In this document: piece after piece, positions 1-64,000 of the stretch
Numbering within the stretch: position 1 is the stretch's first letter
Layout: each line of letters opens with the position of its first letter
Sequence record: MT446392.1
Source: Escherichia virus TH15
Length of the DNA stretch: 64,000 bases
Strand: one strand, 5' to 3'
Notes under the pieces: generated by a model
Database searches by the model: none
What the model was told of the DNA's origin: nothing
What the model saw: the letters and a program-made list of their open reading frames with translations, nothing else
Made by a program: the position numbers and the translations under genes

Positions 1-561
1 AATATGTTGATTGACCTGGAAGCAGGCCTTAAGGCGTTTGCTGACATGCCTATGCCAGATGATAATGAAGGCCTGAGCATTACAGACCTTATCGATGCCG
101 ATGATGAATTGTCTGGTGCTAAATTTGATGGTGATGATTCAGCCAAAGAAGAAGCCAAGCTCTTATTTGATGCTCCAGAAGCACCGGTTGAAGTAGTCGA
201 AGTTACCCAGGAAGTTGTTCCTGAACCAGAAGTTAAACTCGTTGAAATTGAAGTACCATTTGTCTCCAAAGACTTTGAAGAAGCTGTTGCTCAAATCATC
301 GAAGCTGAAACTCTTAAATTTACACTACCTAAAAACTTTAGCCCTAACCTGCTTATGTTGGGCAAAGCTCCTGGATACTGCACTCTCCCTTGGTGGATTT
401 ACCAGTGGATTAAAGAGACTCCAGATTGGAAAGAACGTCCTACCTCTTTTGCTCATGCAAGCGCGCATCAAACTCTGTTTAGTCTGATTTATTATATCAA
501 TCGCGATGGTTCGATTCTTATTCGCGAAACTCGCAACTCTTCTTTTGTTCGTTTAAATTAA
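1..561 (+). CDS. acidic hypothetical protein, probably 5'-truncated at window edge; position immediately upstream of hoc matches T4 inh (prohead protease inhibitor) by synteny only
   Basis: Open frame runs to nt 1 with no stop; 185-aa ORF in track; followed by terminator and hoc. Confidence 0.45.
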   Translation, partial: NMLIDLEAGLKAFADMPMPDDNEGLSITDLIDADDELSGAKFDGDDSAKEEAKLLFDAPEAPVEVVEVTQEVVPEPEVKLVEIEVPFVSKDFEEAVAQIIEAETLKFTLPKNFSPNLLMLGKAPGYCTLPWWIYQWIKETPDWKERPTSFAHASAHQTLFSLIYYINRDGSILIRETRNSSFVRLN

Positions 562-564
562 TAA

Positions 565-586
565 GGGACCCTTCTGGTCCTTTTTA
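565..586 (+). terminator. intrinsic terminator-like hairpin GGGACC-cttct-GGTCC followed by TTTTT
   Basis: Perfect 6-bp stem plus T5 directly after stop of ORF 1-561. Confidence 0.5.
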
Positions 587-595
587 GGAGATAAT

Positions 596-1723
596 ATGGC
601 TTTTATTGTATCTATTGCAGGTTCAGCCTCAATGAAAATTGGCGATAGCGCCAACTATACCGCTACTGCATCAGGAGCAGCGGTGGAAGGAACTGTCACA
701 TATGTATGGACTATTGATGGCGCCTCAAATCCAGAATCAACTAACGTTCTTCGTTATACGGGTACTGCTCCCGCGGGAAAGAAAATTTTAAAAGTAGTCG
801 CGACTTCCACACCGGCTGAAGGTGAGCCTGAAGTAGCCGAAAATACTTTTGAAGTAAATGTATCTAATAAAACTATGAGTATTTCTTTAGCTTTGGACCC
901 AGTTTCTGTATCTAAAGAAATTGGCCAATCTCAAGTTGTTACTGCTAACGTAACAGGTGCTCCTTCTGGAGCCACGATTGCTTATGTTTGGAAACGCAAT
1001 TCTAATGTAATCGCAGGTCAAACTGGTAAAACTATTACCGTAACCGAAGCAGCAGAAGCAAATTATACTTTGAACTGTGAAGTTACGGTTACTGCTCCTG
1101 AATATGATTCAGCTACTGCTACTAAAGGCGCGACGGTAACTTTTGCCAAGAAAACAATGTCAGGTGTTTCTGTTGTTTTAACACCGGAATCAATTAATGT
1201 TCCTAAAGATACACCAGCATCATTTAAGGCCGATGTAGTCGGTGCACCGAGTGAAGCATCCGGTGTTTATACATGGAAAAAAGATGGTTCTCCTGTTGAA
1301 GGTTCAACTTCCACTTTGACAATTGATACAAGTACCGAAGGTTCTCAAGTCATTGAAGTTTCGGTTGTTGTTTCTGCGCCCGATTATAAATCAGTAACAG
1401 TGACAACAACAGGTAATGTTACTATAACAGCTAAAGTTGCGCCGGAACCAGAAGGGGAACTTCCATATATTCATCCATTACCAGTTCGCAATTCAGCATA
1501 TATTTGGGCCGGTTGGTGGGTTATGGATGAGATTCAGAAGATGACTCTTGCTGGTAAAGACTGGAAAACCGATGAACCTGATAGTAATTATTATCTTCAT
1601 CGATACACTCTTGCCAAAATGCTTAATGATTATCCAGAGGTTGATGTACAAGAATCTCGCAATGGTCGAATTATTCATCGCACCGCGCTTGACGCTGGTA
1701 TTATCTACGACTACGTATATTAA
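596..1723 (+). CDS. hoc: Hoc, highly immunogenic outer capsid protein (Ig-like domains plus C-terminal capsid-binding domain)
   Basis: 375 aa; C-terminal block KVAPEPEGELPYIHPLP...WWVMDEIQKMT...YPEVDVQESRNG matches T4 Hoc as remembered; SD present. Confidence 0.9.
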   Translation: MAFIVSIAGSASMKIGDSANYTATASGAAVEGTVTYVWTIDGASNPESTNVLRYTGTAPAGKKILKVVATSTPAEGEPEVAENTFEVNVSNKTMSISLALDPVSVSKEIGQSQVVTANVTGAPSGATIAYVWKRNSNVIAGQTGKTITVTEAAEANYTLNCEVTVTAPEYDSATATKGATVTFAKKTMSGVSVVLTPESINVPKDTPASFKADVVGAPSEASGVYTWKKDGSPVEGSTSTLTIDTSTEGSQVIEVSVVVSAPDYKSVTVTTTGNVTITAKVAPEPEGELPYIHPLPVRNSAYIWAGWWVMDEIQKMTLAGKDWKTDEPDSNYYLHRYTLAKMLNDYPEVDVQESRNGRIIHRTALDAGIIYDYVY

Positions 1724-1728
1724 AAAAG

Positions 1729-1752
1729 AAAGGGCCTTGCGGCCCTTTTTTA
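1729..1752. terminator. bidirectional intrinsic terminator between convergent hoc and hoc-like genes
   Basis: GGGCC-ttgc-GGCCC hairpin flanked by A-run upstream and T6 downstream. Confidence 0.7.
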
Positions 1753-1753
1753 T

Positions 1754-2620
1754 TTACCAAACTAAATCCTTTTTACCTAAAATATATCCGTTTCTTGATT
1801 CCTGTACTTCAATATCAGGATATTTCTCAAGCATTTCTGCTATCTTAGCAAGCTCACATTTGTATTTAAATCTATCGTGCATAGGATTCTTATGCCATTC
1901 AAAGCCTTCTATCAAAGCCTCTAAAATCTCATCATGAACCCACCAGCCAATCCACATATAAACTTTATTTCGACCACCACTTAAATGACTAAGATGCTCA
2001 TACTGATTAAGGTCATGAACATAGATATCTTTACATTCTATAGTAGTAGAAGGAGGAACTAATTGAATGTCAATTAGAGCTGTTGTTTCTTTATATCCAC
2101 CATGACTAAATGCTGTAGTAGATAATGTATAAGTTCCGTAATAAGAATCATCTTCAACAGTAAGACTAAATTGTTCATCAGTTCCTATTTGAATGCCATT
2201 ACGAAGCCAAACACACTTTCTATGAACCCATGTTGGCTCTACTATACACTGAGGAGCAAAATGGACCTGGCCGCCTATAGGAACTTCTATATAAAGTCTA
2301 GTTTTAAACTGTATTGTCGGTTCTCTAAGTTCTTCGCCTATTTCTAATTGAATTCTATTAGTTCTATACATCTCCCCTGTTGACTTAACGCCTAAAAGAG
2401 CGTAATATTCTCCTTCGGCTGGATAACCGACATCCCATAAATTTAGAGTCCATGGGTTTTCAGAATCCAACTTAGGTATAAGAACTACATCTTTATACCA
2501 TGCTACGTGAATATCATCAGGATGTATATTTACAGGCAAAGAAATCTCGGATAAATCAAATGTAATATCTTGACCTATCTGAGCATAATGAGGACCATGC
2601 ATAACGGCATATAATTTCAT
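1754..2620 (-). CDS. Hoc-like capsid decoration protein paralog: divergent N-terminal domains plus conserved Hoc C-terminal capsid-binding module
   Basis: 288 aa; C-terminus YMWIGWWVHDEILEA...YPDIEVQESRNGYIL aligns with Hoc YIWAGWWVMDEIQKM...YPEVDVQESRNGRII in the same window; 9 nt downstream of collagen-like gene. Confidence 0.75.
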   Translation of the reverse strand: MKLYAVMHGPHYAQIGQDITFDLSEISLPVNIHPDDIHVAWYKDVVLIPKLDSENPWTLNLWDVGYPAEGEYYALLGVKSTGEMYRTNRIQLEIGEELREPTIQFKTRLYIEVPIGGQVHFAPQCIVEPTWVHRKCVWLRNGIQIGTDEQFSLTVEDDSYYGTYTLSTTAFSHGGYKETTALIDIQLVPPSTTIECKDIYVHDLNQYEHLSHLSGGRNKVYMWIGWWVHDEILEALIEGFEWHKNPMHDRFKYKCELAKIAEMLEKYPDIEVQESRNGYILGKKDLVW

Positions 2621-2629
2621 GGGTTCTCC

Positions 2630-3949
2630 TTAAGATGCAAATATTATAGGTATACGCCCATGATTATTATTTTTAATAACCTGAATATAGATGTCAGAAT
2701 CAACATAATCATTTAAAGACCCGGTTGGAAGCATTTTTAAAGTATACCAAAAACCTGTGGCTTTATCTATAATTTCTGCAGTTGAACCTTCTCGACACTT
2801 ATCAAAAGAAATGTTATCCCATGTTACCCATGAGCTAGTCAGGTTTAAATTATTATCTGACTTGTTTTCTAAGCCAACCGCGTCATAGTTTGTGGTTCTA
2901 CGATAAGAATATGAAGCTGGCAAAGAGTCATTAAATCTTTTGACACTGATATCAAATGTGTTTTTAGTTGTGACTTTATATTTCATAGAAATATTAGTAT
3001 CAGCTAGTTTGACCGTGGCTTCAGCATTAGGAGAAGACATTGAATTAAAGCTTAAAATAATTTCCCAATATTTCTTAGGTTCAAATGGTTTAAGCTTGTC
3101 ATATAATTCCTCTAATTGAGATTCTGTCAAGCTGCCAATATCAAGAGCAGGGCCTTGAGGGCCTTGTGCACCGTCTATACCATTTTTACCAGGGTCGCCT
3201 TTTAATCCTTGCAGGCCTTGTGGTCCTTGAGGGCCATCTGTTCCAGCAGGACCTTGGTCACCTTTATCTCCTTTATCACCCTTGTCTCCTTTTGCGCCAG
3301 CCGATGCCATTATGGCCCAATCGTCATTTGACGGCAACGGCGGAATACCGGTATGAGTCGTAAGACTAAAATAGGTAGCTCCTTGGTACGCTACGGCGTC
3401 ATTTGGTACATACTCAATAGATATATCATATTCACCTTTCCATATTAATCCTGTTGCTCCTGCGGGGCCCGGGTCGCCTTTAGGACCATCTAGACCATTT
3501 TTACCCGGGTCGCCTTTAGGACCTTGAATACCTTGAATACCTTGAGGGCCGGTAGCCCCATCAATGCCGTTAGTTCCATCAGCCCCTTTAGGACCTTGAA
3601 TACCAGGTGCACCATCCATCCCGTGTACACCTGCCAGGCCTTGGGGACCTTGTAGACCATCTATTCCAGCAGGACCTTGTGGTCCTGGGTCACCTTTTAA
3701 TCCTTGTGGGCCTTGAATGCCCTGGATACCTTGGTCGCCTTTTGGGCCTACTGCGCCATCAGAAATTCCTATAAATGTCTTTGCTTCTTCTGAAGTAGCT
3801 TTAGTTAAAAATTCTAAACTCCAATCGGTAGTTGAACTTGTCGTAATAAGGTCTTCTACTTGTTTTGTATTACCTGCCTCTGGATTTCTAATGGTTTTGC
3901 CAGAAAAGTTACCTCTACCATCATGCCCAAACAATCTTTCGTCAGCCAT
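2630..3949 (-). CDS. collagen-like protein with two Gly-X-Y tracts and a C-terminal globular domain
   Basis: 439 aa; residues ~66-167 and ~217-267 are uninterrupted G-X-Y triplets; late promoter 36 nt upstream. Confidence 0.8.
3149..3301 (-). repeat. collagen Gly-X-Y triplet tract 2 (about 17 triplets, includes [11 protein letters not shown])
   Basis: Read from translation. Confidence 0.8.
3449..3754 (-). repeat. collagen Gly-X-Y triplet tract 1 (about 34 triplets) within collagen-like CDS
   Basis: [22 protein letters not shown]... periodicity read from translation. Confidence 0.8.
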
Positions 3950-3984
3950 TGTATCTTCTCCAATTTATTTGAATAACACAATTG

Positions 3985-3992
3985 TATTTATA
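3985..3992 (-). promoter_or_regulatory. T4-type late promoter TATAAATA for collagen-like/hoc-like operon
   Basis: Plus strand TATTTATA = minus TATAAATA, 36 nt upstream of ATG at 3949. Confidence 0.7.
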
Positions 3993-4041
3993 CTGTTTAC
4001 AAGTTAAAAATTCTATGTTAGGATAGCTTCACTAACTCAAC

Positions 4042-4245
4042 ATGAGAATCATTATGGATAAGGTTAAAGTACATTTTTTACATGAATCGGGTATGACATT
4101 TATTGAAATCGCCAAGGTATTGGGCGGGACTGCTAAAGAAATGGCAAAGGCATGGGTTGATGTAGAACACGCCAAAACCAAATTTAAAGCCAAAGAGAAA
4201 GTTGTGTATCGTAAACGTTTGAATAACAAAAAGGTGAAGAAATGA
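4042..4245 (+). CDS. hypothetical small basic protein
   Basis: 67-aa ORF with ATG; position corresponds to T4 24.3/24.2 region. Confidence 0.4.
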   Translation: MRIIMDKVKVHFLHESGMTFIEIAKVLGGTAKEMAKAWVDVEHAKTKFKAKEKVVYRKRLNNKKVKK

Positions 4246-4505
4246 CATTCGCAGAAGAACTACGCCAAATGGCCAAAGAGTCACAAGATAAAGTTGCAAA
4301 TGACTTTATTGCTATATTTCGCAAAGTGGCTATTGCCGCCGCCGAGAATGGCAAAGATGCTGTTAATATGGCAGTTTCTGAAAAAGAGTATGAAGAAGGA
4401 AACCGCGCAAAGATATCTGAATTTCTGCGAGCAGAAAAATTTACATCTTTTACCTGGAATTATGACTGGCAAGATAACAAACCAATGCTGTATGTAAAAT
4501 TCTGA
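4242..4505 (+). CDS. hypothetical protein
   Basis: 87-aa ORF, ATGA overlap with upstream ORF. Confidence 0.45.
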   Translation: MTFAEELRQMAKESQDKVANDFIAIFRKVAIAAAENGKDAVNMAVSEKEYEEGNRAKISEFLRAEKFTSFTWNYDWQDNKPMLYVKF

Positions 4506-4508
4506 CCT

Positions 4509-4538
4509 TTTTGCTTCAAATAAAATTGTGGTATAATG
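4509..4538 (+). promoter_or_regulatory. T4 middle-type promoter: MotA-box-like TTTGCTTCA plus TATAAT -10
   Basis: TGCTT at 4512-4516, TATAAT at 4533-4538, upstream of rnlB. Confidence 0.5.
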
Positions 4539-4634
4539 GTTCTAGACCCTTTGAGACTATTAATTCCTTTCAGAGAAAGAAAGTATAGTGGGTCTAATTT
4601 ATAATGATATTTATAACATCAAAAGTGAGAGAAT

Positions 4635-5639
4635 ATGTTTAAGAAATATAACAGCCTTGAAAATCACTATAACAACAAGTTCATTGAAAAGATTCGCCTG
4701 CAAGGCTTCACCAGCGGTGAATGGGTAGCTCGTGAGAAAATTCATGGTACCAACTTTTCATTAATTATTGAACAAAATAATGTGACATGTGCGAAACGCA
4801 CTGGACCTATCCTACCTGCAGAAGATTTCTATGGCTACGAAATTGTACTCAAGAACTATGCAGATTCCATTAAAACTGTGCAGAGACTTTTACAGGATAT
4901 TAATTACCAATCATACCAAATTTATGGTGAGTTTGCTGGTACAGGTATCCAGAAGAATGTGGATTATGGCGACAAAGATTTCTATGTGTTTGATATCCGC
5001 GTTACTAAGGAAGATGGCTCTGAATCTGTTTTGACTGATTCATTGATGGAAGCCTTCTGTATTATCCATAAATTTAAGGTTGCCCCACGCCTGGCTACGG
5101 GTAGTTTTGAAGACTTGATTAAGCTCCCTAACGACCTGGATTCTGTGGTTCCTGATTACAATTTTACAGTAGATAATGCGGGTTTGACTACCGCGAATAC
5201 CACCGATTTTGACGCAAAGGTTGAAGGTAAAGTATTCACTGCAGAAGGGTATGTTCTTAAACCTGATACTCCTGCCTGGTTACCTAATGGTGAGCGCGTA
5301 GCGATTAAATGTAAGAACTCTAAATTCAGCGAAAAGAAAAAGTCTGATAAGCCTATCAAGGCTGCTGTTGTGTTGTCCCAGGAAGACCTGGACATTTTAT
5401 GGAAGTTTACCGATTATGTGACTGTTAACCGTATCAATAATGTTATCAGTAAAATTGGGGAAGTAACGCCAAAGGATTTTGGAAAGGTAATGGGTTTGAC
5501 TGTTCAAGATATTTTGGAAGAAGCGGGTCGGGAAGGCCTTGAATTAACCCAAACGGAAAATCCTGTTGAAGTTAAAAAGCAACTCATTGCAAATGTAAGA
5601 GATACATTAAGACATGTTTGGATTGCATTAATTAGTTAA
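4635..5639 (+). CDS. rnlB: RNA ligase 2
   Basis: 334 aa; MFKKY..LENHYN.KFIEK...[18 protein letters not shown]...[16 protein letters not shown] matches T4 Rnl2 as remembered; nucleotidyltransferase KxHG lysine motif. Confidence 0.92.
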
Positions 5640-5644
5640 TAAAA

Positions 5645-5670
5645 AAGGGCCGCAAGGCCCTTATTCTTTT
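5645..5670. terminator. bidirectional intrinsic terminator (GGGCC-gcaa-GGCCC) after rnlB (+) and gp24 paralog (-)
   Basis: Hairpin with A6 upstream and T-rich run downstream. Confidence 0.7.
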
Positions 5671-6944
5671 TCCAGTGGTGGAAGTTTAACACCAAGATAA
5701 GAACTCAATTGGCTTTGGTTAGCCATCTTATCCATATCAGCCCCATCAATAATGCGAGCTTCTTTATCGTCTTTAGCAACGGTATAAGGGTTCGCAGTCA
5801 GTGCATAACGAGCTAACAGTGCAACTGTAGGCTGTAAACTTTCAGGGTCAACGATAACCTTGAATTCCCCAACCGAGGTGTCACCCTCATCATCAACTTC
5901 ACTAAGACCTTCCGTATAAGGCGCATAATACAAAGATGCGACCGTCTGACCTTCACCCATATCGGCATTTACGCCAACAATAACATAATCGCATGGGCTA
6001 TTCATATCTGCATAAAGCGGCAAACCGTTCTTCAGAACGCCATAGGCCAATTCATCCTGGTCGTCCTTTTTCTCAACCCAACCAGAAGCTGCTAAAATAG
6101 CTGCACACCGGGAAGAGGCAACTGCATATGTACCAGCGAACGAAGTCTGACGTTGAACTGCGGAATTCATTTCGCACATATAATAATACAGGGTTCGAGC
6201 CCGGTCTTGCGCATTATCATATCTCGGGTCGGTAAGATTCAATACACCTTTTTCAGAAACACCTTGTACCTTGAAGCGGGAACTAACAGTAATAAGGGAT
6301 TGCAGTACGTCCTTATTAATTTCCTCTGCCATTTGAATGCCAAGGATATTATCAATAAAATCTGTTGCGTCGAAACCATTTGCTTCCAGGTCCTGAGCAA
6401 GCTCAACAGTTAAAGAGGTTTTCAGTTTTCTGGATTTGACTTCGGTCTGCCATTTATCGATACGGAAACCGGCTTCAGCAATTTCAGGATGACCCTGTTC
6501 AAATTTATTAGTGAAAGCTGCATCCGACATCATTCTTATATGGCCAGCAGCAATGGCTTCAGAAATAACTTCACCCAAATCAGTTTCAAGGGTCCCAGCA
6601 AAAGGAGAAGCTTCCAAAACTTTGAATACAACGCTTTCGAACTGGAACATATCGCCGACTGCATAAGCTTCGTCTTTATTTGTAAATTCTGGGATATTCT
6701 TACGCTCGAACATGCCAATCTGGCCTGCAAATGTTGCTCCACCAAGATATGTCATTTTATCATCTGGGTTCAGAACACGAACACCATACAACGCTGCAAC
6801 AGGCTGGGTAGTTTTCTGTTCGGCAACGAGTGCTTTAAAAATTCGTTTATTCGTAGCCTGGGTATAAGAAAGCAAATTAGGACGGGCGACCTGGTTGGCC
6901 GCCGTTAATGTTGATTCGTGAATTAGTGCGTTAATCTTTTGCAT
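5661..6944 (-). CDS. second gp24-like head vertex protein (divergent tandem paralog)
   Basis: 427 aa; shares NKWxxxVKSRKLKTxLTVELAQDxEANGF and INKDVLQSLITVS blocks with adjacent gp24; start ATG abuts gp24 stop (TAAATG). Confidence 0.8.
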   Translation of the reverse strand: MQKINALIHESTLTAANQVARPNLLSYTQATNKRIFKALVAEQKTTQPVAALYGVRVLNPDDKMTYLGGATFAGQIGMFERKNIPEFTNKDEAYAVGDMFQFESVVFKVLEASPFAGTLETDLGEVISEAIAAGHIRMMSDAAFTNKFEQGHPEIAEAGFRIDKWQTEVKSRKLKTSLTVELAQDLEANGFDATDFIDNILGIQMAEEINKDVLQSLITVSSRFKVQGVSEKGVLNLTDPRYDNAQDRARTLYYYMCEMNSAVQRQTSFAGTYAVASSRCAAILAASGWVEKKDDQDELAYGVLKNGLPLYADMNSPCDYVIVGVNADMGEGQTVASLYYAPYTEGLSEVDDEGDTSVGEFKVIVDPESLQPTVALLARYALTANPYTVAKDDKEARIIDGADMDKMANQSQLSSYLGVKLPPLEKE

Positions 6945-8225
6945 TTACGCCTCATAAATGATTGGCGGAAGTTTAACACCGAGCAGATAAGACATATTGC
7001 TCTGGCCGGCCATTAAATCCATATTAGTTGCATCGATAATACGAGCTTCTTTGTCGTCTTTAGCAACGGTGTAAGGGTTAGCTGAAAGTGCATATCGAAC
7101 CATCAGGGAGATAGATGGCTGCAAGCTGTCTGGGTCCACAATGACCTTAAATGCACCTACGTGTTCTTCATCATCTAAGTCCAGGCCTTCGGTATAAGGA
7201 GCATAGAAGATTGAGCCTACGACTTCGTTTCCGCCATAATTTTCTTTAACGCCAACGGTTACATAATCTAATGGACTGTTAACATCACAGAATACAGGAA
7301 GACCATTAATCAAATAACCATACGCGGTTTCCGGGAGCCATTGTTCATCTTCAGGTTTATGTTTCAACCAACCGGAACCGGCGAGCATCGCGGCCACACG
7401 ACTTGAGGCAACAACGAATGTACCAGAGTAAGATGTAGTTTTCTGAATTTCAGAGTTCATTTCGCACACCAGTTCGTACAGTTTACGTGCGCCTTCTGGA
7501 GCTGAATCATATGTCAAATCGATGAAACCTTTATCAGAAACGCCAGTGACTTTATAACGCTTGGAAACGGTAATCAGAGACTGAAGAACATCTTTGTTAA
7601 TTTCATCTGCCATAGTAGTTGCAAGCAGGTCTTCCAGGAAAGCAGGAGCATTAAAACCGTTTGCTTCCATATCCTGTGCAAGTTCAACAGTCAGTGCAGT
7701 TTTCAATTTACGGGATTTAACAGGAGCATTCCATTTATTAACCTGGAATACAGCGTTACTAATTTCAACATCACCAGCTTCAAATTTCTCGGTGTGTGCA
7801 GCATCAGGAACTAAACGAATAGTCGATGCAATAAGACCTTCTTGCAGAACATCAGATAATACTGTTTCTGTAGTCGTTGCAAATGGATTATCCACCAGAG
7901 CTTTGTAAACGATATTTTGATATTTTACATATTCGCCTTTAGCAACAGGTTGAGTAGCTGTAGCTAATTCTGGAATAGTTGTACGGTCTTTAGAACCGAC
8001 TTCACCACCATAAGTAGCACCAGTCTGGAAACTGAATTCATTATCAGGAGTAAGATATTTAACACCGTACAGCGCAGCAACAGGCTGGTTAGTACGTTGT
8101 TCAGCGATGATATCGCGGTAAATCAATTTAGTTGTAGCGCGGGTCAAAGCAACAAGATTCGGGCGGCCTAATGAGTTGCTGGATGTAGTAGTTGACTCGC
8201 GCAGCAGTTCGTTAATCTTTGCCAT
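6945..8225 (-). CDS. 24: gp24 head vertex protein
   Basis: 426 aa; N-terminus MAKINELLRESTTT...GRPNLVALTRATTKLIY matches T4 gp24 as remembered. Confidence 0.9.
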   Translation of the reverse strand: MAKINELLRESTTTSSNSLGRPNLVALTRATTKLIYRDIIAEQRTNQPVAALYGVKYLTPDNEFSFQTGATYGGEVGSKDRTTIPELATATQPVAKGEYVKYQNIVYKALVDNPFATTTETVLSDVLQEGLIASTIRLVPDAAHTEKFEAGDVEISNAVFQVNKWNAPVKSRKLKTALTVELAQDMEANGFNAPAFLEDLLATTMADEINKDVLQSLITVSKRYKVTGVSDKGFIDLTYDSAPEGARKLYELVCEMNSEIQKTTSYSGTFVVASSRVAAMLAGSGWLKHKPEDEQWLPETAYGYLINGLPVFCDVNSPLDYVTVGVKENYGGNEVVGSIFYAPYTEGLDLDDEEHVGAFKVIVDPDSLQPSISLMVRYALSANPYTVAKDDKEARIIDATNMDLMAGQSNMSYLLGVKLPPIIYEA

Positions 8226-8250
8226 TGCGCTTTCCTTTTGTGATATACTT

Positions 8251-8258
8251 TATTTATA
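8251..8258 (-). promoter_or_regulatory. T4-type late promoter TATAAATA upstream of gene 24
   Basis: Minus-strand TATAAATA 26 nt upstream of ATG at 8225. Confidence 0.65.
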
Positions 8259-8264
8259 AAAGTT

Positions 8265-8294
8265 GTTTACACTCTAGTTGAACTGAGTTATAAT
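8265..8294 (+). promoter_or_regulatory. early-type promoter (GTTTAC -35, TATAAT -10) for homing endonuclease gene
   Basis: GTTTAC 8265-8270, 18-nt spacer, TATAAT 8289-8294. Confidence 0.5.
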
Positions 8295-8318
8295 TTTGAT
8301 ATTAGAGGAGACTAAATT

Positions 8319-8978
8319 ATGCATTATTTAATTTACAAAATAACTAACTTGATAAATCATAAAATTTATATTGGGGCGCACGCCACAGAAAACGTGTATG
8401 ACTCCTATATGGGGTCGGGAGTCAACATTGTCAAATCCATCAAAAAACATGGTATTAAGAACTTTAAAAAAGAAATTTTGTTTGTTTTTGATACTTCATA
8501 TGAAATGTATGAGAAAGAAGCTGAACTTGTTAATGAACAATTTGTGCTTAGAGCTGATACATACAATGCAGCTATTGGCGGCAAGGGAAATCCAATTATT
8601 GTTAAACTACAAGACCCTTCATACAGAAAAATGATTTCAGAAAAGACAAAAGCAGGTATGACCGTAGAAGTAAAGCGGAAAATATCAATAGCAAAAACAG
8701 GAGTCAAACAGTCACAAGAGCTTATTGATAAACGTACGGCGGGTGTCAAAAAATATTTAGAAACACACCAGCATCACAACAAAAATAAACCAATAAGCGA
8801 TAGCCACCGCAAAGCAATTTCAGAAAAATTAAAAGGGATTAAAAAACTTATTAAGATTTCAATCAAAGGTAAGACTTTTGATAACCCAGATTTTGCTGCT
8901 GAACATTTTGGCGTTTCTCCAAAAACAATACGCAATTGGATAAATTCAGATAAACACCCAGACTGCTTCAAACAATAA
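8319..8978 (+). CDS. GIY-YIG homing endonuclease (Seg-like) with NUMOD3-type DNA-binding repeats
   Basis: 219 aa; N-terminal [19 protein letters not shown]...GSG GIY-YIG-type motif; inserted between genes 23 and 24 on opposite strand. Confidence 0.8.
8319..8978 (+). mobile_element. free-standing homing endonuclease gene insertion between 24 and 23
   Basis: Same as CDS; opposite strand to flanking late genes. Confidence 0.6.
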
Positions 8979-9002
8979 AAAAGGGACTCCGAAGAGTCCC
9001 TG
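8975..9002 (-). terminator. intrinsic terminator downstream of gene 23 (GGGACTC-cgaa-GAGTCCC)
   Basis: 7-bp stem; T7 run on minus strand. Confidence 0.7.
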
Positions 9003-9016
9003 AAATTTATTAAGGA

Positions 9017-10576
9017 TTAAATTCCCTTAACATATACACGTCTAAAGTAACCGTTCAAGCCGAGGCTGTTAACGATGTCCGGCATACCGTTTTGAATACG
9101 CTTGGTCGGAGCCTGAGCTGCCGGGTCAGCGAACGGGTTAATACCGATACCGTAACGGGTTTTGAAGCCCATAACCGGCTGGAAGTTTTTCGGGTCAGAG
9201 CCACGCAGCGGTGTCAGTGCAACATATGGTGCGTAGTAGATACCAGCATCCATTTCGTTAGCACCTTTGTAACCGATGGTGAAGTAATCTGCGCGAGCAT
9301 ACTGGTCGATATAGACACGGTATTTGCCACCCAGAACACCAGCGAACACAGCTTTAGTGGTGTCAACGTTGAAACCTTTACCCAGACCCTGAGCAGCATA
9401 AGATACGGAGGTATCAACTGCAGCCAGTACGTTAACTACGTTACGGGAAGCGATGATGAAGTTACCTGCACCACGACCGGTCTGACGAGCGATTTCAGCA
9501 GCTTCTTTGTCAATCTGGAACAGTAAAGCTTTGAAGCTTTCACCAGCCCAACGAGCGCCACGGATATCAATCGGGTCCTGGAAGTCAAACACACCAGCTT
9601 TAGCGCCAACGGTGTTGGTCATACCAGATTTACCAACCTGTGCGGAGTAGTTAATCCAATCGATAACTTCGCGGTTGATTTCCAGCATAATTTCAGTAGC
9701 CAGAATACCACTCAATTCAGCATCAGCGTCCATACCGTGAACAGCGCGCAGGTCCTGTGCCAGTTCGATAGAGTAGCTTGCTTTCAGCTGACGGGATTTA
9801 GCTTCGATAACTTGTTTATCGATGCGGAAGCCCATTTCGTTCCACGGGTTATCCTGAGAACCGTTGAAACCTTCCTGCAGTTCGGCGATAGAGGTAGCCA
9901 TACCTTCAGCGATTTCTGCCAGTTTACCAGCTTCGAGCAGTTTGGTAACTTCAGCGTCAAGTTTAGCAGCATCAGTAGCGGCGGCATCAACGGTTACAGC
10001 TTCAACAGCCTGGTAGTGTGCGGAACCGGTTGCTTCGAAGAAGTGAGAATAAATTTTACCAACGGTAAGAACTTTGCTTGCAGCCAGAGCTTCGAAAGCT
10101 TCAGCAGCGCCCTGACCGGAGAACATAGCGTTCGGAGCATACATCGGGTGGAAAGCTTCTTTAGCACCAGCAGCTACAGGGTCTTTACCGTAAACTGCAC
10201 GCAGGGCAAATACCTGGCCAGTCGGGTTGTTCAGAGGCTGGACGCCACAAATATCAAACGCAATCAGATGCGGGATAGCACGACGAACCATACCCATAAC
10301 TGCCGGCCCAATCTGAGTTACTGCACCAGAGGTCTGGCCAGCAGCGATATTGGTAGCATCATAACCATGGTCACCACCGATTTCAGCTTCGGTCAGGAAA
10401 GAACCAAATGCTTCGGAGATTTTTTCGTCACGGTATTCTGGAGCGGTCAGGATATCTTGTTCCTGGTTTTCAAAGATTTTAGCGATGATAGCTTGTTTAG
10501 AAGCACCAACGATTTCAGGAAGAGCTTCATTTTCCAGCAGAGCGGACCATTTTTGTACTAATGCATTCTTTTTCAT
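9017..10576 (-). CDS. 23: gp23 major capsid protein
   Basis: 519 aa; long blocks matching T4 gp23 as remembered (AIIAKIFENQE, GPAVMGMVRRAIP, NPWNEMGFRIDKQVIEAKSRQLKA). Confidence 0.97.
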   Translation of the reverse strand: MKKNALVQKWSALLENEALPEIVGASKQAIIAKIFENQEQDILTAPEYRDEKISEAFGSFLTEAEIGGDHGYDATNIAAGQTSGAVTQIGPAVMGMVRRAIPHLIAFDICGVQPLNNPTGQVFALRAVYGKDPVAAGAKEAFHPMYAPNAMFSGQGAAEAFEALAASKVLTVGKIYSHFFEATGSAHYQAVEAVTVDAAATDAAKLDAEVTKLLEAGKLAEIAEGMATSIAELQEGFNGSQDNPWNEMGFRIDKQVIEAKSRQLKASYSIELAQDLRAVHGMDADAELSGILATEIMLEINREVIDWINYSAQVGKSGMTNTVGAKAGVFDFQDPIDIRGARWAGESFKALLFQIDKEAAEIARQTGRGAGNFIIASRNVVNVLAAVDTSVSYAAQGLGKGFNVDTTKAVFAGVLGGKYRVYIDQYARADYFTIGYKGANEMDAGIYYAPYVALTPLRGSDPKNFQPVMGFKTRYGIGINPFADPAAQAPTKRIQNGMPDIVNSLGLNGYFRRVYVKGI

Positions 10577-10597
10577 GTGTTGTATAACCTTATTAAA

Positions 10598-11416
10598 TTA
10601 AGAAATTCGTGATGCTGCGAGAGCAGACAAGTCCGCGAAGGACAGGGTAGGCTTGGCGCCTTTTTCTTCAACTGCTTCTGAAATGTAATTCAGTGCCGCA
10701 GCATCGTCTACATTTTTATTTATAGCGGCTTCGGTGATTGGTTTTTCGGTGGGTTCTACCTGACCTTTAACCATTTCAACAATAGCGCCAATTTTGGTAC
10801 CGAATGCATCAGAGTAATCCATGCCTTCTACCAGAGAACCAACTTTTTCTTTCTGAGATTCAGTCAGGTCTTTGGTTGCTTCAGTCAACGCAACTTCACG
10901 TTGGACATAATTGATATAAGCATCACGCTTAGAAACTTCTTCGAACAGACTAGCGGTTTCTTCTTTCTGTTCAGCCAGTTCTTCCTGCATTTCTGCAACA
11001 ACATCAACAGATTCTTCTGGAACAACAACGTTGTGCTCAACGAACAGTTCTTTCATGCCGGTAAACATGGATTCGAACAGGTCAGCTTTAATGCCACGGT
11101 CGACAGCCAGTTTGTTTTCAGCAAGCCATTCTTTAGCAACGTGGTCCAGGAATTTAGCTGCAGATTCTTTCAGTTTTTTCTCTGCTTTTTCGTCGGATTC
11201 TTCTTTATTCTTTTCGACTTCTTCTTCAGCTTTTTCAGCGATGGCGTGAATGTGAGATTCTGCCAGTTTGATGGCGTGTTGCTTGACGGTAGCTTCGAAT
11301 ACAGTGCCGAAGGTAGCTTTCGCTTCCGGGGACAAATTAACTGATTCGAAAATACTATCAAGAGCAACGGAAGCATCGATATTCTGAGCTTCAGAAATGA
11401 GTTGTTCTTTAAGCAT
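10598..11416 (-). CDS. 22: gp22 prohead core scaffold protein
   Basis: 272 aa acidic coiled-coil protein between 21 and 23; T4 synteny. Confidence 0.88.
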   Translation of the reverse strand: MLKEQLISEAQNIDASVALDSIFESVNLSPEAKATFGTVFEATVKQHAIKLAESHIHAIAEKAEEEVEKNKEESDEKAEKKLKESAAKFLDHVAKEWLAENKLAVDRGIKADLFESMFTGMKELFVEHNVVVPEESVDVVAEMQEELAEQKEETASLFEEVSKRDAYINYVQREVALTEATKDLTESQKEKVGSLVEGMDYSDAFGTKIGAIVEMVKGQVEPTEKPITEAAINKNVDDAAALNYISEAVEEKGAKPTLSFADLSALAASRIS

Positions 11417-11445
11417 TTTGTAGTCCTGTTGTTAAGATATACATT

Positions 11446-11453
11446 TATTTATA
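11446..11453 (-). promoter_or_regulatory. T4-type late promoter TATAAATA upstream of gene 22
   Basis: 30 nt upstream of ATG at 11416. Confidence 0.65.
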
Positions 11454-12087
11454 ACGTCTTTAAAGCCTCTGCGAGAGCCATAAAGGCGTCATCGGCACTG
11501 GTATCGGCTTCCGCCGTTTGTGATTCTGTAATCTGCTTCGGTTTGACCCAAGCGTCCGGAGCACTCGGCCCCCATACTGCATCCACTCCAACCGTCAATT
11601 TAAAACCTTCGTTGACGATACTATAACCTTTGGCTGATTTAGTCAAGGAACCAAGTCCACGACTAGATACACCCGGAATCCAACCTGCTCTTATATTTGC
11701 GGCAAGTTTATCACCTGGGCCATGGTCGCCTTCAATAATTCGTGCACGTCCATATACATCATTTCCTTTCCACCACATTTCTTCAATAATAATTGCGGCT
11801 TGCATAGGGTCGACGTTCGCACGGGGTGGATGGTTTAATTCTCCAAGTGACTGCTTGGTTTCAACCTGTTCGGCGATATAATCCGCAACGGCTTTTTCCA
11901 AAATATGTTTAGGATAAAGTCGTTTATTACGGTTGACAACTTCAGCTTGTAGGAAAATCCCTTCAATATAAAGTCCAGGTTTTAAACCGCTGCCAGAACC
12001 ATCATGTGATTCCAGCATCGGTACACCATCTTTAATTTCGCCCGGTTGACCCCAGTGTTCGATTAGTAACTCTGGTTTCTGTTCCAT
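11449..12087 (-). CDS. 21: gp21 prohead core protease
   Basis: 212 aa; LLIE.WGQPGEI.DGVPMLESHDG...LGELNHPPRANVDPMQAAIIIE matches T4 gp21 as remembered. Confidence 0.95.
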   Translation of the reverse strand: MEQKPELLIEHWGQPGEIKDGVPMLESHDGSGSGLKPGLYIEGIFLQAEVVNRNKRLYPKHILEKAVADYIAEQVETKQSLGELNHPPRANVDPMQAAIIIEEMWWKGNDVYGRARIIEGDHGPGDKLAANIRAGWIPGVSSRGLGSLTKSAKGYSIVNEGFKLTVGVDAVWGPSAPDAWVKPKQITESQTAEADTSADDAFMALAEALKTL

Positions 12088-12515
12088 TAATTCAGTCCGA
12101 ATGCTTTACGCTTAGCTCGAGCTTTTTTGCGCTTGCGCTCTGCTCTGATTTGCGTTGATGGGTTTGCACGTTTGGTTTTAGTAGCTTTACGGGCAATTTG
12201 ACGACGTTTTGCTTTAGAAAGACCGGTTGTCTGGAAAGCGTTACGGCTACGAGTAGCACGGTCTTTTGTGCGGGTTAATTCACCGCGGGACGATACATGT
12301 TTAACGATAAATTCGTCAAGCTGAATATCTTCATTCAGTGCACCGATAACGATTGCTTTTTCAATCTCACCGTTGGCAAACATGTTTTCTACAATAATAT
12401 TTATATCGTCCGTTTCTAAGGCTTCGGATAATGAGTCAAATTGTCCCTGAGCTGCTTCTGAAATACTTTCGATATTTTCAAGAGTTAATTCGTAACCTTC
12501 AGGGAGAATAAGCAT
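12087..12515 (-). CDS. 68: gp68 prohead core protein
   Basis: 142 aa, basic C-terminus; position between 67 and 21 as in T4. Confidence 0.75.
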
Positions 12516-12778
12516 TATTCGTCGTCCTCATCGTCTTCATCATCGTCGTCGCCTTCATCGGCATCGTCAGAATCTTTTTTATCTTTCTTCTCGTCCTTGG
12601 TATCTTTATCGTCTTCATCATCTTCTTTAGGCTCTTCGCCTTCAATCATGATGGAACGTGCAATTTCAATCTTACGTTCTTGAATCAAACTACCGCATAC
12701 TGGGCCAATGTTTTCAGCAAAATATTTGCGAACGGCTACGAGGTCGTTTGATTTAATGGCTTCAAATAAATCATCCAT
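12515..12778 (-). CDS. 67: gp67 prohead core protein (acidic C-terminal tail)
   Basis: 87 aa with poly-D/E tail; position between 20 and 68 as in T4. Confidence 0.75.
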
Positions 12779-14352
12779 TAGAAATCCTCTTCTTCTTCTT
12801 CAGGGTTTTGGAAACGAGCCTCTTTGGACTCCAACTCAATTTGCTTAGCTTCTTGGTTGATTTCTTCATCAGACATTTGGAGGAAATCCTTCATTGCAGT
12901 TTGATGCGAAATATATTTACCGATAAACGGTTCAGCCATTGTTAGCATATTGATTCTGCGTTCCATGATTTCTGCGTCTTTCATTTCGGTGAAATAGCTA
13001 TCACGGTTGAACGTAACTTTAATATTATTTAGTTCCTTGTCCCACTCATCCTCTGTGATAACTTTCTTAAGGATAAGGTTTGTTTTCAATGGGTCAAGGA
13101 AAACTTCTTCAAATTTATTCTGGAGCTGACGAATCCACTTAGCAAAATTCAACTCATCACGAGTAATTGTTGCCCCGGCATCAAACATAACACCACTGTT
13201 TTGGTCGTTAGGGATACGAGATAATGGAATTCTCAAGGCTTGATATAGGTTGTTCTTAAACCAGCGAACATCGTCCATATCCGACATACCTTGCGCACCT
13301 GGCAATGTATCAACTTCGGTGACTGCTTTACCATCACGACGTTGTAACCAATAGTCTTCTGTCATAGACATGTTATGTTGTTGGTTTTTGATTTTACCTG
13401 TGGTTGCATCATATACGACACGGTTTTTCATCGTGTTCATAATATGTTGCATGTGTGCTGCTGCCTTACGAGACGGCATGTTTCCTGTGTCGATATAAAA
13501 TACACGACGGTCTGGAGCACGAGTAATACGGTAGATAACTAATGCATCTTCTAATAGTTTTAATTGGTTTGCAGGTTTGATTGCTCGTTGCAGGTATCCG
13601 ATGATATTCTTACCGCAACGATCAAGTAATCCGGAATGCGCATATACAATTGCCGCACGAGGAATTTTTATTTTTGTACCTGCTTCATATATACGACCAT
13701 CGGCACAATAACTTTCATGACCTGTATCGTATACAAAATATTCTCTGTAACCGTCAACAATTTTCGTACCATTTTCCATGCGTGTAACGATTTCACGGAT
13801 GAACTGGATTTGTCTTGGGTCAAGGCGACGAAGTTCTTGAACGCCTTCTTTAATTTTTGAAGGGTTGATAATTTTGTGGAAGAAAATTCGAGAATCCACA
13901 TACCAACGTTTAAAATGGTCAGAGCCTTTACGTTCGAAATTAAGGAGGTTATTCACTTCCAAAAATTCTTCAAGGATTCTATCTTTAATATTCTGACTAA
14001 ATTCAGTAGCATCAAGGTTAAGAGCTACAACATCTTTACCGTCTTCAAATACGATGGCATCAGACACAATCTCTTGAACCGCGTTATCAACTTCATAATT
14101 ATTTAGTAGGTTGCGGTATGTGTCAATTAATTCCCTGGTGTTTTTTACTTCCGGTTCGTTGCTCCCGAACATCTGTTGCATCAATGCATTATACGGGACG
14201 TTTTGTTCTTGTGACTCAATTTCGCGAGCCCCATCATCAAACTTCGGCCCGGTCATTGACTCTAAATTATTTTTTTCTTGTTGCTTATATTCTTGTTCAT
14301 CTTCTTTAGCCCAAGGCTTAAGAAAATTTAGTATTGTATTAAAACCTGCCAT
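12778..14352 (-). CDS. 20: gp20 portal vertex protein
   Basis: 524 aa, same length as T4 gp20; synteny. Confidence 0.93.
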
Positions 14353-14400
14353 TAGAGTCTCCGAAGTTTGGGAAATGAGGCCGAAGCCTCATAATAACTT

Positions 14401-14408
14401 TATTTATA
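14401..14408 (-). promoter_or_regulatory. T4-type late promoter TATAAATA upstream of gene 20
   Basis: Minus-strand TATAAATA about 49 nt upstream of ATG at 14352. Confidence 0.6.
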
Positions 14409-14409
14409 C

Positions 14410-14901
14410 TTATTCCCACCAGTCAATTGCAAACGTAGTTTCGAATGTCTCAATCTCATTATTCGAATCCCAATCCATCTGAACTTCCCCAACGTTAGTT
14501 GGCCACATGCCGGTGATAACAACTTCTTTAGTAACGGTCTTGCCATCACGATGGAACTGGCGAACAGTAGCGGTTTTCTTATAATCAGCAGGAGCTGCAC
14601 CGGTAATTTCGTTGGTCATACCGTGACACATATTTTGCCAATCAACAATTGCTTGACGAACTTTATGAGCATCGTCGTTATAAATCGTAATAGTCCAGTC
14701 ATCAAATGTACGGTCTCCCGCAACGTTGATTTTACGGTTCATGTAACCAACTGGTACTTTTTCTACAATGCCTGCTGGCATCGGGGCTGCTTTACAATGG
14801 AAAGCAAAGTTTTTACCCAGGAATGGGATTTCGACTTCGAACAGGTTAGGGCGAGCAAAGTCACCGGATTCGAAAGCGCGTGTGATATCGGTCAACTCCA
14901 T
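14410..14901 (-). CDS. 19: gp19 tail tube protein
   Basis: 163 aa from ATG at 14901 (MELTDITRAFESGDFARPNLFEV matches T4 gp19 N-terminus); track start at 14952 rejected. Confidence 0.93.
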   Translation of the reverse strand: MELTDITRAFESGDFARPNLFEVEIPFLGKNFAFHCKAAPMPAGIVEKVPVGYMNRKINVAGDRTFDDWTITIYNDDAHKVRQAIVDWQNMCHGMTNEITGAAPADYKKTATVRQFHRDGKTVTKEVVITGMWPTNVGEVQMDWDSNNEIETFETTFAIDWWE

Positions 14902-14953
14902 TAAGGAATCCTCTTTATAGACACAGGTCGCGCGTACGCGTCCCTGATGCATG

Positions 14954-14961
14954 TATTTATA
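14954..14961 (-). promoter_or_regulatory. T4-type late promoter TATAAATA upstream of gene 19
   Basis: 53 nt upstream of ATG 14901. Confidence 0.6.
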
Positions 14962-15019
14962 CTAGGTAATATGATTCATCATCTCAAGATAATGGCTTCC
15001 CAGAATCAACCACAGGAGC

Positions 15020-15070
15020 CCGTAGAACCGATTATGCTTTTATTTATAACACTGTATAATGGTTCTACGG
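15020..15070. repeat. 10-bp perfect inverted repeat CCGTAGAACC / GGTTCTACGG with 31-nt spacer in 18-19 intergenic region
   Basis: Read directly; spacer contains TATTTATA and TGTATAAT. Confidence 0.7.
15041..15048 (-). promoter_or_regulatory. second TATAAATA late promoter motif in 18-19 intergenic region
   Basis: Exact octamer inside loop of inverted repeat. Confidence 0.45.
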
Positions 15071-15106
15071 TTTTACTGCTAATTAATTCTTTCTAAGCGA
15101 TGATAA

Positions 15107-17086
15107 TTATTGTGGCCCAATCAGCTCATCAAAATCAGCACCAGTGCTTGTGGCTACGAAATTAAGCGTGATGTAGTTGATGCTGCGCGCAGGTTTAAAA
15201 TAAATGCTAGCAACAAACTCATTTCGGTCTATGACCGACGGGGTGTTGTTAGTAGTATCACAAACCACACGACCTTCATAAATGCCACCAAGCGCGCGAA
15301 TACCATCCAAGTATTGAGAAGTTTCCATACGGAATGATGCACGAGTGAAGTTATCGTTAAGCTCAAACAGTTTATATTTGGATGCGTCACCGATATTTTT
15401 CTTCAGCATATTCGTAAGACGGCGAACGTTAATATGGTCCATCGGAGATGGAACTTTAGTTGCAGTCTTATCACCATACAGAACAAAACCATCACCACCT
15501 GCGAAACCAACAACCGGGTTGATAGCTTCTTGATACATGCGGTCACGCTGGGTCTGACGAGGTTCAACAGCCAATTTCAGAACGTTCAAAATCTGACCAC
15601 GGTTATAACCAGCCGGAGACATCCAAGGCTGAGAAACATCATCAGTACGAGCACACAGACCAGCCATATCAGCTGCCAGAGGAACCCAACGGTTAACGTC
15701 GTTATATTTATCATACTGATATTTATAGTTGCCATCAATCGCTGCATAAGTCGTGCTGATATTCATGTTATCAGTATCGAATGTACCACCGCCTGTACGC
15801 CAGTCAATCAGGTTATCCACTGCACGGGTCAGAGGAACATTAACCAACAGCCCTTTCGGAGGAGAAATGAATGCCAGACAATCCTGACGTTCGTCAGCAA
15901 TAGAAACTACGTGCTTCTGAACAGTGGAAGCAGTTGCATCACCTTCACCAGCTACTGCACCAGCAATAAGCAGGTTAATATGCAGAGCTTCACGGTCAGC
16001 GAACAGGTCCCAACCTTGCATCAAATCACCAGCAGTAATCTTATCGTTTGCAGAAATACCACCCGACAGATTGATAATACCGCTGAAGCCTACAGGCCAG
16101 TTACGAGATGTTGCATAGATGTAGTTGGAAGTACCTTTTGCAAAGTAGTCATCCAGGTAAATATTATTACCGTAAACATCTTTTTCGCCCTGCTTAGTAG
16201 ATAGAACAACGTTTTCGACGATTGCACCATCACGGCGAACGATAATTGCATATTGGTTTTCGGACTGGGGTCCATAGTTAAACAATGCACGAGCTACAGA
16301 AGCACGCGTACCACCACCAGGGAAAATATCCAGATTTGTAGTTGCACCTTTTTCGAATTCAGCTTTAGATACGATTTCAACTTCCAGAGTCGAACCAATT
16401 TCACCAGGATAAAGAGCAACAACACCTGGCATTGCATATTTGGCTAAAGATGCCTGGAATTCCAGAGAAGTAATTACTTCTTCACTGTTTTCTGCTTCGG
16501 TCAACAGAATACCTGAATCGGTAACAATTTTACCTACAGTGATTGTACCGGATACACCAGAAGAAGTGGTCGTAACTTCTGCAGTCCACGCACTACCCAA
16601 ATTAGGATACTGATTAATAGTTTTAGCAAATGCAATAATCTTATTGGTAGGAATAAAGATTGCCAGAATTTTACCATCAACATCAACCTTGGTCACACGG
16701 CCAGCTGGTTCAACGACCGTCTGGTTATGCTTAACCTGGATAACATCACCAACGGCATAGTTTGTACCCGCAGTAACGATGGTAGTTTCAATATTGCCGG
16801 CAACAGGGGATGCGTTTTTAGCTTCGTCGCGGTTAACAACACGTACAGTACGAAGGTCGTTACCATATTGCAGGAAGTTCATCCCACTCATAAAGTAATC
16901 TGCTGTTTCATTATTCGGACCACCAAACAAATCAACAAGTTCAACTTCGTTTGTAATCTGAGTTACCTGGAAAGCTGGGCCCCACTGGAATTTACCAACC
17001 AGCGCCGCACGACCCGTCGCGTTACGAACAACAGTGCTTTGGACCGTTGTTTCTTTGAGCTCAATGCCCGGGGATAATAAAGCCAT
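15107..17086 (-). CDS. 18: gp18 tail sheath protein
   Basis: 659 aa, same length as T4 gp18; synteny. Confidence 0.95.
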   Translation of the reverse strand: MALLSPGIELKETTVQSTVVRNATGRAALVGKFQWGPAFQVTQITNEVELVDLFGGPNNETADYFMSGMNFLQYGNDLRTVRVVNRDEAKNASPVAGNIETTIVTAGTNYAVGDVIQVKHNQTVVEPAGRVTKVDVDGKILAIFIPTNKIIAFAKTINQYPNLGSAWTAEVTTTSSGVSGTITVGKIVTDSGILLTEAENSEEVITSLEFQASLAKYAMPGVVALYPGEIGSTLEVEIVSKAEFEKGATTNLDIFPGGGTRASVARALFNYGPQSENQYAIIVRRDGAIVENVVLSTKQGEKDVYGNNIYLDDYFAKGTSNYIYATSRNWPVGFSGIINLSGGISANDKITAGDLMQGWDLFADREALHINLLIAGAVAGEGDATASTVQKHVVSIADERQDCLAFISPPKGLLVNVPLTRAVDNLIDWRTGGGTFDTDNMNISTTYAAIDGNYKYQYDKYNDVNRWVPLAADMAGLCARTDDVSQPWMSPAGYNRGQILNVLKLAVEPRQTQRDRMYQEAINPVVGFAGGDGFVLYGDKTATKVPSPMDHINVRRLTNMLKKNIGDASKYKLFELNDNFTRASFRMETSQYLDGIRALGGIYEGRVVCDTTNNTPSVIDRNEFVASIYFKPARSINYITLNFVATSTGADFDELIGPQ

Positions 17087-17115
17087 TTTGAGTCCTCTAA
17101 TAGTTTGCTTTACTT

Positions 17116-19422
<2,307 letters not shown>

Positions 19423-19426
<4 letters not shown>

Positions 19427-20298
19427 AATGGTACCTTATTTTGTCGCGGTGCTGGGGGTGCCGGGTCAACCGGTACAGGAATATCCTGCGAATATGTTTG
19501 AATGGATTCACCTTGCCAGTCTTCTTGGTCAACGCCTCGTGGAACGGCTTCCGAGTCAACAGATTCGAAATTACCTTCCGGAGCAAGCTCTCTGGAATTT
19601 GCAAAGAAGTCAAGATAGATAGTACGGATTTCTCCGGCCACTTCTTTAACCGGTGGATATAACCAGCCGTTAACTTCGAACATAATAGACCATTCGAGTC
19701 TACGACGAGTCATTGCATCACCTTCAATTTGCTCATCCATAGCAATGGACTGAAGCACGATTCTTATATCACGTTCGAATGTAATTTCATTCGTGTAAAG
19801 TTCGGTGATAGTTGTATTAAAATGTGGCTGGAAGTATGGCATGATTTGTTCGATAATCTGGAACATATCATCTTGGTGCCTTGTATATATCCCAAGCTCA
19901 AAAATCATTTTGACCGGTACAGGAGAATATTGAGATATCTGCTTGCGAGGGTCGTTATTAGCAAATCGCGCCTGTGTGTGATTCTGGAGAGCCGTTTTAT
20001 ATTGCCCGTTATACATCAAGTCAACAAGATGTAAGTTCATACGGGGCAATACGGTCTCGATTTTAGCCTTCTGAGCAGCACGTTCTTGTGGTGACATGTC
20101 AGGAGTCGGTGTATTCTGAATTGCGGTCCATTTTCCAAGCTGCATCATGAATTTTTCTTTTGATGCATAGGAAATAGGGACCTTAATATATTTAAGTCCA
20201 GTGTCTTCTCTGGTTCTGGCCACTTGTACATGGGAAAATAAATCGCCCATTAAAACGATATAGCGACGCAGAGACGAATTATAAAAATGCCCAAACAA
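19423..20298 (-). CDS. 15: gp15 tail sheath stabilizer / tail terminator
   Basis: 291 aa; MFG.FYNSS.RRY..LMGDLFS matches T4 gp15 N-terminus. Confidence 0.92.
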
Positions 20299-20341
20299 AG
20301 TAACCTCCAGGCGCCCAGTTCGGGCGCATTAATAAATGTAT

Positions 20342-21127
20342 TTATTCATCAAAGAAACTATCGTCAAAGCTATCCTGTTTTGCCTTAGGCGGTGACTCGA
20401 GCCCTCGTCCATTCTGCACAAAATATGGTTTAACATATTCAGCTGCTTCTGCATTAATCTCATCAGATTCTGCATAAGGGATATCACTGATATCTGTAAG
20501 GCCATCGATATTGTGGATTGGTTGCAAATCGAGCTCACTGAATTCTGGAATATTAATACCTTCATTTCGTTGCAATTCAGGTTTAAGCTCTTCTCCGGAG
20601 TAAATGTATTTGCTCGCGGTGATTTTACGGATGGCGTTTTGACCTACCTGATAGAACGGGTCATAAGGCTGTACCCAGGTTATTTCGAACAGACTGTTAT
20701 CGAGAGGGAAATAAATCAAATCCCCTGCAATAGGTTCGGTGCCGTTGCATTGATGTTTAAACAGATTAGGGTTAATCGACACTGTGATTTCATCATTCAC
20801 AGTCATACCAAATTTACTGAAGATGGAACCATCACCCTGATAAGCATCGAACGTATCCAGATAACCAGCAAATTTCCATGCTTTATCAAATTTGCTCTGG
20901 AGGTCTTCGCCGAATAACAAATCTGGTTTAACGAATTGTCTTGGGATGTAATAGAGAGACATTCCGCGCATCTGAATACTTTCAGCAACAATAGCATCGG
21001 CTAAAGTCTGGGTATTTTCATGATGCATAAAGTTTACATAAGGGTTCAATATCTCTGTGGCATTGGTATTGTCATACCCGGTCCCGTCTTCGAGCCGGGC
21101 GAATAAGTTCGCGTCATATGTAGCCAT
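20342..21127 (-). CDS. 14: gp14 neck protein
   Basis: 261 aa; synteny between 13 and 15. Confidence 0.88.
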
Positions 21128-22065
21128 TAGCCCACCAATATAGGAGTCGGTGCATCCAGCAGGTCAAGTTCTTCGCGGAGACGTTCTTTTTCCATACGAG
21201 CTTCTTCGATTAAACGAACACCATCGACCGTAACTCCACCTGGCATCATCATCCCTTGGTGTTTAGCCAATACGTTGCCGTTAACTTCCTTAACAAGCGC
21301 CGTGGCATAGTCTTTCACCCAACGGTTGTTATATGCACCATCTTGAAGCCCAAGGTCCTCGCCAGCTCTCATACCGCTTATTCTGCGTGCCGGGTTATCC
21401 CACTGTGCACCGGCATTCCACGGATTATCACAATCAGCCGAGGTAAAACCATAACCAGCTGTATTGCCAACCATTGAATCCACACCGTTATATGATTTGG
21501 TATAAACTTCAATTACAATCACATCCCCTTGACGGAAGTTGCCCATAATTTTAAGTTGTTCGGTATCATCGTTATACCAGTAATCCGGAAGCGGAACCAT
21601 CAGGTCTTGCATCATCGAACGATATTGCATAAGCTGTGTAAAATAACCAAGGTCTGCACCAAAGGCATTTGGACCAAAGCTATTACATGAGCTACCCATC
21701 CCACCGTTAATCCCGGCAAGTCCCAGAACGAAATCTGTAAACCATGGATATGTGGCTTGCCCGTCCATTGAAGTTAATGAACCGACGTTAGTACGAATAA
21801 TCTGCGTTACTGCAAAAATATTACGTCCTTTTAAATCGAAAACACCATCGCGGAATTTCTGTTGTGAAACTTCATCATGACCGATATAAAAAGCCTGATA
21901 ACCTTTGTTATATCCATTATAATGATATTCACCGTATAATTCTAATGCACGCTGGATGCAATCATAGACTTGGTCGGTCGTAACTTCGATATTCGTGATT
22001 GGAGCACCAAGACGACGAAGGATTGCATCTTTTAATTGTTTCGGGTTGTATGATTCAGTTGCCAT
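21127..22065 (-). CDS. 13: gp13 neck protein
   Basis: 312 aa; [32 protein letters not shown] matches T4 gp13. Confidence 0.93.
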
Positions 22066-22083
22066 ATGTTTTCCTCTTTACTG

Positions 22084-22091
22084 TATTTATA
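22084..22091 (-). promoter_or_regulatory. T4-type late promoter TATAAATA upstream of gene 13
   Basis: 19 nt upstream of ATG at 22065. Confidence 0.6.
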
Positions 22092-22093
22092 CG

Positions 22094-22118
22094 AAAAAAG
22101 GGCCGAAGCCCTTTTGTT
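22094..22118 (-). terminator. intrinsic terminator downstream of wac (GGGC-ttcg-GCCC plus T6 on minus strand)
   Basis: Hairpin read on minus strand directly after wac stop. Confidence 0.65.
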
Positions 22119-24141
22119 ATGGTCCAACAGTCACGAATGTAGACAAAAGAACCCATGCATTATCAACAAGCACGTAAGGGAGACCATCAGCCGCAGGAGC
22201 GACAGGAGGCCTTTTGGTGAGCTCTGTTTCCAAGGCTGATACTTTACCTTCCAAAGTAGTTATCTTCGTCTCGGCTGCATCCAGGCGACCAGGGAGCGGA
22301 GTTACTGTACCTTCAAGAGTTGTCACACGATCAGTTAACGGTGTAATTTTTGCAGTATCGAGTTTAATTGCAGTGATTTCCCCTTCCGCCGAAGTCATTC
22401 GACCGGTCAAGGTTACCAAACCGCCTTTGTTTGTTTCGATATTTGCTTTAATGGTAACCAGCTCACCTTCAACATTGCTAACGTCTAAAGCTAAAGCAGT
22501 GACATCATCATCGGTCGTAGATGTTTTAGTTTCCAATGCGGTTATTTTACCATCAACAGTCGTATCCTTCGTTTCTAATGCAGTAATTCGACCATCTTGT
22601 TCCGTATCTTTATTTTGCAGAGCGAGAACATCTGCCTTAATATTCGTAACGGAAGTGTTCAATGCACCATAACGAGTATCTAACGAACTGATTGCCGTAT
22701 CATTATCATCGACACGACCAGTTAATGTTGTTACGCGTCCATCAGTTGTTACCAATGAAGCTTTAACTGCATCAACTTCGGTTGTGGAATCGATAATTTC
22801 AGACCAGGCACCTTGCTTGCGACCGTATAACTTGTTGTCCAATGGCGCATCGTTCAACTTGGATGCCATCAACATATCCAAGTTAATTACGACTGGAAGA
22901 ACACCACGTTCAGCCACAGTAGCACCGTTAGGGTTAGTCCCGTTCATCTGGCTAGTTAAAGTCAAAATAGAACCTTTCATACCAGTGCTATTTGTACCAA
23001 TTTCAGCCTGCACATCCTGAAGACCTGATGCAGTTTCATTAGCCAGCGTAGTGGTTGCATTCAACTTATACGTGATGGTGTTTGGCTCCGGAGATTGCTC
23101 TGTACCGATTCTCTGAGAAAGCCATGCAGTGGTCCCGCGTAAACCGGAGCTTGAATCCTGACCAACAACAGCCTGCAATCCATTAACATCCGAGCGCAAA
23201 GCACTGATTCGACCATTAATTGTTAATGGTTCCAGAGCGGTGCCGATATCAGCTTCGACCTTAGTAAGTCTTGGTTTGATATTCGCAATATCTGTTTCAT
23301 TGACCGAAACACGCCCACCAAGATTTTCAACGCGAGTTGTAATTGCAAGCCCGGTACCAAAACCGATAGCTTCTTGAATATTGGTAATATCTTCGTCAAT
23401 TTCGACTACTTTGTCATCAAGAGTATTCAGTCGAACAAATACAGCCGGTTTACCTACTGCTAAAGTCGACTCACCCAATTCTTCGCGAATTTTAATTACT
23501 TTTACGTTAAGAGAACCAACATCAGAATCATGGTAATTATCCTCAAGAGTCTTAATACGAACTCCATGGGCAACAATAGCCGAACTGTTATCGAGGATAC
23601 GACGTTTCATGCCTTTTGACGGATTACCAATAACCTGTAGACCATTTATATCCTGGTCAACATACTGACCCAATTCATTTTTAATCCATACAAGGTCATT
23701 ACGAACTGTGCGATAATACGAATCGGTTAACGGGTCATAAACACCAACATCTTCTTTTAACTTTGTAAGACCTTCGGATGTTTCGCTTGACAGCAATTCG
23801 GTATTAAATTGACGTTCATCAAGGTCAAGAATATCCGTACGGTTTTTTTCAATTTGCTTAACAACTTCCGTGTTAGTTGTTATATCCAAAGCTTCCTGGA
23901 TATTATTGACGTTATCAATAATTTCATTGATTTTTTCTTTAGATGTATTTGAGTTGTCGTCGAGTGTATCTACGTTTATTTGAACGCCAACCGCGGCGGC
24001 GTTCAAATTACCATCATGACCATATTTGGTACTGGCCGCAGTCATACAATCGCCGTTTTGTATCCAACGAATTCTCTGTTGACCTTCGTCTGGAATACCG
24101 ATGCTATACGGCAGTTCTTTGAGACTGAGTTTATTAATCAT
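22117..24141 (-). CDS. wac: fibritin (whisker/neck fibre), long coiled coil with C-terminal foldon-like end
   Basis: 674 aa; heptad-rich; C-terminus GLPYVLVDNAWVLLSTF resembles T4 foldon; synteny 12-wac-13. Confidence 0.88.
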   Translation of the reverse strand: MINKLSLKELPYSIGIPDEGQQRIRWIQNGDCMTAASTKYGHDGNLNAAAVGVQINVDTLDDNSNTSKEKINEIIDNVNNIQEALDITTNTEVVKQIEKNRTDILDLDERQFNTELLSSETSEGLTKLKEDVGVYDPLTDSYYRTVRNDLVWIKNELGQYVDQDINGLQVIGNPSKGMKRRILDNSSAIVAHGVRIKTLEDNYHDSDVGSLNVKVIKIREELGESTLAVGKPAVFVRLNTLDDKVVEIDEDITNIQEAIGFGTGLAITTRVENLGGRVSVNETDIANIKPRLTKVEADIGTALEPLTINGRISALRSDVNGLQAVVGQDSSSGLRGTTAWLSQRIGTEQSPEPNTITYKLNATTTLANETASGLQDVQAEIGTNSTGMKGSILTLTSQMNGTNPNGATVAERGVLPVVINLDMLMASKLNDAPLDNKLYGRKQGAWSEIIDSTTEVDAVKASLVTTDGRVTTLTGRVDDNDTAISSLDTRYGALNTSVTNIKADVLALQNKDTEQDGRITALETKDTTVDGKITALETKTSTTDDDVTALALDVSNVEGELVTIKANIETNKGGLVTLTGRMTSAEGEITAIKLDTAKITPLTDRVTTLEGTVTPLPGRLDAAETKITTLEGKVSALETELTKRPPVAPAADGLPYVLVDNAWVLLSTFVTVGP

Positions 24142-24149
24142 TTTGGTCC

Positions 24150-25700
24150 TTAATAGTGAACTTTAATAATATAGTTTAAAGACATATTCCAAGGTCTTGT
24201 TTCATATCCGATAAGGCCTTCACGGTTTAACGTTCCGAGAGAATCACGACCACCACCTAATTCAAATCCATCATTTGTGAAATACGAAGCATTATCCCAG
24301 TCTGAATATTTTCTGGTACCAAGATAACCTTGATAAACTGACGCACCAAATGGAGCTTCATTGCGTTGATATTCGCCCCAACCTCCGGCGTGTTTGTGAT
24401 AAGACATCTGCTGAGCTTGTACACCACCGACCCAAGAACCATCACAACCAACACCCAAGCGGTCTTTACCATAACCATCTTGACCCCGGTTATTCAGAAT
24501 ATGACCGCCTGTACCTGCGCCACGAACGAATAAGCCGCGCATATCAGGAACGCCAGGGTTATTCCAGTCACCACCAAAACGAGCCCCAACAGTATTTCGA
24601 TAGTCAGGGAATTGGTCGCCATTAACAGTACCACCATGACACATAATCCAACCAGGAGGAGCGCTATCACCTGCAAACATCATCACGGTTCCGACAGGAA
24701 CACGTTCGGAAGCATAACGCTGTGTAGAAAGTAATTGACCGCCCATATGAGCCGTAGTGGAGTCAAAATTGCCAGTGGAAATATAATCTAAAGAAAGACT
24801 TCCATTAATTCGTTGACCACCTCGAGTGTTAATTACATCTGCGTTCCAAGCCAGGGCTCCAGCTCCATCACCACCAGGAGCAATCCCAGCCTGAGTAGTT
24901 AATCTAACGACGCCACGAATATCGGTTGTAGCACCACGACCATTAAGAGTTGCACCAGTTACCGCAACACCATCAGCACTGTTATTGATTTCTGACTGAT
25001 TACCCAGACGAATAATCCCTGCGCGGTCTTGTGTTGCTGTACGAGCATTTAAACCAGCCGGAGAAATCGCCACGCCGTCACCCAGAGTTCCTGCTTGTAC
25101 TTCAGCATTTGTAGCAATTCGCACTAAACCGGAAACAGTTTGTGTAGCAGTTGAATAAGTCGGAAGAGCGGCGGTTGCTTTACCAATTGCCAGAGCAACT
25201 TTCAACGGAGACATGGCGGTTGTGTCGTCTGTACCAGCTAAAGCTGCATCTTCGGTGCTAATACGAAGAACACCCAGATTATTTTCGGTACCGACACGAA
25301 CAGTAAAAACATCATCAATTGTTGCTTTTAATGAAGATGGAACAATAGCTGCATCGGTTACTGTCCCTGCTATTGCTTCGGCATTAGTTGCATAACGGGT
25401 AATACCTACATAAGTTTCGGTAGCTTGTGTAGGGATGTCTAAACGAGCTTTTAAGGTCGCCGGAGTAACAGCAGAGTCTGGACTAATACCATCAATAACT
25501 TCTTGTGTGGTGGCTAGTCTGATGAGTCCTGCGGTCGTTTCGGAAGAGGCTGGGATATATCCATCTAACGCAATTTTATTAAGAGACCCCAAAGCCTCTT
25601 GTACGTTGGTAACAGTCGACGGGAAAGCTGTTCCCGTCGGGTCGAATGTTTTATATTCGGATTTATCGCTAATGTGTTTTAGCGTGTTAGTCGTTGTCAT
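24150..25700 (-). CDS. 12: gp12 short tail fibre
   Basis: 516 aa; synteny 11-12-wac. Confidence 0.9.
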   Translation of the reverse strand: MTTTNTLKHISDKSEYKTFDPTGTAFPSTVTNVQEALGSLNKIALDGYIPASSETTAGLIRLATTQEVIDGISPDSAVTPATLKARLDIPTQATETYVGITRYATNAEAIAGTVTDAAIVPSSLKATIDDVFTVRVGTENNLGVLRISTEDAALAGTDDTTAMSPLKVALAIGKATAALPTYSTATQTVSGLVRIATNAEVQAGTLGDGVAISPAGLNARTATQDRAGIIRLGNQSEINNSADGVAVTGATLNGRGATTDIRGVVRLTTQAGIAPGGDGAGALAWNADVINTRGGQRINGSLSLDYISTGNFDSTTAHMGGQLLSTQRYASERVPVGTVMMFAGDSAPPGWIMCHGGTVNGDQFPDYRNTVGARFGGDWNNPGVPDMRGLFVRGAGTGGHILNNRGQDGYGKDRLGVGCDGSWVGGVQAQQMSYHKHAGGWGEYQRNEAPFGASVYQGYLGTRKYSDWDNASYFTNDGFELGGGRDSLGTLNREGLIGYETRPWNMSLNYIIKVHY

Positions 25701-26365
25701 TACGATACTCGCTTATAATGGTAAAGTGAAATTGCGCCATTTGCTGTGCCACCGGATAATGTCTGGGTTGAAGTTCCAAGATATTCCCAGGAACCATAAC
25801 CACCACGCGGTTGCTGTGTAATAGTCTGGCTAAGCGTACAACCATATTGAGCGAAAGGCGCAAAATTATGGTTTTGATAGTCGTTATATGTAATATTTAA
25901 TATAGACTGGTCCACACTATCAATTGCAGAGCTTGACACGATTAAACTATCAGCAACAGCCGTCAACAAAGCATCGTTAACCTTGGAAGCGACCAATACA
26001 GCTGAATCCCCAACAATAACCTCAACAGGAATACCAAAAATGAAAAATAAAACAGTATCACCGACCCCGGCACCAGAAATAGACCCGGTGAATTTAATTT
26101 TATCCGACTGGCTGATTGCTGCCGGAGAAAGGTTATTTGTATTAGTAATTACACTACCAACCGGAAGCTCATATCGAAACGCAATATCATCTATTGCGCT
26201 CTGAACTGTTGGGTAAAAAATACCTTCGGTTGTCTGTGTTGCGGATGGCCCACCGATTGCTCGTTGGCCCATCACAGCCGTAATATTTTTTGATGTATTT
26301 TGAAATTCTAAGTAACTAGCATGGCGGGAAATTACTCCAGCCTTTTTATTCGTTAATGTTTTCAT
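25700..26365 (-). CDS. 11: gp11 baseplate wedge / short tail fibre attachment protein
   Basis: 221 aa; NKKAGVISR N-terminus like T4 gp11; synteny. Confidence 0.9.
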   Translation of the reverse strand: MKTLTNKKAGVISRHASYLEFQNTSKNITAVMGQRAIGGPSATQTTEGIFYPTVQSAIDDIAFRYELPVGSVITNTNNLSPAAISQSDKIKFTGSISGAGVGDTVLFFIFGIPVEVIVGDSAVLVASKVNDALLTAVADSLIVSSSAIDSVDQSILNITYNDYQNHNFAPFAQYGCTLSQTITQQPRGGYGSWEYLGTSTQTLSGGTANGAISLYHYKRVS

Positions 26366-28176
26366 TAAGCAATCCTTACCCAGCGATGAGCAATCAAATA
26401 TGGAGGCATTGTATAAACCGGTTGAGCTTGAGGGTCTTGTGCCTGATTAATGGTGGCTTTATCTTCTCTGTATTTGGTATAAGCTGGACCTTGTGCATCT
26501 GGGTCTACCTGACAACCACCGACGACAATTGGACCATTATCATCAACAACCAAAACTTTCTCATCAGTTTCAAGTTTAGGTACATTTATATCTTTAATAT
26601 GAACTTCAACGCTACCGCCTGTGCCACCTGCCGTCGCTTGTGGGTTACCACCAGAATCCAGGTCGTTATTGTTTGTATGGAAGTTTGAGGCAGGGTCATC
26701 CGACCAGGCAACAATTACGCGTTCTTTAAGACGTTTCCATGAACCAAACCCCATATAAGTAACCGGGTTATTTGGGTTAACCGTATTTTCGTAAATTGTA
26801 CCAACAGGGTAGAATAATTCAAAGATAGCACCAACAGAAGATGGAACAACTTCTTGAAGACCAACTGGCTCAACGTTCGGTGCAAATGGATTATCAAAAT
26901 CTGTAATACGTACACGACCGGTTAGGCTCAATGTATTTCCCTGAGAAACATAAAGAGTATCAGTCTCATCACGGATTTCATCCATGGTCATAGTTGTGCC
27001 GATATCGTTATTGTACCAAATGACCGACAGAATATCACCGTCTTCAAATTCACGATAAATGCTAATACCTTCAATACGGTTGTCATCATCAAATTGTAGC
27101 AAATAATCCTGGGTTGATTCGGACCAACTACCACCATTCGCACTACATTCCGCAGCAGTAGAACCTTGTGCACCTTCACAATAAAATACTGGAGTTCCTG
27201 CAGTACCGGCTTGATGTTGTAAAATACTGTTAATGAATACCTGACATGCGTTTGGGTTAATTGGACTACCTGGAGAAATACCAAGTTCTTCAATTGTAAA
27301 TGTGTGTTTGGATGTCAAATCTGTAACAATCAAAGAACCATTAATTGTTGTTTCTTTAGTCCTGTCCTGGCTACGAACAAGTACATCACGGCGGTTATAT
27401 GAACTACGCCATTGAGCAATACCATCATTAAATGTTCGGATGATAACCGTATCACCTTCAGCACATGGCATTTTTAGACGGATACTTTTACCGTCAAGCG
27501 CAACAATTTCACCGGGGTTTGCACCCGGGGAACCGAATTCAGCATTCGCCGGGTCAAAAATATCGTCTTTACCATAAAACAAGTCGTTACCACGATGTTT
27601 GACTTCTAAGTTCGATACACTATACGGAATAGCACCAAAAACGTTGATAAAGTCAGTTTGACCTTCAGTTGCAATAAACTGTTGGGATGCAACTGTGGCA
27701 ACGTCGTTATTTGAAATTTTATCGACTTGTTTATTATCAATATATTCCCAGCGACCTGGTGAACAATATACAAGTTCGAGGTCAGCCAAGTTGCGTTTAA
27801 TTTCTACTGGGTTTGGTGAGCCTTTAATTGTATCCCCGACTGCAGGAACAATTGTCACTGGGTTGATTTGCCATGTAGCAAACACATCACGCAAACGAAT
27901 TACATAATTGTATTCTTGAGTTGTCCCTTTCGGAAGGACAACTCGAACTGCGCCAGCTGATGTATCGATGGTATAGCTTCGACCCATAACAGCAGACAAC
28001 TCGGTGCCTTCTTGCGTAGTCCAGGTTTTCCATGCCCCGGCCGCGTGAGGATTTTCACCGTCACCCAGCTGATAATAAAGGTCATCAAAGTTATTGTTTA
28101 TTTTTTGACCACCGAGACGAAGGTAATCACCAGTACCATCATCAACCATATTGCCAATTTTTAAATTCTGTTTCAT
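26365..28176 (-). CDS. 10: gp10 baseplate wedge protein
   Basis: 603 aa (T4 602); synteny. Confidence 0.92.
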   Translation of the reverse strand: MKQNLKIGNMVDDGTGDYLRLGGQKINNNFDDLYYQLGDGENPHAAGAWKTWTTQEGTELSAVMGRSYTIDTSAGAVRVVLPKGTTQEYNYVIRLRDVFATWQINPVTIVPAVGDTIKGSPNPVEIKRNLADLELVYCSPGRWEYIDNKQVDKISNNDVATVASQQFIATEGQTDFINVFGAIPYSVSNLEVKHRGNDLFYGKDDIFDPANAEFGSPGANPGEIVALDGKSIRLKMPCAEGDTVIIRTFNDGIAQWRSSYNRRDVLVRSQDRTKETTINGSLIVTDLTSKHTFTIEELGISPGSPINPNACQVFINSILQHQAGTAGTPVFYCEGAQGSTAAECSANGGSWSESTQDYLLQFDDDNRIEGISIYREFEDGDILSVIWYNNDIGTTMTMDEIRDETDTLYVSQGNTLSLTGRVRITDFDNPFAPNVEPVGLQEVVPSSVGAIFELFYPVGTIYENTVNPNNPVTYMGFGSWKRLKERVIVAWSDDPASNFHTNNNDLDSGGNPQATAGGTGGSVEVHIKDINVPKLETDEKVLVVDDNGPIVVGGCQVDPDAQGPAYTKYREDKATINQAQDPQAQPVYTMPPYLIAHRWVRIA

Positions 28177-29045
28177 TATACCGGTACTCCGATTGTTTGG
28201 GCGGAAATTACTTTAATAGCGAGCTTCATGGCAGTGGGTGAGCTTATAGCCGCCTGGATGATGTCCTGATTATCAATTCTAAAATCGATGGCGTATATCT
28301 CATCTTCTTCACTAGCTTGTCCACGTCTGATTACAGCGTATTCTGTGCTATATACCTTGCGGTCTTTAAGGTCGATATAAAGTAATATTTCTGATGCTTT
28401 GTATTTAGTTTCGTCTGTTGAAATAGCTGTCAGCATCAATTTTATAGTTTTATAATCTGCACGGAAAGCGATTGGAATATCACGAACAACCGAGCTCATA
28501 TTATATGTTTTGTCGAGCAATACAGATTGGTTGCCAAACATACTTTCGATTTTGTAGTCCCAGGTCCCTACGCCGTTGGCATCGTCAATACACCACAATG
28601 TAATTTTTGTATAAGGTTGGGTAAATTTCATTTTGTTTGTTGCAGCGGTCAGGAACGAATCTGTGCCTTGCAGTTCAACTTCCAGTGGCATCGAGGTAGA
28701 TAATGAACCGTTGGAGTTAATAAAGATAATGCCTTCACCCGCTTTACCTTTTGCAATTCTTGCAGTAACAACTCCTTCTGCAGTATTGACATCACGCATA
28801 GAGCCGAGAGCAACAGTTGAGTTCCATTCGATGATATTTGTAGCTTTTTGATAGTAGCCAGTCGCATGAAGTACCTGGGAGTTTTCTCCATTGTTCACAG
28901 AGTACAGACGCTGGTCACCGAATGTATTATACAAACTGTCTAAATCCACGTTCAGTTTACGACCGCCTTCATATAGAATATCACCGGTGCTGGCGTTACC
29001 AATCTCGCCGATGTCTACTAATAATTTTGGGGTTTGATTAATCAT
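28176..29045 (-). CDS. 9: gp9 baseplate wedge, long tail fibre socket
   Basis: 289 aa (T4 288); synteny. Confidence 0.92.
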   Translation of the reverse strand: MINQTPKLLVDIGEIGNASTGDILYEGGRKLNVDLDSLYNTFGDQRLYSVNNGENSQVLHATGYYQKATNIIEWNSTVALGSMRDVNTAEGVVTARIAKGKAGEGIIFINSNGSLSTSMPLEVELQGTDSFLTAATNKMKFTQPYTKITLWCIDDANGVGTWDYKIESMFGNQSVLLDKTYNMSSVVRDIPIAFRADYKTIKLMLTAISTDETKYKASEILLYIDLKDRKVYSTEYAVIRRGQASEEDEIYAIDFRIDNQDIIQAAISSPTAMKLAIKVISAQTIGVPV

Positions 29046-29072
29046 AGGTAAGCCTCGTTATTGATATAGCTA

Positions 29073-29080
29073 TATTTATA
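29073..29080 (-). promoter_or_regulatory. T4-type late promoter TATAAATA upstream of gene 9
   Basis: 28 nt upstream of ATG at 29045. Confidence 0.65.
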
Positions 29081-29083
29081 AAA

Positions 29084-29106
29084 TAAAAAAGGGACCCGAA
29101 GGTCCC
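29084..29106 (-). terminator. intrinsic terminator downstream of gene 8 (GGGACC-ttcg-GGTCCC plus T7)
   Basis: Hairpin and T-run on minus strand between genes 8 and 9. Confidence 0.65.
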
Positions 29107-29109
29107 TTG

Positions 29110-30114
29110 TTAGAATTCAAAAATAATATTAACTTCTTCTGTCTGGTCCATTGCACGGATAATCGGCGGACGGTTTTCCATGTAAATCATTTCCCCAGAA
29201 TGACGGTCCAAATCAATCGCATCATAGTATTCTTTGATTGCTTTGATATTTGGGTCATTAGGGTGAACTTTTACTTCCAATGGGTTAGCAATAATCGACA
29301 GCTGACGGAAACCTTTGTTACCTGGTAAACTAAATTCCGGGAAGTAAATGGAATCCATGAATGCTTTAAATCGAATCGTATAACCTTTAATTCGATAAAT
29401 CAATCCATAATCATTTTGCTGCCAGCTGATATTGTCTGCATATCCCCAACGAACAGGGTCTTCCTCAATTTCTTCCGGCCATGGAACAACGATATATTCG
29501 TTTGTGCATCGGTTGATAGACACATCCGGTGGAATCTCATACAAATATTCCCACAGATAACCATCGCCCATATCAACTCTTCCTTCGGTATCACCTGTAC
29601 CTGCGGGGGCACGGGTTGAGTTAAATTCTGCAGTCCAGCGACCACCGAGTTTTAAGCATTCTTCTTTATTGATAATTGAATAAATGGAGCAAGTACCAAC
29701 ATCCGGAACATCAACACAACGATAAACCATCCAACCTTTACCAACATCTGTTCGGTTATATGGTGCGCTGTTAGCTACAACAATTTCACCGACTTGGAAG
29801 TTCAACGGATTAGGATATCTTATATCACCCCAGTCTTTGCGAGGGACAACACAGTCAAGCATTGATTTGTAAACCTTAACGGCGCCCATCATATTTGTCC
29901 ATGTATCTTCAACACCTTGCGCTGTATCAACAGGATAAGGAGGGGCGAACCCCGGGTCATTCTCATTCGATGCCCAGGGTTCAGCGCGACCGAACGTCAC
30001 ATACATAGTGTTTTCGTCCGGTTCGTTGCCAATCATTTTATAGAAATTATACATTTTTTCCGTTCGAAATTTGGAGGTAATTATCGAACGGTAAACTACA
30101 GTTGAATTATTCAT
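29110..30114 (-). CDS. 8: gp8 baseplate wedge protein
   Basis: 334 aa; long blocks matching T4 gp8 (GEMIYMENRPPII, NRCTNEYIVVPWPEE). Confidence 0.95.
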   Translation of the reverse strand: MNNSTVVYRSIITSKFRTEKMYNFYKMIGNEPDENTMYVTFGRAEPWASNENDPGFAPPYPVDTAQGVEDTWTNMMGAVKVYKSMLDCVVPRKDWGDIRYPNPLNFQVGEIVVANSAPYNRTDVGKGWMVYRCVDVPDVGTCSIYSIINKEECLKLGGRWTAEFNSTRAPAGTGDTEGRVDMGDGYLWEYLYEIPPDVSINRCTNEYIVVPWPEEIEEDPVRWGYADNISWQQNDYGLIYRIKGYTIRFKAFMDSIYFPEFSLPGNKGFRQLSIIANPLEVKVHPNDPNIKAIKEYYDAIDLDRHSGEMIYMENRPPIIRAMDQTEEVNIIFEF

Positions 30115-33100
30115 TTACTTTTACCTGTGTCGGGTCTCTAGGGTCACGTGGATTTCCAATATCATCCTTAAGACGTTGATTAACCAAATTGCGCCAGTTA
30201 GAAAATGTAACCGCAGACTGGTCAAACAATGGACTGTACTTTTTACGACGTTCAGAAGGAAGAGTTCCATGGAAATCCGAGAAATCGTTTTCTGCATCGT
30301 AATCGGCCGGTAATGGGAACGGCAATCCAGCATTAGGAGCAATATTATATACTGCTTCACCAGTGACTGGGTTTTTCTCAATATTACCATCAACACCGAT
30401 AACTGCGATACGGTCGCACCATTCAGACGGAATACCAGACGACCAACGATAGTTGTTCAATTTGTTGATGATTGTCTCAGTGTGTTTTAATGACAAACCC
30501 GCGTTAACAAACATCGTCAATAATGTAATTCCAACAAATCCAAATCCAACCGGATGCACAAAACGCAAAACGTCATTGCGATAACGGGAGGTAGGCAGAC
30601 TTGATTTAATAGTCATCACATAATAAGAACGATTTCGGTTGATATAGTCAATATTGTTGCTTAACAATTCTTTACCGCGAACACCCTGAACAATCATACC
30701 TTCGAAAGAAGTTCGTTCGGATTTAATTTCTTGACCGACAATAAAGCGTCCAAGCAAGTTATGGATTGTTATACGCCATCTCAATTTACCCTGTTTATAG
30801 TCACGCTCCATATAAGTTACGTTACTACGGCCAGTTGGGGTGTAAATGGTTTGCCCTACGATATCTTCACTGATATTATCAGATTCAACAATTATGTCGT
30901 ATTCGGTTCCATTCTTGGATTCGATATCAATTTCAACGTCTTCATTGTACAACAATTTAAACAAGAATTTGTAAGACGCTTCAGTCCCCTTGGTTGCCCA
31001 GAAATCTGATTGACGGGCTTCGAAAAACCTTACAACTTCATCACGCTTGGTTTTTGACAAATAAATGTTTCTTTTGTACATCTCACTCCACAAGTATTCC
31101 CATGCATCTTCTTCACGAGGATATTGGTTGCGGATAAGATTTAAAAGGTTGTTGTAATACGTACCAGAGCCATCACTGATAAACTGCAAATAGTATTCAC
31201 AGAATTTTTCAAAGTTGGAATCTTGTAGCAAGTAACTATCCGGTACCATTTTAGTTAACAACGGGCGCAAGTCCGGGTCTTTTTCCTGATTATCATTATC
31301 AGGAGTCCATGGAATATCGTGTTCCTGGTTTTGTAATTCAGCAGTGAACATAATTTCTTTTGGTTTCCAGATAAGGCGAACTTCATCACGCATACGATAG
31401 TCGAATTCAAAATAACCAATAAGTTCCCCTGTATTTTTATGTAACATAATACCGGAAGCATATTTTTTAAAGCCATTAAATTCGATGTTAGGCGCTGTTA
31501 CTGTTACTTGACCTTTGTTCCAATATTCATGCACAATACGTTCCGGGGATGAACCGCCGAATGTATCGATAATTTTTTGATACAACATATCGTTGTACAC
31601 AACCAGAGCTCGGTCAGAAGTCGTAATCCAACAACGAGTATCATCGCGTCTTGACCAGTTGAAAAATGGTTCAGCGTAATAAGTCATTCGACCTGGTTTA
31701 AATTCTTCCCAGCCTGAATCTTTATTTGACCTAAAACTCATCATCAAATAATGCTTGTCATGTATCCATTGTTCGTCGTACACATATTTGACTGCGCTAT
31801 TAACTTCATCAGGGTATTTTTCAGGTAATGCAGTATCTGGTTCCACGGAATAATGGAAGTTACTTGAACTGATAAAAAGTTCAATTCCATCAGTTGACAT
31901 GCTTGTGTAACCATGTTCAATACGGCGACGTTCGTCTTCTGTGTTACCAAAAACTCGTGTCCATGTATCGGTATCAGTATTTAATTTATAAACGCCCTTC
32001 GATAGTGAATCGACAACGTTTTCAGGTTTAGTCGGGTCTTGACGTTCTTCTTGTACTTCACCTGTGATTAATGCAAACACTTCACCATCAATTGAATCCA
32101 TCTTATAACAAACAGCTTTTGGGTTGCCGCTTATTGTGCTAAAACCAGCTTCAAACAATTTTTCACCAAACGTTGGAGAGTTAGGGTCATTATCAATCGG
32201 AGCATCAGAAGATTTAGCTTTGTACACGCGGTCACGGCCAGAAACGTAAATCATGGAATCAGTCGTAGTAATTGCTTCAGCAATTGTTGAGATATAAGCA
32301 GGGAGTCTTGCATACGTGCCAAATATTTCAATATCGAATCCGAGATTGATATCCGAACCAATTTTTGCAAATGTTATATCCTGAGAACTGAATCGAACAT
32401 CATCAGCAGACCATCTTACGTCACTTGATTTACGACCGTAAAAAATTCGGTCATACCCGAGCACATAAGTTGTCGTATCTGATTGATAATAAATTGTGCG
32501 CGATACGGGGTTGCCGATACGGTCATTAAACAATTTCACATAATACCAGTTCTGTCCTTTATCATTGGAGACTTTGACAGTTGTCTGGAATCGTTCAAAC
32601 AAATACAACACGCCACCAAGTTCAGCAATCATCGTACGATTAACATCGTTACACACTGGCTGAATGCTACCCTGAATTTCGTGATATTGGTCTTCCTTTA
32701 ATACATAGTTTGAAATTGAAGACAAATGAGAATATGCAGGAGTAAAGCTAAAATCTTCGGACATCAACGATGCCGTAATCGCATCATTATTAAAGTTAAT
32801 ATAAGCCTGGTTGTTGTTTGCGAATTTTTCTTCAATGAATTTATTTGTTAATGTAAACTCACGCATGTGTTCAAATGTGTATGCGTTAGTTGCAAAGGTT
32901 TCAAATTCTTCGGTATAAACCCAATCAGATTGCTCAAAACCCATTGCTGCAACGGCAACACGCATTTTGTAAAATGATACTGGACGAATAAAATCTTGTT
33001 CGAACCATTCATTGTCTGGAGTATAACCTAAATTCCTCCATAACAGATTTTCTTCTGGAATAGCAACACCATTTTCTTTTGTCGGAGCAATCTCAACAAA

Positions 33101-33205
33101 ATAATAAAAGTTGGCGCCAACATTATCCCATTTTATGCTAACCTGGTTAGCAGATAGTTTATCAATCCGTAAGCTGGTTACATAAGGGGCTTTAACACTC
33201 ATCAT
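30107..33205 (-). CDS. 7: gp7 baseplate wedge initiator protein
   Basis: Start re-set to ATG at 33205 (MMSVKAPYVTSLRI.KLSANQV matches T4 gp7 N-terminus); 1032 aa equals T4 length; SD AAGGAAA. Confidence 0.93.
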   Translation of the reverse strand: MMSVKAPYVTSLRIDKLSANQVSIKWDNVGANFYYFVEIAPTKENGVAIPEENLLWRNLGYTPDNEWFEQDFIRPVSFYKMRVAVAAMGFEQSDWVYTEEFETFATNAYTFEHMREFTLTNKFIEEKFANNNQAYINFNNDAITASLMSEDFSFTPAYSHLSSISNYVLKEDQYHEIQGSIQPVCNDVNRTMIAELGGVLYLFERFQTTVKVSNDKGQNWYYVKLFNDRIGNPVSRTIYYQSDTTTYVLGYDRIFYGRKSSDVRWSADDVRFSSQDITFAKIGSDINLGFDIEIFGTYARLPAYISTIAEAITTTDSMIYVSGRDRVYKAKSSDAPIDNDPNSPTFGEKLFEAGFSTISGNPKAVCYKMDSIDGEVFALITGEVQEERQDPTKPENVVDSLSKGVYKLNTDTDTWTRVFGNTEDERRRIEHGYTSMSTDGIELFISSSNFHYSVEPDTALPEKYPDEVNSAVKYVYDEQWIHDKHYLMMSFRSNKDSGWEEFKPGRMTYYAEPFFNWSRRDDTRCWITTSDRALVVYNDMLYQKIIDTFGGSSPERIVHEYWNKGQVTVTAPNIEFNGFKKYASGIMLHKNTGELIGYFEFDYRMRDEVRLIWKPKEIMFTAELQNQEHDIPWTPDNDNQEKDPDLRPLLTKMVPDSYLLQDSNFEKFCEYYLQFISDGSGTYYNNLLNLIRNQYPREEDAWEYLWSEMYKRNIYLSKTKRDEVVRFFEARQSDFWATKGTEASYKFLFKLLYNEDVEIDIESKNGTEYDIIVESDNISEDIVGQTIYTPTGRSNVTYMERDYKQGKLRWRITIHNLLGRFIVGQEIKSERTSFEGMIVQGVRGKELLSNNIDYINRNRSYYVMTIKSSLPTSRYRNDVLRFVHPVGFGFVGITLLTMFVNAGLSLKHTETIINKLNNYRWSSGIPSEWCDRIAVIGVDGNIEKNPVTGEAVYNIAPNAGLPFPLPADYDAENDFSDFHGTLPSERRKKYSPLFDQSAVTFSNWRNLVNQRLKDDIGNPRDPRDPTQVKVNE

Positions 33206-33233
33206 GGTTTCCTTAAAAAGCCTCCGAAGAGGC

Positions 33234-35180
33234 TTATAGTGTAATTGGTTCGAGGTCAATCTTTGTATATTGGGGACGAAGGTCATTCTCAAATACAATC
33301 AGCGAACCATCTTGCGTGTATATATTATCTTGGTTAGGACTTGCATAAAGTTCGATTGATTGAACCTCAAAGCGGTCGGAGGTCAATCCAATCGCAGCGA
33401 TATCCCAAAAAATATAATCAGAATAATAGTCAATTTCGCCGATTGCGTAATAAACTGTTTGGTCAGCCGGAGCTTCCATTTTATTAAAGTCATCTTGTAG
33501 ATAAGGCTGGATGTTTACGTTTTCGATAACATCGCCTTGACGGAATGGACCAATTACCATTTTACCATCACCACGAGAATCTTTATCGGTTGCAACAATG
33601 CGAACGTTATAGGCTTCACCTGTGGTCGGAACAAATTCAAATTCACTTGATTCGACAGAACGGTTGCCATACTGGTTATAGTATTTAATGCCGGATTCTG
33701 GTGTCTTAAAGAAGTTCAGGACTTCACGCACCATCGAAATAGTTGCAGACGAACCAAGAATACTATGATCAGTATTATCAACATATGTGAGCATTTTTGA
33801 CTTAGCAAAACTTCTGTTAAAGATTTCGACTTCATCGATATAATAACGGTCAATTTGATTAATGATTTGCGCTTGCAACCATTGTTCAGATTCTTGTAAT
33901 TTGTTCAGCGCATAAGATACTTTGATATTATGTCTAAGGAACAAATAATCTGGAGAAATAACCGATGGTGTAATTGTTGATACGTTGAAATCCGCCAGGT
34001 AGTTCTGTATGTCCTCACGCTGCACTGCAGTGAGATATAGGCCCGATTTAGGCTTAACTGATATAAACGCATACCCAGGTTTATTGGCGTCCGTAAACGT
34101 CTGTACGGCTTGCACGATTGAGCCGAATCTTTCAGATACGAAGGTATCATAATCCGTTCCGGTGACAGCACGCATCTGCGCTTCACGTTTAACAACAGCC
34201 AGTTCACGGATTCGTTCGATATCTTCCTGGTCCCCGCCACCATCGGCACCGACATAATCAGGGTCGTCATTGTAGTTTTCGGTAATCTTATCCACTGTGA
34301 TATAAGACAACGTATCAGCATAACTGAAATCTACTGCACCGTTAGCATCCGCTCCTGATGTACGAAGATACTCAATAACAATTGTCGAATCTTGTACAGG
34401 TTTAAGACCGCCAATATAGTTGGCTTCCATAACGCCGCCGGCTACAGATTTAGTAGATTCACCTTCACCGAAGAAAAATTCCGTATAACCATCGATTGTT
34501 TCACGCATATAAAATATGGTGGAAGTCGAACCAGCGTGAACCATTGATTTGTTCGTCCAGTCAACCCACTCAACGCCGTTCACGTATAACTTAACTTCTT
34601 TGCGGTCGATATCCGGGTCACGAATAAGAATAGGTTGTTTCGGGTCATATAAAAGTTCTGTACGAATAATACGACCTTGTGCCAGAGATACAATCGGAAG
34701 GTATTGGTTGTTAATATCTTTAACTGCGATAACATTTTCAGTGGTAACAAAAACATAAGGGTCAGCTGATGTATCCCGAGCATAAGCCAGGAACTTAGTT
34801 CCACGAGGTATTTCAATATTCGATGGTTGCAGAGCATGGGAACACGTCAACATAACAGAAGTCTTTGCAGCTGAGCGAGAAGATGGAAGATAGCCATTAT
34901 CCTGTGCCGCCTGAACAACCGAAGACCTTAAGTTTGCAGTTCCGATGAATGTTTCATAAACCGCTGTATTAGCAAACTGCTGCATATACAATGTATTATA
35001 TGCAAGCATATCAATCAGGATGTTCATTCGCGAACCTACGAAATCATAATCCTTAAATTCATCCTGGCTTGATAACCAGTCGATGATGTTCTTTTTAATT
35101 TCTTCAAACGTAGCTCCCACAAATACTTTTGGGATAGCGTTAACGGTTCTTGTTAATTGGTAATTCGTAGGAGTAGCCAT
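33234..35180 (-). CDS. 6: gp6 baseplate wedge protein
   Basis: 648 aa; synteny between 5.4 and 7. Confidence 0.9.
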   Translation of the reverse strand: MATPTNYQLTRTVNAIPKVFVGATFEEIKKNIIDWLSSQDEFKDYDFVGSRMNILIDMLAYNTLYMQQFANTAVYETFIGTANLRSSVVQAAQDNGYLPSSRSAAKTSVMLTCSHALQPSNIEIPRGTKFLAYARDTSADPYVFVTTENVIAVKDINNQYLPIVSLAQGRIIRTELLYDPKQPILIRDPDIDRKEVKLYVNGVEWVDWTNKSMVHAGSTSTIFYMRETIDGYTEFFFGEGESTKSVAGGVMEANYIGGLKPVQDSTIVIEYLRTSGADANGAVDFSYADTLSYITVDKITENYNDDPDYVGADGGGDQEDIERIRELAVVKREAQMRAVTGTDYDTFVSERFGSIVQAVQTFTDANKPGYAFISVKPKSGLYLTAVQREDIQNYLADFNVSTITPSVISPDYLFLRHNIKVSYALNKLQESEQWLQAQIINQIDRYYIDEVEIFNRSFAKSKMLTYVDNTDHSILGSSATISMVREVLNFFKTPESGIKYYNQYGNRSVESSEFEFVPTTGEAYNVRIVATDKDSRGDGKMVIGPFRQGDVIENVNIQPYLQDDFNKMEAPADQTVYYAIGEIDYYSDYIFWDIAAIGLTSDRFEVQSIELYASPNQDNIYTQDGSLIVFENDLRPQYTKIDLEPITL

Positions 35181-35188
35181 TTTATTTC

Positions 35189-35482
35189 CTATTTTATAAA
35201 GACTTTTGATGAGGCTTGAGCCACAGTATCACCACATGAAATCGGGTCTGCCATCTGGACGGCCTTTTTGCCTGTAACATACACCTTTGATGTTCTAGGT
35301 TGGGTTACTCCACCATGGGTTTCATATGGTTTTTTAATTTCTGTATGTTCGGTAATAGGGTCCCCGGCAACTAACACAGGAATTCCCCCTGTGAATACTT
35401 TACCTTGGGTTGCATTGATTACAGTCGGCGGCCATGCTTCGTGACCTGCTGTAACACATTGATTAAAACTTAATCCAGCCAT
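35189..35482 (-). CDS. 5.4: gp5.4 PAAR-repeat spike tip protein
   Basis: 97 aa, same length and position as T4 gp5.4. Confidence 0.88.
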
Positions 35483-36040
35483 TTAATCCCTCGCGTATAC
35501 GTATGAACGCAATTTATCTGCACATCGGCTCCAGTTACCGACGATAGTTTTTGTGTAAACTTTTGTCATTGTCTTTCTTACTGGGGCCGGAGGTGGGTCT
35601 GTCTCGTTGCCTGCCCGACTATTACTACCACCAGAGTTCCCTGTGTCTCCTCCAGAGCTCTCTTCTTGAAAGTCATAGGTTAGGGTTACTGTGTATGAAA
35701 AGACCTTCTGGAGGCTCGCTGGGGCCCTCCAGAGATACAATTGAGTGCTCTTATCCACAGGAAGTTCTTCCCATGAAGCAGCAGTTTTGAATTCATCATC
35801 AAGCCGATATTTAAGTGCATCATCTGCAAATCCGAACACGGATTCATAAACACCATAAAGATGATTGCCCTCAACATTAACGCCAGGGGTGGCCTCATAT
35901 TCAGTTATATTTATTTCGACTAATGTTTCGTTTGTTTCTAATTGAGCTGTAAACGTAACATCGATTGAGGCTCCTTCCATGGAGTCTCCTAGGTCAGTGC
36001 TCATTGGGGTTATATTAGCCAATGTCAATCCTCGAACCAT
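35483..36040 (-). CDS. hypothetical protein in the 5.1/5.3 position; start uncertain (track ORF begins at non-ATG 36064)
   Basis: ORF between gene 5 and 5.4; first ATG at 36040, another at 36004. Confidence 0.5.
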   Translation of the reverse strand: MVRGLTLANITPMSTDLGDSMEGASIDVTFTAQLETNETLVEINITEYEATPGVNVEGNHLYGVYESVFGFADDALKYRLDDEFKTAASWEELPVDKSTQLYLWRAPASLQKVFSYTVTLTYDFQEESSGGDTGNSGGSNSRAGNETDPPPAPVRKTMTKVYTKTIVGNWSRCADKLRSYVYARD

Positions 36041-37757
36041 CAATAGTATATTGTCCAGATGCAATAGAACTCATTGAAGCCATAGTCTCGGACCAAGCAC
36101 CTGCACAAGTCCAAGATACAGTACCATTTACAGTCCAGTTTAAATTACCATTAGTCGTGCGAGTTTCATTACCTTCTACTAAGGTAGTCGCATCACCCTT
36201 AACAGTAACATCAGCATTTCCTTCAACAATAACAGTAACGTTGCCTTTAACTCTGAGTGTTCCATTACCTTCTACAGTTTTCTCTTCGTTACCACGAATA
36301 TGGATGGTTTCGTTTCCATCGGTCTGACGACGAACGTTAGCCATATTGTAATAGGTTTCATCACCGCCAACGTTGACTTTATTATTACCACCGACATAAG
36401 TACTCGAATCGCCCTGGGTCATATAATAACCATCGGCTACCGTCTTCGAAGTCTTACGACCATCTGGTGCAACTTCCTCGTAGGAGCCAGTCGGGTGAAT
36501 CAGTCGATAACGTTCTTGCCCTGGAGTGTTATCGAATTCCTGAATATGTCCGCCTTCGGTTTGCATTGTCTGCACATAAGGATATTCGCCCTTGTAACTT
36601 GATTCTGGCTCTTTAAATAGAATCCTCGTATCTTCTGGAGTCCACGGGTCGGCCGGGTCAGAATTTGTAGGGGCCGCAAAGGTTTGAATCATCCTATATG
36701 AACGCCCTTTAAATTCCATTTCTTTAGGGGCCATTATACCATATGATTCCATATTACCGGTAAGGATAATCATTGATACCCTTGATGCACGCCCTTTAGT
36801 TTGGTTAAACCATACTGAATTACGAGCTTCCTCAAATGCCTTTTTATAATCGCCTATTAACATTGCACTAAGCATTCCACGGAATTTAGCAAGTCCACCT
36901 AATCCCATTTGGAAAGCCATGTTTTCAAGAGCCATTTGTCTCGAACGGTTTTCTTTATTGTAAACCGGACCTACAACACTATGCCTACCTATATCACTTT
37001 GTACTTTCTTAAGGTCTTCCTGGAATAATTTGGAAGCCTCGTCCATTGATATTGCGCCAGGGTTACCTTTAACTTCACGGCCTATTTGATTAGATAATAT
37101 TTTGTTTATCTGATTCATATCTCTAATAGGTTGTGGTGTAATAAGGTGGCCAATCCCGACAGTCGGATAACCTTCGGTGTCCCAATATACTTTCAGACGA
37201 AGCCCCTCATCACGGTGAAGCATATTTTCAATTGTGAAATTAGGGTTATCGTCTGGCTTAACCTGACTTAAATCAAGACCATCAGGGTTAATACCCAAAT
37301 CAAGGTTTGAATCCTGGATTACGTTTGAAGTGGCATCATAACCAACTTCACCCCCTCGGTTAAGCGCTGCAGCATCATTACCGACATAAAGTGGGTATTG
37401 TCCTGTGGGGTCAGAGAAACCTTCGTTAGGATTTGCTTTTTGCCTTGAGGCTGAACCGTATGTACCAATGACAAGACCGTTGAGCTTCCACTTGTCTAAA
37501 AAGTGACCATACACCTGAGTCCCTGGTACCATACCAGTCATGGCAGTTTGAATTCCAGAAACCGACGCAGATGATGTTGGCATCAGCACAGACATCCATG
37601 GTAGGTCTTCAGTTCTGATACCTTTTACAGGCCCTTGTGATTTCTCATATGGATGCATACCCCATACACGAACACGGACTCTACCTTGCTGAAGCGGGTC
37701 CATTCGGTCTTCAACCACACCGACGAACCAGCTTACACTATCTGACATATTAATCAT
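36015..37757 (-). CDS. 5: gp5 baseplate hub / cell-puncturing device with lysozyme domain
   Basis: 580 aa; internal lysozyme block YWDTEGYPTVGIGHLI similar to e lysozyme; C-terminal beta-helix repeats VxGN. Confidence 0.95.
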   Translation of the reverse strand: MINMSDSVSWFVGVVEDRMDPLQQGRVRVRVWGMHPYEKSQGPVKGIRTEDLPWMSVLMPTSSASVSGIQTAMTGMVPGTQVYGHFLDKWKLNGLVIGTYGSASRQKANPNEGFSDPTGQYPLYVGNDAAALNRGGEVGYDATSNVIQDSNLDLGINPDGLDLSQVKPDDNPNFTIENMLHRDEGLRLKVYWDTEGYPTVGIGHLITPQPIRDMNQINKILSNQIGREVKGNPGAISMDEASKLFQEDLKKVQSDIGRHSVVGPVYNKENRSRQMALENMAFQMGLGGLAKFRGMLSAMLIGDYKKAFEEARNSVWFNQTKGRASRVSMIILTGNMESYGIMAPKEMEFKGRSYRMIQTFAAPTNSDPADPWTPEDTRILFKEPESSYKGEYPYVQTMQTEGGHIQEFDNTPGQERYRLIHPTGSYEEVAPDGRKTSKTVADGYYMTQGDSSTYVGGNNKVNVGGDETYYNMANVRRQTDGNETIHIRGNEEKTVEGNGTLRVKGNVTVIVEGNADVTVKGDATTLVEGNETRTTNGNLNWTVNGTVSWTCAGAWSETMASMSSIASGQYTIDGSRIDIG

Positions 37758-38356
37758 AGCGACTTCTCCATCTCACGAATAAGCGCCGAAATAAAAGATT
37801 CGATATCGTTAGGGTCGATTATCTTTATTTCTCGTTTGTATTCATTTTTGCGAATAGCATCTTCATAGATATCCACTGCGGCTAATGGACCTTCGTATTG
37901 TGGGTATAATTTGTTTTTATCGCCTTTATCGTACCAGGTGTATGGATTATCAGGATAAGAAACAAGGTTCCAGAATTTTTCACCATCTTCATTTACATGA
38001 TAAAGAACCTGATTGCCCCCGACATTCGAATATTTCTGAATTGATGCTTGATAAGATGCTTCTTGGGTACAAAGCCAACCATAATACGGGTCATAGATAT
38101 CATTGAGCATAAGGAGAACCCAATAGAGCTGAGTGTTGCCGTATAGCTGATATGCTAATTCTTCCGGGCGCGGAGCTCCGGCAATGTAATAGGTTTTTGG
38201 TGTATAATTGGCCGCGACTCTATCAAAGTAAGCACGATAATTTCTGAAGATGTCTGTCATTGGAATGCTTAAGACGTCTTCTTTCGTTAATGATGCCGAG
38301 TTTTTTCTGATTGTTTTAGCATCATAATCAATTGGGTTAAAAAATGAAAAAAGCAT
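37754..38356 (-). CDS. 53: gp53 baseplate wedge protein
   Basis: Start re-set to ATG 38356 (MLFSFFNPIDY..KT matches T4 gp53 N-terminus); ~200 aa. Confidence 0.9.
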   Translation of the reverse strand: MLFSFFNPIDYDAKTIRKNSASLTKEDVLSIPMTDIFRNYRAYFDRVAANYTPKTYYIAGAPRPEELAYQLYGNTQLYWVLLMLNDIYDPYYGWLCTQEASYQASIQKYSNVGGNQVLYHVNEDGEKFWNLVSYPDNPYTWYDKGDKNKLYPQYEGPLAAVDIYEDAIRKNEYKREIKIIDPNDIESFISALIREMEKSL

Positions 38357-38368
38357 AAAGCCTCCATT

Positions 38369-38376
38369 TATAAATA
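38369..38376 (+). promoter_or_regulatory. T4-type late promoter TATAAATA for gene 4; near-consensus TATAAATG on the opposite strand for divergent gene 53
   Basis: Exact octamer 29 nt upstream of gene 4 ATG. Confidence 0.65.
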
Positions 38377-38404
38377 AGTATATCAATATTTATTAGGAGG
38401 CTAT

Positions 38405-38854
38405 ATGGCGTACTCCGGGAAATTTAAGCCCACTAATATAGAAAAATATAAGGGCGACTGGAAGAAAATACAATACAGGTCAAGTTGGGAGGCTTGGTTG
38501 ATGAGATGGCTTGACAACCATCCGAACGTTGTTCAATGGGGTTCTGAGACTGTTATCATCCCTTACTTTAGCAATGCTGATGGTAAAAAGCGCAGGTATT
38601 ATATGGATTTCTGGGTTAAGTTTGATACAGGACAACAGTTCTTTTTCGAAGTTAAGCCATTAAAAGAAACAAGGCCTCCAGCCAAACCGGTTAATAATAC
38701 CGCCGCGAGTAAAAAGAGATTTATTAACGAGATGTACACCTGGAGCGTTAACTCTGACAAATGGAAAGCTGCACAAGCTACCGCGGATAAGATGGGTATA
38801 ACGTTCAGGATAATCACTGAAAACTCACTGAAAAAATTAGGATGGAAAGGATGA
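38405..38854 (+). CDS. 4: gp4 head completion protein
   Basis: 149 aa; MAYSGK....N..KY.GD.KKI.YRS.WE matches T4 gp4. Confidence 0.92.
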
Positions 38855-39675
38855 GTATTTTTACATTTATCAATGAATCTGCAGATAAACCGGGTCCGAA
38901 ACCCAGTAAATCCGAACAACAATGGGTTGAGATAGGGGTTGAATTTTATACAGCAAAAGAAAAGGGAATGACCTCGAAGAAGTTTGCTGAAGAGAAGGGA
39001 ATCAACTATTCAACCTTTACCAAAAGCATGTCAAGATATCATTCGAGAATTCAGACTGCTTATAAAGTATCCAAACTCAAAAAGAAACCTGCTGGTAAAC
39101 TTACAAAGGCTGAACGCCAGCTGATAATGGTGAATAGCTTTAGGAAGAGCATAAGAGATAAAATTGCTAACGAAGGTGCTGCAAGCAACACCAAATCTGC
39201 CAGATGGTTCGCTGAGACAATTAAGAAAGCTGTCAGAGGGCACGTAACGGCTAAACCTCAACCAGGTAAGATTTATGCTTATATCTATGATGCAAAGCAT
39301 AAGGATACTCTTCCGTACTGGGACAAATATCCATTAATCATTTATCTTGGGTTAGGTAAGCACAATTTGATGTATGGTTTGAACTTGCACTATATTCCAC
39401 CGAAGGCACGTCAAGAGTTCCTTGAGGAACTTCTTAAGCAATATGCTAATACTCCTACGATTACGAACAAGACTCATCTGAAGATTGATTGGTCAAAGGT
39501 GAAGGGATTTAAAGGGGCTGACCAGATGATTAAAGCATATATACCTGGTAATATAAAAGGCACTATCACTGAAATCAAGCCCAGCGACTGGGCAAATGTG
39601 GTATTACTCCCCCTCCAACAATTTATGTCGAAAGGCAAAAGATTCTCTTCACAAAAAGTATGGAGAAATTCATAA
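38842..39675 (+). CDS. 2: gp2 DNA end protector protein (alternative start at 38851 overlapping gp4 stop)
   Basis: 277 aa; synteny 4-2-3-1. Confidence 0.85.
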
Positions 39676-39760
39676 TCTATTATCGGTCAGTGTTATTGGT
39701 AAGGACAAAAGGTCTAGAACCATTATAACACTGATTGGTTTAAAGCAAACAAGGTGCACT

Positions 39761-40360
39761 ATGTCAGGTTTATATAATCAAACTAACACGACTAACTTTA
39801 TATTAGAGGTAAGCGATTCAAACCTCACACAGACTTTTAAACTCAACGTTCAAGACGTTACCCTCCCAGGAGTTCACATCCCTGTTACAGATGTCCCGGG
39901 TGGAACACAAGGCATAAATCGCTCCAGTCTTCCTGGTAGTACAATAGAATTCGACCCGCTGATTGTTAACTTTCTGTGTGACAAAGACCTAAGGGCATGG
40001 CTTGATATCTATAAATGGATGCTCTCGCTTAACAACTACATCACACACGAATCAAAGGCATGGCATCCAAAGGGTCGTCCCGAAGCGGTCACGCTTCATA
40101 TCTTAGATAACAACAAGGACAAAATTGTCATGTCAATCCATTACTATGGAGCATGGCCGTCCGACCTGTCAGAGATTCAGTATTCATATAAAGAAGATTC
40201 TGACCCTGCTATCAACGCAACAGCAACTTTTAACTTTAAGTCTTTTGCTGTGGAAATTGATGGTATAATAATAGAAGGTAGACCACAGATTGATAGTAAT
40301 GCAGCAATGCAACAGGAAATCAGGTCTAAGTCAATGCATCCATCTATGAGAAACGTATGA
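39761..40360 (+). CDS. 3: gp3 tail completion and sheath stabilizer protein (start set to first ATG with SD)
   Basis: ~199 aa; position between 2 and 1. Confidence 0.7.
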   Translation: MSGLYNQTNTTNFILEVSDSNLTQTFKLNVQDVTLPGVHIPVTDVPGGTQGINRSSLPGSTIEFDPLIVNFLCDKDLRAWLDIYKWMLSLNNYITHESKAWHPKGRPEAVTLHILDNNKDKIVMSIHYYGAWPSDLSEIQYSYKEDSDPAINATATFNFKSFAVEIDGIIIEGRPQIDSNAAMQQEIRSKSMHPSMRNV

Positions 40361-41033
40361 AATTAATTGCGATTGTGGGTAAAAAACGCAGTGGTAAAGA
40401 TACGACTGCTGATTATGTTATTAGTCAAAACGGAACAAAGTGGCAACTTGCTGGTCCAATTAAAGAAGCGCTTTATAAAGCGTGGGTTCGTCAAGACCTG
40501 CCACACAATTTGACCCTGGAAAATTTTGATGGACAAGGTTATGACCGTGAAAAAACATTGATAATGAACAACACCGAAGCTCATATTCTTCTGGTTGATG
40601 CTCTTGAATGGTTAAAACAACAATATAATCTTGACCTTCCGAATCCAGATATGGTTCGTAAAATCATTGAATTTCACACACTAAATAATGTTGAGCCCTG
40701 GACAGTTAGACGTTTCATGCAGACCCTTGGAACTGACATCGTTTGTACAGAGTTCGACAGCATGTTTTGGATTAAAACTTTTGCATGCGATTATCTTGAC
40801 AACCTCTATTCTGGATATAAATATTACGTTGTCCCAGATGTTCGCCAAAAGAACGAACTTGATTCGCTTCGGGCGATGGGTGCTACAATAATCTTTGTAG
40901 AGCGCGATGAAGCAAATCATTCTACTGATACACACATTACGGAAGCTGGACTTCCACCACTAGCTAGTGACATTGTTATTAAAAACGATGGCACACTCGA
41001 AGAACTTTTTGATAAAATTAATAAGGTAATATA

Positions 41034-41034
<1 letters not shown>
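40357..41034 (+). CDS. 1: gp1 deoxynucleoside monophosphate kinase
   Basis: 225 aa; P-loop GKKRSGKDTTADY like T4 gp1. Confidence 0.92.
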
Positions 41035-41723
<689 letters not shown>

Positions 41724-41725
<2 letters not shown>

Positions 41726-41762
41726 TGTACAAATGAGTGTAGGTGCAGTATTATGTTCCTAC
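41724..41762 (+). promoter_or_regulatory. early promoter (GTGTAC -35, TATTAT -10) with -10 inside inverted repeat GTGTAGG/CCTACAC
   Basis: Read directly upstream of first internal-protein-like gene. Confidence 0.5.
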
Positions 41763-41785
41763 ACCAACGAACAAACGGAGTTAAA

Positions 41786-42118
41786 ATGAACATCAAGACT
41801 TATAACGAGTTTTTAGTCGAATCCGCCATCAATGAGACCAAATCAATTGATGATAGTGAAGGCTCTCTGAAATTTGGTTTATCCAAAAATGCAGATGGTG
41901 TTTTCTTTCAGATTGGTAATGAACGTTTTCAAACGTCCAAATATTCCAAAGCTGCAGTTGAAGCTGTCCTGAAATCTGGTGGCAAGTGGAAAGGCAAAGA
42001 AGGTACTAAAGAAATTGGTATCGCTGTTGACGGCGGTATGGCTTATTTCAAAATTGGTGATGAACAATTCATTATGTCTGCTCGCGGACGTAAAGAACTT
42101 GCAAAACTTTATAAATAA
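41786..42118 (+). CDS. internal-protein-like capsid-targeted protein (N-terminal CTS-like MNIKTYNEFLVE)
   Basis: 110 aa from ATG 41786; N-terminus resembles T4 IP capsid targeting sequence MKTYQEFIAE. Confidence 0.65.
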   Translation: MNIKTYNEFLVESAINETKSIDDSEGSLKFGLSKNADGVFFQIGNERFQTSKYSKAAVEAVLKSGGKWKGKEGTKEIGIAVDGGMAYFKIGDEQFIMSARGRKELAKLYK

Positions 42119-42126
42119 GGTTTCTT

Positions 42127-42399
42127 ATGAAAACTTTCAATGAATTTTTCAACGAGTCCCAACTGAATGAAGAAGTAAAAATTAGTAAATCAGTCAAAGC
42201 TATGATTGACAATATCAATCACCTGTATAGCATTGACTTAACTGACCATATAACAATTGGCAACAAACGCAACTTTTTCGCGTTTGACATTTCAGAACTT
42301 GACCAGAACCAAATTAATAACATTGAGCGTTTTGCCAATGATAAGGGTCTCCGCCACGAGACAGCTGGTTATAAAAAATATGCAATTTATCTAAAATAG
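42127..42399 (+). CDS. internal-protein-like protein (CTS-like MKTFNEFFNE)
   Basis: 90 aa. Confidence 0.65.
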   Translation: MKTFNEFFNESQLNEEVKISKSVKAMIDNINHLYSIDLTDHITIGNKRNFFAFDISELDQNQINNIERFANDKGLRHETAGYKKYAIYLK

Positions 42400-42407
42400 G
42401 ATTTCAA

Positions 42408-42707
42408 ATGCAAACTTTTCATGAATTTTTGGTAGAAAACAATTACCTGGCGGAAGCAAAAACCTGGCCTCTGGGCCTTCAGAAGAAAAACACCTACAAA
42501 TGGGTTGACTTCAAAGGCAAAGGCGACGCTGAAGACTTTGACCAGCTGCGTAAAAATGGTTATACCTTCCTTGACTCTAACTATAATAAAATTACCTCAT
42601 TTGGTCAGAAATCCAGCATCGCATATATTGAAACTGGTAAAAACACCCCTAAGAACATCACTGACGACTTCGCAGCTTATGGCGTGATTCGCGGTTCAAA
42701 AATGTAA
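42408..42707 (+). CDS. internal-protein-like protein (CTS-like MQTFHEFLVE)
   Basis: 99 aa. Confidence 0.65.
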   Translation: MQTFHEFLVENNYLAEAKTWPLGLQKKNTYKWVDFKGKGDAEDFDQLRKNGYTFLDSNYNKITSFGQKSSIAYIETGKNTPKNITDDFAAYGVIRGSKM

Positions 42708-42742
42708 TGTACATGATGGGATAACTGCAGTATAATTATCCC
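42708..42742 (+). promoter_or_regulatory. early promoter with -10 TATAAT embedded in inverted repeat GGGATA/TATCCC (PeSL-like cassette)
   Basis: TATAAT at 42731-42736; conserved leader TATCCCATCAACTACTGGAG follows. Confidence 0.5.
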
Positions 42743-42762
42743 ATCAACTACTGGAGCTACTA

Positions 42763-43041
42763 ATGAAAACTTATCAAGAATTTATTAACGAATCAATTAG
42801 TCACCCGGATATGCTGGAAGACCTGAAAGGACATCTGATGGTTAAGGCCAAACCGGTTGATGGTGGCGCATTTGAGTTGTTTCTTGTTAAAGGCGAAAAC
42901 GGTCCTGATAACAAGAAAGTTTCAGCAATGATGTTGACTAAAGGTTACAAAGTCAGTTCTTCCTGGAATGCTCCATTCACTTACGCGGTAAGCCCTCGTG
43001 AACTGAAAAAAGTTAAAGCTGGACAATATACAAAAATTTAG
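42763..43041 (+). CDS. internal-protein-like protein (CTS MKTYQEFINE)
   Basis: 92 aa. Confidence 0.7.
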   Translation: MKTYQEFINESISHPDMLEDLKGHLMVKAKPVDGGAFELFLVKGENGPDNKKVSAMMLTKGYKVSSSWNAPFTYAVSPRELKKVKAGQYTKI

Positions 43042-43076
43042 TGTACGTGATGGGATAGTTGCAGTATAATTATCCC
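43041..43076 (+). promoter_or_regulatory. early promoter GTGTAC / TATAAT within GGGATA/TATCCC inverted repeat (PeSL-like)
   Basis: Near-identical to 42708-42742 cassette. Confidence 0.5.
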
Positions 43077-43096
43077 ATCAACTACTGGAGCTACTA

Positions 43097-43351
43097 ATGA
43101 AAACTTATCAAGAATTTATTAACGAAGCCGCAGATGCAAAAGTTGAGTTTGCTTACGTTGGTTCCCCGCGCGGCAGTTTTTCTAATGAAGAATTCCGTCG
43201 TTCACTGGACAATTTCATGCAGTTAAGTGCTGAAGTATCGCATGATGGCCGTTATGACATCGTTACTATTAGCGGTTCTGAAGACCTTATCAAAAAGTGG
43301 TACAAGCAGAAAGATGTTGAGATGCGTTACTATCGTATCCCTAAAAAATAA
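43097..43351 (+). CDS. internal-protein-like protein (CTS MKTYQEFINE)
   Basis: 84 aa. Confidence 0.7.
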   Translation: MKTYQEFINEAADAKVEFAYVGSPRGSFSNEEFRRSLDNFMQLSAEVSHDGRYDIVTISGSEDLIKKWYKQKDVEMRYYRIPKK

Positions 43352-43386
43352 GTGTACATTTGAATGGGATAGCGTATAATTATCCC
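43352..43386 (+). promoter_or_regulatory. early promoter GTGTAC / TATAAT within GGGATA/TATCCC inverted repeat (PeSL-like)
   Basis: TATAAT 43375-43380. Confidence 0.5.
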
Positions 43387-43408
43387 ATCAACTACTGAGG
43401 AGAATAAA

Positions 43409-43594
43409 ATGAAACGTTGCGAATTAATTAGAAATGTTACTGCCATTGTTGCTGTTACCGCTTTTGGTTTTAGCATGTTTGCTGGCTTTATGTTGAATAT
43501 GCTTTCAACTTCTGAGAATATAATCTCTTTAGTAGTGGCATTCTTAATTGGTTCAATCTCTTTTGTTATGGATAAAATCTCTAAAGGTGAGTAA
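43409..43594 (+). CDS. small membrane protein (two predicted hydrophobic helices)
   Basis: 61 aa; hydrophobic stretches. Confidence 0.5.
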   Translation: MKRCELIRNVTAIVAVTAFGFSMFAGFMLNMLSTSENIISLVVAFLIGSISFVMDKISKGE

Positions 43595-43595
43595 A

Positions 43596-43976
43596 ATGTA
43601 TAAAGTGTACGCGGATTATCAGGCAAACCCATCTGACAAACCAGAATGTCAAATTGGGTGGGCGCATGACACCCTGCTTGAAGCGGTAGATAACGCCCAG
43701 AAATTAGGATATAGTTACGTAGATATTGTTCAACCATCTGGAACGGTTATTACTCTTGAAGAATTCAAGAATATCAAAACAAACTTTTTACTCTTTGCTG
43801 GCGATAGCTATTATCCCCGGGGCGGTTATGCAGACCTAATCGCAAAAGCCGCTACCGAAGATGAACTGCGTGATATCATTAAAGAAAACGAGAATAAGCC
43901 TCAATATGGTTCTAACCGTTTTGACTGGTGGCAGATTGTTAATGCCAATACTCATACTATTGTTGATGAAGGTTGA
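43596..43976 (+). CDS. hypothetical protein
   Basis: 126 aa from ATG 43596 with SD AAAGGTGAG; ATGA coupling to next ORF. Confidence 0.55.
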   Translation: MYKVYADYQANPSDKPECQIGWAHDTLLEAVDNAQKLGYSYVDIVQPSGTVITLEEFKNIKTNFLLFAGDSYYPRGGYADLIAKAATEDELRDIIKENENKPQYGSNRFDWWQIVNANTHTIVDEG

Positions 43977-44455
43977 TTATGAATATTAAATTTGGTCAGA
44001 CCATCCCTAAAGGTTATGTGATTGAAATTGAAACCTGGGAAAATGATGGTGACAACTATAAAACCCAGACAATATTTGGTGTAGAAGAACAAGAAATCCA
44101 GCAGTACAAATATATCCTGGAACTTTTTCAAGGCTCTCATTGTAACTATCCAGATAAATGTGGTAATTCAGAATGGGACGTAGTTAAAGACTTTCTTATC
44201 GCACACATTGAATCTGGTGTAAAATCTGGTCAATTAACTCCTGAATTCATTAACAAAACACTTTGTATTGAAAATCTGGAAAACCTGGTTGAAGGTGACA
44301 ACGGCCAGGAATTTGAATTATTGTGTTCTCTCCAGGAATTGCTGGGCGAGCCGGTGGAATATGATAGCGTTTTGCGCGTAGTTTCGTGGGTAAAATTATA
44401 CATCATCGAAGAAGAAATCCAAATACCAAACGTTAAAGCACTTAATATGCTTTAA
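43973..44455 (+). CDS. hypothetical protein
   Basis: 160 aa. Confidence 0.55.
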   Translation: MIMNIKFGQTIPKGYVIEIETWENDGDNYKTQTIFGVEEQEIQQYKYILELFQGSHCNYPDKCGNSEWDVVKDFLIAHIESGVKSGQLTPEFINKTLCIENLENLVEGDNGQEFELLCSLQELLGEPVEYDSVLRVVSWVKLYIIEEEIQIPNVKALNML

Positions 44456-44533
44456 GAGTTATGTGTTATTATTAATAAGTACCCTCTATTACCAAAGGTT
44501 CTTCCCTCAAAGAACCTCTCATAATAGAATTAA

Positions 44534-44607
44534 GGCCCTGTAGCTGGACGGTCAAGCGAGCGACTCATAATCGCTGGATGGTGGTTCGATTCCACCCAGG
44601 GCCACCA
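44534..44607 (+). tRNA. tRNA with anticodon CAT (Met, or Ile if lysidine-modified as in T4 tRNA-Ile), encoded CCA
   Basis: Manual fold: acceptor GGCCCTG/CAGGGCC, anticodon stem AGCGA/TCGCT, loop CTCATAA, T-arm GGTGG-TTCGATT-CCACC. Confidence 0.8.
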
Positions 44608-44741
44608 AACTTATTTTAAATTATCATGGCGATAGGTATTGTAGATGCGGTTCGATTCCGTCCGGGGTAAGTGCCCTAGCATGCTTGGAGCATGAGTGAC
44701 TTAATATTGGTGGTTCGAGTCCACCCCGCTATGAACAAACA
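44608..44741 (+). other. tRNA-like remnant or small stable RNA candidate (two T-arm-like motifs, no canonical cloverleaf found)
   Basis: GCGGTTCGATTCCGTC and GGTGGTTCGAGTCCACC present; acceptor pairing not found by hand. Confidence 0.3.
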
Positions 44742-44817
44742 CGAGGCATAGCTCAGAAGGAAGAGCAAGGACCTTCTAAGTCCTAGGTCGTAGGTTCGAT
44801 TCCTACTGTCTCGACCA
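44742..44817 (+). tRNA. tRNA-Arg (anticodon TCT), encoded CCA
   Basis: Manual fold: acceptor CGAGGCA/TGTCTCG, D-stem GCTC/GAGC, anticodon stem AGGAC/GTCCT, loop CTTCTAA, T-arm GTAGG-TTCGATT-CCTAC. Confidence 0.85.
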
Positions 44818-44989
44818 AACAAGAAACCGGGTCGCTACCGGTAAGTCGTCGGACTGAAGTTCCCTGTTTAAGGACTGACATTAATAAATCTTTATGTTTT
44901 GTTAATGACCCCTTATCTCACAGCTGAAACGGCGCACCTAATTATCGATTCGAGGAAATATCTTTGCCGTAAGCCGAGTGGCGTTTTTG

Positions 44990-45085
44990 ACGGAACGTTC
45001 GGATATGGTCGAGATATGGCCTTTTAAAAATATTGAGTAGCGTCAACTACTTGATAACCGGGTTCGAATCCCGGCGTATCGTACA
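44990..45085 (+). other. tRNA-like element or stable RNA candidate with canonical T-arm CCGGG-TTCGAAT-CCCGG
   Basis: T-arm seen; matching 5' acceptor not found. Confidence 0.25.
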
Positions 45086-45132
45086 AACACTTGCCTAGCA
45101 GGTGGAACCCCGACAAGGTTACCCTAGGTTAA

Positions 45133-45162
45133 AGCCCCTCCCGAAAGGTTGGGGCTTTTTTA
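45133..45162 (+). terminator. intrinsic terminator closing the tRNA cluster (AGCCCC...GGGGCT plus T6)
   Basis: Hairpin 45133-45156, T-run 45157-45162. Confidence 0.75.
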
Positions 45163-45168
45163 TAAATA
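45161..45168 (+). promoter_or_regulatory. T4-type late promoter TATAAATA on plus strand
   Basis: Exact octamer 27 nt upstream of ATG 45195. Confidence 0.6.
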
Positions 45169-45194
45169 TAACGTACCCATAACTAAGGAAATTT

Positions 45195-45749
45195 ATGAAA
45201 CTTTTAAAATATCTAAGCTGGATTCTGTTAGTGCCACTGGATTTCATTTCAATGATTCTGGCTGTTATCCTTGCACCATTTGTAGTGCCGTTCCATAACA
45301 AAAAGACTGGTAAGCTTCCGTTCGGATTTGACTGGATGATGACATACGATAATCCAATTGATGGTGACCGTGGTCATGTTAAACGTTGGGAAAAAATCAG
45401 AAAATGGCCGTTAGGTGTTTACTTCCAGCGAGTGGCCTGGCTCTGGCGAAATAAAGCCTACAATTTTGCTTATCATAAGCTGGGTCGCGATTGCGATTCT
45501 AAATTCCATTATAAAGGTAATCCTGATGTTGAATCGGGCTCCCCGGATAAAGCTCACCATGGCTGGCTCTGGATGTGGAATGATAATGCATGGGGCGTGT
45601 TCGCTTCCGTACCTTATCTTAAAGTTGGTGGAATCACCTTTTATCTGCGCGTGTATTGCGGTTGGAAGCTCAAAAGTCTTCTGTCCCGTCCTATCCCGAA
45701 AGCTATGTTAGCCTTTCATATCAATCCCTTCCGTTTTTATAAGAACTAA
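45195..45749 (+). CDS. hypothetical membrane-anchored Trp-rich protein, apparently late-expressed
   Basis: 184 aa; N-terminal hydrophobic segment; late promoter upstream; terminator downstream. Confidence 0.55.
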   Translation: MKLLKYLSWILLVPLDFISMILAVILAPFVVPFHNKKTGKLPFGFDWMMTYDNPIDGDRGHVKRWEKIRKWPLGVYFQRVAWLWRNKAYNFAYHKLGRDCDSKFHYKGNPDVESGSPDKAHHGWLWMWNDNAWGVFASVPYLKVGGITFYLRVYCGWKLKSLLSRPIPKAMLAFHINPFRFYKN

Positions 45750-45754
45750 TCGAA

Positions 45755-45778
45755 CCCGCTCCGGCGGGTTTATTTTTA
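45755..45778 (+). terminator. intrinsic terminator (ACCCGC-tccg-GCGGGT plus T-run)
   Basis: Read directly. Confidence 0.6.
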
Positions 45779-45796
45779 ATATTTCTTCAAAAAGTA

Positions 45797-45826
45797 GTGT
45801 ACATCCGGATTGACCGGGTGCATAAT
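45797..45826 (+). promoter_or_regulatory. early promoter GTGTAC / CATAAT
   Basis: 18-nt spacer; leader CCATACTGAGTTAC shared with 46345 and 46876. Confidence 0.45.
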
Positions 45827-45876
45827 GATTCCATACTGAGTTACACACTGAATCACAAAAACTTTGGAGAAATAAA

Positions 45877-46302
45877 ATGAACTTTCTGACCCTGACCTCT
45901 GCATTCTCTGTTACCCGCATCACTAACAAAATGGTTGCTGATGAAGTATGTGAAATCTGCATTCGTGAAGATGCACTTATCCATCTGACTTCAACCCAAA
46001 TTGTTGCCATCGCCAAGTCCCTTAATTCTGAACTGAAGGTAAACACCAAACAGTCAAAAGAATCCATCATTGAATTAATCCAAGCTGAAATGATTGAATT
46101 CCCAATTGAAGAAGTTAAAGAAGAAAAAATCCAGTCCAAATCTGGTAACGCCCGTGACATTTGCTTCCAGGCATTTGCAGAAATTGATATGAATGATAAT
46201 GCAGCTCGTCGCGCTCTGATTGATGACCTGGTTACTACCCATGATATCAAAAAGACTGTTGTTCAGTCTTATGCTTCCAACTTCCGCAAAGCTCAAAAAT
46301 AA
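45877..46302 (+). CDS. hypothetical protein, paralog of 46386-46829 (shared C-terminal motif QSYASNFRK)
   Basis: 141 aa. Confidence 0.55.
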   Translation: MNFLTLTSAFSVTRITNKMVADEVCEICIREDALIHLTSTQIVAIAKSLNSELKVNTKQSKESIIELIQAEMIEFPIEEVKEEKIQSKSGNARDICFQAFAEIDMNDNAARRALIDDLVTTHDIKKTVVQSYASNFRKAQK

Positions 46303-46313
46303 TTGAGAAAAGT

Positions 46314-46350
46314 GTTTTACTTCCAAGTGGGATAGTGTATAATTATCCCA
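46314..46350 (+). promoter_or_regulatory. early promoter with TATAAT inside GGGATA/TATCCC inverted repeat (PeSL-like)
   Basis: TATAAT 46338-46343. Confidence 0.5.
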
Positions 46351-46385
46351 TACTGAGTTACCAAATAAACAAACGGGATAATAAA

Positions 46386-46829
46386 ATGAAAACTTCAAAA
46401 CTGGTTAAGTACGTTAAACTGGCATTAAACAACTCTTCTGAAGCTGAAGCGCAATCCGCAGCGCGTATGTTCTTCAAACGTCTGACAGCTGAAGGTATTT
46501 CATTTAACCCGGCAGTATTTGGTATCACTCGTGGCGAAGCTGCTAAACTGGCAACTCTGGCAGGTAAAATTTTTAAAGGTCTGAATGATGGACAGGTTAA
46601 ACCAGAAGTTAAACCTACTCCTAAAGCTGAACCAAAAGCTGAGTGTAAGGCACCTAAACGCTCCGGTATGAGCAACAAAGATTTATGCTATGATATGTTC
46701 AAAACTGTTAATATGTCTAATGGTGCTGCTCGCAGAGCTGTTATTGATATGATTGTGCGTGAGTTTGGATTCAACAAAGCATCAGTTCAATCTTATGCTT
46801 CCAACTTCCGCAAAGAATTTGAAATTTAA
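46386..46829 (+). CDS. hypothetical protein, paralog of 45877-46302
   Basis: 147 aa from ATG 46386; C-terminus ...ASVQSYASNFRKEFEI. Confidence 0.55.
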   Translation: MKTSKLVKYVKLALNNSSEAEAQSAARMFFKRLTAEGISFNPAVFGITRGEAAKLATLAGKIFKGLNDGQVKPEVKPTPKAEPKAECKAPKRSGMSNKDLCYDMFKTVNMSNGAARRAVIDMIVREFGFNKASVQSYASNFRKEFEI

Positions 46830-46841
46830 TTCAAAAAGGGG

Positions 46842-46871
46842 GTATACAAGCCCCCTGCTTTAAGGCATAAT
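46842..46871 (+). promoter_or_regulatory. early promoter GTATAC / CATAAT overlapping a G5/C5 hairpin
   Basis: Read directly. Confidence 0.4.
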
Positions 46872-46910
46872 GATTCCATACTGAGTTACCAAATAAAACT
46901 GGAGAATAAA

Positions 46911-47216
46911 ATGAAATTCATCATCAACCTGGCGCTTGTTGACTTTGATAAAACTGGTAATTTCGCATCTGCTGAAAATATGATTCGCAACACTAAGTTC
47001 AAAGTGCAAGTCCAGCAGGCGGTAGCAAAAGAGTTCTTTACTGATAAATTAACCCACGTTGTCAATCACCTGAATGTGCAAGTTAAATTCACTCGTAAAG
47101 CAGAAACTACAGTTGAATTTGATTTTGAATGTCGTTACCATGATGAATATGTTCGCCGCATCCTTAATATTGTATCTGATGAACTTTACTATGGTGTGCA
47201 GGAAAACAAAATCTAA
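46911..47216 (+). CDS. hypothetical protein
   Basis: 101 aa. Confidence 0.5.
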   Translation: MKFIINLALVDFDKTGNFASAENMIRNTKFKVQVQQAVAKEFFTDKLTHVVNHLNVQVKFTRKAETTVEFDFECRYHDEYVRRILNIVSDELYYGVQENKI

Positions 47217-47220
47217 ATCA

Positions 47221-47256
47221 GTGTACGCTTTAACGGGAACATGATAGTATGTTCCC
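47221..47256 (+). promoter_or_regulatory. early promoter GTGTAC / TAGTAT with -10 inside 8-bp inverted repeat GGGAACAT/ATGTTCCC
   Basis: Read directly. Confidence 0.45.
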
Positions 47257-47292
47257 TGGATAATAAAACATTAACCAACTGAAGGAAATACC

Positions 47293-47886
47293 ATGAATAC
47301 TTTAAAGAAACTTGTTGAATTCATCCGCTCCAAACTGGGTACTGCAATGGCACAAAACCTGTCTATTGAAGACCAATATACTAAAGCGGCAACAACCCTG
47401 ATTGACAAGATTACTGAGCTCCAGACTGCCCACGTTAAGTCTGTTAATGAAGAAAAACGCATCCGCGAGTTAGCGAATGAAAAAGACCAGCTCGCTGCTT
47501 CAAAAGAGCGTGAAATCCGTAAACTGATTGCTGATGGTGCTGATGTTCAGGTCCATGCTAAACTAGGTCTCCTGTATCGCCACACGGCTAAACAACTTCG
47601 TAAGAAGGCAGATGATTATGTTGAAATGCGTAATGAAATTAAATTGAAAGTTAAAGAGCTGGATGATTCTCGTCAGGAACTAGCTGTTAAACTGGAATAC
47701 ATCCGCGAAACTCGTAAGGTATCTGCCCTGGGTATTGCGACTGCAGATGATGTTGTTGAAATCGCTGCATTGACTAAGATTGATATTGAAGACACTCTGA
47801 TGCGTGTTGAAACCTTCAAAGGCCCACAGGTTGGTGTGGATACCACATCCGCTGACATTGAAGAATACATCAATTCACTTAAGTAA
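47293..47886 (+). CDS. hypothetical coiled-coil protein
   Basis: 197 aa, charged heptad-rich. Confidence 0.55.
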
Positions 47887-47929
47887 GATAAAAGGGGGCT
47901 TTGCCCCCTAATTGGGAGAGGAGAATATT

Positions 47930-48484
47930 ATGACTTCATACGATAATCTTATATCAAATGTAGAATGGTTTGGCGGCAGTGGTCTTGCCACTGAAACTAA
48001 TACAGTTCTTTATAGAATCCGTGGTGACCTAGGTTATTCCAATGATTTCTTAAGAAGAACAACTAGTCGGGGCGATACTACCAAATTACCTTTTATTTTT
48101 GCTTTGGCTGAAGACCTTTCTTTCGCAGATGCCTTGGAAATTATTGACGTGAATCTGGGCATTCAACGAGTGGAATTCGCTGGACTACGTTATTCAGTGT
48201 ATGCATTAAACGACCCTAGCGATTATAGACAACTTATTGATGCAGACGATGATTATCATTTAGTGTGTTATTTGATGTTAGAAAATGGTGACCACTTTGG
48301 AATGGTTGACCGCCGTCCAACTTACTCTGATATTAAAAATTATGATAAAGATGAGCTTACTATTTTGGCTGCTGAGTATACATCAGAGAGTCGTAAGCAA
48401 CAACGGAAGCTTAATCGTTTTATTACTGAATGTCGTGAATATGCTAAAGGGGTTCAAAATGCGAACGCTATATCTGCCAAGTAA
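47930..48484 (+). CDS. hypothetical protein with C-terminal F-I-x-E-C motif
   Basis: 184 aa from ATG 47930, SD GGGAGAGGAG. Confidence 0.5.
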   Translation: MTSYDNLISNVEWFGGSGLATETNTVLYRIRGDLGYSNDFLRRTTSRGDTTKLPFIFALAEDLSFADALEIIDVNLGIQRVEFAGLRYSVYALNDPSDYRQLIDADDDYHLVCYLMLENGDHFGMVDRRPTYSDIKNYDKDELTILAAEYTSESRKQQRKLNRFITECREYAKGVQNANAISAK

Positions 48485-48818
48485 ACCAGAAAAATTTGTA
48501 TACGCGGACAAGATTGATAAAGACCTTATGCCTCCATTTGGAGCTTTGTCCATGTGCATCGTTGGGGTTATAATGATGGTGCTTTGTGGGGATATGGATA
48601 TCATTAGTGTCGGAGTCGCCTGGACACTAATAATCGCAACTCCTTTTATTACAGTCCTGAGTATGATTTTGATAAATGTGTGGCATCAAAATCATATGAA
48701 TAAAGGATATCGTGGACGAGTTAAAGAGTGGGAACAAAAATGTGTTTCCCTACAAAAAGAGCACAAAATTAAATGTGCAGAAGAATTTATCAAGGAGGTT
48801 CGCAATGGAACGGCCTAG
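48459..48818 (+). CDS. small membrane protein (F-I-K-E motif at C-terminus)
   Basis: 119 aa from ATG 48459; hydrophobic helices. Confidence 0.5.
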   Translation: MRTLYLPSKPEKFVYADKIDKDLMPPFGALSMCIVGVIMMVLCGDMDIISVGVAWTLIIATPFITVLSMILINVWHQNHMNKGYRGRVKEWEQKCVSLQKEHKIKCAEEFIKEVRNGTA

Positions 48819-49158
48819 TCTTGCACTACATGTTTATCAATTGGCTGAATATGATATTGGTGCCAATTTATTATTAGGGATTGTTACCGCTATGCTCGGG
48901 GGCTTGGTTGGCCTGGTAATGACCACAGTTATGGCTGCAATCGAGGGAGTCATGCCTATTGAGATGGGCTTCTTTATGATAATTGCTCCGGCTGTTGTAG
49001 CCTATTTTATCCCGGTTGTGTATGATATCTGTCACACAAACACCTTGAATGCTCCCATCCGTAAGAGATACGCTTTGGCAATGGCTGAGTATAATAAGTT
49101 CCTGGACAAAACAAAACGTAATGAACTTGAAACCTTTATTAAGGAATGTAAATCATGA
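48805..49158 (+). CDS. small membrane protein ending FIKECKS
   Basis: 117 aa from ATG 48805, SD AAGGAGG. Confidence 0.5.
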   Translation: MERPSLALHVYQLAEYDIGANLLLGIVTAMLGGLVGLVMTTVMAAIEGVMPIEMGFFMIIAPAVVAYFIPVVYDICHTNTLNAPIRKRYALAMAEYNKFLDKTKRNELETFIKECKS

Positions 49159-49445
49159 ATAAAATTGAAATCGCTATCCCTAAGTATTATGATGAGAAAT
49201 CTGCAGAAAAAGCTATCTATTCTCTTCTAAATAAGACTTCTGAAATTGAAACACATTGTGAAGAAATCGCTGATGAATATGGCATTGAATTCAGCACCGG
49301 CGATTACGGCACAGGTCGTACATACCACCCAGTCGGTTATGAATGCTCTGAATGGTTTACCCATCATATTGAAGCCAATGGCGGTCGGGTTGAAAATGGT
49401 GTTGTTACCGTTGGTGCTTGGGTCTCCTCTTCTGAGATGTGTTAA
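49155..49445 (+). CDS. small acidic protein, member 1 of tandem W-x-SS-x-x-C family (ends WVSSSEMC)
   Basis: 96 aa. Confidence 0.55.
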   Translation: MNKIEIAIPKYYDEKSAEKAIYSLLNKTSEIETHCEEIADEYGIEFSTGDYGTGRTYHPVGYECSEWFTHHIEANGGRVENGVVTVGAWVSSSEMC

Positions 49446-49454
49446 GGAAATGGT

Positions 49455-49736
49455 ATGATGAACGATTACAGTAAAAATAAAGAACTGGCCAACGCAGTAA
49501 ACGAAATCCATAAAGCTATTCGGCGCGCCGAGGAAATTGCAGACAAATATGAGACTCATTTTAATATATACCCTGCTCGCGGTATGGGCGGTGACTATTA
49601 TTCTCCTGGCGCCTTGAAAGCTGACCTTGCTCATTGGGAAAACTACGGTGAAGCCCAATACGCCATTGTTAACCAACATGACTACACAACGGACCTTGAA
49701 AAAGGTGGTTGGGTTTCCTCTTCTTCTGAATGTTAA
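49455..49736 (+). CDS. small acidic protein, family member 2 (ends WVSSSSEC)
   Basis: 93 aa. Confidence 0.55.
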   Translation: MMNDYSKNKELANAVNEIHKAIRRAEEIADKYETHFNIYPARGMGGDYYSPGALKADLAHWENYGEAQYAIVNQHDYTTDLEKGGWVSSSSEC

Positions 49737-49744
49737 GGAATTAT

Positions 49745-49942
49745 ATGTCCCGTGAATTAGATTGTGCAATCCGTACTGCTGCGGCAGCTATTGAAAACGT
49801 TATCCAGATTTGCAAAGAAGAACGCGAAGAAGCTGATATCTATATTGACGGTCAGCGTAATCTGGAACAACATATTACGCTTTATAATGGTTGTATTACT
49901 ATTAGTGGTACCTCTTGGGTGTCCTCCTCTTACGAATGCTAA
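49745..49942 (+). CDS. small acidic protein, family member 3 (ends WVSSSYEC)
   Basis: 65 aa from ATG 49745 with SD TAAGGAA. Confidence 0.5.
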   Translation: MSRELDCAIRTAAAAIENVIQICKEEREEADIYIDGQRNLEQHITLYNGCITISGTSWVSSSYEC

Positions 49943-49950
49943 GGAAATAA

Positions 49951-50178
49951 ATGACTACTAAAACTGTTAAAGAAATTGAAGACCAAATCCGTGCACTAAT
50001 CTGTGAAGGTGAACAGCTGGCCGATAAAACTGGTGAATACTTTCATGTATATGCTGACAGTCTTCAACGATATATTCCTGCGGGCTGTCCAGAATATGAA
50101 GAATATGACTGGATTCGCGGTGATTATGGTATCCCAGAAGGTAAAGGTTTCTGGTACACCTCCTCTATGTCTTGCTAA
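49951..50178 (+). CDS. small acidic protein, family member 4 (ends WYTSSMSC)
   Basis: 75 aa. Confidence 0.55.
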   Translation: MTTKTVKEIEDQIRALICEGEQLADKTGEYFHVYADSLQRYIPAGCPEYEEYDWIRGDYGIPEGKGFWYTSSMSC

Positions 50179-50187
50179 GGAATAAAA

Positions 50188-50412
50188 ATGTCTGATATTA
50201 ATGAATTAGAAAAAGCAGCTCTTGAACTGGCTGCGCTGTATAAGAAAGTTAAAGATATGGCTTCTGCTCAAGATTTCGGTATTGAGCTCGATGATTATGA
50301 TGGCGAAGTTCGTCTTGAAGACTGGTTGAACAGCTCTTGTTATGGTGAAGAAGCTGGTCGAACCTTCGTTGCTCACCCGGATGGTAAAATCTGGTACCCG
50401 AGCAGCTGCTAA
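50188..50412 (+). CDS. small acidic protein, family member 5 (ends WYPSSC)
   Basis: 74 aa. Confidence 0.55.
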   Translation: MSDINELEKAALELAALYKKVKDMASAQDFGIELDDYDGEVRLEDWLNSSCYGEEAGRTFVAHPDGKIWYPSSC

Positions 50413-50514
50413 AATTATCACAAGGATGTGATAGGAGGACTTATGCACAAGATTTAGTATACAAGTCTAAAGAAACATAGTATCATTATCTCGTCAACTA
50501 ATGAGGAAATCAAT

Positions 50515-50745
50515 ATGTGGTATTACGCCCCAATGGCTGATGAGCCTGTGAAAATTAGTCGCGCTAAGTTTACAAAGATTTACGGCCTCGTTTATAAGAA
50601 GTCTGATTACGGTGTTCGTTTTGAAGATGCACACTGTATCAACGACCCTTATAATGAAGACCTCTATGGCAAATTGGTTCCTATCGTTAAGGGGTCCGCC
50701 TCTGAGATGATAGATGAATCTAATATCTCTGCTGCTGAAATTTAA
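50515..50745 (+). CDS. hypothetical protein
   Basis: 76 aa. Confidence 0.45.
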   Translation: MWYYAPMADEPVKISRAKFTKIYGLVYKKSDYGVRFEDAHCINDPYNEDLYGKLVPIVKGSASEMIDESNISAAEI

Positions 50746-50763
50746 GTTACTGAGGAAAATATT

Positions 50764-51723
50764 ATGATGTTAGTTATTGGCTCTCGCGCATTACATAACG
50801 CCGGTCTGATTGAAAGTAAGAAAATTGAAAACTCTGATTGGGATTTTATCGCTGACCAGGGTTCCTGGAACAGCTTTAAAACCCAGATGATGGGGCAGCA
50901 TGTTCATGTGGATAACCCAGATGTGCAAGCTTTTAAATGTATGCACAATGGTAAAGAAACTTATTTTGAAGCGTACATCGTCCGCGCACTGACAAGTGTT
51001 CGTGAGTTGACTGATGAGTTGCAAGAGGAAGATTTTACTTCCAGTTATCGTCTGCTCAAATATGCAAAGGCAAATATTCAGAAAGACCGTCTATCTGGTT
51101 TTTACTGGGCGACCCCTGATATTTGTCTGGCAATTAAATTGTCTCATCGTTACCTGAAGAACAATCCATTCTTCCTGAAGACAATGAGCCATATTAATTA
51201 CCTTCGTAATAAGGGTGTTGTTCTTAATGATGAACTACAAAAAATCATGCAACAACGACAGGCAGAAACACTGTCATATAGTCACCCTAAACTAGACGTG
51301 GGCAAGAAAACTTTCTTTAATGATACAATCTATACCCTTGACCATGACTCCATCCACGAGGCCGTGGCGCTTGCTGATAAGCCTGCATATAAGTTCTATA
51401 TGAAGGATGATTCAGAAGTCATGACCTCACGTGAAAAATTTGAAGCACTCCCTGATGTTATTAAACTGGCAGGGGTTTATGAAGAAGCATGTGTGCTCGC
51501 TCTGGAGCGTTCGCAGGTTCCTAACGAGTTTAGTATCCCGGCCAGTCATAGCTTCCATATGGCTCTGGAAAAAGTCTGCACCTCCATTACTTCTGGATGG
51601 TTTCGTGAGTATGCCTGGGAACATTACCAGGATGTGGTTAATATGTACAACACCCTGGGTCGCGAAGACTATGTTAAACGTTTCAAGGCTAACCAGCATT
51701 TAATTCGTCCTTTTTCAAAATAA
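50764..51723 (+). CDS. hypothetical protein (largest uncharacterised early ORF; weak GS...DxD nucleotidyltransferase-like motif near N-terminus)
   Basis: 319 aa; motif VIGSRALH...SDWDFI. Confidence 0.55.
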   Translation: MMLVIGSRALHNAGLIESKKIENSDWDFIADQGSWNSFKTQMMGQHVHVDNPDVQAFKCMHNGKETYFEAYIVRALTSVRELTDELQEEDFTSSYRLLKYAKANIQKDRLSGFYWATPDICLAIKLSHRYLKNNPFFLKTMSHINYLRNKGVVLNDELQKIMQQRQAETLSYSHPKLDVGKKTFFNDTIYTLDHDSIHEAVALADKPAYKFYMKDDSEVMTSREKFEALPDVIKLAGVYEEACVLALERSQVPNEFSIPASHSFHMALEKVCTSITSGWFREYAWEHYQDVVNMYNTLGREDYVKRFKANQHLIRPFSK

Positions 51724-51725
51724 GT

Positions 51726-51755
51726 GTGTACAACCAAATGGGGCTATGACATAAT
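51726..51755 (+). promoter_or_regulatory. early promoter GTGTAC / CATAAT
   Basis: 18-nt spacer. Confidence 0.4.
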
Positions 51756-51782
51756 GGTCCCACAATCAATGAGGAAAATATT

Positions 51783-52469
51783 ATGAACGGTCCTAAAACT
51801 TTTAATAGTCAAGCTCGTGCAGTTGGTGGTTTTGCACATAACGTACAAAATGACCAAATCAAAAATGAACCAATGTTCTTTAACTGTGATTTGAGTTTTG
51901 CTTGGGATAATGGTGGTCCAATCACTCGTAGCTTTATTGCCAATCTCCCAATTGATTGGACTAATCAACATGTTGTGTTTGATTCACGTGCGCATATGTT
52001 AATGCCAGGTTGGTATCCAGCTATCCCTGGCTATCATCATGATGATGTTCCTCGTCCACCCATTCCAACAGGACAACATTTTATTACTGCAGGACAACCT
52101 GATTATGACAATCCTCGCTATTTGTCTGAACACATTCTTGGTCTTGTTAACGCTGATGTGTGCCCTACCCATTTTGCTACAGGCGAAGCCACCTTTAGTG
52201 AAATCCCAGAAGGTGAACTGATTTATCGCCAATGGCATAAAGAAGTTCTGGCTAAAATTGAATCAGGTGAATTAGAGCAATGGGAAGCTCCTGACCGCAC
52301 ACTCCTGCAGTTTAATTGTCATACCTGGCATACTGGTTCCCAGACAGTGCGCAATGGCTGGCGTTGGTTTGGTCGTGTATCTCGTAACACTGACCGTGTT
52401 AAAAATATTACCAATGAAATCCGCGTTAATGCCCAAGTATATCTGGAATTCCCTATGGAGGGATGGTAA
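51783..52469 (+). CDS. hypothetical protein
   Basis: 228 aa. Confidence 0.55.
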   Translation: MNGPKTFNSQARAVGGFAHNVQNDQIKNEPMFFNCDLSFAWDNGGPITRSFIANLPIDWTNQHVVFDSRAHMLMPGWYPAIPGYHHDDVPRPPIPTGQHFITAGQPDYDNPRYLSEHILGLVNADVCPTHFATGEATFSEIPEGELIYRQWHKEVLAKIESGELEQWEAPDRTLLQFNCHTWHTGSQTVRNGWRWFGRVSRNTDRVKNITNEIRVNAQVYLEFPMEGW

Positions 52470-53044
52470 TGATGTATGAACCCGGTTGCATGGGTGATAT
52501 GAAAGGTCCACAAGGATGTGCAGGTATTCCAGTTCCAAGAGATGAATTTATGATTACCAAAAGATATTGGGCAAACCTTGATGATGGTGATGAAGGAATC
52601 AAGGTGGAAAACGTTGATTGGTCGCACTGTAACCGTCATATGAAAGAGCTTTTGATTGAGGAATATAAAATGAAGCACATCGTTAAAGGTTGGCAACCAG
52701 AACCACATAAAGAACAAACACCTGACCCATTGATTTGTTATAGTGAAAAATATGGTTTTCGTACATGGAGCGATGAATATGACAAGTTGGTGTGCTCCAG
52801 GTTCTATGTTTGGATGGGAATACTATTTTTTCCAATCCTGTGGTTTTTCCTGACAACGAAAAATGACTTGCCAATTTGCGTATTCGGGGCAGCAGTATCT
52901 GCGGCCATTGCAGGTATTATCGCATCATTTTTGTGGACCTCTGTTATTGAAGTACCTTTTCGTATTTCTAAAGTTAAAAAGGTATATGACAATATCACAA
53001 AGAAAAATACATTAAACTCTTTTATTGAGGAATGTCGTAAATGA
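52463..53044 (+). CDS. hypothetical membrane protein ending FIEECRK
   Basis: 193 aa; C-terminal hydrophobic helices. Confidence 0.5.
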   Translation: MVMMYEPGCMGDMKGPQGCAGIPVPRDEFMITKRYWANLDDGDEGIKVENVDWSHCNRHMKELLIEEYKMKHIVKGWQPEPHKEQTPDPLICYSEKYGFRTWSDEYDKLVCSRFYVWMGILFFPILWFFLTTKNDLPICVFGAAVSAAIAGIIASFLWTSVIEVPFRISKVKKVYDNITKKNTLNSFIEECRK

Positions 53045-53277
53045 GTATTGCAATTTATATTAAATCAGAGTCATGTGATTCTTACCTGTATTCCTATGAT
53101 AAAGGTACGCCCGAAGTTGAAATCAAAGATGATTTAGAAATTGACCTGGACTTGTTCCGCCCGATTTCTGAATACAGAGTTCAAACTTCTAGTAGTGAAT
53201 CGCCATCAACAGAAACACGTATTGAAATTATTATGGCCGAAATCTTTAAAAAATCTTGGGAACGTGATGATGAGTAA
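53041..53277 (+). CDS. hypothetical small acidic protein
   Basis: 78 aa; ATGA overlap upstream. Confidence 0.4.
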   Translation: MSIAIYIKSESCDSYLYSYDKGTPEVEIKDDLEIDLDLFRPISEYRVQTSSSESPSTETRIEIIMAEIFKKSWERDDE

Positions 53278-53728
53278 GAAAAACGTGGTGAAAGAATTAT
53301 CTGCTGGCATTATTTTCATGACTGAAGATAAAGAGTTATTCATGGGTCGTGTGACTGGTTCTCGCAAACCGGGTATGCCTGCACATAAATGGGATATCCC
53401 TAAGGGTCATGTTGAAGCCGGCGAATCCCCGATTGAAGCGGCTATGCGTGAATGTGAAGAAGAAACAGGCTTTACCCAGTATGACCCGGCATTCTTAAAA
53501 GACCTAGGCGAGTTCCGTTATTCAGATAACAAAAACCTTCACCTGTTTTTGTACACGGTCCCGGTCGAGCATGAGCAATTCAGACATAGTAAATGCTCCG
53601 CATATCATACATTCCCGGATGGTAGTTCGGTCCCAGAGTTTGATGCATTTGCTCTGATTAAACCGAGTCAATGGCAATACGTAATGGGTAAATCGATGTA
53701 TAAGGTTTTGACTCAAATTTTCGGATAA
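53267..53728 (+). CDS. nudE: NudE Nudix hydrolase
   Basis: Nudix box GHVEAGESPIEAAMRECEEETGF; precedes e as T4 e.1/nudE. Confidence 0.8.
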   Translation: MMSKKNVVKELSAGIIFMTEDKELFMGRVTGSRKPGMPAHKWDIPKGHVEAGESPIEAAMRECEEETGFTQYDPAFLKDLGEFRYSDNKNLHLFLYTVPVEHEQFRHSKCSAYHTFPDGSSVPEFDAFALIKPSQWQYVMGKSMYKVLTQIFG

Positions 53729-53739
53729 TAAATACACAT

Positions 53740-54495
53740 ATGAATTATCTAAAAATATATGAATCTTTAATAGTATCTGCTATTAAAAGACCTCTTACAC
53801 AAGGATACACCGAAAAACATCATATTTTACCGAAATCGATGGGTGGTAATGATTCTATTGATAATTTAGTTACCCTTACCGCCCGTGAACATTTTATTGC
53901 ACACTTATTATTGGCAAGAATTTTTAAGAATCGCGAAATGTGGTCCGCTGCATATATGATGGCTTCAACAAGTCTAACTAACTCGGATAGACATAGATGC
54001 TCGTCACATTTATATGAATTATTGCGTAAACAAGCGTCGGTATATAATTCAGGTGAAAATTCTCCAAATTGGGGAATAAAACGTTCTGAAGAAACACGAT
54101 TAAAAATGTCAATTTCAAAAATGGGTATCAGGAATCCAATGTACGGTATTCCACAATGTTTGGAACACTCTCATAAAATTAGCCTTGGTGTTACCGAAGC
54201 TTTTAAAAATCCAGAAATGAAAGAACGCCACCGTCAAAGTGTTTCTGGAGAGAATAATGGGTTTTATGGAAAAAAACATTCCGAAAAAAGTTTGGAAAAA
54301 CAGCGGAATACAAAACGGAAAGGATTTCCTTGGGACAATTATTTGGAATTGTACCCAATTTGGGTTTCATTAAATTGCCCCAAGCATCCAACATTCACAA
54401 ATGAACTTGTTAAATTGGGATACCCCAAAAAGAAGCTTGTTCGAATAGTGGAAGAGTTTAAAAATGAATATATTCGAAATGCTACGCATAGATGA
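53740..54495 (+). CDS. HNH homing endonuclease (Mob-like) with NUMOD3 repeats
   Basis: 251 aa; [34 protein letters not shown] motif; ENSPNWG / NPMYG / [11 protein letters not shown] repeats; overlaps e start by 32 nt. Confidence 0.8.
53740..54495 (+). mobile_element. free-standing HNH homing endonuclease gene inserted between nudE and e
   Basis: Same as CDS. Confidence 0.6.
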
Positions 54496-54952
54496 AGGTT
54501 GTAAATTAGATTTGTATAAAGATACCGAGGGGTACTATACCATTGGTATCGGGCAACTGATAACTAAGAACCCATCGAAAGATGTTGCTCGTGCCGAGCT
54601 CGACAAGCTCATGGGTCGCGTCTGTAATGGTCGCATAACCCAGCACGAAGCTGAAACATTGTTTAACCGTTCGGTCGAAAAAGCTAAAGCCGGAATATTG
54701 AGGCATCCTGTCTTAAAACCTGTTTATGATGTACTGGATGAAGTTCGTCGTTGTGCACTCATTAATATGGTATTCCAGATGGGTGTTGCCGGGGTTGCTG
54801 GTTTTCCTAAGGGACTGCGATTGCTCAAGGCCAAATCGTGGGAAGCTGCTGCTAAGGAACTGGCGGACTCAAGATGGTATAAAGTCCAGACTCCAAACCG
54901 GGCCAAACGAGTTATTGAAACTTTCCGTACTGGAACTTTTGACGCTTATTAG
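54464..54952 (+). CDS. e: endolysin (T4 lysozyme)
   Basis: 162 aa; [12 protein letters not shown]...[13 protein letters not shown]...[12 protein letters not shown]...NRAKRVI.TFRTGT.DAY matches T4 E. Confidence 0.97.
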
Positions 54953-54989
54953 TTTACATCTCCAAACGATAGGGTTATAATGACCCTAT
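54952..54989 (+). promoter_or_regulatory. early promoter GTTTAC / TATAAT with -10 inside inverted repeat ATAGGGT/ACCCTAT
   Basis: Upstream of denV. Confidence 0.5.
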
Positions 54990-55007
54990 CAACTACGGAG
55001 AACAAAC

Positions 55008-55424
55008 ATGACTCGCATTAATTTAACCCTGGTATCTGAACTTGCTGACCAACACCTTATGGCTGAATACCGCGAGCTTCCTCGCGTGTTTGGTGCTGTT
55101 CGTAAGCATGTGCAAAATGGTAAAAAGGTGTCTGACTTTAAAATCCCATCATCTTTTCTTTTAGGAACTGGTCATGTCACCTTCTTTTATGATAAGCTTT
55201 TGTTCCTTAAAAACCGTCATCAAGAACTTATTGCTGAATGTTTAAAGCGAGGGTTTAATATAAAAGATATTTCTACCCAAGATTTAAATGATATTCCTGA
55301 TGAATGGAAGAATGATTATCAACCATCAATCTGGTCAATTGAAATCAGTCAATCCAGACTGAATGAGAAAATTTCTCAAAAGCCTACCTGGTACAAATAC
55401 TATGGGAAAGCTGTGTACGCTTAA
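55008..55424 (+). CDS. denV: DenV endonuclease V (pyrimidine dimer DNA glycosylase)
   Basis: 138 aa; [34 protein letters not shown] matches T4 DenV nearly throughout. Confidence 0.97.
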
Positions 55425-55442
55425 CTAAAAAGGTTGTATAAT
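55413..55442 (+). promoter_or_regulatory. early promoter GTGTAC / TATAAT
   Basis: Overlaps denV 3' end. Confidence 0.45.
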
Positions 55443-55472
55443 GATTTTATCAACCAAACAATGGAATATAAA

Positions 55473-55736
55473 ATGAAAACTTATCAAGAATTTATTACTG
55501 AATCTGCCAAAGCTCCTGCTGGTTCCTTTAAAGTCCGTGCCTTCGCTGGTGATGCTGAAGACTTTGGCTCACTGAAGCGCAACGGTTATTCTTTCTTTGG
55601 TGGTGATGGTAAAGAAATTGTTACCTATGCAAAACGTCGCGAAATCGCATTCGTGGTTGCTGGTAAGAAAGTATCCCCAGAAGATATTGAAGTTGACTTT
55701 GAGACCTTTGGTATTGTTTCTGGCGGTAAAGCTTAA
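55473..55736 (+). CDS. internal-protein-like protein (CTS MKTYQEFITE)
   Basis: 87 aa from ATG 55473. Confidence 0.65.
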   Translation: MKTYQEFITESAKAPAGSFKVRAFAGDAEDFGSLKRNGYSFFGGDGKEIVTYAKRREIAFVVAGKKVSPEDIEVDFETFGIVSGGKA

Positions 55737-55738
55737 CT

Positions 55739-55767
55739 GTTTACTTTATGATGGGATAGTGTATAAT
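55739..55767 (+). promoter_or_regulatory. early promoter GTTTAC-17-TATAAT whose -10 box contains the ATG of the next IP-like ORF
   Basis: GTTTAC 55739-55744, TATAAT 55762-55767. Confidence 0.45.
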
Positions 55768-56065
55768 GTTAACTTATCAAGAATTTATCACAGAAGCCAA
55801 AGTTCCTAAAGCATTTCAAATTGGGGTTCAAGGCAATTTAGACCAACAATATGTTGATGCTATTGTAGCAAGCCTCGGTAAACAAGGGGTGCAAGTGGAT
55901 TTGGTTGATTTTACCAAAGGCAATACTTTTAATATTGTTACATCTAAAGGTTCTTTAGCTAAAGTTAAAAAGGCCTTTGGCGTAGCACAAGCATACGAAA
56001 TCGACCATTCTGAATTCGAAAATAAAGGTCGCCAGAACACAATTAAAGGCTCTGGTTCTTTTTAA
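55766..56065 (+). CDS. internal-protein-like protein (degenerate CTS MLTYQEFITE); expression context unusual
   Basis: 99 aa; only possible ATG lies inside promoter -10. Confidence 0.45.
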   Translation: MLTYQEFITEAKVPKAFQIGVQGNLDQQYVDAIVASLGKQGVQVDLVDFTKGNTFNIVTSKGSLAKVKKAFGVAQAYEIDHSEFENKGRQNTIKGSGSF

Positions 56066-56229
56066 TAAAGGCAAACCGACCCTCTCCTCATGAACGTCGT
56101 GTCCTCTGAGTGATGGACCTTTCCCTACCTGTAATAAGGTCGAGCCCGAGTGCGGTAAGGGGTTTACATTCGGATACATGGATGAATTAATGTGCCAAGG
56201 AATGGCCCCAAAACCTTAAGAGAAACAAT

Positions 56230-56775
56230 ATGAGAACTTTTTTAACTGGACCTTATCTATCCCTGATGAATGCTTTTACCCACCATTCTGATGCTCGAAT
56301 AGAAGAACTTTGTAAGACCGATTGTTATATTCCTCCAATGGAAGTCTTGCTCAAAGAATACTGCACACTCCGTATGGATGGCGGGCGACAATCAGGTAAA
56401 TCTACTGCAGTAACTAATTTTGCTGCTAACTGGATTTATGACGGAGGTACAGTAATTGTCCTGTCTAATACCTCGGCTTATGCAAGAATTTCATCCGATT
56501 CTATCAAAAATGATTTTATTCGTTTTAGCGCGGAAGATATTCGTTACCGGCTTTTCCATGATTCATTACGTAGCTTTATCGGTAATAAAGGTTCTAAATT
56601 CCGTGGCCTTGCGCTTTCACGCGTATTGTATATAATTGATGAACCTATTAAAGCTCCTGATATGGACAAGATTTACGATATCCATATGAAAACTGTACAA
56701 CACTGCTGCCATGCTCATTGTTTTAAAACGGGTGAAACAGTTCGTCCTCAATTTTTTGTGATTGGAATGCAATGA
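56230..56775 (+). CDS. small P-loop NTPase-like protein (Walker A GGRQSGKST, Walker B LYIIDE)
   Basis: 181 aa. Confidence 0.5.
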   Translation: MRTFLTGPYLSLMNAFTHHSDARIEELCKTDCYIPPMEVLLKEYCTLRMDGGRQSGKSTAVTNFAANWIYDGGTVIVLSNTSAYARISSDSIKNDFIRFSAEDIRYRLFHDSLRSFIGNKGSKFRGLALSRVLYIIDEPIKAPDMDKIYDIHMKTVQHCCHAHCFKTGETVRPQFFVIGMQ

Positions 56776-57128
56776 TGAATACTATCGAAGTTTTTGAATA
56801 TTGTTATAGCAGCTCCGCTTGTAATAAAAAGGCCCTCGTAGAAAACTATGAGATATTCCATTTTAAACCTAAACGGTATCGTTTGACTAAAGGTCCATTC
56901 AAGGGACAACAGGTTCTCTGTACCGCACCAAATGAACGTCTGATGAATATCATTCCATATTTCAAAATGGAATTCATTGGCAGACGTTATAAAGGGCTAA
57001 TCACTCAAAGCCTGATGGCTTATGGCTCTGATCCGATTTTGATGGAACAAACCGAATTTAAAAAGTTTTATACAGGTTCAGCCGTTTTAGCTGAACCTAA
57101 AGGCTTTACGGTGGCCCATCATGGCTAA
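56772..57128 (+). CDS. hypothetical protein
   Basis: 118 aa, ATGA overlap. Confidence 0.45.
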   Translation: MMNTIEVFEYCYSSSACNKKALVENYEIFHFKPKRYRLTKGPFKGQQVLCTAPNERLMNIIPYFKMEFIGRRYKGLITQSLMAYGSDPILMEQTEFKKFYTGSAVLAEPKGFTVAHHG

Positions 57129-57339
57129 ATTGATTATCGAAGGTTCTGATGAAGCCTTGAAAAGATTCGTTGAATGGTTTAATGGCCCGGGCGAACAAGA
57201 CTTTCTGGAAGTCTGGGACGGTGGTCAATGGAATGGTAAAGAAATGGTTTACCCAACTACCTATATCTCCGTGCAAGGGTGGACTGACAGACTTCGTTTG
57301 GTAGAATATGATATCGCAACTGGCGAGGAAGTGAAATGA
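57121..57339 (+). CDS. hypothetical protein
   Basis: 72 aa. Confidence 0.45.
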   Translation: MAKLIIEGSDEALKRFVEWFNGPGEQDFLEVWDGGQWNGKEMVYPTTYISVQGWTDRLRLVEYDIATGEEVK

Positions 57340-57599
57340 TTGAAGATATCAAAGGTTACAAGCCACATACCGACGATAAAATCGGTAAAGTGAACGCTAT
57401 TAAAGATGCAGAAGTTCGTCTTGGATTGATGTTTGATGCTCTGATTGAAGAAGCATATATCTTGAAAGAAAATGAAACAGAGCAACAAACCAAAGAAGAT
57501 ATGGATGCAGTGCAGGCTCTTAAGTATGCTAAGCAACATCTAAAAGAAGCCAGCATGTGGGCATGTCGTGCAGTATTTCGACCCGAGGAAAAATACTAA
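57336..57599 (+). CDS. hypothetical protein
   Basis: 87 aa. Confidence 0.45.
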
Positions 57600-57904
57600 T
57601 GGCGCAGATTAATTCTGGTTTTGGTTATGAGTTATCAACCGCTTCTCATCGCCGCATAAATGATTCCAATCCGTTTGGATTCACATCGAAACAGCCAAAA
57701 ATTCAAAGTCTAGACGATTTCCAGGAAGTTATTCGTAAGGCCTTTCAGGACTACGGGAACTATCTTAAAGAAGATTCAAACGACTGTCTTGAAGAAGATG
57801 AAATTGCTTACTACGAGCAACGCCTTGAACAGCTTAAGAATTTGCACGCTGTTCGTGCCGAAGTCTCACAATCATTAAATAAGCTAATTCGTTTTAAAGA
57901 ATAG
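57599..57904 (+). CDS. hypothetical protein (start at ATG overlapping upstream stop)
   Basis: 101 aa. Confidence 0.4.
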
Positions 57905-57940
57905 TGTACAAGCAGGTTGAAATGAGTTATGATTATCCCA
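57904..57940 (+). promoter_or_regulatory. early promoter GTGTAC / TATGAT followed by TATCCCATCAAAC leader
   Basis: Read directly. Confidence 0.4.
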
Positions 57941-57960
57941 TCAAACAAAAGGAGATAATC

Positions 57961-58419
57961 ATGACTACTATCGATTCAAGTGTTTACATTCGCCGCAATA
58001 AACTTCGTCGTATTTTTGAAACGGAGTTCCTCAAAATTAATAATGCTATCAACAAGGCTTGTAAAGAAGCAGGCCTTGAAGCATTCTTCATTAAGTACAG
58101 TCCACACCTGTTGGACCGTGCAATCCAACGTGAAATTGACGAACAATATGTTTTTGACTTGTTTGGAAAAATCACACCACATGTAAAAGAAATTGTTGAA
58201 TTCCTGGAGATGAAACCACTCCCGGAAGTTGAAGCACAAATTGACCCGAATGTGAACTACCGTCCACTTCGTCTGGAAATCACAGACAAGAACCTATGGT
58301 TAGGAATGACAGTTAACCCAGCTCTTCCTGGGAAGTCTCCAACCATGTGTTGTCGTATGGCGTTTGTTAACTCTAATCGTCTGGAAGGAAAAATTAGCAC
58401 AAAAGTGATTTATATCTAA
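57961..58419 (+). CDS. hypothetical protein
   Basis: 152 aa from ATG 57961, SD AAGGAG. Confidence 0.5.
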   Translation: MTTIDSSVYIRRNKLRRIFETEFLKINNAINKACKEAGLEAFFIKYSPHLLDRAIQREIDEQYVFDLFGKITPHVKEIVEFLEMKPLPEVEAQIDPNVNYRPLRLEITDKNLWLGMTVNPALPGKSPTMCCRMAFVNSNRLEGKISTKVIYI

Positions 58420-58429
58420 TGGGGAATTC

Positions 58430-58972
58430 ATGAAAAAAGTAATAGCCACTTTACTATTGACAGTTAGTATGTCTGCCCATAGCGTAGAGCCTACTTTCAG
58501 TAATGAACAGATGGAAAATCTTCAATATGCGTATGCATTTGGAGAACAGTTCCAGAAAAATGGTAAGTACAAAGAAAATCCGCACCAACATAATGGTTTG
58601 GGATATATCATGGCTGGATTAACCTGGCAGGAAAGTTCTGCCGGGGTTAATACAGGATTAAATAAAGATAAGCATCATGCATATGGTATATTCCAAAATT
58701 ATCTTCCAACCGTGCGCGAGCGCGTAAAACAGGTTGGGTGGACAATGACAGATAAAGAAATAATCAAGATGATAAGCAAGAGAGAGAACAGTGCACGCTG
58801 GGCTTATATTGAGCTTTCATACTGGTTGAACATTCACAAGGGGGACATAAGAAAAACACTATCATCATATAACGCAGGGTGGAATGTGAAAGCTGGAAAT
58901 ACGTATGCTTCACAGGTCCTAGAAAAAGCTAACTACTTAAAATCACGAGGCCTATTAAAAACGGTGGATTAA
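58430..58972 (+). CDS. secreted lytic transglycosylase-like (SLT domain) protein with signal peptide
   Basis: 180 aa; N-terminal signal MKKVIATLLLTVSMSAHS; motifs QESS, YGIFQ, SYNAG typical of SLT family. Confidence 0.55.
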   Translation: MKKVIATLLLTVSMSAHSVEPTFSNEQMENLQYAYAFGEQFQKNGKYKENPHQHNGLGYIMAGLTWQESSAGVNTGLNKDKHHAYGIFQNYLPTVRERVKQVGWTMTDKEIIKMISKRENSARWAYIELSYWLNIHKGDIRKTLSSYNAGWNVKAGNTYASQVLEKANYLKSRGLLKTVD

Positions 58973-59332
58973 ATGGTAAGAGTCATAACTTTAGCCATAG
59001 GGTTAGTATTCAGCACGGGAGGAATAGCTTCAGTACAGAGCGATGATAATAATAGCATCATAGAATATGCAACGAGGACGGCCAAAGATTATTGTGCATC
59101 AAGCAATGTGGATTGTGTAATCCAGTTTAGTGCCAAACTCACTGCTGCATATAAAGACGGTCAAAATGATGTTGAACACACTCTTATGAAAAAGAGTATT
59201 TTATCCAACAAATATGAAAAGAAACTATTTGAAATGGATTGTATTCTGTCGAGTGCCAAATATAAAGCGGCCTGCACCAGTATGGTTGACAGGTTAGTCG
59301 ATTCCTATAACAGAGGATTGAACTCTAAATGA
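58973..59332 (+). CDS. small secreted protein (signal peptide, 4 Cys)
   Basis: 119 aa; translationally coupled to upstream gene. Confidence 0.45.
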   Translation: MVRVITLAIGLVFSTGGIASVQSDDNNSIIEYATRTAKDYCASSNVDCVIQFSAKLTAAYKDGQNDVEHTLMKKSILSNKYEKKLFEMDCILSSAKYKAACTSMVDRLVDSYNRGLNSK

Positions 59333-59793
59333 TTGTTAACTATATTAAGGGCGATATTGTCGCCCTTTTTCTCGAAGGAAACATCATAGCTCATGGCTGT
59401 AATTGTTTCCATACAATGGGTTCAGGCGTTGCTGGCCAACTGGCAAAGGCTTACCCAAAAATTTTAGAAATGGATAAGACATCAACTGAATACGGTTCCC
59501 GAGAAAAACTCGGTGATATGTCTATCGTTTTTAAACATAAACCAACTGGATTTGGTATGTGCTATAACCTTTATACCCAGTATGAACCGGGTCCAAATCT
59601 GGATTATGGTGCTTTAGTAAATTGCATGATAGAATTAAATCGACAAGCAGAATCCCTTTTGTTCAAGCCTGTGATTTATATTCCCAGGATTGGATGTGGT
59701 ATTGCAGGTGGTGATTGGGATAAGGTTTCCCGGTTAATTGATATGTTTACTCCTGACATTGATTTGATAGTGGTGGATTATGAGTCAAACTAG
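59329..59793 (+). CDS. TARG1/OARD1-like macro domain protein (ADP-ribose processing)
   Basis: 154 aa; blocks YIKGDIVA, IIAHGCNCFHTMGSGVAGQLAKAY and IPRIGCGIAGGDWDKVSRLIDMF resemble TARG1-type macro domains as remembered. Confidence 0.65.
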   Translation: MIVNYIKGDIVALFLEGNIIAHGCNCFHTMGSGVAGQLAKAYPKILEMDKTSTEYGSREKLGDMSIVFKHKPTGFGMCYNLYTQYEPGPNLDYGALVNCMIELNRQAESLLFKPVIYIPRIGCGIAGGDWDKVSRLIDMFTPDIDLIVVDYESN

Positions 59794-59986
59794 TATTCTT
59801 AAAAATGCTCACTGTGAAAAGTGTAAATGGCCAGTTGTTTTTGCTTTATGCAACGATGAAATGATATGTGATTTTGATTATTGGTGCTATTGTTCTAATA
59901 AAGGGTGTGTGAATCATGCAGGCGCCGGTTTCTATTCCGGGTTTCAACCGTATCCAGACTTTGTAAAACAAGGTGAACCGAAATGA
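59780..59986 (+). CDS. small Cys-rich (putative zinc-binding) protein
   Basis: 68 aa with 8 Cys. Confidence 0.45.
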   Translation: MSQTSILKNAHCEKCKWPVVFALCNDEMICDFDYWCYCSNKGCVNHAGAGFYSGFQPYPDFVKQGEPK

Positions 59987-60168
59987 GTTTAAGTATTAGT
60001 CAGAAAAGTAGATTGTTTGAGCTTATCCATGAGCTTTTGGACGAGCATACGGAAGCGAACGCTTTTTATGATGAATACGGCCCGATAGATGCCGAACATC
60101 AGGAAGAATTTGCTAATCGGTTTGATGAGAAAGAAAACGAATTAATTGCTTATGTGAATACTCTTTAA
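59983..60168 (+). CDS. hypothetical small acidic protein
   Basis: 61 aa. Confidence 0.4.
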   Translation: MSLSISQKSRLFELIHELLDEHTEANAFYDEYGPIDAEHQEEFANRFDEKENELIAYVNTL

Positions 60169-60177
60169 GAAGGTGAT

Positions 60178-60750
60178 ATGGCGAGTTTAATTTATCATTA
60201 CGCAGCAATGAATGCAGGCAAAACAGCTTCATTGCTGACTGCAGCTTATTCCTATAAAGAGCGTGGAATGAGTGTGCTTTTGCTAAAACCTGTTATTGAT
60301 AATCGGGACTCGGAATCTGAAATTAAATCACGTATTGGTATTAGCCAGGAAGCAAACCTGGTAACGGCCGACATGAACCTGTTTGAATTCTATAAATGGG
60401 CCGAGTCTCAAAAGGATATCCATTGTGTCCTGGTTGATGAAGCTCAATTTTTGTTACCAGAGCAAATTGACCAGTTAGCACGAGTGGTTGATAATTACAA
60501 TATCCCCGTTATGTGTTACGGGTTAAGAACAGATTTTCGGGGTCAATTATTTCCCGGTTCAGCCAGACTTCTGGCTATTTCGGATAAACTGGTTGAATTA
60601 AAGGGCGTCTGCCATTGCGGCCGGAAAGCAACCATGACCGCTCGAGTAATCGACGGTGCTGCTGTAAAGGACGGCGAGCAAGTGTTAGTCGGTGGGAATG
60701 AATCGTACGTATCTTTATGCAGGAAACATTGGCTCGAATTGACAAGCTGA
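60178..60750 (+). CDS. tk: thymidine kinase
   Basis: 190 aa; MASLI..YAAMNAGK.ASLL.AA..YKERGMSVL.LKP.ID.RDS matches T4 Tk. Confidence 0.96.
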   Translation: MASLIYHYAAMNAGKTASLLTAAYSYKERGMSVLLLKPVIDNRDSESEIKSRIGISQEANLVTADMNLFEFYKWAESQKDIHCVLVDEAQFLLPEQIDQLARVVDNYNIPVMCYGLRTDFRGQLFPGSARLLAISDKLVELKGVCHCGRKATMTARVIDGAAVKDGEQVLVGGNESYVSLCRKHWLELTS

Positions 60751-60757
60751 GGTCCTT

Positions 60758-61033
60758 ATGATATATAAGATTTGGACGTATATCTCTATTTTTGTTATTG
60801 CTGGAATTGCATTTATCCCCACACAAACAGATAGCGAGAGATATGAAAGGGAAATTGAAATAGTAGCAAGCACGTACCATTCTGTTAATAAAGAATGCCC
60901 GAATAAAAATGGAATAAATTTACAAAAAGCACATTATATGCTGACTGTTACTAGCCCAGTGCAAAGAATATGGGTTGATAGACATTTTTCTGATTTATTT
61001 GCAATATATTGTTTCAAGTTTAAAAGATTATAA
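60758..61033 (+). CDS. hypothetical small membrane protein
   Basis: 91 aa, N-terminal hydrophobic helix. Confidence 0.4.
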   Translation: MIYKIWTYISIFVIAGIAFIPTQTDSERYEREIEIVASTYHSVNKECPNKNGINLQKAHYMLTVTSPVQRIWVDRHFSDLFAIYCFKFKRL

Positions 61034-61036
61034 ATA
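61029..61036 (+). promoter_or_regulatory. T4-type late promoter TATAAATA on plus strand
   Basis: Exact octamer 72 nt upstream of lipoprotein ATG 61108. Confidence 0.45.
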
Positions 61037-61107
61037 CAGTTACTAACTAGTATTCCGCTATGTTAAGGCTGCAAAGCGTAATCATGACCAACAATAAGGA
61101 GTCCTTT

Positions 61108-61404
61108 ATGGACCTTATTCGAGGACTTTCTCTAAGTCTATTACTAATGGGCTGTTTAGGCCCAAATCTGTCCTCTGCTACAGATGGTAAATTTACCCAG
61201 TATGCAGATAGTGCGATGCAAATCTATTCGCAATTCAAAGAACCCAGCGTCGAGCAGTCCGAACAATTTTGGGCTTTTATTAAAACCGAATGGAACAATA
61301 AGAGTCAATGTGTAAATGAAATCACATGTCAAATTGATGGCCGGGCTGCTGCAGTCGAATACGCTAAATTAATGAAGGTAAAATTGGAAGATGAAATTCG
61401 ATGA
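61108..61404 (+). CDS. putative lipoprotein (lipobox LLMGC)
   Basis: 98 aa from ATG 61108 with strong SD TAAGGAG; signal plus Cys. Confidence 0.5.
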   Translation: MDLIRGLSLSLLLMGCLGPNLSSATDGKFTQYADSAMQIYSQFKEPSVEQSEQFWAFIKTEWNNKSQCVNEITCQIDGRAAAVEYAKLMKVKLEDEIR

Positions 61405-61774
61405 TTTCGTAACAGGTCGTGGGTCTGAGGTGGATTCATACATTGGGTGGCTATTAACCTCTTTAGCATATTTTAAGTCCGCCCATCTTGAAACCAAAAG
61501 TTACGCCCGCCATAAAGCTTATGATTTCTACTTCACAGAAATCCAAGGTCCACTCGACCAGTTCAGTGAGCAATGGTTAGGTTACAGCGGGAAACAATAC
61601 AAAGCTGCATTACCGTCCGCCTCGGACTTGCCGAAAGATACAATTTTGTTTTTAGATGAAATGATTAAAAGCTCGGAAAGAGTCTATAAAGTTGTACCCA
61701 AGGCTATTCAATCGACTCTGGACGATATCGTTGGAGTTTTCTTTCAGACTAAGTATCTGTTAACACTAGAGTAA
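61391..61774 (+). CDS. hypothetical protein
   Basis: 127 aa. Confidence 0.5.
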   Translation: MKFDDFVTGRGSEVDSYIGWLLTSLAYFKSAHLETKSYARHKAYDFYFTEIQGPLDQFSEQWLGYSGKQYKAALPSASDLPKDTILFLDEMIKSSERVYKVVPKAIQSTLDDIVGVFFQTKYLLTLE

Positions 61775-61780
61775 TTCAAA

Positions 61781-61808
61781 AGGTCTGCCTTCGGGTGGAC
61801 CTTTTTTC
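61781..61808 (+). terminator. intrinsic terminator (GGTC...GACC hairpin plus T6)
   Basis: Read directly. Confidence 0.6.
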
Positions 61809-61816
61809 ATTTAGGG

Positions 61817-61852
61817 GTTTACATCCTCATAAAAAGGGTGTACTATTATCCC
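61817..61852 (+). promoter_or_regulatory. early promoter region (GTTTAC, GTGTAC) with TATCCCATCAACTACTGAGG leader
   Basis: -10 assignment ambiguous. Confidence 0.35.
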
Positions 61853-61874
61853 ATCAACTACTGAGGAGAACACA

Positions 61875-62078
61875 ATGAGAATTAAAAATATCAAGATTGA
61901 TGCAGTTAATACTGGTGATGAGGTTGTTATCTATCTTAATGATTATGCAATCTTTATGGACAGTGCCACTGATGAAGAAGTGGTTGAACTCTTACAGAAA
62001 GCTCCATTTGAACTGTGTGAAGAAGATGCTACTCATCTTTCATCAGCAATTTTCTCATTATCATATGTGGTGGAATAA
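61875..62078 (+). CDS. hypothetical small acidic protein
   Basis: 67 aa. Confidence 0.45.
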   Translation: MRIKNIKIDAVNTGDEVVIYLNDYAIFMDSATDEEVVELLQKAPFELCEEDATHLSSAIFSLSYVVE

Positions 62079-62314
62079 TGAAACTTACAAATACCATGGT
62101 TTCATTGGAATATGAAACCAATAATCATATTCTTGAAATTAAGATATTTGATGACAGAAGCATATTTGCTGATTACAGGGGGTACAGAATCCGCTTGGAA
62201 AAGGAACAGCTTAAAGATGTTGAGCTTTTTAAAGAAACATTAAAAAGTTGCGGGTGTAAACTGAAAAATACTCAAGTCCAAGAATTAATTTCTACCATTA
62301 TCAAATACTGGTGA
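62078..62314 (+). CDS. hypothetical protein
   Basis: 78 aa. Confidence 0.45.
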   Translation: MKLTNTMVSLEYETNNHILEIKIFDDRSIFADYRGYRIRLEKEQLKDVELFKETLKSCGCKLKNTQVQELISTIIKYW

Positions 62315-62317
62315 TAT

Positions 62318-62500
62318 ATGATTACTTTAGAACAAATTGAAAAAATTATTAAACTCGCTCGCGATATTGAAATTGACTCATATGAACTAGCTGTTGAACA
62401 TTGCGAAGGATATTCATATTCTGGGATAGAGCAGTGCAAACGTGATTTAAATGGTTCTAAAGAAAAATTAGTCGCTTATCTAAACGAGTTGAAAGCATAA
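62318..62500 (+). CDS. hypothetical protein
   Basis: 60 aa. Confidence 0.4.
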   Translation: MITLEQIEKIIKLARDIEIDSYELAVEHCEGYSYSGIEQCKRDLNGSKEKLVAYLNELKA

Positions 62501-62757
62501 TGGCTGTTGGATTTGCAAAAGATGGTGCTGAACAGTTAGAGATGGAAGCGGTTGTACAAGCCGCTATCACCCATGCGAGAGCACAGGTTTCAGTTGAAAG
62601 GGAGTCTGCTAAATTCTGTTTTGACTGCGATGAAAAAATTCCTGAAGCGCGGAGACAAGCGATTAAAGGTGTGATATATTGTGTTGGTTGCCAATCAATG
62701 CATGATAAAGTTTTTAAACGTGAGCCACGTAACTGTTGGCATAGGAGCATGAGATGA
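62500..62757 (+). CDS. TraR/DksA-like C4 zinc-finger protein
   Basis: 85 aa; CFDC...17 aa...CVGC. Confidence 0.5.
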   Translation: MAVGFAKDGAEQLEMEAVVQAAITHARAQVSVERESAKFCFDCDEKIPEARRQAIKGVIYCVGCQSMHDKVFKREPRNCWHRSMR

Positions 62758-62848
62758 TTTACTATCTTGAACCTTGGGCTTGGTTAATAATGGCTGTAGG
62801 GCCTGTTTTAATTGGTTTATTCTTTTCATGGTTAGCGAGGAAACTGTA

Positions 62849-63064
62849 ATGTTATACGACCCTAGTGGTAATTCTGAAAATGGTGTGATTGTTCTGGAGC
62901 CTGAGCATCCGACTGGTGATGTATACCGTACCGTTGAAGTGTGTGAATGTAATTTCGTTGAAGGAAATACCGGTGGGATTTCCATTGAGCAAGATGATGA
63001 TGTTATTTACCTGGATGCAAGCCAAGTAGAAGCTCTTTATAGTATTTTAAAACATAACCGTTAA
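62849..63064 (+). CDS. hypothetical small acidic protein
   Basis: 71 aa from ATG 62849 with SD GAGGAAA. Confidence 0.45.
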   Translation: MLYDPSGNSENGVIVLEPEHPTGDVYRTVEVCECNFVEGNTGGISIEQDDDVIYLDASQVEALYSILKHNR

Positions 63065-63076
63065 GAGGAAATTAAA

Positions 63077-63631
63077 ATGATTATTGAAAAATCTGGGTTG
63101 TTTGGTGACCTGACTGCCGATGTAATTGATAATGCAATCGTGCTTAAACAAGAAGATGATACAGTCGTTTTGACCATTCAAGATATTCAGAACCTGTACG
63201 AGTTGTCTGTTATTGATGCAGAGCAGTATATTCGAACTCGTAATCGTGTCTTTAAAATTAACGATGAAGTTGTGGCTTGGTTGTATCGAGGTGAAAATGG
63301 CTTTAATCTGGAAACCGAATGGGCTTGTTTATCCATTAAAAACCGTTCAGAATTTTTAGAGAAAATTTTTAAACTCTTCCAAGAAGAGTGTGTACCTGAG
63401 CTCGAATGGAAAATCCCCGGTTGTGATGCTATTATACATTCAAGCGAAACCTTTGAAGGTGATGAAGAAGGTGATTATAATACTGAATTCAGTGTCTACC
63501 AATATCAAGGTCGCGATATGTTATCTATCATCCAGACCCACGGTGGTGAAGCTGAAGTAGTATTCACTAAAGACGAATTAAAAGTTCTGGTAAAATACCT
63601 GAACACTGTTATCCCAACTATGAACCCTTAA
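63077..63631 (+). CDS. hypothetical protein
   Basis: 184 aa. Confidence 0.5.
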   Translation: MIIEKSGLFGDLTADVIDNAIVLKQEDDTVVLTIQDIQNLYELSVIDAEQYIRTRNRVFKINDEVVAWLYRGENGFNLETEWACLSIKNRSEFLEKIFKLFQEECVPELEWKIPGCDAIIHSSETFEGDEEGDYNTEFSVYQYQGRDMLSIIQTHGGEAEVVFTKDELKVLVKYLNTVIPTMNP

Positions 63632-63641
63632 GGAAAATATT

Positions 63642-64000
63642 ATGATTATCAATACAAACTCTTGGCACGCTAAATTACACGACCGTTTTTATGACCGTCA
63701 TTCTCGACCACACTCTTTGTGTGCTTACTTCTGGAAAATTGTATGGGCCTGTTTTGTTTGTGCAGGTTTTATTGGCAGTACAGTCTTCTGCTTAACTGTT
63801 GCAGGTGCTGGTGTATTGGAGCAGTTCTTTGTATTAAGTATTCCGGTTGGTTTAGGGCTAGGGTTTATTTTAGGACTGGCTACAATGGCTATTATTCTGG
63901 CGGTAGTATTTGGTTTAATGTATGGTCTAATGAATTTATGGTCCTGGTATGATTTACGTAAAGAAGAAAAAGAATGGGAACGAATTAAAGCTGGGCGTGA
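63642..64000 (+). CDS. hypothetical membrane protein, 3'-truncated at window edge
   Basis: My own translation from ATG 63642 gives MIINTNSWHAKLH... with two hydrophobic helices and no stop to window end; not in ORF track. Confidence 0.45.
   Translation, partial: MIINTNSWHAKLHDRFYDRHSRPHSLCAYFWKIVWACFVCAGFIGSTVFCLTVAGAGVLEQFFVLSIPVGLGLGFILGLATMAIILAVVFGLMYGLMNLWSWYDLRKEEKEWERIKAGR

Follow-up and report, generated by a model that had tools for sequence, protein, structure and literature searches.

We examined two adjacent genes in a 64,000-nt stretch of T4-like phage DNA (record MT446392.1, referred to as the window). The ORF listing confirmed two ORFs on the + strand, at 58430-58972 (180 aa) and 58973-59332 (119 aa), and held no ORF longer than 49 aa on the strand opposite the pair. 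The stop codon of the first ORF is followed directly by the start codon of the second (TAAATG, 58970..58975, + strand, gap 0 nt), with the sequence GGTGGA four bases upstream of this ATG, and the second ORF in turn ends within the ATGA at 59329-59332, where its stop codon shares bases with the start codon of the gene that follows. The upstream neighbour is a regB orthologue (57904..58419, + strand), assigned by synteny and a match to PF10715 at 5.7e-72; since this Pfam match begins at residue 23, the true start of regB is probably the ATG at 57961. Downstream lie an orthologue of tk.4/adfM, which encodes a macrodomain protein (59329..59793, + strand, Pfam Macro at 1.4e-08) and whose T4 counterpart has been named AdfM, for anti-DarTG2 factor, and the thymidine kinase gene (60178-60750, from the ORF listing and Pfam). 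The DNA from 57800 to 60800 is 98% identical to that of the T4-like phages TH40, TH22, UPEC01 and VR20, and the window is that of a T4-like Gaprivervirus. The gene order regB - vs.1 - vs - tk.4 - tk is common to the window and, as annotated, to UPEC01, SP18 and T4, where it reads in full regB - vs.1 - vs - tk.4 - tk.3 - tk.2 - tk.1 - tk - rI. A promoter and terminator scan of 55500-62000 returned no more sites than were found in shuffled sequence, with none inside the pair, and an Rfam search over 54000-64000 detected no RNA family. In summary, the first ORF (58430..58972, + strand) is orthologous to vs.1 of T4 and the second (58973..59332, + strand) to vs, genes that are both already known. 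The first encodes the 180-aa precursor of a predicted secreted, single-domain SLT/GH23-like protein, and the second a 119-aa precursor, modelled as a small four-helix protein and annotated as 'valyl-tRNA synthetase modifier'.

The Vs.1 protein of the window is 100% identical to a protein of phage vB_EcoM_VR7 that is annotated as vs.1, shows 66% identity to T4 Vs.1, and matches phrog_600, a family of unknown function, at 1.9e-67 over residues 1-178. This full-length match and the position of the gene between regB and vs place it in the T4 Vs.1 orthologous group (PHROG 600). T4 Vs.1 (NP_049725, UniProt P13311 / Y06E_BPT4) has the same length, position, signal peptide and motifs; there is no difference of substance, and the window version is the Gaprivervirus allele. 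By tblastn, Vs.1 was found in 2072 phage records. Beyond the T4-like phages it is present in Kuttervirus (Ackermannviridae, ~33% identity) and in Suspvirus and Felixounavirus (Ounavirinae, 31-33% identity), and the homologues of SUSP2 and LPST94 show signal-peptide features along with the ES, FQN and SYNAG motifs. Vs.1 is therefore one member of a very widespread family of SLT-like proteins with signal peptides that spans Straboviridae, Ackermannviridae and Ounavirinae. Members of this family are often mislabelled as 'endoribonuclease/RegB'.

The case for an SLT-type domain comes largely from an alignment of Vs.1 with 34 homologues, which are 42-78% identical to the window protein. Motif I, W66-Q-E68-S69-S70 (58625..58639, + strand), contains the predicted catalytic Glu, and its residues W66, E68, S69 and S70 are invariant in the 34 homologues, as are G86, Q89 and N90 of the 'GLMQ'-like motif II, G86-I-F-Q89-N90 (58685..58699, + strand). 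In the 'AYNAG'-like motif III, S146-Y-N-A-G150 (58865..58879, + strand), Y147, N148 and G150 are invariant, and at least 90% of the aligned sequences share S146 and A149. E128, W132 and Y159 are further invariant columns in the 34 homologues. Taken alone, the window protein scores 14.7 bits against Pfam SLT (PF01464, E 0.024), which is under the gathering cut-off of 21.3, whereas 33 of the 34 family members match PF01464 at E <= 0.01 (best 1.3e-7) and some clusters of the family carry a precomputed PF01464 match. An AlphaFold2 model built from the same alignment (pLDDT 86, pTM 0.80) has a predicted lysozyme-like fold of the goose type; when it was searched with Foldseek, SLT-type enzymes ranked at the top, at E-values of only 0.04-0.3. 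Aligning the Vs.1 alignment to E. coli MltE with hhalign, which at a pairwise E-value of 0.17 was used for residue correspondence only, placed E68-S69 on E64-S65 and G-I-F-Q on the G-L-M-Q of A-I-G-L-M-Q. E64 is the catalytic Glu of MltE and the residue mutated in PDB entry 4hjy, 'MltE-E64Q'. Searches of PDB chains with Vs.1, by phmmer or hmmsearch, gave nothing useful, and NCBIfam returned only noise for both Vs.1 and Vs. The mature protein is computed to have ~162 aa, a mass of 18.7 kDa, a pI of 9.4 and no Cys. In the literature searched, an enzymatic test of any Vs.1 was not found. Judged by its sequence, Vs.1 is a divergent yet genuine GH23/SLT-type domain with its predicted active-site signature intact. 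This bears out the original prediction that the 180-aa ORF encodes an SLT-like protein, and the SLT-family match by which it was to be checked holds for the homologues, while the window protein itself stays below the Pfam gathering cut-off.

Compared to the known GH23 family-1 enzymes (Slt70, MltC, MltD, MltE/EmtA, the catalytic domain of MltF, and EtgA), to which it shows 12-17% identity in structural alignments, Vs.1 carries an additional helix at its N-terminus (residues 25-38), and a variable insert (~residues 39-57) that some of its homologues lack. It also differs from the bacterial members in being a soluble single domain, with neither a lipobox nor accessory domains, and in its origin from a virulent phage, with early expression. 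Other phage transglycosylases, such as the N-terminal domain of T7 gp16, phiKZ gp144 and the lysozyme domain of phi29 gp13, are parts of virion proteins that are not known to have a signal peptide and act from the outside at DNA entry. Unlike these virion-associated enzymes, Vs.1 is made inside the infected cell and has a predicted Sec signal.

Signal peptides were sought with a rule-based scan that takes into account the charge of the n-region, the best 10-residue hydrophobic window and the -3/-1 cleavage rule. Both N-termini start with positive charge and continue with 10-12 hydrophobic residues as a core (mean Kyte-Doolittle >1.8), followed by an AXA-like site at about residue 18-20. By these rules, the predicted Sec signal peptide of Vs.1 is MKKVIATLLLTVSMSAHS / VEPT (58430..58483, + strand), with cleavage at AHS/VEPT, and that of Vs is MVRVITLAIGLVFSTGGIAS / VQSD (58973..59032, + strand), with cleavage at GIA/S or IAS/V. 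Every full-length homologue in the Vs.1 and Vs families passes the same scan. In both families the sequence of this segment varies freely and the n/h/c pattern is kept (in the case of Vs.1, in all 34 homologues), a combination that is typical of signal peptides. In Vs, a lipobox, LSGC/K, lies at the end of the signal peptide in five surveyed loci (L033-L035, L037 and L052), and residues 1-23 are outside the fold predicted by AlphaFold, with a pLDDT <50. We rejected a reading of the N-termini as signal anchors or SAR sequences, as the cores have just 10-12 residues and AXA-type sites come next. Hence, we infer from these features that both Vs.1 and Vs are exported to the periplasm.

Vs of the window is likewise 100% identical to the VR7 protein annotated as vs, with 45% identity to T4 Vs, and it matches phrog_1256 (valyl tRNA synthetase modifier) at 1.3e-32; its homologues carry PF26829. 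The full-length match, the C-terminal SMVDRLVDSYNRGL and the four Cys assign it to the T4 Vs family (PF26829 / PHROG 1256). T4 Vs (NP_049724, UniProt P13310) shares with it the position, length, four Cys and invariant C-terminal SMVDRLVDSYNRGL, and the two do not differ at the level of the family. The mature protein is computed to have ~99 aa, a mass of 11.1 kDa and 4 Cys, and the AlphaFold model consists of four helices. One pair of cysteines, Cys41-x6-Cys48 (59093..59116, + strand), flanks the loop that joins helices 1 and 2, and both its members are invariant in 23 Vs-like proteins. The other, Cys90-x10-Cys101 (59240..59275, + strand), flanks the loop that joins helices 3 and 4, the helix limits being those of the model; C101 is invariant, and its partner Cys is found in all 23 sequences, shifted by two alignment columns. 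Over the 23 proteins, which are 18-56% identical, the invariant residues are C41, C48, G63, C101 and G115. This arrangement in the model suggests that Vs is probably stapled by two disulfides. No useful match to Vs was found among PDB chains. By tblastn, Vs occurs in 807 phage records, and all of the matches listed are T4-like myoviruses; the Vs relatives found by profile all lie on T4-like phage contigs (73/73 hits). When 1.84 billion representative proteins were searched exhaustively with the profile, only 8 matched at E <= 0.001, and the family is therefore confined to T4-like phages. A partial match of the Vs profile to a 3694-aa repetitive protein (P0164, E 6e-11 via 17 repeats) was judged to be a repeat-inflated chance match. 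Since both Vs.1 and Vs have many conserved homologues, neither ORF is a chance one.

We surveyed the pairing of the two genes in 73 loci: those of UPEC01, SP18 and T4, and 70 more from IMG/VR. What comes directly after vs.1 is, in most of the T4-like loci, an ORF for a protein of ~100-120 aa that has four Cys and a signal peptide, and where the Vs-like ORF follows directly, the gap to vs.1 is between -8 and +7 nt. A second-round HMM detected a Vs-like protein adjacent to vs.1 or close by at 67 of the 73 loci. The Vs-like gene of RB43-like phages is 0.5-1.2 kb downstream of vs.1, separated from it by inserted ORFs. The same HMM found no Vs-like protein beside vs.1 in 44RR-like Aeromonas phages, in Aeromonas phage 25 or in two 310-kb contigs, and no Vs adjoins the Vs.1 homologues of Kuttervirus and Suspvirus. 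In two loci, Vs is internally deleted (L007) or split (L037), with vs.1 intact in each. As Vs.1 occurs without Vs in several groups, and with a broken Vs in these two loci, Vs is not an obligatory partner.

Parts of this picture are already on record. Nolan et al. (2006) reported the similarity of vs.1 to SLT as a 'marginally significant' Pfam match, and cited a 2003 PSI-BLAST match of T4 vs.1 to lysozyme. In recent GenBank records, vs.1 is named 'SLT domain-containing protein' or 'lytic transglycosylase domain-containing protein', and such records place 'valyl-tRNA synthetase modifier' beside 'SLT domain-containing protein'. In T4, both Vs.1 and Vs have been detected by proteomics, with the RNA in the early class and the protein in the middle class (PMC9697503 supplement). 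The T4 data are in accord with the expression from the early region that was originally predicted, and the rule-based scan agrees with the signal peptides expected for the 180-aa ORF, where they are also present in full-length homologues, and for the 119-aa ORF, which abuts the first one at TAAATG. By contrast, a periplasmic SLT protein had been called unexpected for T4, which does not hold, as T4 itself carries vs.1 in that place and the likeness to SLT has been in print since 2006. The description of the second ORF as a small secreted partner was right as to the ORF and its signal peptide, but had missed that this is the named gene vs, the 'valyl-tRNA synthetase modifier'. As it was framed, there is thus little new in the gene pair, since T4 has both genes under these names and the resemblance of vs.1 to SLT was already published.

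On the whole, we consider it likely that the vs.1/vs orthologues encode an exported GH23/SLT enzyme that cleaves murein and a co-translated, exported Vs protein. In this account, the ORFs, their orthology, the motifs, the predicted fold, the signal features and the conservation of the pair are as found here, and the expression is taken from the T4 literature; from these, we infer export, activity and any cooperation. The Vs.1 precursor would be exported by the Sec pathway, with the signal peptide cut after residue 18, and released to the periplasm. The mature protein of ~18.7 kDa would then be a single lysozyme-like GH23/SLT domain bearing the three motifs of family-1 lytic transglycosylases, with Glu68 as the predicted general acid. 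Its likeliest activity would be the cutting of MurNAc-GlcNAc bonds in the host murein, giving 1,6-anhydro-muropeptides. Vs.1 may act from the prereplicative (early/middle) period on, long before the endolysin E, and would not cause lysis by itself; we favour a role in remodelling the infected cell's murein locally and non-lytically over a role in lysis. Vs would be translated from the abutting start codon and likewise exported, as a lipoprotein in one lineage, and would fold as a small four-helix protein, probably with two disulfides. Several observations weigh against this explanation: the window Vs.1 reaches only 14.7 bits on Pfam SLT, below 21.3; the structural and profile comparisons gave E-values of 0.04-0.3 (Foldseek) and 0.17 (hhalign), with no sequence or profile matches in the PDB; and the signal peptides were called from simple rules only. 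An export of Vs also leaves unexplained both the ValRS label and the minimal-medium defect of T4 delta-vs.

The weak likeness of Vs.1 to canonical SLT enzymes, namely 13-17% identity in structural alignments and a sub-threshold Pfam score, could also mean that it is a catalytically inert murein binder, or a decoy for the regulators of host lytic transglycosylases. In line with this, loop 73-78 beside the active site is poorly predicted (pLDDT <50) and the literature searched reports no Vs.1 activity. However, the catalytic Glu and the three motifs are conserved across the 34 homologues, and the motifs are kept in homologues of other phage families at ~31-33% identity. Conservation of that degree is the expected outcome of purifying selection on an active site, which argues against an inert Vs.1, and we regard this alternative as improbable. 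T4 exclusion has been assigned to Imm and to Sp (Spackle), which inhibits a murein hydrolase. A function of Vs.1 in superinfection exclusion, for which the features of periplasmic targeting and the expression before replication are circumstantial support, would require the addition of a murein hydrolase, the opposite of the Spackle mode. Furthermore, neither the sequence nor the gene context points to exclusion and no vs.1 phenotype is reported in the papers found by the literature search, so such a function appears highly improbable. The T4 gp5 lysozyme and Spackle form a pair of a murein hydrolase and a small periplasmic inhibitor. Vs could, in a like manner, be a periplasmic regulator of Vs.1, be it an inhibitor, an activator or a tether. 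In favour are the export features seen in the two proteins, the abutting or overlapping stop and start codons where the genes are neighbours (-8 to +7 nt), the Vs-like genes at 67 of the 73 vs.1 loci, and the finding of Vs relatives solely on T4-like phages (73/73 profile hits, and 807 records in the matches listed). The comparison with the T6SS pair Tse3-Tsi3 (PDB 4luq) and with the g-type lysozyme and PliG (PDB 4g9s) is one by analogy only, and the Vs model resembles no inhibitor among Tsi3, PliG and Spackle. Vs.1 also persists without an adjoining Vs in the 44RR-like and phage-25-like Aeromonas phages, Kuttervirus and Suspvirus, from which it follows that Vs is not needed for the persistence of Vs.1. 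With other ORFs between vs.1 and vs in RB43-like phages, and an internally deleted or split Vs beside an intact Vs.1 in L007 and L037, a regulatory role of this kind seems unlikely.

The place of vs after vs.1 might instead reflect mere T4 synteny, with Vs acting, as its label says, as a cytoplasmic peptide that binds the host valyl-tRNA synthetase. The label is carried in T4 and hundreds of its relatives, and Muller & Marchin (1975/1977), as they are cited in later papers, stand for the binding to host valyl-tRNA ligase. A 2025 transposon screen of T4 showed stronger depletion of vs than of any other gene when M9-glucose was compared with LB, and a clean T4 delta-vs confirmed the defect, forming poor plaques only in minimal medium (bioRxiv 10.1101/2025.11.20.689424). 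This phenotype suits a role in translation under amino-acid limitation, with which it is compatible without proving one. In addition, synteny is just as strong for regB, tk.4 and tk, which have no functional link, and Vs.1 is found without Vs in several phage groups. Against a cytoplasmic Vs stand the signal-peptide-like N-terminus of every full-length Vs-like protein, in a segment that is freely variable, the lipoprotein box LSGC/K of one lineage, and the four Cys kept at two helix-loop-helix turns across proteins of ~20% identity. The N-terminal 23 residues are outside the predicted fold, and full-length His-tagged T4 Vs was insoluble when made in the E. coli cytoplasm. The predicted signal peptide, the lipobox lineage and the conserved Cys thus fit an exported, disulfide-bonded periplasmic protein, and would be unlike a cytoplasmic synthetase binder. 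Even so, we hold the cytoplasmic peptide to be a serious possibility, somewhat short of an even chance. That Vs is a disulfide-stapled envelope protein, exported and a lipoprotein in one lineage, which works with or regulates the Vs.1 transglycosylase, and for which the ValRS label does not describe the physiological role, is by our estimate unlikely.

Nevertheless, the export hallmarks of Vs clash with a functional label that is fifty years old, and this is the sole point at the locus that is worth following up. If Vs were an envelope protein, the classical ValRS-modifying peptide would be encoded elsewhere, or the binding to ValRS would not be physiological, and the defect that T4 delta-vs shows in minimal medium would be an envelope phenotype. 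Hence, the site of Vs action bears on how the minimal-medium phenotype of T4 is to be read.

Homologues of Vs.1 were found with and without a Vs neighbour. In two non-T4-like phages, Escherichia phage SUSP2 (locus L074:2501-3052) and Salmonella phage LPST94 (L075:2453-3070), the Vs.1 homologue carries a signal peptide and lacks an adjacent Vs. In Suspvirus, it directly follows rIIA-rIIB and is followed by the polynucleotide kinase gene, and in Kuttervirus, the next ORF is unrelated and encodes 212 aa. Among the RB43-like contigs (L063-L070, 174-180 kb), a 67-nt gap separates vs.1 from the next ORF, which is unrelated and approximately 133 aa long, and the Vs-like gene is found 0.5-1.2 kb farther downstream; in RB43 itself, a terminator is predicted directly 3′ of vs.1 (supplement to Nolan et al. 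2006). The same supplement predicts a terminator separating vs from tk.4 in RB69 and RB49. In the TH15 window, the ORF downstream of vs (59329-59793, + strand) begins within the vs stop codon and encodes a macrodomain protein orthologous to that of T4 tk.4. A 2025 preprint demonstrated that tk.4 shields T4 from DarTG2 defence and gave the gene its new name, adfM. Older records list tk.4 as 'phosphatase' or 'hypothetical'.

Vs.1 homologues are frequently mislabelled. Among those in five phage records recovered by tblastn (H41, H45, H51, H52 and H56), in UniRef names and at L075:2453-3070, many were called 'endoribonuclease', 'RegB' or 'site-specific RNA endonuclease', labels that apparently derive from the adjoining regB gene; others read 'C-type lysozyme/alpha-lactalbumin family protein' or 'lysin'. 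Similarly, the Vs label is often cut to 'valyl-tRNA synthetase'. The start of regB also varies between annotations: the mechanically called window ORF (57904-58419, +) begins at a GTG at 57904, yet it matches Pfam RegB only from residue 23 onward, which makes the ATG at 57961 (MTTIDSS...) the more probable start codon; in the closely related phage UPEC01 a third start is annotated, equivalent to window position 57922.

Just 3′ of tk, two further small ORFs with hydrophobic N-termini are present on the + strand, at 60758-61033 and 61060-61404; the UPEC01 counterpart of the second is annotated 'lysis inhibitor regulator RI'. Hence, the early region appears to code for several envelope-targeted proteins.

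Vs itself varies between lineages, and in some phages, an intact vs.1 stands beside a damaged Vs. In Escherichia phage vB_EcoM_005 (L007:4541-4798), Vs is reduced to 85 aa by an internal deletion that removes Cys41 and Cys48, and at L037:4549-4876, vs is broken into two ORFs. The profile search with Vs also matched P0164, a repetitive metagenomic protein of 3694 aa in which 17 repeats align with profile positions 14-54 (E 6e-11); this looks like a chance match inflated by the repeats rather than true relatedness. In five IMG/VR T4-like contigs (L033-L035, L037 and L052), a lipoprotein signal (MKKLFVLLVVFALSGC|K) replaces the ordinary signal peptide of the Vs-like protein encoded directly after vs.1 (e.g., L033:4549-4875). 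This predicted signal implies that the 'valyl-tRNA synthetase modifier' family would have a membrane-anchored form in the L033-type lineage.

Follow-up and report, generated by a model that had tools for sequence, protein, structure and literature searches.

What use might a T4-like coliphage have for a small stand-alone macro domain protein encoded shortly upstream of its thymidine kinase? In the stretch of DNA analysed here (the window: 64,000 nucleotides of Escherichia virus TH15, record MT446392.1), a first-pass annotation had reported a 154-aa ORF at 59329-59793, had likened its product to the TARG1-type macro domains, and had proposed that it counters ADP-ribosylating host immunity or tunes the phage's own Alt/Mod-type modifications. 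The ORF exists exactly as claimed, at 59329..59793 (+), with an ATG start and a 154-aa product, and the interpretation as a whole is partly supported. The product belongs to the T4 Tk.4/AdfM family and, more broadly, to the ALC1/TARG1/DarG class of macro domains; the phage is a T4-like coliphage of the VR7 kind (Gaprivervirus), and the gene is its ortholog of T4 tk.4 (adfM). At a rough probability of 0.75, we take the protein to be an orphan-antitoxin-like DNA ADP-ribosylglycohydrolase that reverses the DarT2 thymidine modification of phage DNA.

Because an in-frame TAA lies directly upstream, the start of tk.4 at 59329 is unambiguous. Its neighbours are vs and tk.3, there is no adjacent darT, and a second macro-domain ORF was found in none of the six frames of the window. 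The order vs.1-vs-tk.4-tk.3-tk.2-tk is common to the window, T4 and VR7, the full T4 order being vs.1-vs-tk.4-tk.3-tk.2-tk.1-tk. The features of the region, as given by gene order, ORF coordinates, the sequence itself and the profile alignment described below, are these:

58430..58972, + strand: vs.1
58973..59332, + strand: vs
59329..59332, + strand: ATGA overlap of the vs stop (TGA, 59330-59332) and the tk.4 start (ATG, 59329-59331)
59329..59793, + strand: tk.4/adfM ortholog, 154-aa stand-alone macro domain protein, stop codon included in the end coordinate
59392..59427, + strand: H22-G33 (HGCNCFHTMGSG), first ADP-ribose-binding loop, holding the invariant H22 and N25
59566..59583, + strand: N80-Y85 (NLYTQY), holding Q84 (59578-59580) at the catalytic-Lys position
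59683..59718, + strand: P119-W130 (PRIGCGIAGGDW), phosphate-binding loop, in which G124 corresponds to SCO6735 G128 and TARG1 G123, and A126 to TARG1 D125
59780..59793, + strand: 14-nt overlap of the tk.4 end and the tk.3 start
59780..59986, + strand: tk.3, Pfam PF23895, phage zinc-binding domain
59983..60168, + strand: tk.2, DUF7438
60178..60750, + strand: tk, thymidine kinase (E = 4.5e-58)

The ATGA overlap is consistent with presumed co-transcription and with translational coupling within the same-strand run from vs.1 to tk, and the genes of this run are probably expressed together. Scans of 57500-61200 found no excess of promoter-like sites (12, against 11.5 expected from shuffled sequence) or of terminator-like sites (2, against 2.7), so the claim of a transcription unit is limited to the overlapping or abutting same-strand ORFs.

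Several neighbouring genes deserve mention in their own right. The vs ortholog directly upstream of tk.4, a valyl-tRNA synthetase modifier, matches no Pfam family at E <= 0.01; in T4, vs was the gene most depleted in minimal medium relative to LB in the HIDEN-SEQ preprint (bioRxiv 10.1101/2025.11.20.689424). The Vs.1 ortholog (180 aa), with a hydrophobic, signal-peptide-like N-terminus, likewise has no Pfam match at E <= 0.01; a weak SLT/lytic transglycosylase similarity of Vs.1 was published in 2006 (PMC1524935), and some relatives carry that annotation. With its 61 aa, the Tk.2 ortholog falls into DUF7438 (E = 6e-16). It also resembles Pfam Unstab_antitox, a family of putative addiction-module components, but at 17 bits this match stays below the cut-off of 23.3; it is probably due to chance, and is recorded solely because tk.2 is the second gene after the antitoxin-like tk.4. 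T4 carries tk.1 between tk.2 and tk (4856..5044 of the T4 stretch compared); it is absent from the window and from VR7, and in the window tk starts 9 nt after tk.2 (60168..60178). Further away, an 85-aa ORF at 62500..62757 (+) matches the DksA/TraR C4-type zinc finger family PF01258 (37 bits, cut-off 24.9; E = 3e-9) and appears, by position and length, to be the counterpart of VR7ORF106c, annotated as a hypothetical protein. The RegB ORF at 57904..58419 (+) was given a mechanical GTG start and 171 aa, but translation probably begins at the ATG of codon 20 (about 57961), because the Pfam REGB_T4 match begins at residue 23 and VR7 regB is 459 nt long. VR7 also has capsid vertex gene 24 twice in tandem, under the names 24(1) and 24(2) (VR7 record 103502..106066).

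The assignment of the tk.4 product to the macro domains is statistically secure. The protein scores 35.1 bits against Pfam PF01661 (gathering cut-off 22, E = 1.4e-8, profile positions 2-117 of 118) and matches PHROG 335 (E = 5e-70). A single-sequence search of solved structures returned matches including Poa1p, BT1257, SCO6735, DarG and TARG1, and with a profile of 60 homologs the E-values were 7e-19 for BT1257, 2e-17 for TARG1, 2e-15 for Poa1p, 4e-15 for SCO6735 and 2e-12 for DarG. The structure, predicted from an alignment made without the T4 sequence, has the three-layer alpha/beta/alpha macro fold and is nearer to BT1257/SCO6735, DarG, Poa1p and TARG1 than to MacroD, viral, PARG or other classes. 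The top Foldseek match is human TARG1/OARD1 (E = 8e-11, TM 0.74-0.82), and Poa1p and DarG are equally close structural neighbours. The TARG1-type macro domain relationship is thus borne out by the Pfam, profile and Foldseek matches. As for the block pattern given in the first-pass annotation, KGDIV, AHGCNCFHTMGSGVA and PRIGCGIAGGDWDKV are present, but the cysteine block reads AHxCxC and not AHxCxxxC.

Not only is the fold secure, the phage family to which the protein belongs is also clear. In T4, tblastn gave a single match, Tk.4, which is 59% identical over 99% of the query and bears the annotation 'tk.4: Tk.4 conserved hypothetical protein'. The statement in the first-pass annotation that T4 itself has no macro domain is therefore wrong, since Tk.4 is an ortholog at the same map position; orthology follows from the full-length similarity, the unique match and the conserved gene order. 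The active-site residues H22, N25, Q84, G122, G124 and W130 are all identical in the two proteins, whereas the sequences as a whole diverge at 41% of positions, the phosphate loop is PRIGCGIAGGDW in the window protein and PRIGAGIGKGNW in T4, and the phages belong to different genera (Tequatrovirus for T4, Gaprivervirus for the window phage). Closer relatives are VR7 (genus Gaprivervirus), VR26 and TH40, to which the window is 95-97% identical over an 8-kb stretch around tk.4. The VR7 counterpart, annotated tk.4 and called 'phosphatase' in RefSeq, encodes a protein with 99% identity over 154 residues; TH40 encodes the identical protein. Across 50,697 phage records searched by tblastn, 2,782 had a match and 2,453 of these covered at least 80% of the query, which gives about 2,450 INPHARED phage records with a near-full-length match. 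The gene is under purifying selection (dN/dS 0.13 against VR7 and 0.25 against T4).

To understand what chemistry such a protein might perform, we compared its active site with those of characterised macro domains. T4 Tk.4, BT1257, SCO6735, TARG1 and PhiKZ AdfM were aligned to the 60-member family profile, and the alignment is taken to be in register because it reproduces the published numbers of SCO6735 (H24, V25, N27, K34, Q85, G126, G128) and of TARG1 (K84, G123, D125); the HMMER and hhalign alignments concur with it. PhiKZ AdfM is off by two positions around K78 in the profile alignment, and hhalign sets K78 opposite Q84. In an alignment of six sequences by MAFFT the central strand was out of register by 3-4 residues, with Q84 opposite non-equivalent residues; this alignment was rejected in favour of the profile alignment. 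The correspondences, from the profile alignment except for K78 of PhiKZ AdfM (hhalign), are:

H22: H24 in SCO6735, H32 in TARG1, none in PhiKZ AdfM
N25: N27 in SCO6735, S35 in TARG1, N23 in PhiKZ AdfM
S32: K34 in SCO6735, A42 in TARG1, A30 in PhiKZ AdfM
Q84: Q85 in SCO6735, K84 in TARG1, K78 in PhiKZ AdfM
G124: G128 in SCO6735, G123 in TARG1, A126 in PhiKZ AdfM
A126: A130 in SCO6735, D125 in TARG1, G128 in PhiKZ AdfM

In addition, G122 aligns with SCO6735 G126. Since the alignments place Gln84 and Ala126 at these positions, the Lys84/Asp125 pair of TARG1 and Lys80 of DarG are absent: Gln84 replaces the catalytic Lys of TARG1 (K84) and of Thermus aquaticus DarG (K80), two residues that have been described as equivalent (PMC9411070), and Ala126 replaces TARG1 D125, the Asp that deprotonates the Lys. 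The loop-1 Asn (N22 in T. aquaticus DarG), which is conserved among DarG homologs (PMC9411070), is present as N25. With Q84, N25, G122 and G124 the protein has the active-site pattern of the Gln-type macro domains, that is, a Gln at the catalytic-Lys position, a loop-1 Asn and a G-x-G phosphate loop. Conservation in the family is strict: Q84, N80 and Y82 are invariant in 121/121 homologs, N25 and H22 are conserved in 119/119 homologs covering the position, G122 and G124 are invariant across homologs, and residue 126 is Ala in 108 homologs, Gly in 11 and never Asp.

The first-pass annotation had proposed checking the catalytic Lys/Asp positions and regarded loss of the catalytic residues as a refutation. 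The TARG1 pair is indeed not conserved, with Gln84 at K84 and Ala126 at D125, but that rule is too narrow, because the residues match the Gln-type site of the active enzyme SCO6735 (PMC9411070). Read from the alignments, the missing Lys and Asp move the protein from the Lys-type macro domains (TARG1, DarG, PhiKZ AdfM) to the Gln-type subclass and leave a hydrolase function unrefuted. We found no mention of a Gln-type active site of the T4-type family in the tk.4/AdfM and macrodomain literature examined.

SCO6735 of Streptomyces coelicolor and BT1257 of Bacteroides thetaiotaomicron represent this Gln-type, ALC1-like subclass and are 26-29% identical to the phage protein. SCO6735 is without the catalytic Lys and Asp, yet it readily strips thymidine-linked ADP-ribose made by DarT off DNA and shields cells from the toxin (PMC9411070). 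Its Q85A and Q85E variants lose all activity, N27S is almost inactive (mutation of the corresponding Asn greatly lowers turnover in DarG), and G128E causes a substantial loss (PMC9411070). Molecular dynamics and mutagenesis led to the proposal of a Gln-positioned, water-initiated mechanism, and an extended mobile loop was proposed to give SCO6735 its high activity on DNA (PMC9411070). The likeness has its limits, which count against our main explanation: the DNA-positioning lysines of SCO6735 are absent from the phage protein (K34 is replaced by S32, and K89 is without a counterpart), and so is the extended mobile loop after the Gln strand, where the phage protein is about six residues shorter than BT1257, whose sequence contains six residues (SKGLPP) that the phage profile lacks. 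Furthermore, SCO6735 and BT1257 are encoded by bacterial chromosomal genes, unlike the presumed counter-defence gene of the phage.

The other relatives share the fold and differ in chemistry or architecture. The DarG2 macrodomain (T. aquaticus 5M31/5M3E, Mycobacterium tuberculosis 5M3I) has the catalytic Lys80 in place of the phage Gln, and DarG2 possesses a C-terminal DarT-binding domain and an adjacent darT, whereas the 154-aa phage protein has neither; against the NCBIfam DarG model it scores 30 bits (cut-off 250), over profile positions 2-138 of 338 only. These four differences rule out DarG proper, and the phage protein is most likely orphan-antitoxin-like, functioning in the manner of DarG2 or SCO6735. 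Human TARG1/OARD1 (4J5Q/R/S) resembles it in size (152 against 154 aa) and in the common blocks KGD, MGxGxA and PRIGCG...W, but is only about 21% identical, has Lys84/Asp125 instead of Gln84/Ala126 and a Ser instead of the conserved Asn25; the absence of both catalytic residues rules out TARG1/OARD1 proper. PhiKZ gp104, independently named AdfM, is like the T4-type protein a phage stand-alone macro domain that counters DarTG2; it removes DarT2-made ADP-ribose from thymidine in a TNTC oligonucleotide in vitro, and an N23A change of its loop-1 Asn reduces that activity (PMC13309987). Unlike the T4-type protein it is Lys-type, like DarG (K78 against Q84), and it is imported into the phage nucleus. 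BLASTP aligns the two proteins over 33 residues (E = 8e-4), and profile comparison gives 24% identity. To judge from their sequences, T4-type AdfM and PhiKZ AdfM are two lineages with a common name and not orthologs, because the T4-type protein has the SCO6735-type Gln/Asn arrangement and not the DarG/TARG1 Lys. Yeast Poa1p (6LFQ-6LFU), an ADP-ribose-1''-phosphate phosphatase, is longer (about 177 aa), and has insertions; its substrate is a free metabolite that arises in tRNA splicing, and the 'phosphatase' label on the phage family probably goes back to Poa1p.

What, then, might the phage protein do during infection? Nolan et al. described in 2006 a match of tk.4 orthologs to the A1pp (macro) domain (PMC1524935), and the evidence for the role of tk.4 in T4 is genetic and comes from a November 2025 preprint (bioRxiv 10.1101/2025.11.20.689424). 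In that work a T4 transposon library was screened on E. coli expressing DarTG2, tk.4 was the single significant gene, a clean tk.4 deletion made T4 sensitive to DarTG2, and T4 without the gene was restricted in M9 glucose at 30 C; tk.4 was renamed adfM, 'anti-DarT factor macrodomain', its structural similarity to M. tuberculosis DarG was noted, and enzymatic removal of ADP-ribose from DNA by T4 AdfM was the authors' inference. This complements the NADAR enzyme AdfN (T4 30.3), which works against DarTG1, the guanosine-specific system (PMC11825919). The suggestion in the first-pass annotation that the protein counters ADP-ribosylating host immunity of the DarTG kind fits these results for the T4 ortholog. 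From them we infer that the window allele has the same anti-DarTG2 role and acts catalytically on DNA; hydrolysis of thymidine-ADP-ribose by T4-type proteins would parallel that by SCO6735 and PhiKZ AdfM. In the proposed sequence of events, host DarT2 would ADP-ribosylate thymidines in phage single-stranded DNA (TNTC motifs) and block replication, and the phage protein would most likely bind the ADP-ribose and hydrolyse the thymidine-ribose bond, restoring replication. The chemistry would probably be of the SCO6735 type and not of the TARG1/DarG type, and would proceed without a catalytic lysine: the distal ribose would be positioned by Gln84, itself kept in place by Asn25, and the diphosphate would sit in the G122-x-G124 loop. 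Against this explanation we also count that the allele is only 59% identical to T4 Tk.4 and lacks the DarG/TARG1 Lys, that RefSeq and PHROG label the family 'phosphatase', and that Poa1p is equally close structurally.

That label raises the question of a metabolic role, in which the protein, as a phosphatase or deacetylase, would hydrolyse free ADP-ribose-1''-phosphate (as Poa1p does) or O-acetyl-ADP-ribose. Database names such as 'phosphatase', 'A1pp' and 'O-acetyl-ADP-ribose deacetylase' speak for it, but they are inherited from the old A1pp domain label and not from assays. Such metabolite activities are common in vitro side reactions of macro domains, and we know of no source of ADP-ribose-1''-phosphate during T4-like infection. 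The sole functional evidence for the ortholog, moreover, is a conditional essentiality specific to DarTG2 (bioRxiv 10.1101/2025.11.20.689424). A metabolic role is therefore improbable. Removal of ADP-ribose from proteins, whether tuning the phage's Alt/ModA/ModB marks or reversing the action of a host transferase on phage proteins, has a slim chance of being the main function. T4-like phages do ADP-ribosylate host proteins, but Alt, ModA and ModB modify arginine, and the literature examined on this macrodomain class describes no enzyme active on arginine-linked ADP-ribose; the proposed tuning of Alt/Mod modifications is for that reason unsupported. TARG1 and SCO6735 act on auto-modified PARP1, which favours protein substrates, but TARG1 has been characterised on acidic-residue (Glu/Asp) linkages, and DarG, an equally close structural neighbour, is without protein activity (PMC9411070). 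The Lys/Asp pair that TARG1 uses for protein substrates is absent from the phage protein, and no alt or mod gene lies near the tk.4 ortholog.

An RNA substrate is very improbable. Several macro domains, TARG1 included, remove ADP-ribose from RNA phosphate ends, and an RNA de-ADP-ribosylase could counter RNA-targeting transferases such as CmdT of CmdTAC, a system that targets T-even phages. However, CmdTAC, which ADP-ribosylates mRNA, strongly restricts T4 despite its tk.4 gene, so a role against that system was rejected; and SCO6735, which also has a Gln-type site, is inactive on 5'-phosphate- and 2'-OH-linked RNA ADP-ribosylation, the discussion in the source paper being inconsistent on phosphate ends. 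It is also conceivable that the protein blocks DarT2 stoichiometrically, by binding the toxin or its ADP-ribosylated product instead of turning the product over. Catalytically dead SCO6735 (Q85A), DarG (K80A) and TARG1 (K84A) all inhibit DarT in vitro, SCO6735 most strongly (PMC9411070), and the classical acid/base residue is absent from the phage protein. On the other hand, the DarG C-terminal DarT-binding domain is also absent, and the 121 homologs strictly retain every residue on which SCO6735 catalysis depends, which speaks against stoichiometric inhibition as the main mode. As the sole mechanism it has little likelihood; it could supplement catalysis and need not replace it. Catalytic reversal of DarT2 modification on DNA is thus the reading that we prefer.

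Because everything essential had already been annotated or published, the gene must be regarded as known: tk.4 has been annotated since the T4 genome, its macro (A1pp) domain was recognised in 2006, and the anti-DarTG2 role of the T4 ortholog was reported in 2025. For annotation, 'phosphatase' or 'hypothetical protein' should be corrected to 'AdfM-like macro domain, putative DNA ADP-ribosylglycohydrolase'. For mechanism, the T4-type family is without the catalytic lysine of DarG and TARG1 and has the SCO6735-type Gln/Asn arrangement, and a catalytically dead T4-type AdfM should accordingly be designed as Q84A or N25A and not as a Lys mutant. More speculatively, T4-type AdfM may be a minimal, lysine-free Gln-type macro domain that serves as a broader eraser, acting like SCO6735 on thymidine-ADP-ribosylated DNA and on ADP-ribosylated proteins and in addition inhibiting DarT2 stoichiometrically, a proposal that we put forward as doubtful. 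If it were true, the family might protect against further, yet-undescribed ADP-ribosyltransferase-based defences, and the same counter-defence would have arisen in phages through recruitment of two macro-domain lineages that differ in their chemistry.

Follow-up and report, generated by a model that had tools for sequence, protein, structure and literature searches.

A short open reading frame (ORF) that carries a lipobox-like motif and follows a late-promoter octamer raises two questions: what its product does, and how that product is held at the membrane. The ORF encodes 98 aa and occupies, with its stop codon, 61108-61404 (+) of the 64-kb stretch of DNA analysed here (the window). It starts with the ATG at 61108 and its product begins MDLIRGLSLSLLLMGCLGPNLSSATDG. 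A preliminary description took the product for a putative, late-expressed lipoprotein that might block the phage's own receptor or shield progeny from the debris of lysed cells. The elements on which that description was built are all found in place. The octamer TATAAATA is at 61029-61036 (+), where it overlaps the TAA stop codon (61031-61033) of an upstream 91-aa ORF; the ATG is 72 nt from its last base. The lipobox-like LLMGC is also present, at residues 12-16 (codons 61141-61155, with the Cys16 codon at 61153-61155).

The 98-aa ORF is nested in a longer mechanical ORF of 114 aa, which begins at ATG 61060 and is the form annotated in some GenBank records. Starts at ATG 61060 and ATG 61084 were considered and rejected; they lack a ribosome site, and homologues begin at MDLIR. 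A Shine-Dalgarno sequence, AAGGAG, is found at 61096-61101 (+), with a 6-nt spacer to ATG 61108.

Identity of the ORF as rI

As had been proposed, the ORF is a genuine gene whose product is exported. It is identified as rI (61108-61404, +), which encodes the antiholin responsible for lysis inhibition in T4-like phages; the probability of this assignment is about 0.93. The protein scores 104.1 bits with Pfam family PF24205 ('T4-like virus antiholin family'), whose cutoff is 27 (E 3.5e-30; positions 8-95 of the 96 in the profile are covered). It also matches PHROG 1246 ('lysis inhibition') at 6.4e-32. No Pfam family beyond the antiholin matches it at E <= 10, and the PHROG search returns nothing but lysis-inhibition PHROGs. 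It shares 100% identity with the 'lysis inhibitor regulator RI' annotated in GenBank for vB_EcoM_VR7 and VR20, and about 35% with T4 RI. Since rI is already known and annotated, the finding itself is ordinary; re-identification of the gene in a VR20-like coliphage is routine.

The predicted structure agrees with this assignment. A phmmer search of the PDB aligns residues 26-96 with T4 RI chains 6PSK/6PSH at 2.6e-9. The AF2 model, built with 41 homologues, has a pLDDT of 82; this exceeds 90 over residues 31-90 and is low at residues 1-20. Helices are modelled at residues 24-40, 48-65 and 71-88. Foldseek matches the model to 6psk_R (E 6.3e-5, TM 0.88 on the target, rmsd 1.2 A, 36% identity); T4 RI is the sole significant match in the PDB, and the next unrelated match has an E of about 0.8. 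The model and the homologues define a periplasmic helical domain at 61180-61401 (+) that contains the C68/C74 disulfide pair and is predicted to bind holin T. C68, C74 and G78 are invariant across the 41 homologues.

T4 RI binds the periplasmic domain of holin T via a hydrophobic 'interface 1'; T4 mutations at F30, M34, Y42, S53+E54, F56 and Y57 weaken or abolish lysis inhibition (PMC11413866). In the phmmer alignment, T4 residues F30, M34, Y42, S53, E54, F56 and Y57 correspond here to F29, A33, Y40, S51, E52, F54 and W55. All seven positions are kept or conservatively replaced, within the residue sets reported as conserved in the same study (PMC11413866). Since the holin gene lies outside the window, the partner holin is inferred from near-identical genomes: VR20 holin T is 53% identical to T4 T and keeps the RI-facing residues R104, Y110 and F111.

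Gene order around the ORF is as in T4: vs.1-vs-tk.4-tk, one small ORF, rI, rI.-1 and the mobD genes, with tk at 60178-60750. The Tk.4 homologue (59329-59793, +) is a macro-domain protein (PF01661, 1.4e-8). The surrounding 2 kb of DNA is 98.6-99.2% identical to VR20/TH40 (Gaprivervirus, Tevenvirinae); the window is assigned to a Gaprivervirus, a coliphage of the VR20/TH40 type. Elsewhere in the window there are genes for tRNA-Met (CAT; 44534-44607, +) and tRNA-Arg (TCT; 44742-44817, +).

Homologues were sampled by an exhaustive representative search, from annotated phage records and from the supplementary alignment of PMC11413866. Word-index protein searches yielded very few homologues. A related-locus search with the flagged protein returned three VR phages only, and one with the metagenomic relative P0006 returned none.

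T4 RI (PF24205; PDB 6PSH, 6PSK, 6PX4 and 6PXE) is 97 aa long, against 98 aa here. The two proteins share a 24-residue export signal with Ala at -1 in the same position, the helical fold, the disulfide cysteines and the interface-1 residues; they also share a place between tk and rI.-1, and holin T is present in the genome of the closest relatives. Family, fold, contact residues and synteny are thus those of RI, and near-identical genomes supply the partner holin. By analogy with T4, the protein would bind T and would confer lysis inhibition; a literature search found no lysis-inhibition data for VR7.

In the proposed mechanism, RI would be exported via Sec by its N-terminal signal. The periplasmic helical domain (residues about 25-97, with the C68-C74 disulfide) would then bind the periplasmic domain of holin T through interface 1. 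Binding would block oligomerisation of the holin; upon superinfection, hole formation and the release of endolysin would be delayed.

Proposed late promoter, leader and transcript

The octamer TATAAATA is assigned as a T4-type late promoter -10 element (61029-61036, +) on the basis of exact match, enrichment and conservation in relatives. The window contains 19 copies where 5.4 +/- 2.1 are expected; none of 100 shuffles reaches 19. The copies are segregated by strand: 14 fall within the first 30 kb (3985-29073), all of them minus-strand, and the five plus-strand copies lie from 38 kb onwards (38369-61036). This segregation fits late-gene blocks in opposite orientations. One minus-strand copy (3985-3992) is found just upstream of a 439-aa ORF (2630-3949, -) with long collagen-like G-x-y repeats.

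In Gapriver- and Dhakavirus relatives, the octamer is conserved where a membrane ORF of 91-92 aa ends, 77-97 nt upstream of the rI ATG; VR7 carries a one-base variant, AATAAATA. The T4 rI operon (rI.1, rI and rI.-1) is served by an early promoter 3.3 kb upstream and by a late promoter between tk and rI.1 (PMC2962797). The T4 late promoter is gp55-dependent and has exactly the same octamer, also upstream of the rI operon. It lies before rI.1, at -258 from the rI ATG, whereas the octamer here is directly before rI, at -79; the position differs because the intervening gene differs. A distance similar to that of T4, before an rI.1 homologue, is found in Karam-, Jiaoda- and Moonvirus. The linkage to a late promoter that was claimed for the ORF is reasonable: a T4-type octamer stands ahead of rI, it is enriched and conserved, and there is a precedent in T4. 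Judged from the octamer and from T4, late expression of rI is plausible.

The intervening gene is the 91-aa ORF at 60758-61033 (+), which has an N-terminal membrane segment and belongs to PHROG 6298, where no function is assigned. It occupies the slot of T4 rI.1, and its product gives no BLASTP alignment with T4 RI.1. The ORF is annotated at the same place in VR20, P479, IME08, WG01 and VR5. T4 rI.1 is thus absent here, replaced by an unrelated membrane ORF of 91-92 aa in the window and in Gapriver- and Dhakavirus relatives. This replacement may matter functionally, since lysis inhibition in T4 reportedly involves RI.1 as a toxic accessory factor.

The late transcript would start at about 61042-61044, judging by the position of the octamer. 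The gene rI may be transcribed both by read-through from early genes upstream and from its own late promoter, TATAAATA at 61029. Downstream, rI.-1 (DUF5856; 61391-61774, +; Pfam PF19174 5.8e-31, PHROG 858) shares 14 nt with the 3' end of rI, and the two genes are probably co-transcribed; the arrangement is the same in T4. An intrinsic-terminator-like hairpin (61778-61805, +), with a 12-bp stem plus a T run, follows directly after the rI.-1 stop codon; a late message of rI plus rI.-1 ending at this hairpin is therefore likely.

The presumed late transcript has a 5' untranslated leader at 61043-61107 (+). RNAalifold on the leaders of five relatives predicts 12 pairs, of which two show compensatory changes, which is weak evidence for structure. 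Two small stems are common to Gapriver- and Dhakavirus. One hairpin has a GNRA-type tetraloop, GGCU-GCAA-AGCC in Gaprivervirus and GGCC-GAAA-GGCC in Dhakavirus, with a compensatory pair.

The ribosome site of rI had been called strong, but the Shine-Dalgarno sequence and the start codon lie in a predicted hairpin (61093-61119) in which AAUAAGG pairs with codons 3-5 (dG -8.5 kcal/mol), so the site and with it the translation of RI may be attenuated. Analogous hairpins with different stem sequences are predicted in T4 (-10.4 kcal/mol), P479 (-11.6 kcal/mol) and Virsaitis27 (-9.7 kcal/mol). The hairpin of the window has a z-score of -1.4, against -2.0 to -2.5 for those of the three other phages.

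Lipid anchor or signal peptidase I cleavage

The N-terminal export signal of RI spans residues 1-24 (61108-61179, +) and aligns with the T4 RI signal peptide. It consists of an n-region MDLIR, an h-region GLSLSLLLMGCLG and a c-region PNLSSA, followed by TDG. A candidate signal peptidase I (SPase I) site, S22-S23-A24 / T25 (61171-61182, +), is indicated by the -3/-1 rule and by the position of the T4 site: Pro is at -6, Ser at -3 and Ala at -1, and the A24/T25 junction matches A24/N25 in T4. Weak hydrophobicity and a richness in Gly and Ser make the N-terminal segment resemble the SAR domains of the P1 Lyz and phage 21 R endolysins; unlike these, it has a clear -3/-1 cleavage motif.

Inside this signal is the lipobox-like L13-M14-G15-C16 (61144-61155, +), identified by a PROSITE-type rule and by conservation. 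The PS51257-type rule applied here reads {DERK}(6)-[LIVMFWSTAG](2)-[LIVMFYSTAGCQ]-[AGS]-C, where the Cys has to lie at 15-35 and a K or R among the first 7 residues. It is matched by GLSLSL-LL-M-G-C, with Cys16 and Arg5. The strict lipobox [LVI][ASTVI][GAS]C is not matched, due to Met at -2 (LMGC). P479/SP18 carry ILGC at this place, and P0006 carries the canonical LAGC. The T4 signal has L-S-F-V-L-S-P where L-M-G-C-L-G-P is found here, so a lipobox is present here and none in T4.

The window yields 1678 start/ORF combinations of 40 aa or more; besides rI, only three ORFs match the PROSITE-type rule, all with TTG starts. These matches look spurious; the one that was inspected, 4229..4032 (-), is antisense to an ATG-start ORF. 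The Pfam lipid-attachment models are uninformative, as they match neither the flagged protein nor the positive controls Lpp and RcsF.

Two fates of RI have to be weighed. In the first, the lipobox would be functional: Cys16 would receive its lipid from Lgt, and LspA would cut in front of it; the chance of this is about even. RI would then be a lipoprotein tethered by a linker of 8-9 residues, as against the uncleaved signal peptide that holds T4 RI.

The formal match to the PROSITE-type rule, with Cys at 16 and Arg5 in the n-region, argues for lipidation, as does conservation of the motif. [GA]-C-[LM]-[GSA]-P does not vary across Gapriver-, Dhaka- and Winklervirus and the metagenomic lineages P0004, P0006 and P0007 (the Cys lineages), though the remaining h-region has diverged and their identity to the flagged protein over the mature domain is just 38-50%. 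RI proteins of the T4, RB69, Moon, Karam and Slopek types do not have the motif. When Cys and non-Cys lineages are compared at similar divergence of the mature domain (identity 0.43 vs 0.40), the stretch of seven residues that precedes the conserved Pro is 53% identical among the former and 13% among the latter. The flanks are equally free in both groups: the preceding h-region is 15% vs 21% identical and the c-region 25% vs 22%. The adjacent Gly, Leu and Pro codons vary synonymously, so the constraint acts on the protein; for Cys16 itself there is no synonymous change, all sampled Gapriver, Dhaka and Winkler sequences having TGT.

In the alignment published with PMC11413866, [LVIM]x[GA]C is found in about 48 of 168 RI sequences, from five genera, and this too favours lipidation. 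T4 RI inhibits the holin while still membrane-anchored, and its slow cleavage appears to be selected (PMC11413866). Activity in the anchored state makes a permanent lipid anchor functionally plausible. The signal also resembles those of Sec/SPII lipoproteins, including phage lysis lipoproteins (the o-spanins lambda Rz1 and T4 PseT.3, and the exclusion lipoprotein T5 Llp), in its short n-region with Arg, its h-region of roughly 10 residues, its L-x-G-C with Cys16 and the turn-formers (G, P, N) after the Cys. The flagged protein has no sequence or fold relation to the spanins or Llp; its Met at -2 and Leu at +2 are unusual among such lipoproteins, and it has a conserved SPase I site eight residues after the Cys.

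Several features speak against lipidation. Firstly, Met at -2 departs from the strict lipobox. Secondly, Leu at +2, found in seven of the eight Cys lineages, is atypical for E. coli lipoproteins; under the E. coli +2 rule, Leu at this position predicts sorting to the outer membrane, away from the holin. Thirdly, hydrophobicity continues beyond the Cys (C-L-G-P), which resembles a type I signal, and these lineages conserve the SPase I site to the same degree: seven of the eight Cys-lineage representatives have Ala at position 24 (-1), and P0007 has the Ala one residue earlier. Cys is also common in RI signal peptides, where it makes up 4.6% of residues. Finally, Gly occurs near this place in the h-region of several non-Cys lineages (T4, Merlin and PhT2) as well, so it may be ancestral and not selected together with Cys. 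On this evidence, the odds of lipidation are left roughly even.

The other fate is processing as in T4, which is somewhat short of an even chance: a Sec/SPase I signal would be cleaved slowly after Ala24, and Cys16 would be a mere h-region residue that is never lipidated. The signal peptide of T4 RI is cleaved after Ala24, as determined experimentally; this replaced an earlier model in which RI has a SAR domain (PMC8385771). The n/h/c layout is the same here, with Pro -6, Ser -3 and Ala -1 at identical positions, and the presence of Cys somewhere in the signal of 34 of 56 sampled RI N-termini also speaks for this fate. It leaves unexplained why [GA]-C-[LM]-x-P is fixed in signal peptides that have otherwise diverged. 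In addition, a good lipobox in an exported precursor that is slowly cleaved would be expected to serve as a substrate for Lgt.

Lipobox-like motifs are also seen in other genera. The Jiaodavirus RI of Klebsiella phage BovinicusUrsus (L014 417-704) has LVLGC with Cys14, and the Lazarusvirus RI of Acinetobacter phage Abraxas (L016 432-710) has MLVGC followed by S, with Cys13; both motifs precede an SPase I-type site. Close relatives lack the motif (HMGUkp2 LGVC, PhT2 LLGI), so it may have had more than one origin. An NJ tree built on the mature domain lacks the resolution to judge whether the Cys-bearing lineages are monophyletic.

Receptor blocking or debris shielding by a late-expressed lipoprotein, in the manner of T5 Llp or Cor, is very improbable: the formal lipobox and the late-promoter octamer are all that speak for it, no Pfam (E <= 10) or PHROG family other than those of RI matches, Llp and Cor have no sequence or fold similarity to the flagged protein, and its mature domain, a helical bundle of 75 residues, agrees with the holin-binding structure of a clear RI antiholin. 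Family, contact residues, cysteines and the VR20 holin T make delay of holin triggering, and not receptor masking, the best-supported function.

Implications for lysis inhibition in T4-like phages

The identification of rI corrects a wrong functional guess, that of a receptor-blocking lipoprotein. That a subgroup of RI proteins conserves a dual processing signal is a modest side observation. A literature search found no description of it and no report of a lipoprotein RI; PMC11413866 and its 2021 predecessor PMC8385771 make no mention of lipoproteins.

A subgroup of T4-like phages may have turned RI into a true lipoprotein, in which a lipid anchor at Cys16 replaces the transient signal-peptide anchor; this falls just below an even chance. 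The subgroup may comprise Gapriver-, Dhaka- and Winklervirus, and possibly Jiaoda- and Lazarusvirus, or about 29% of the 168-sequence alignment. Since a T4-type SPase I site is retained, two processing routes could exist (LspA or LepB, followed by Lol sorting or DegP turnover). If so, these two routes could set how long active antiholin persists beside the holin.

How RI is attached to the membrane has been disputed for T4; a SAR domain was proposed, then a cleavable signal peptide, then activity as an anchored precursor. A natural, conserved lipobox variant would be a ready-made test of whether permanent anchoring is compatible with lysis inhibition or tunes it.
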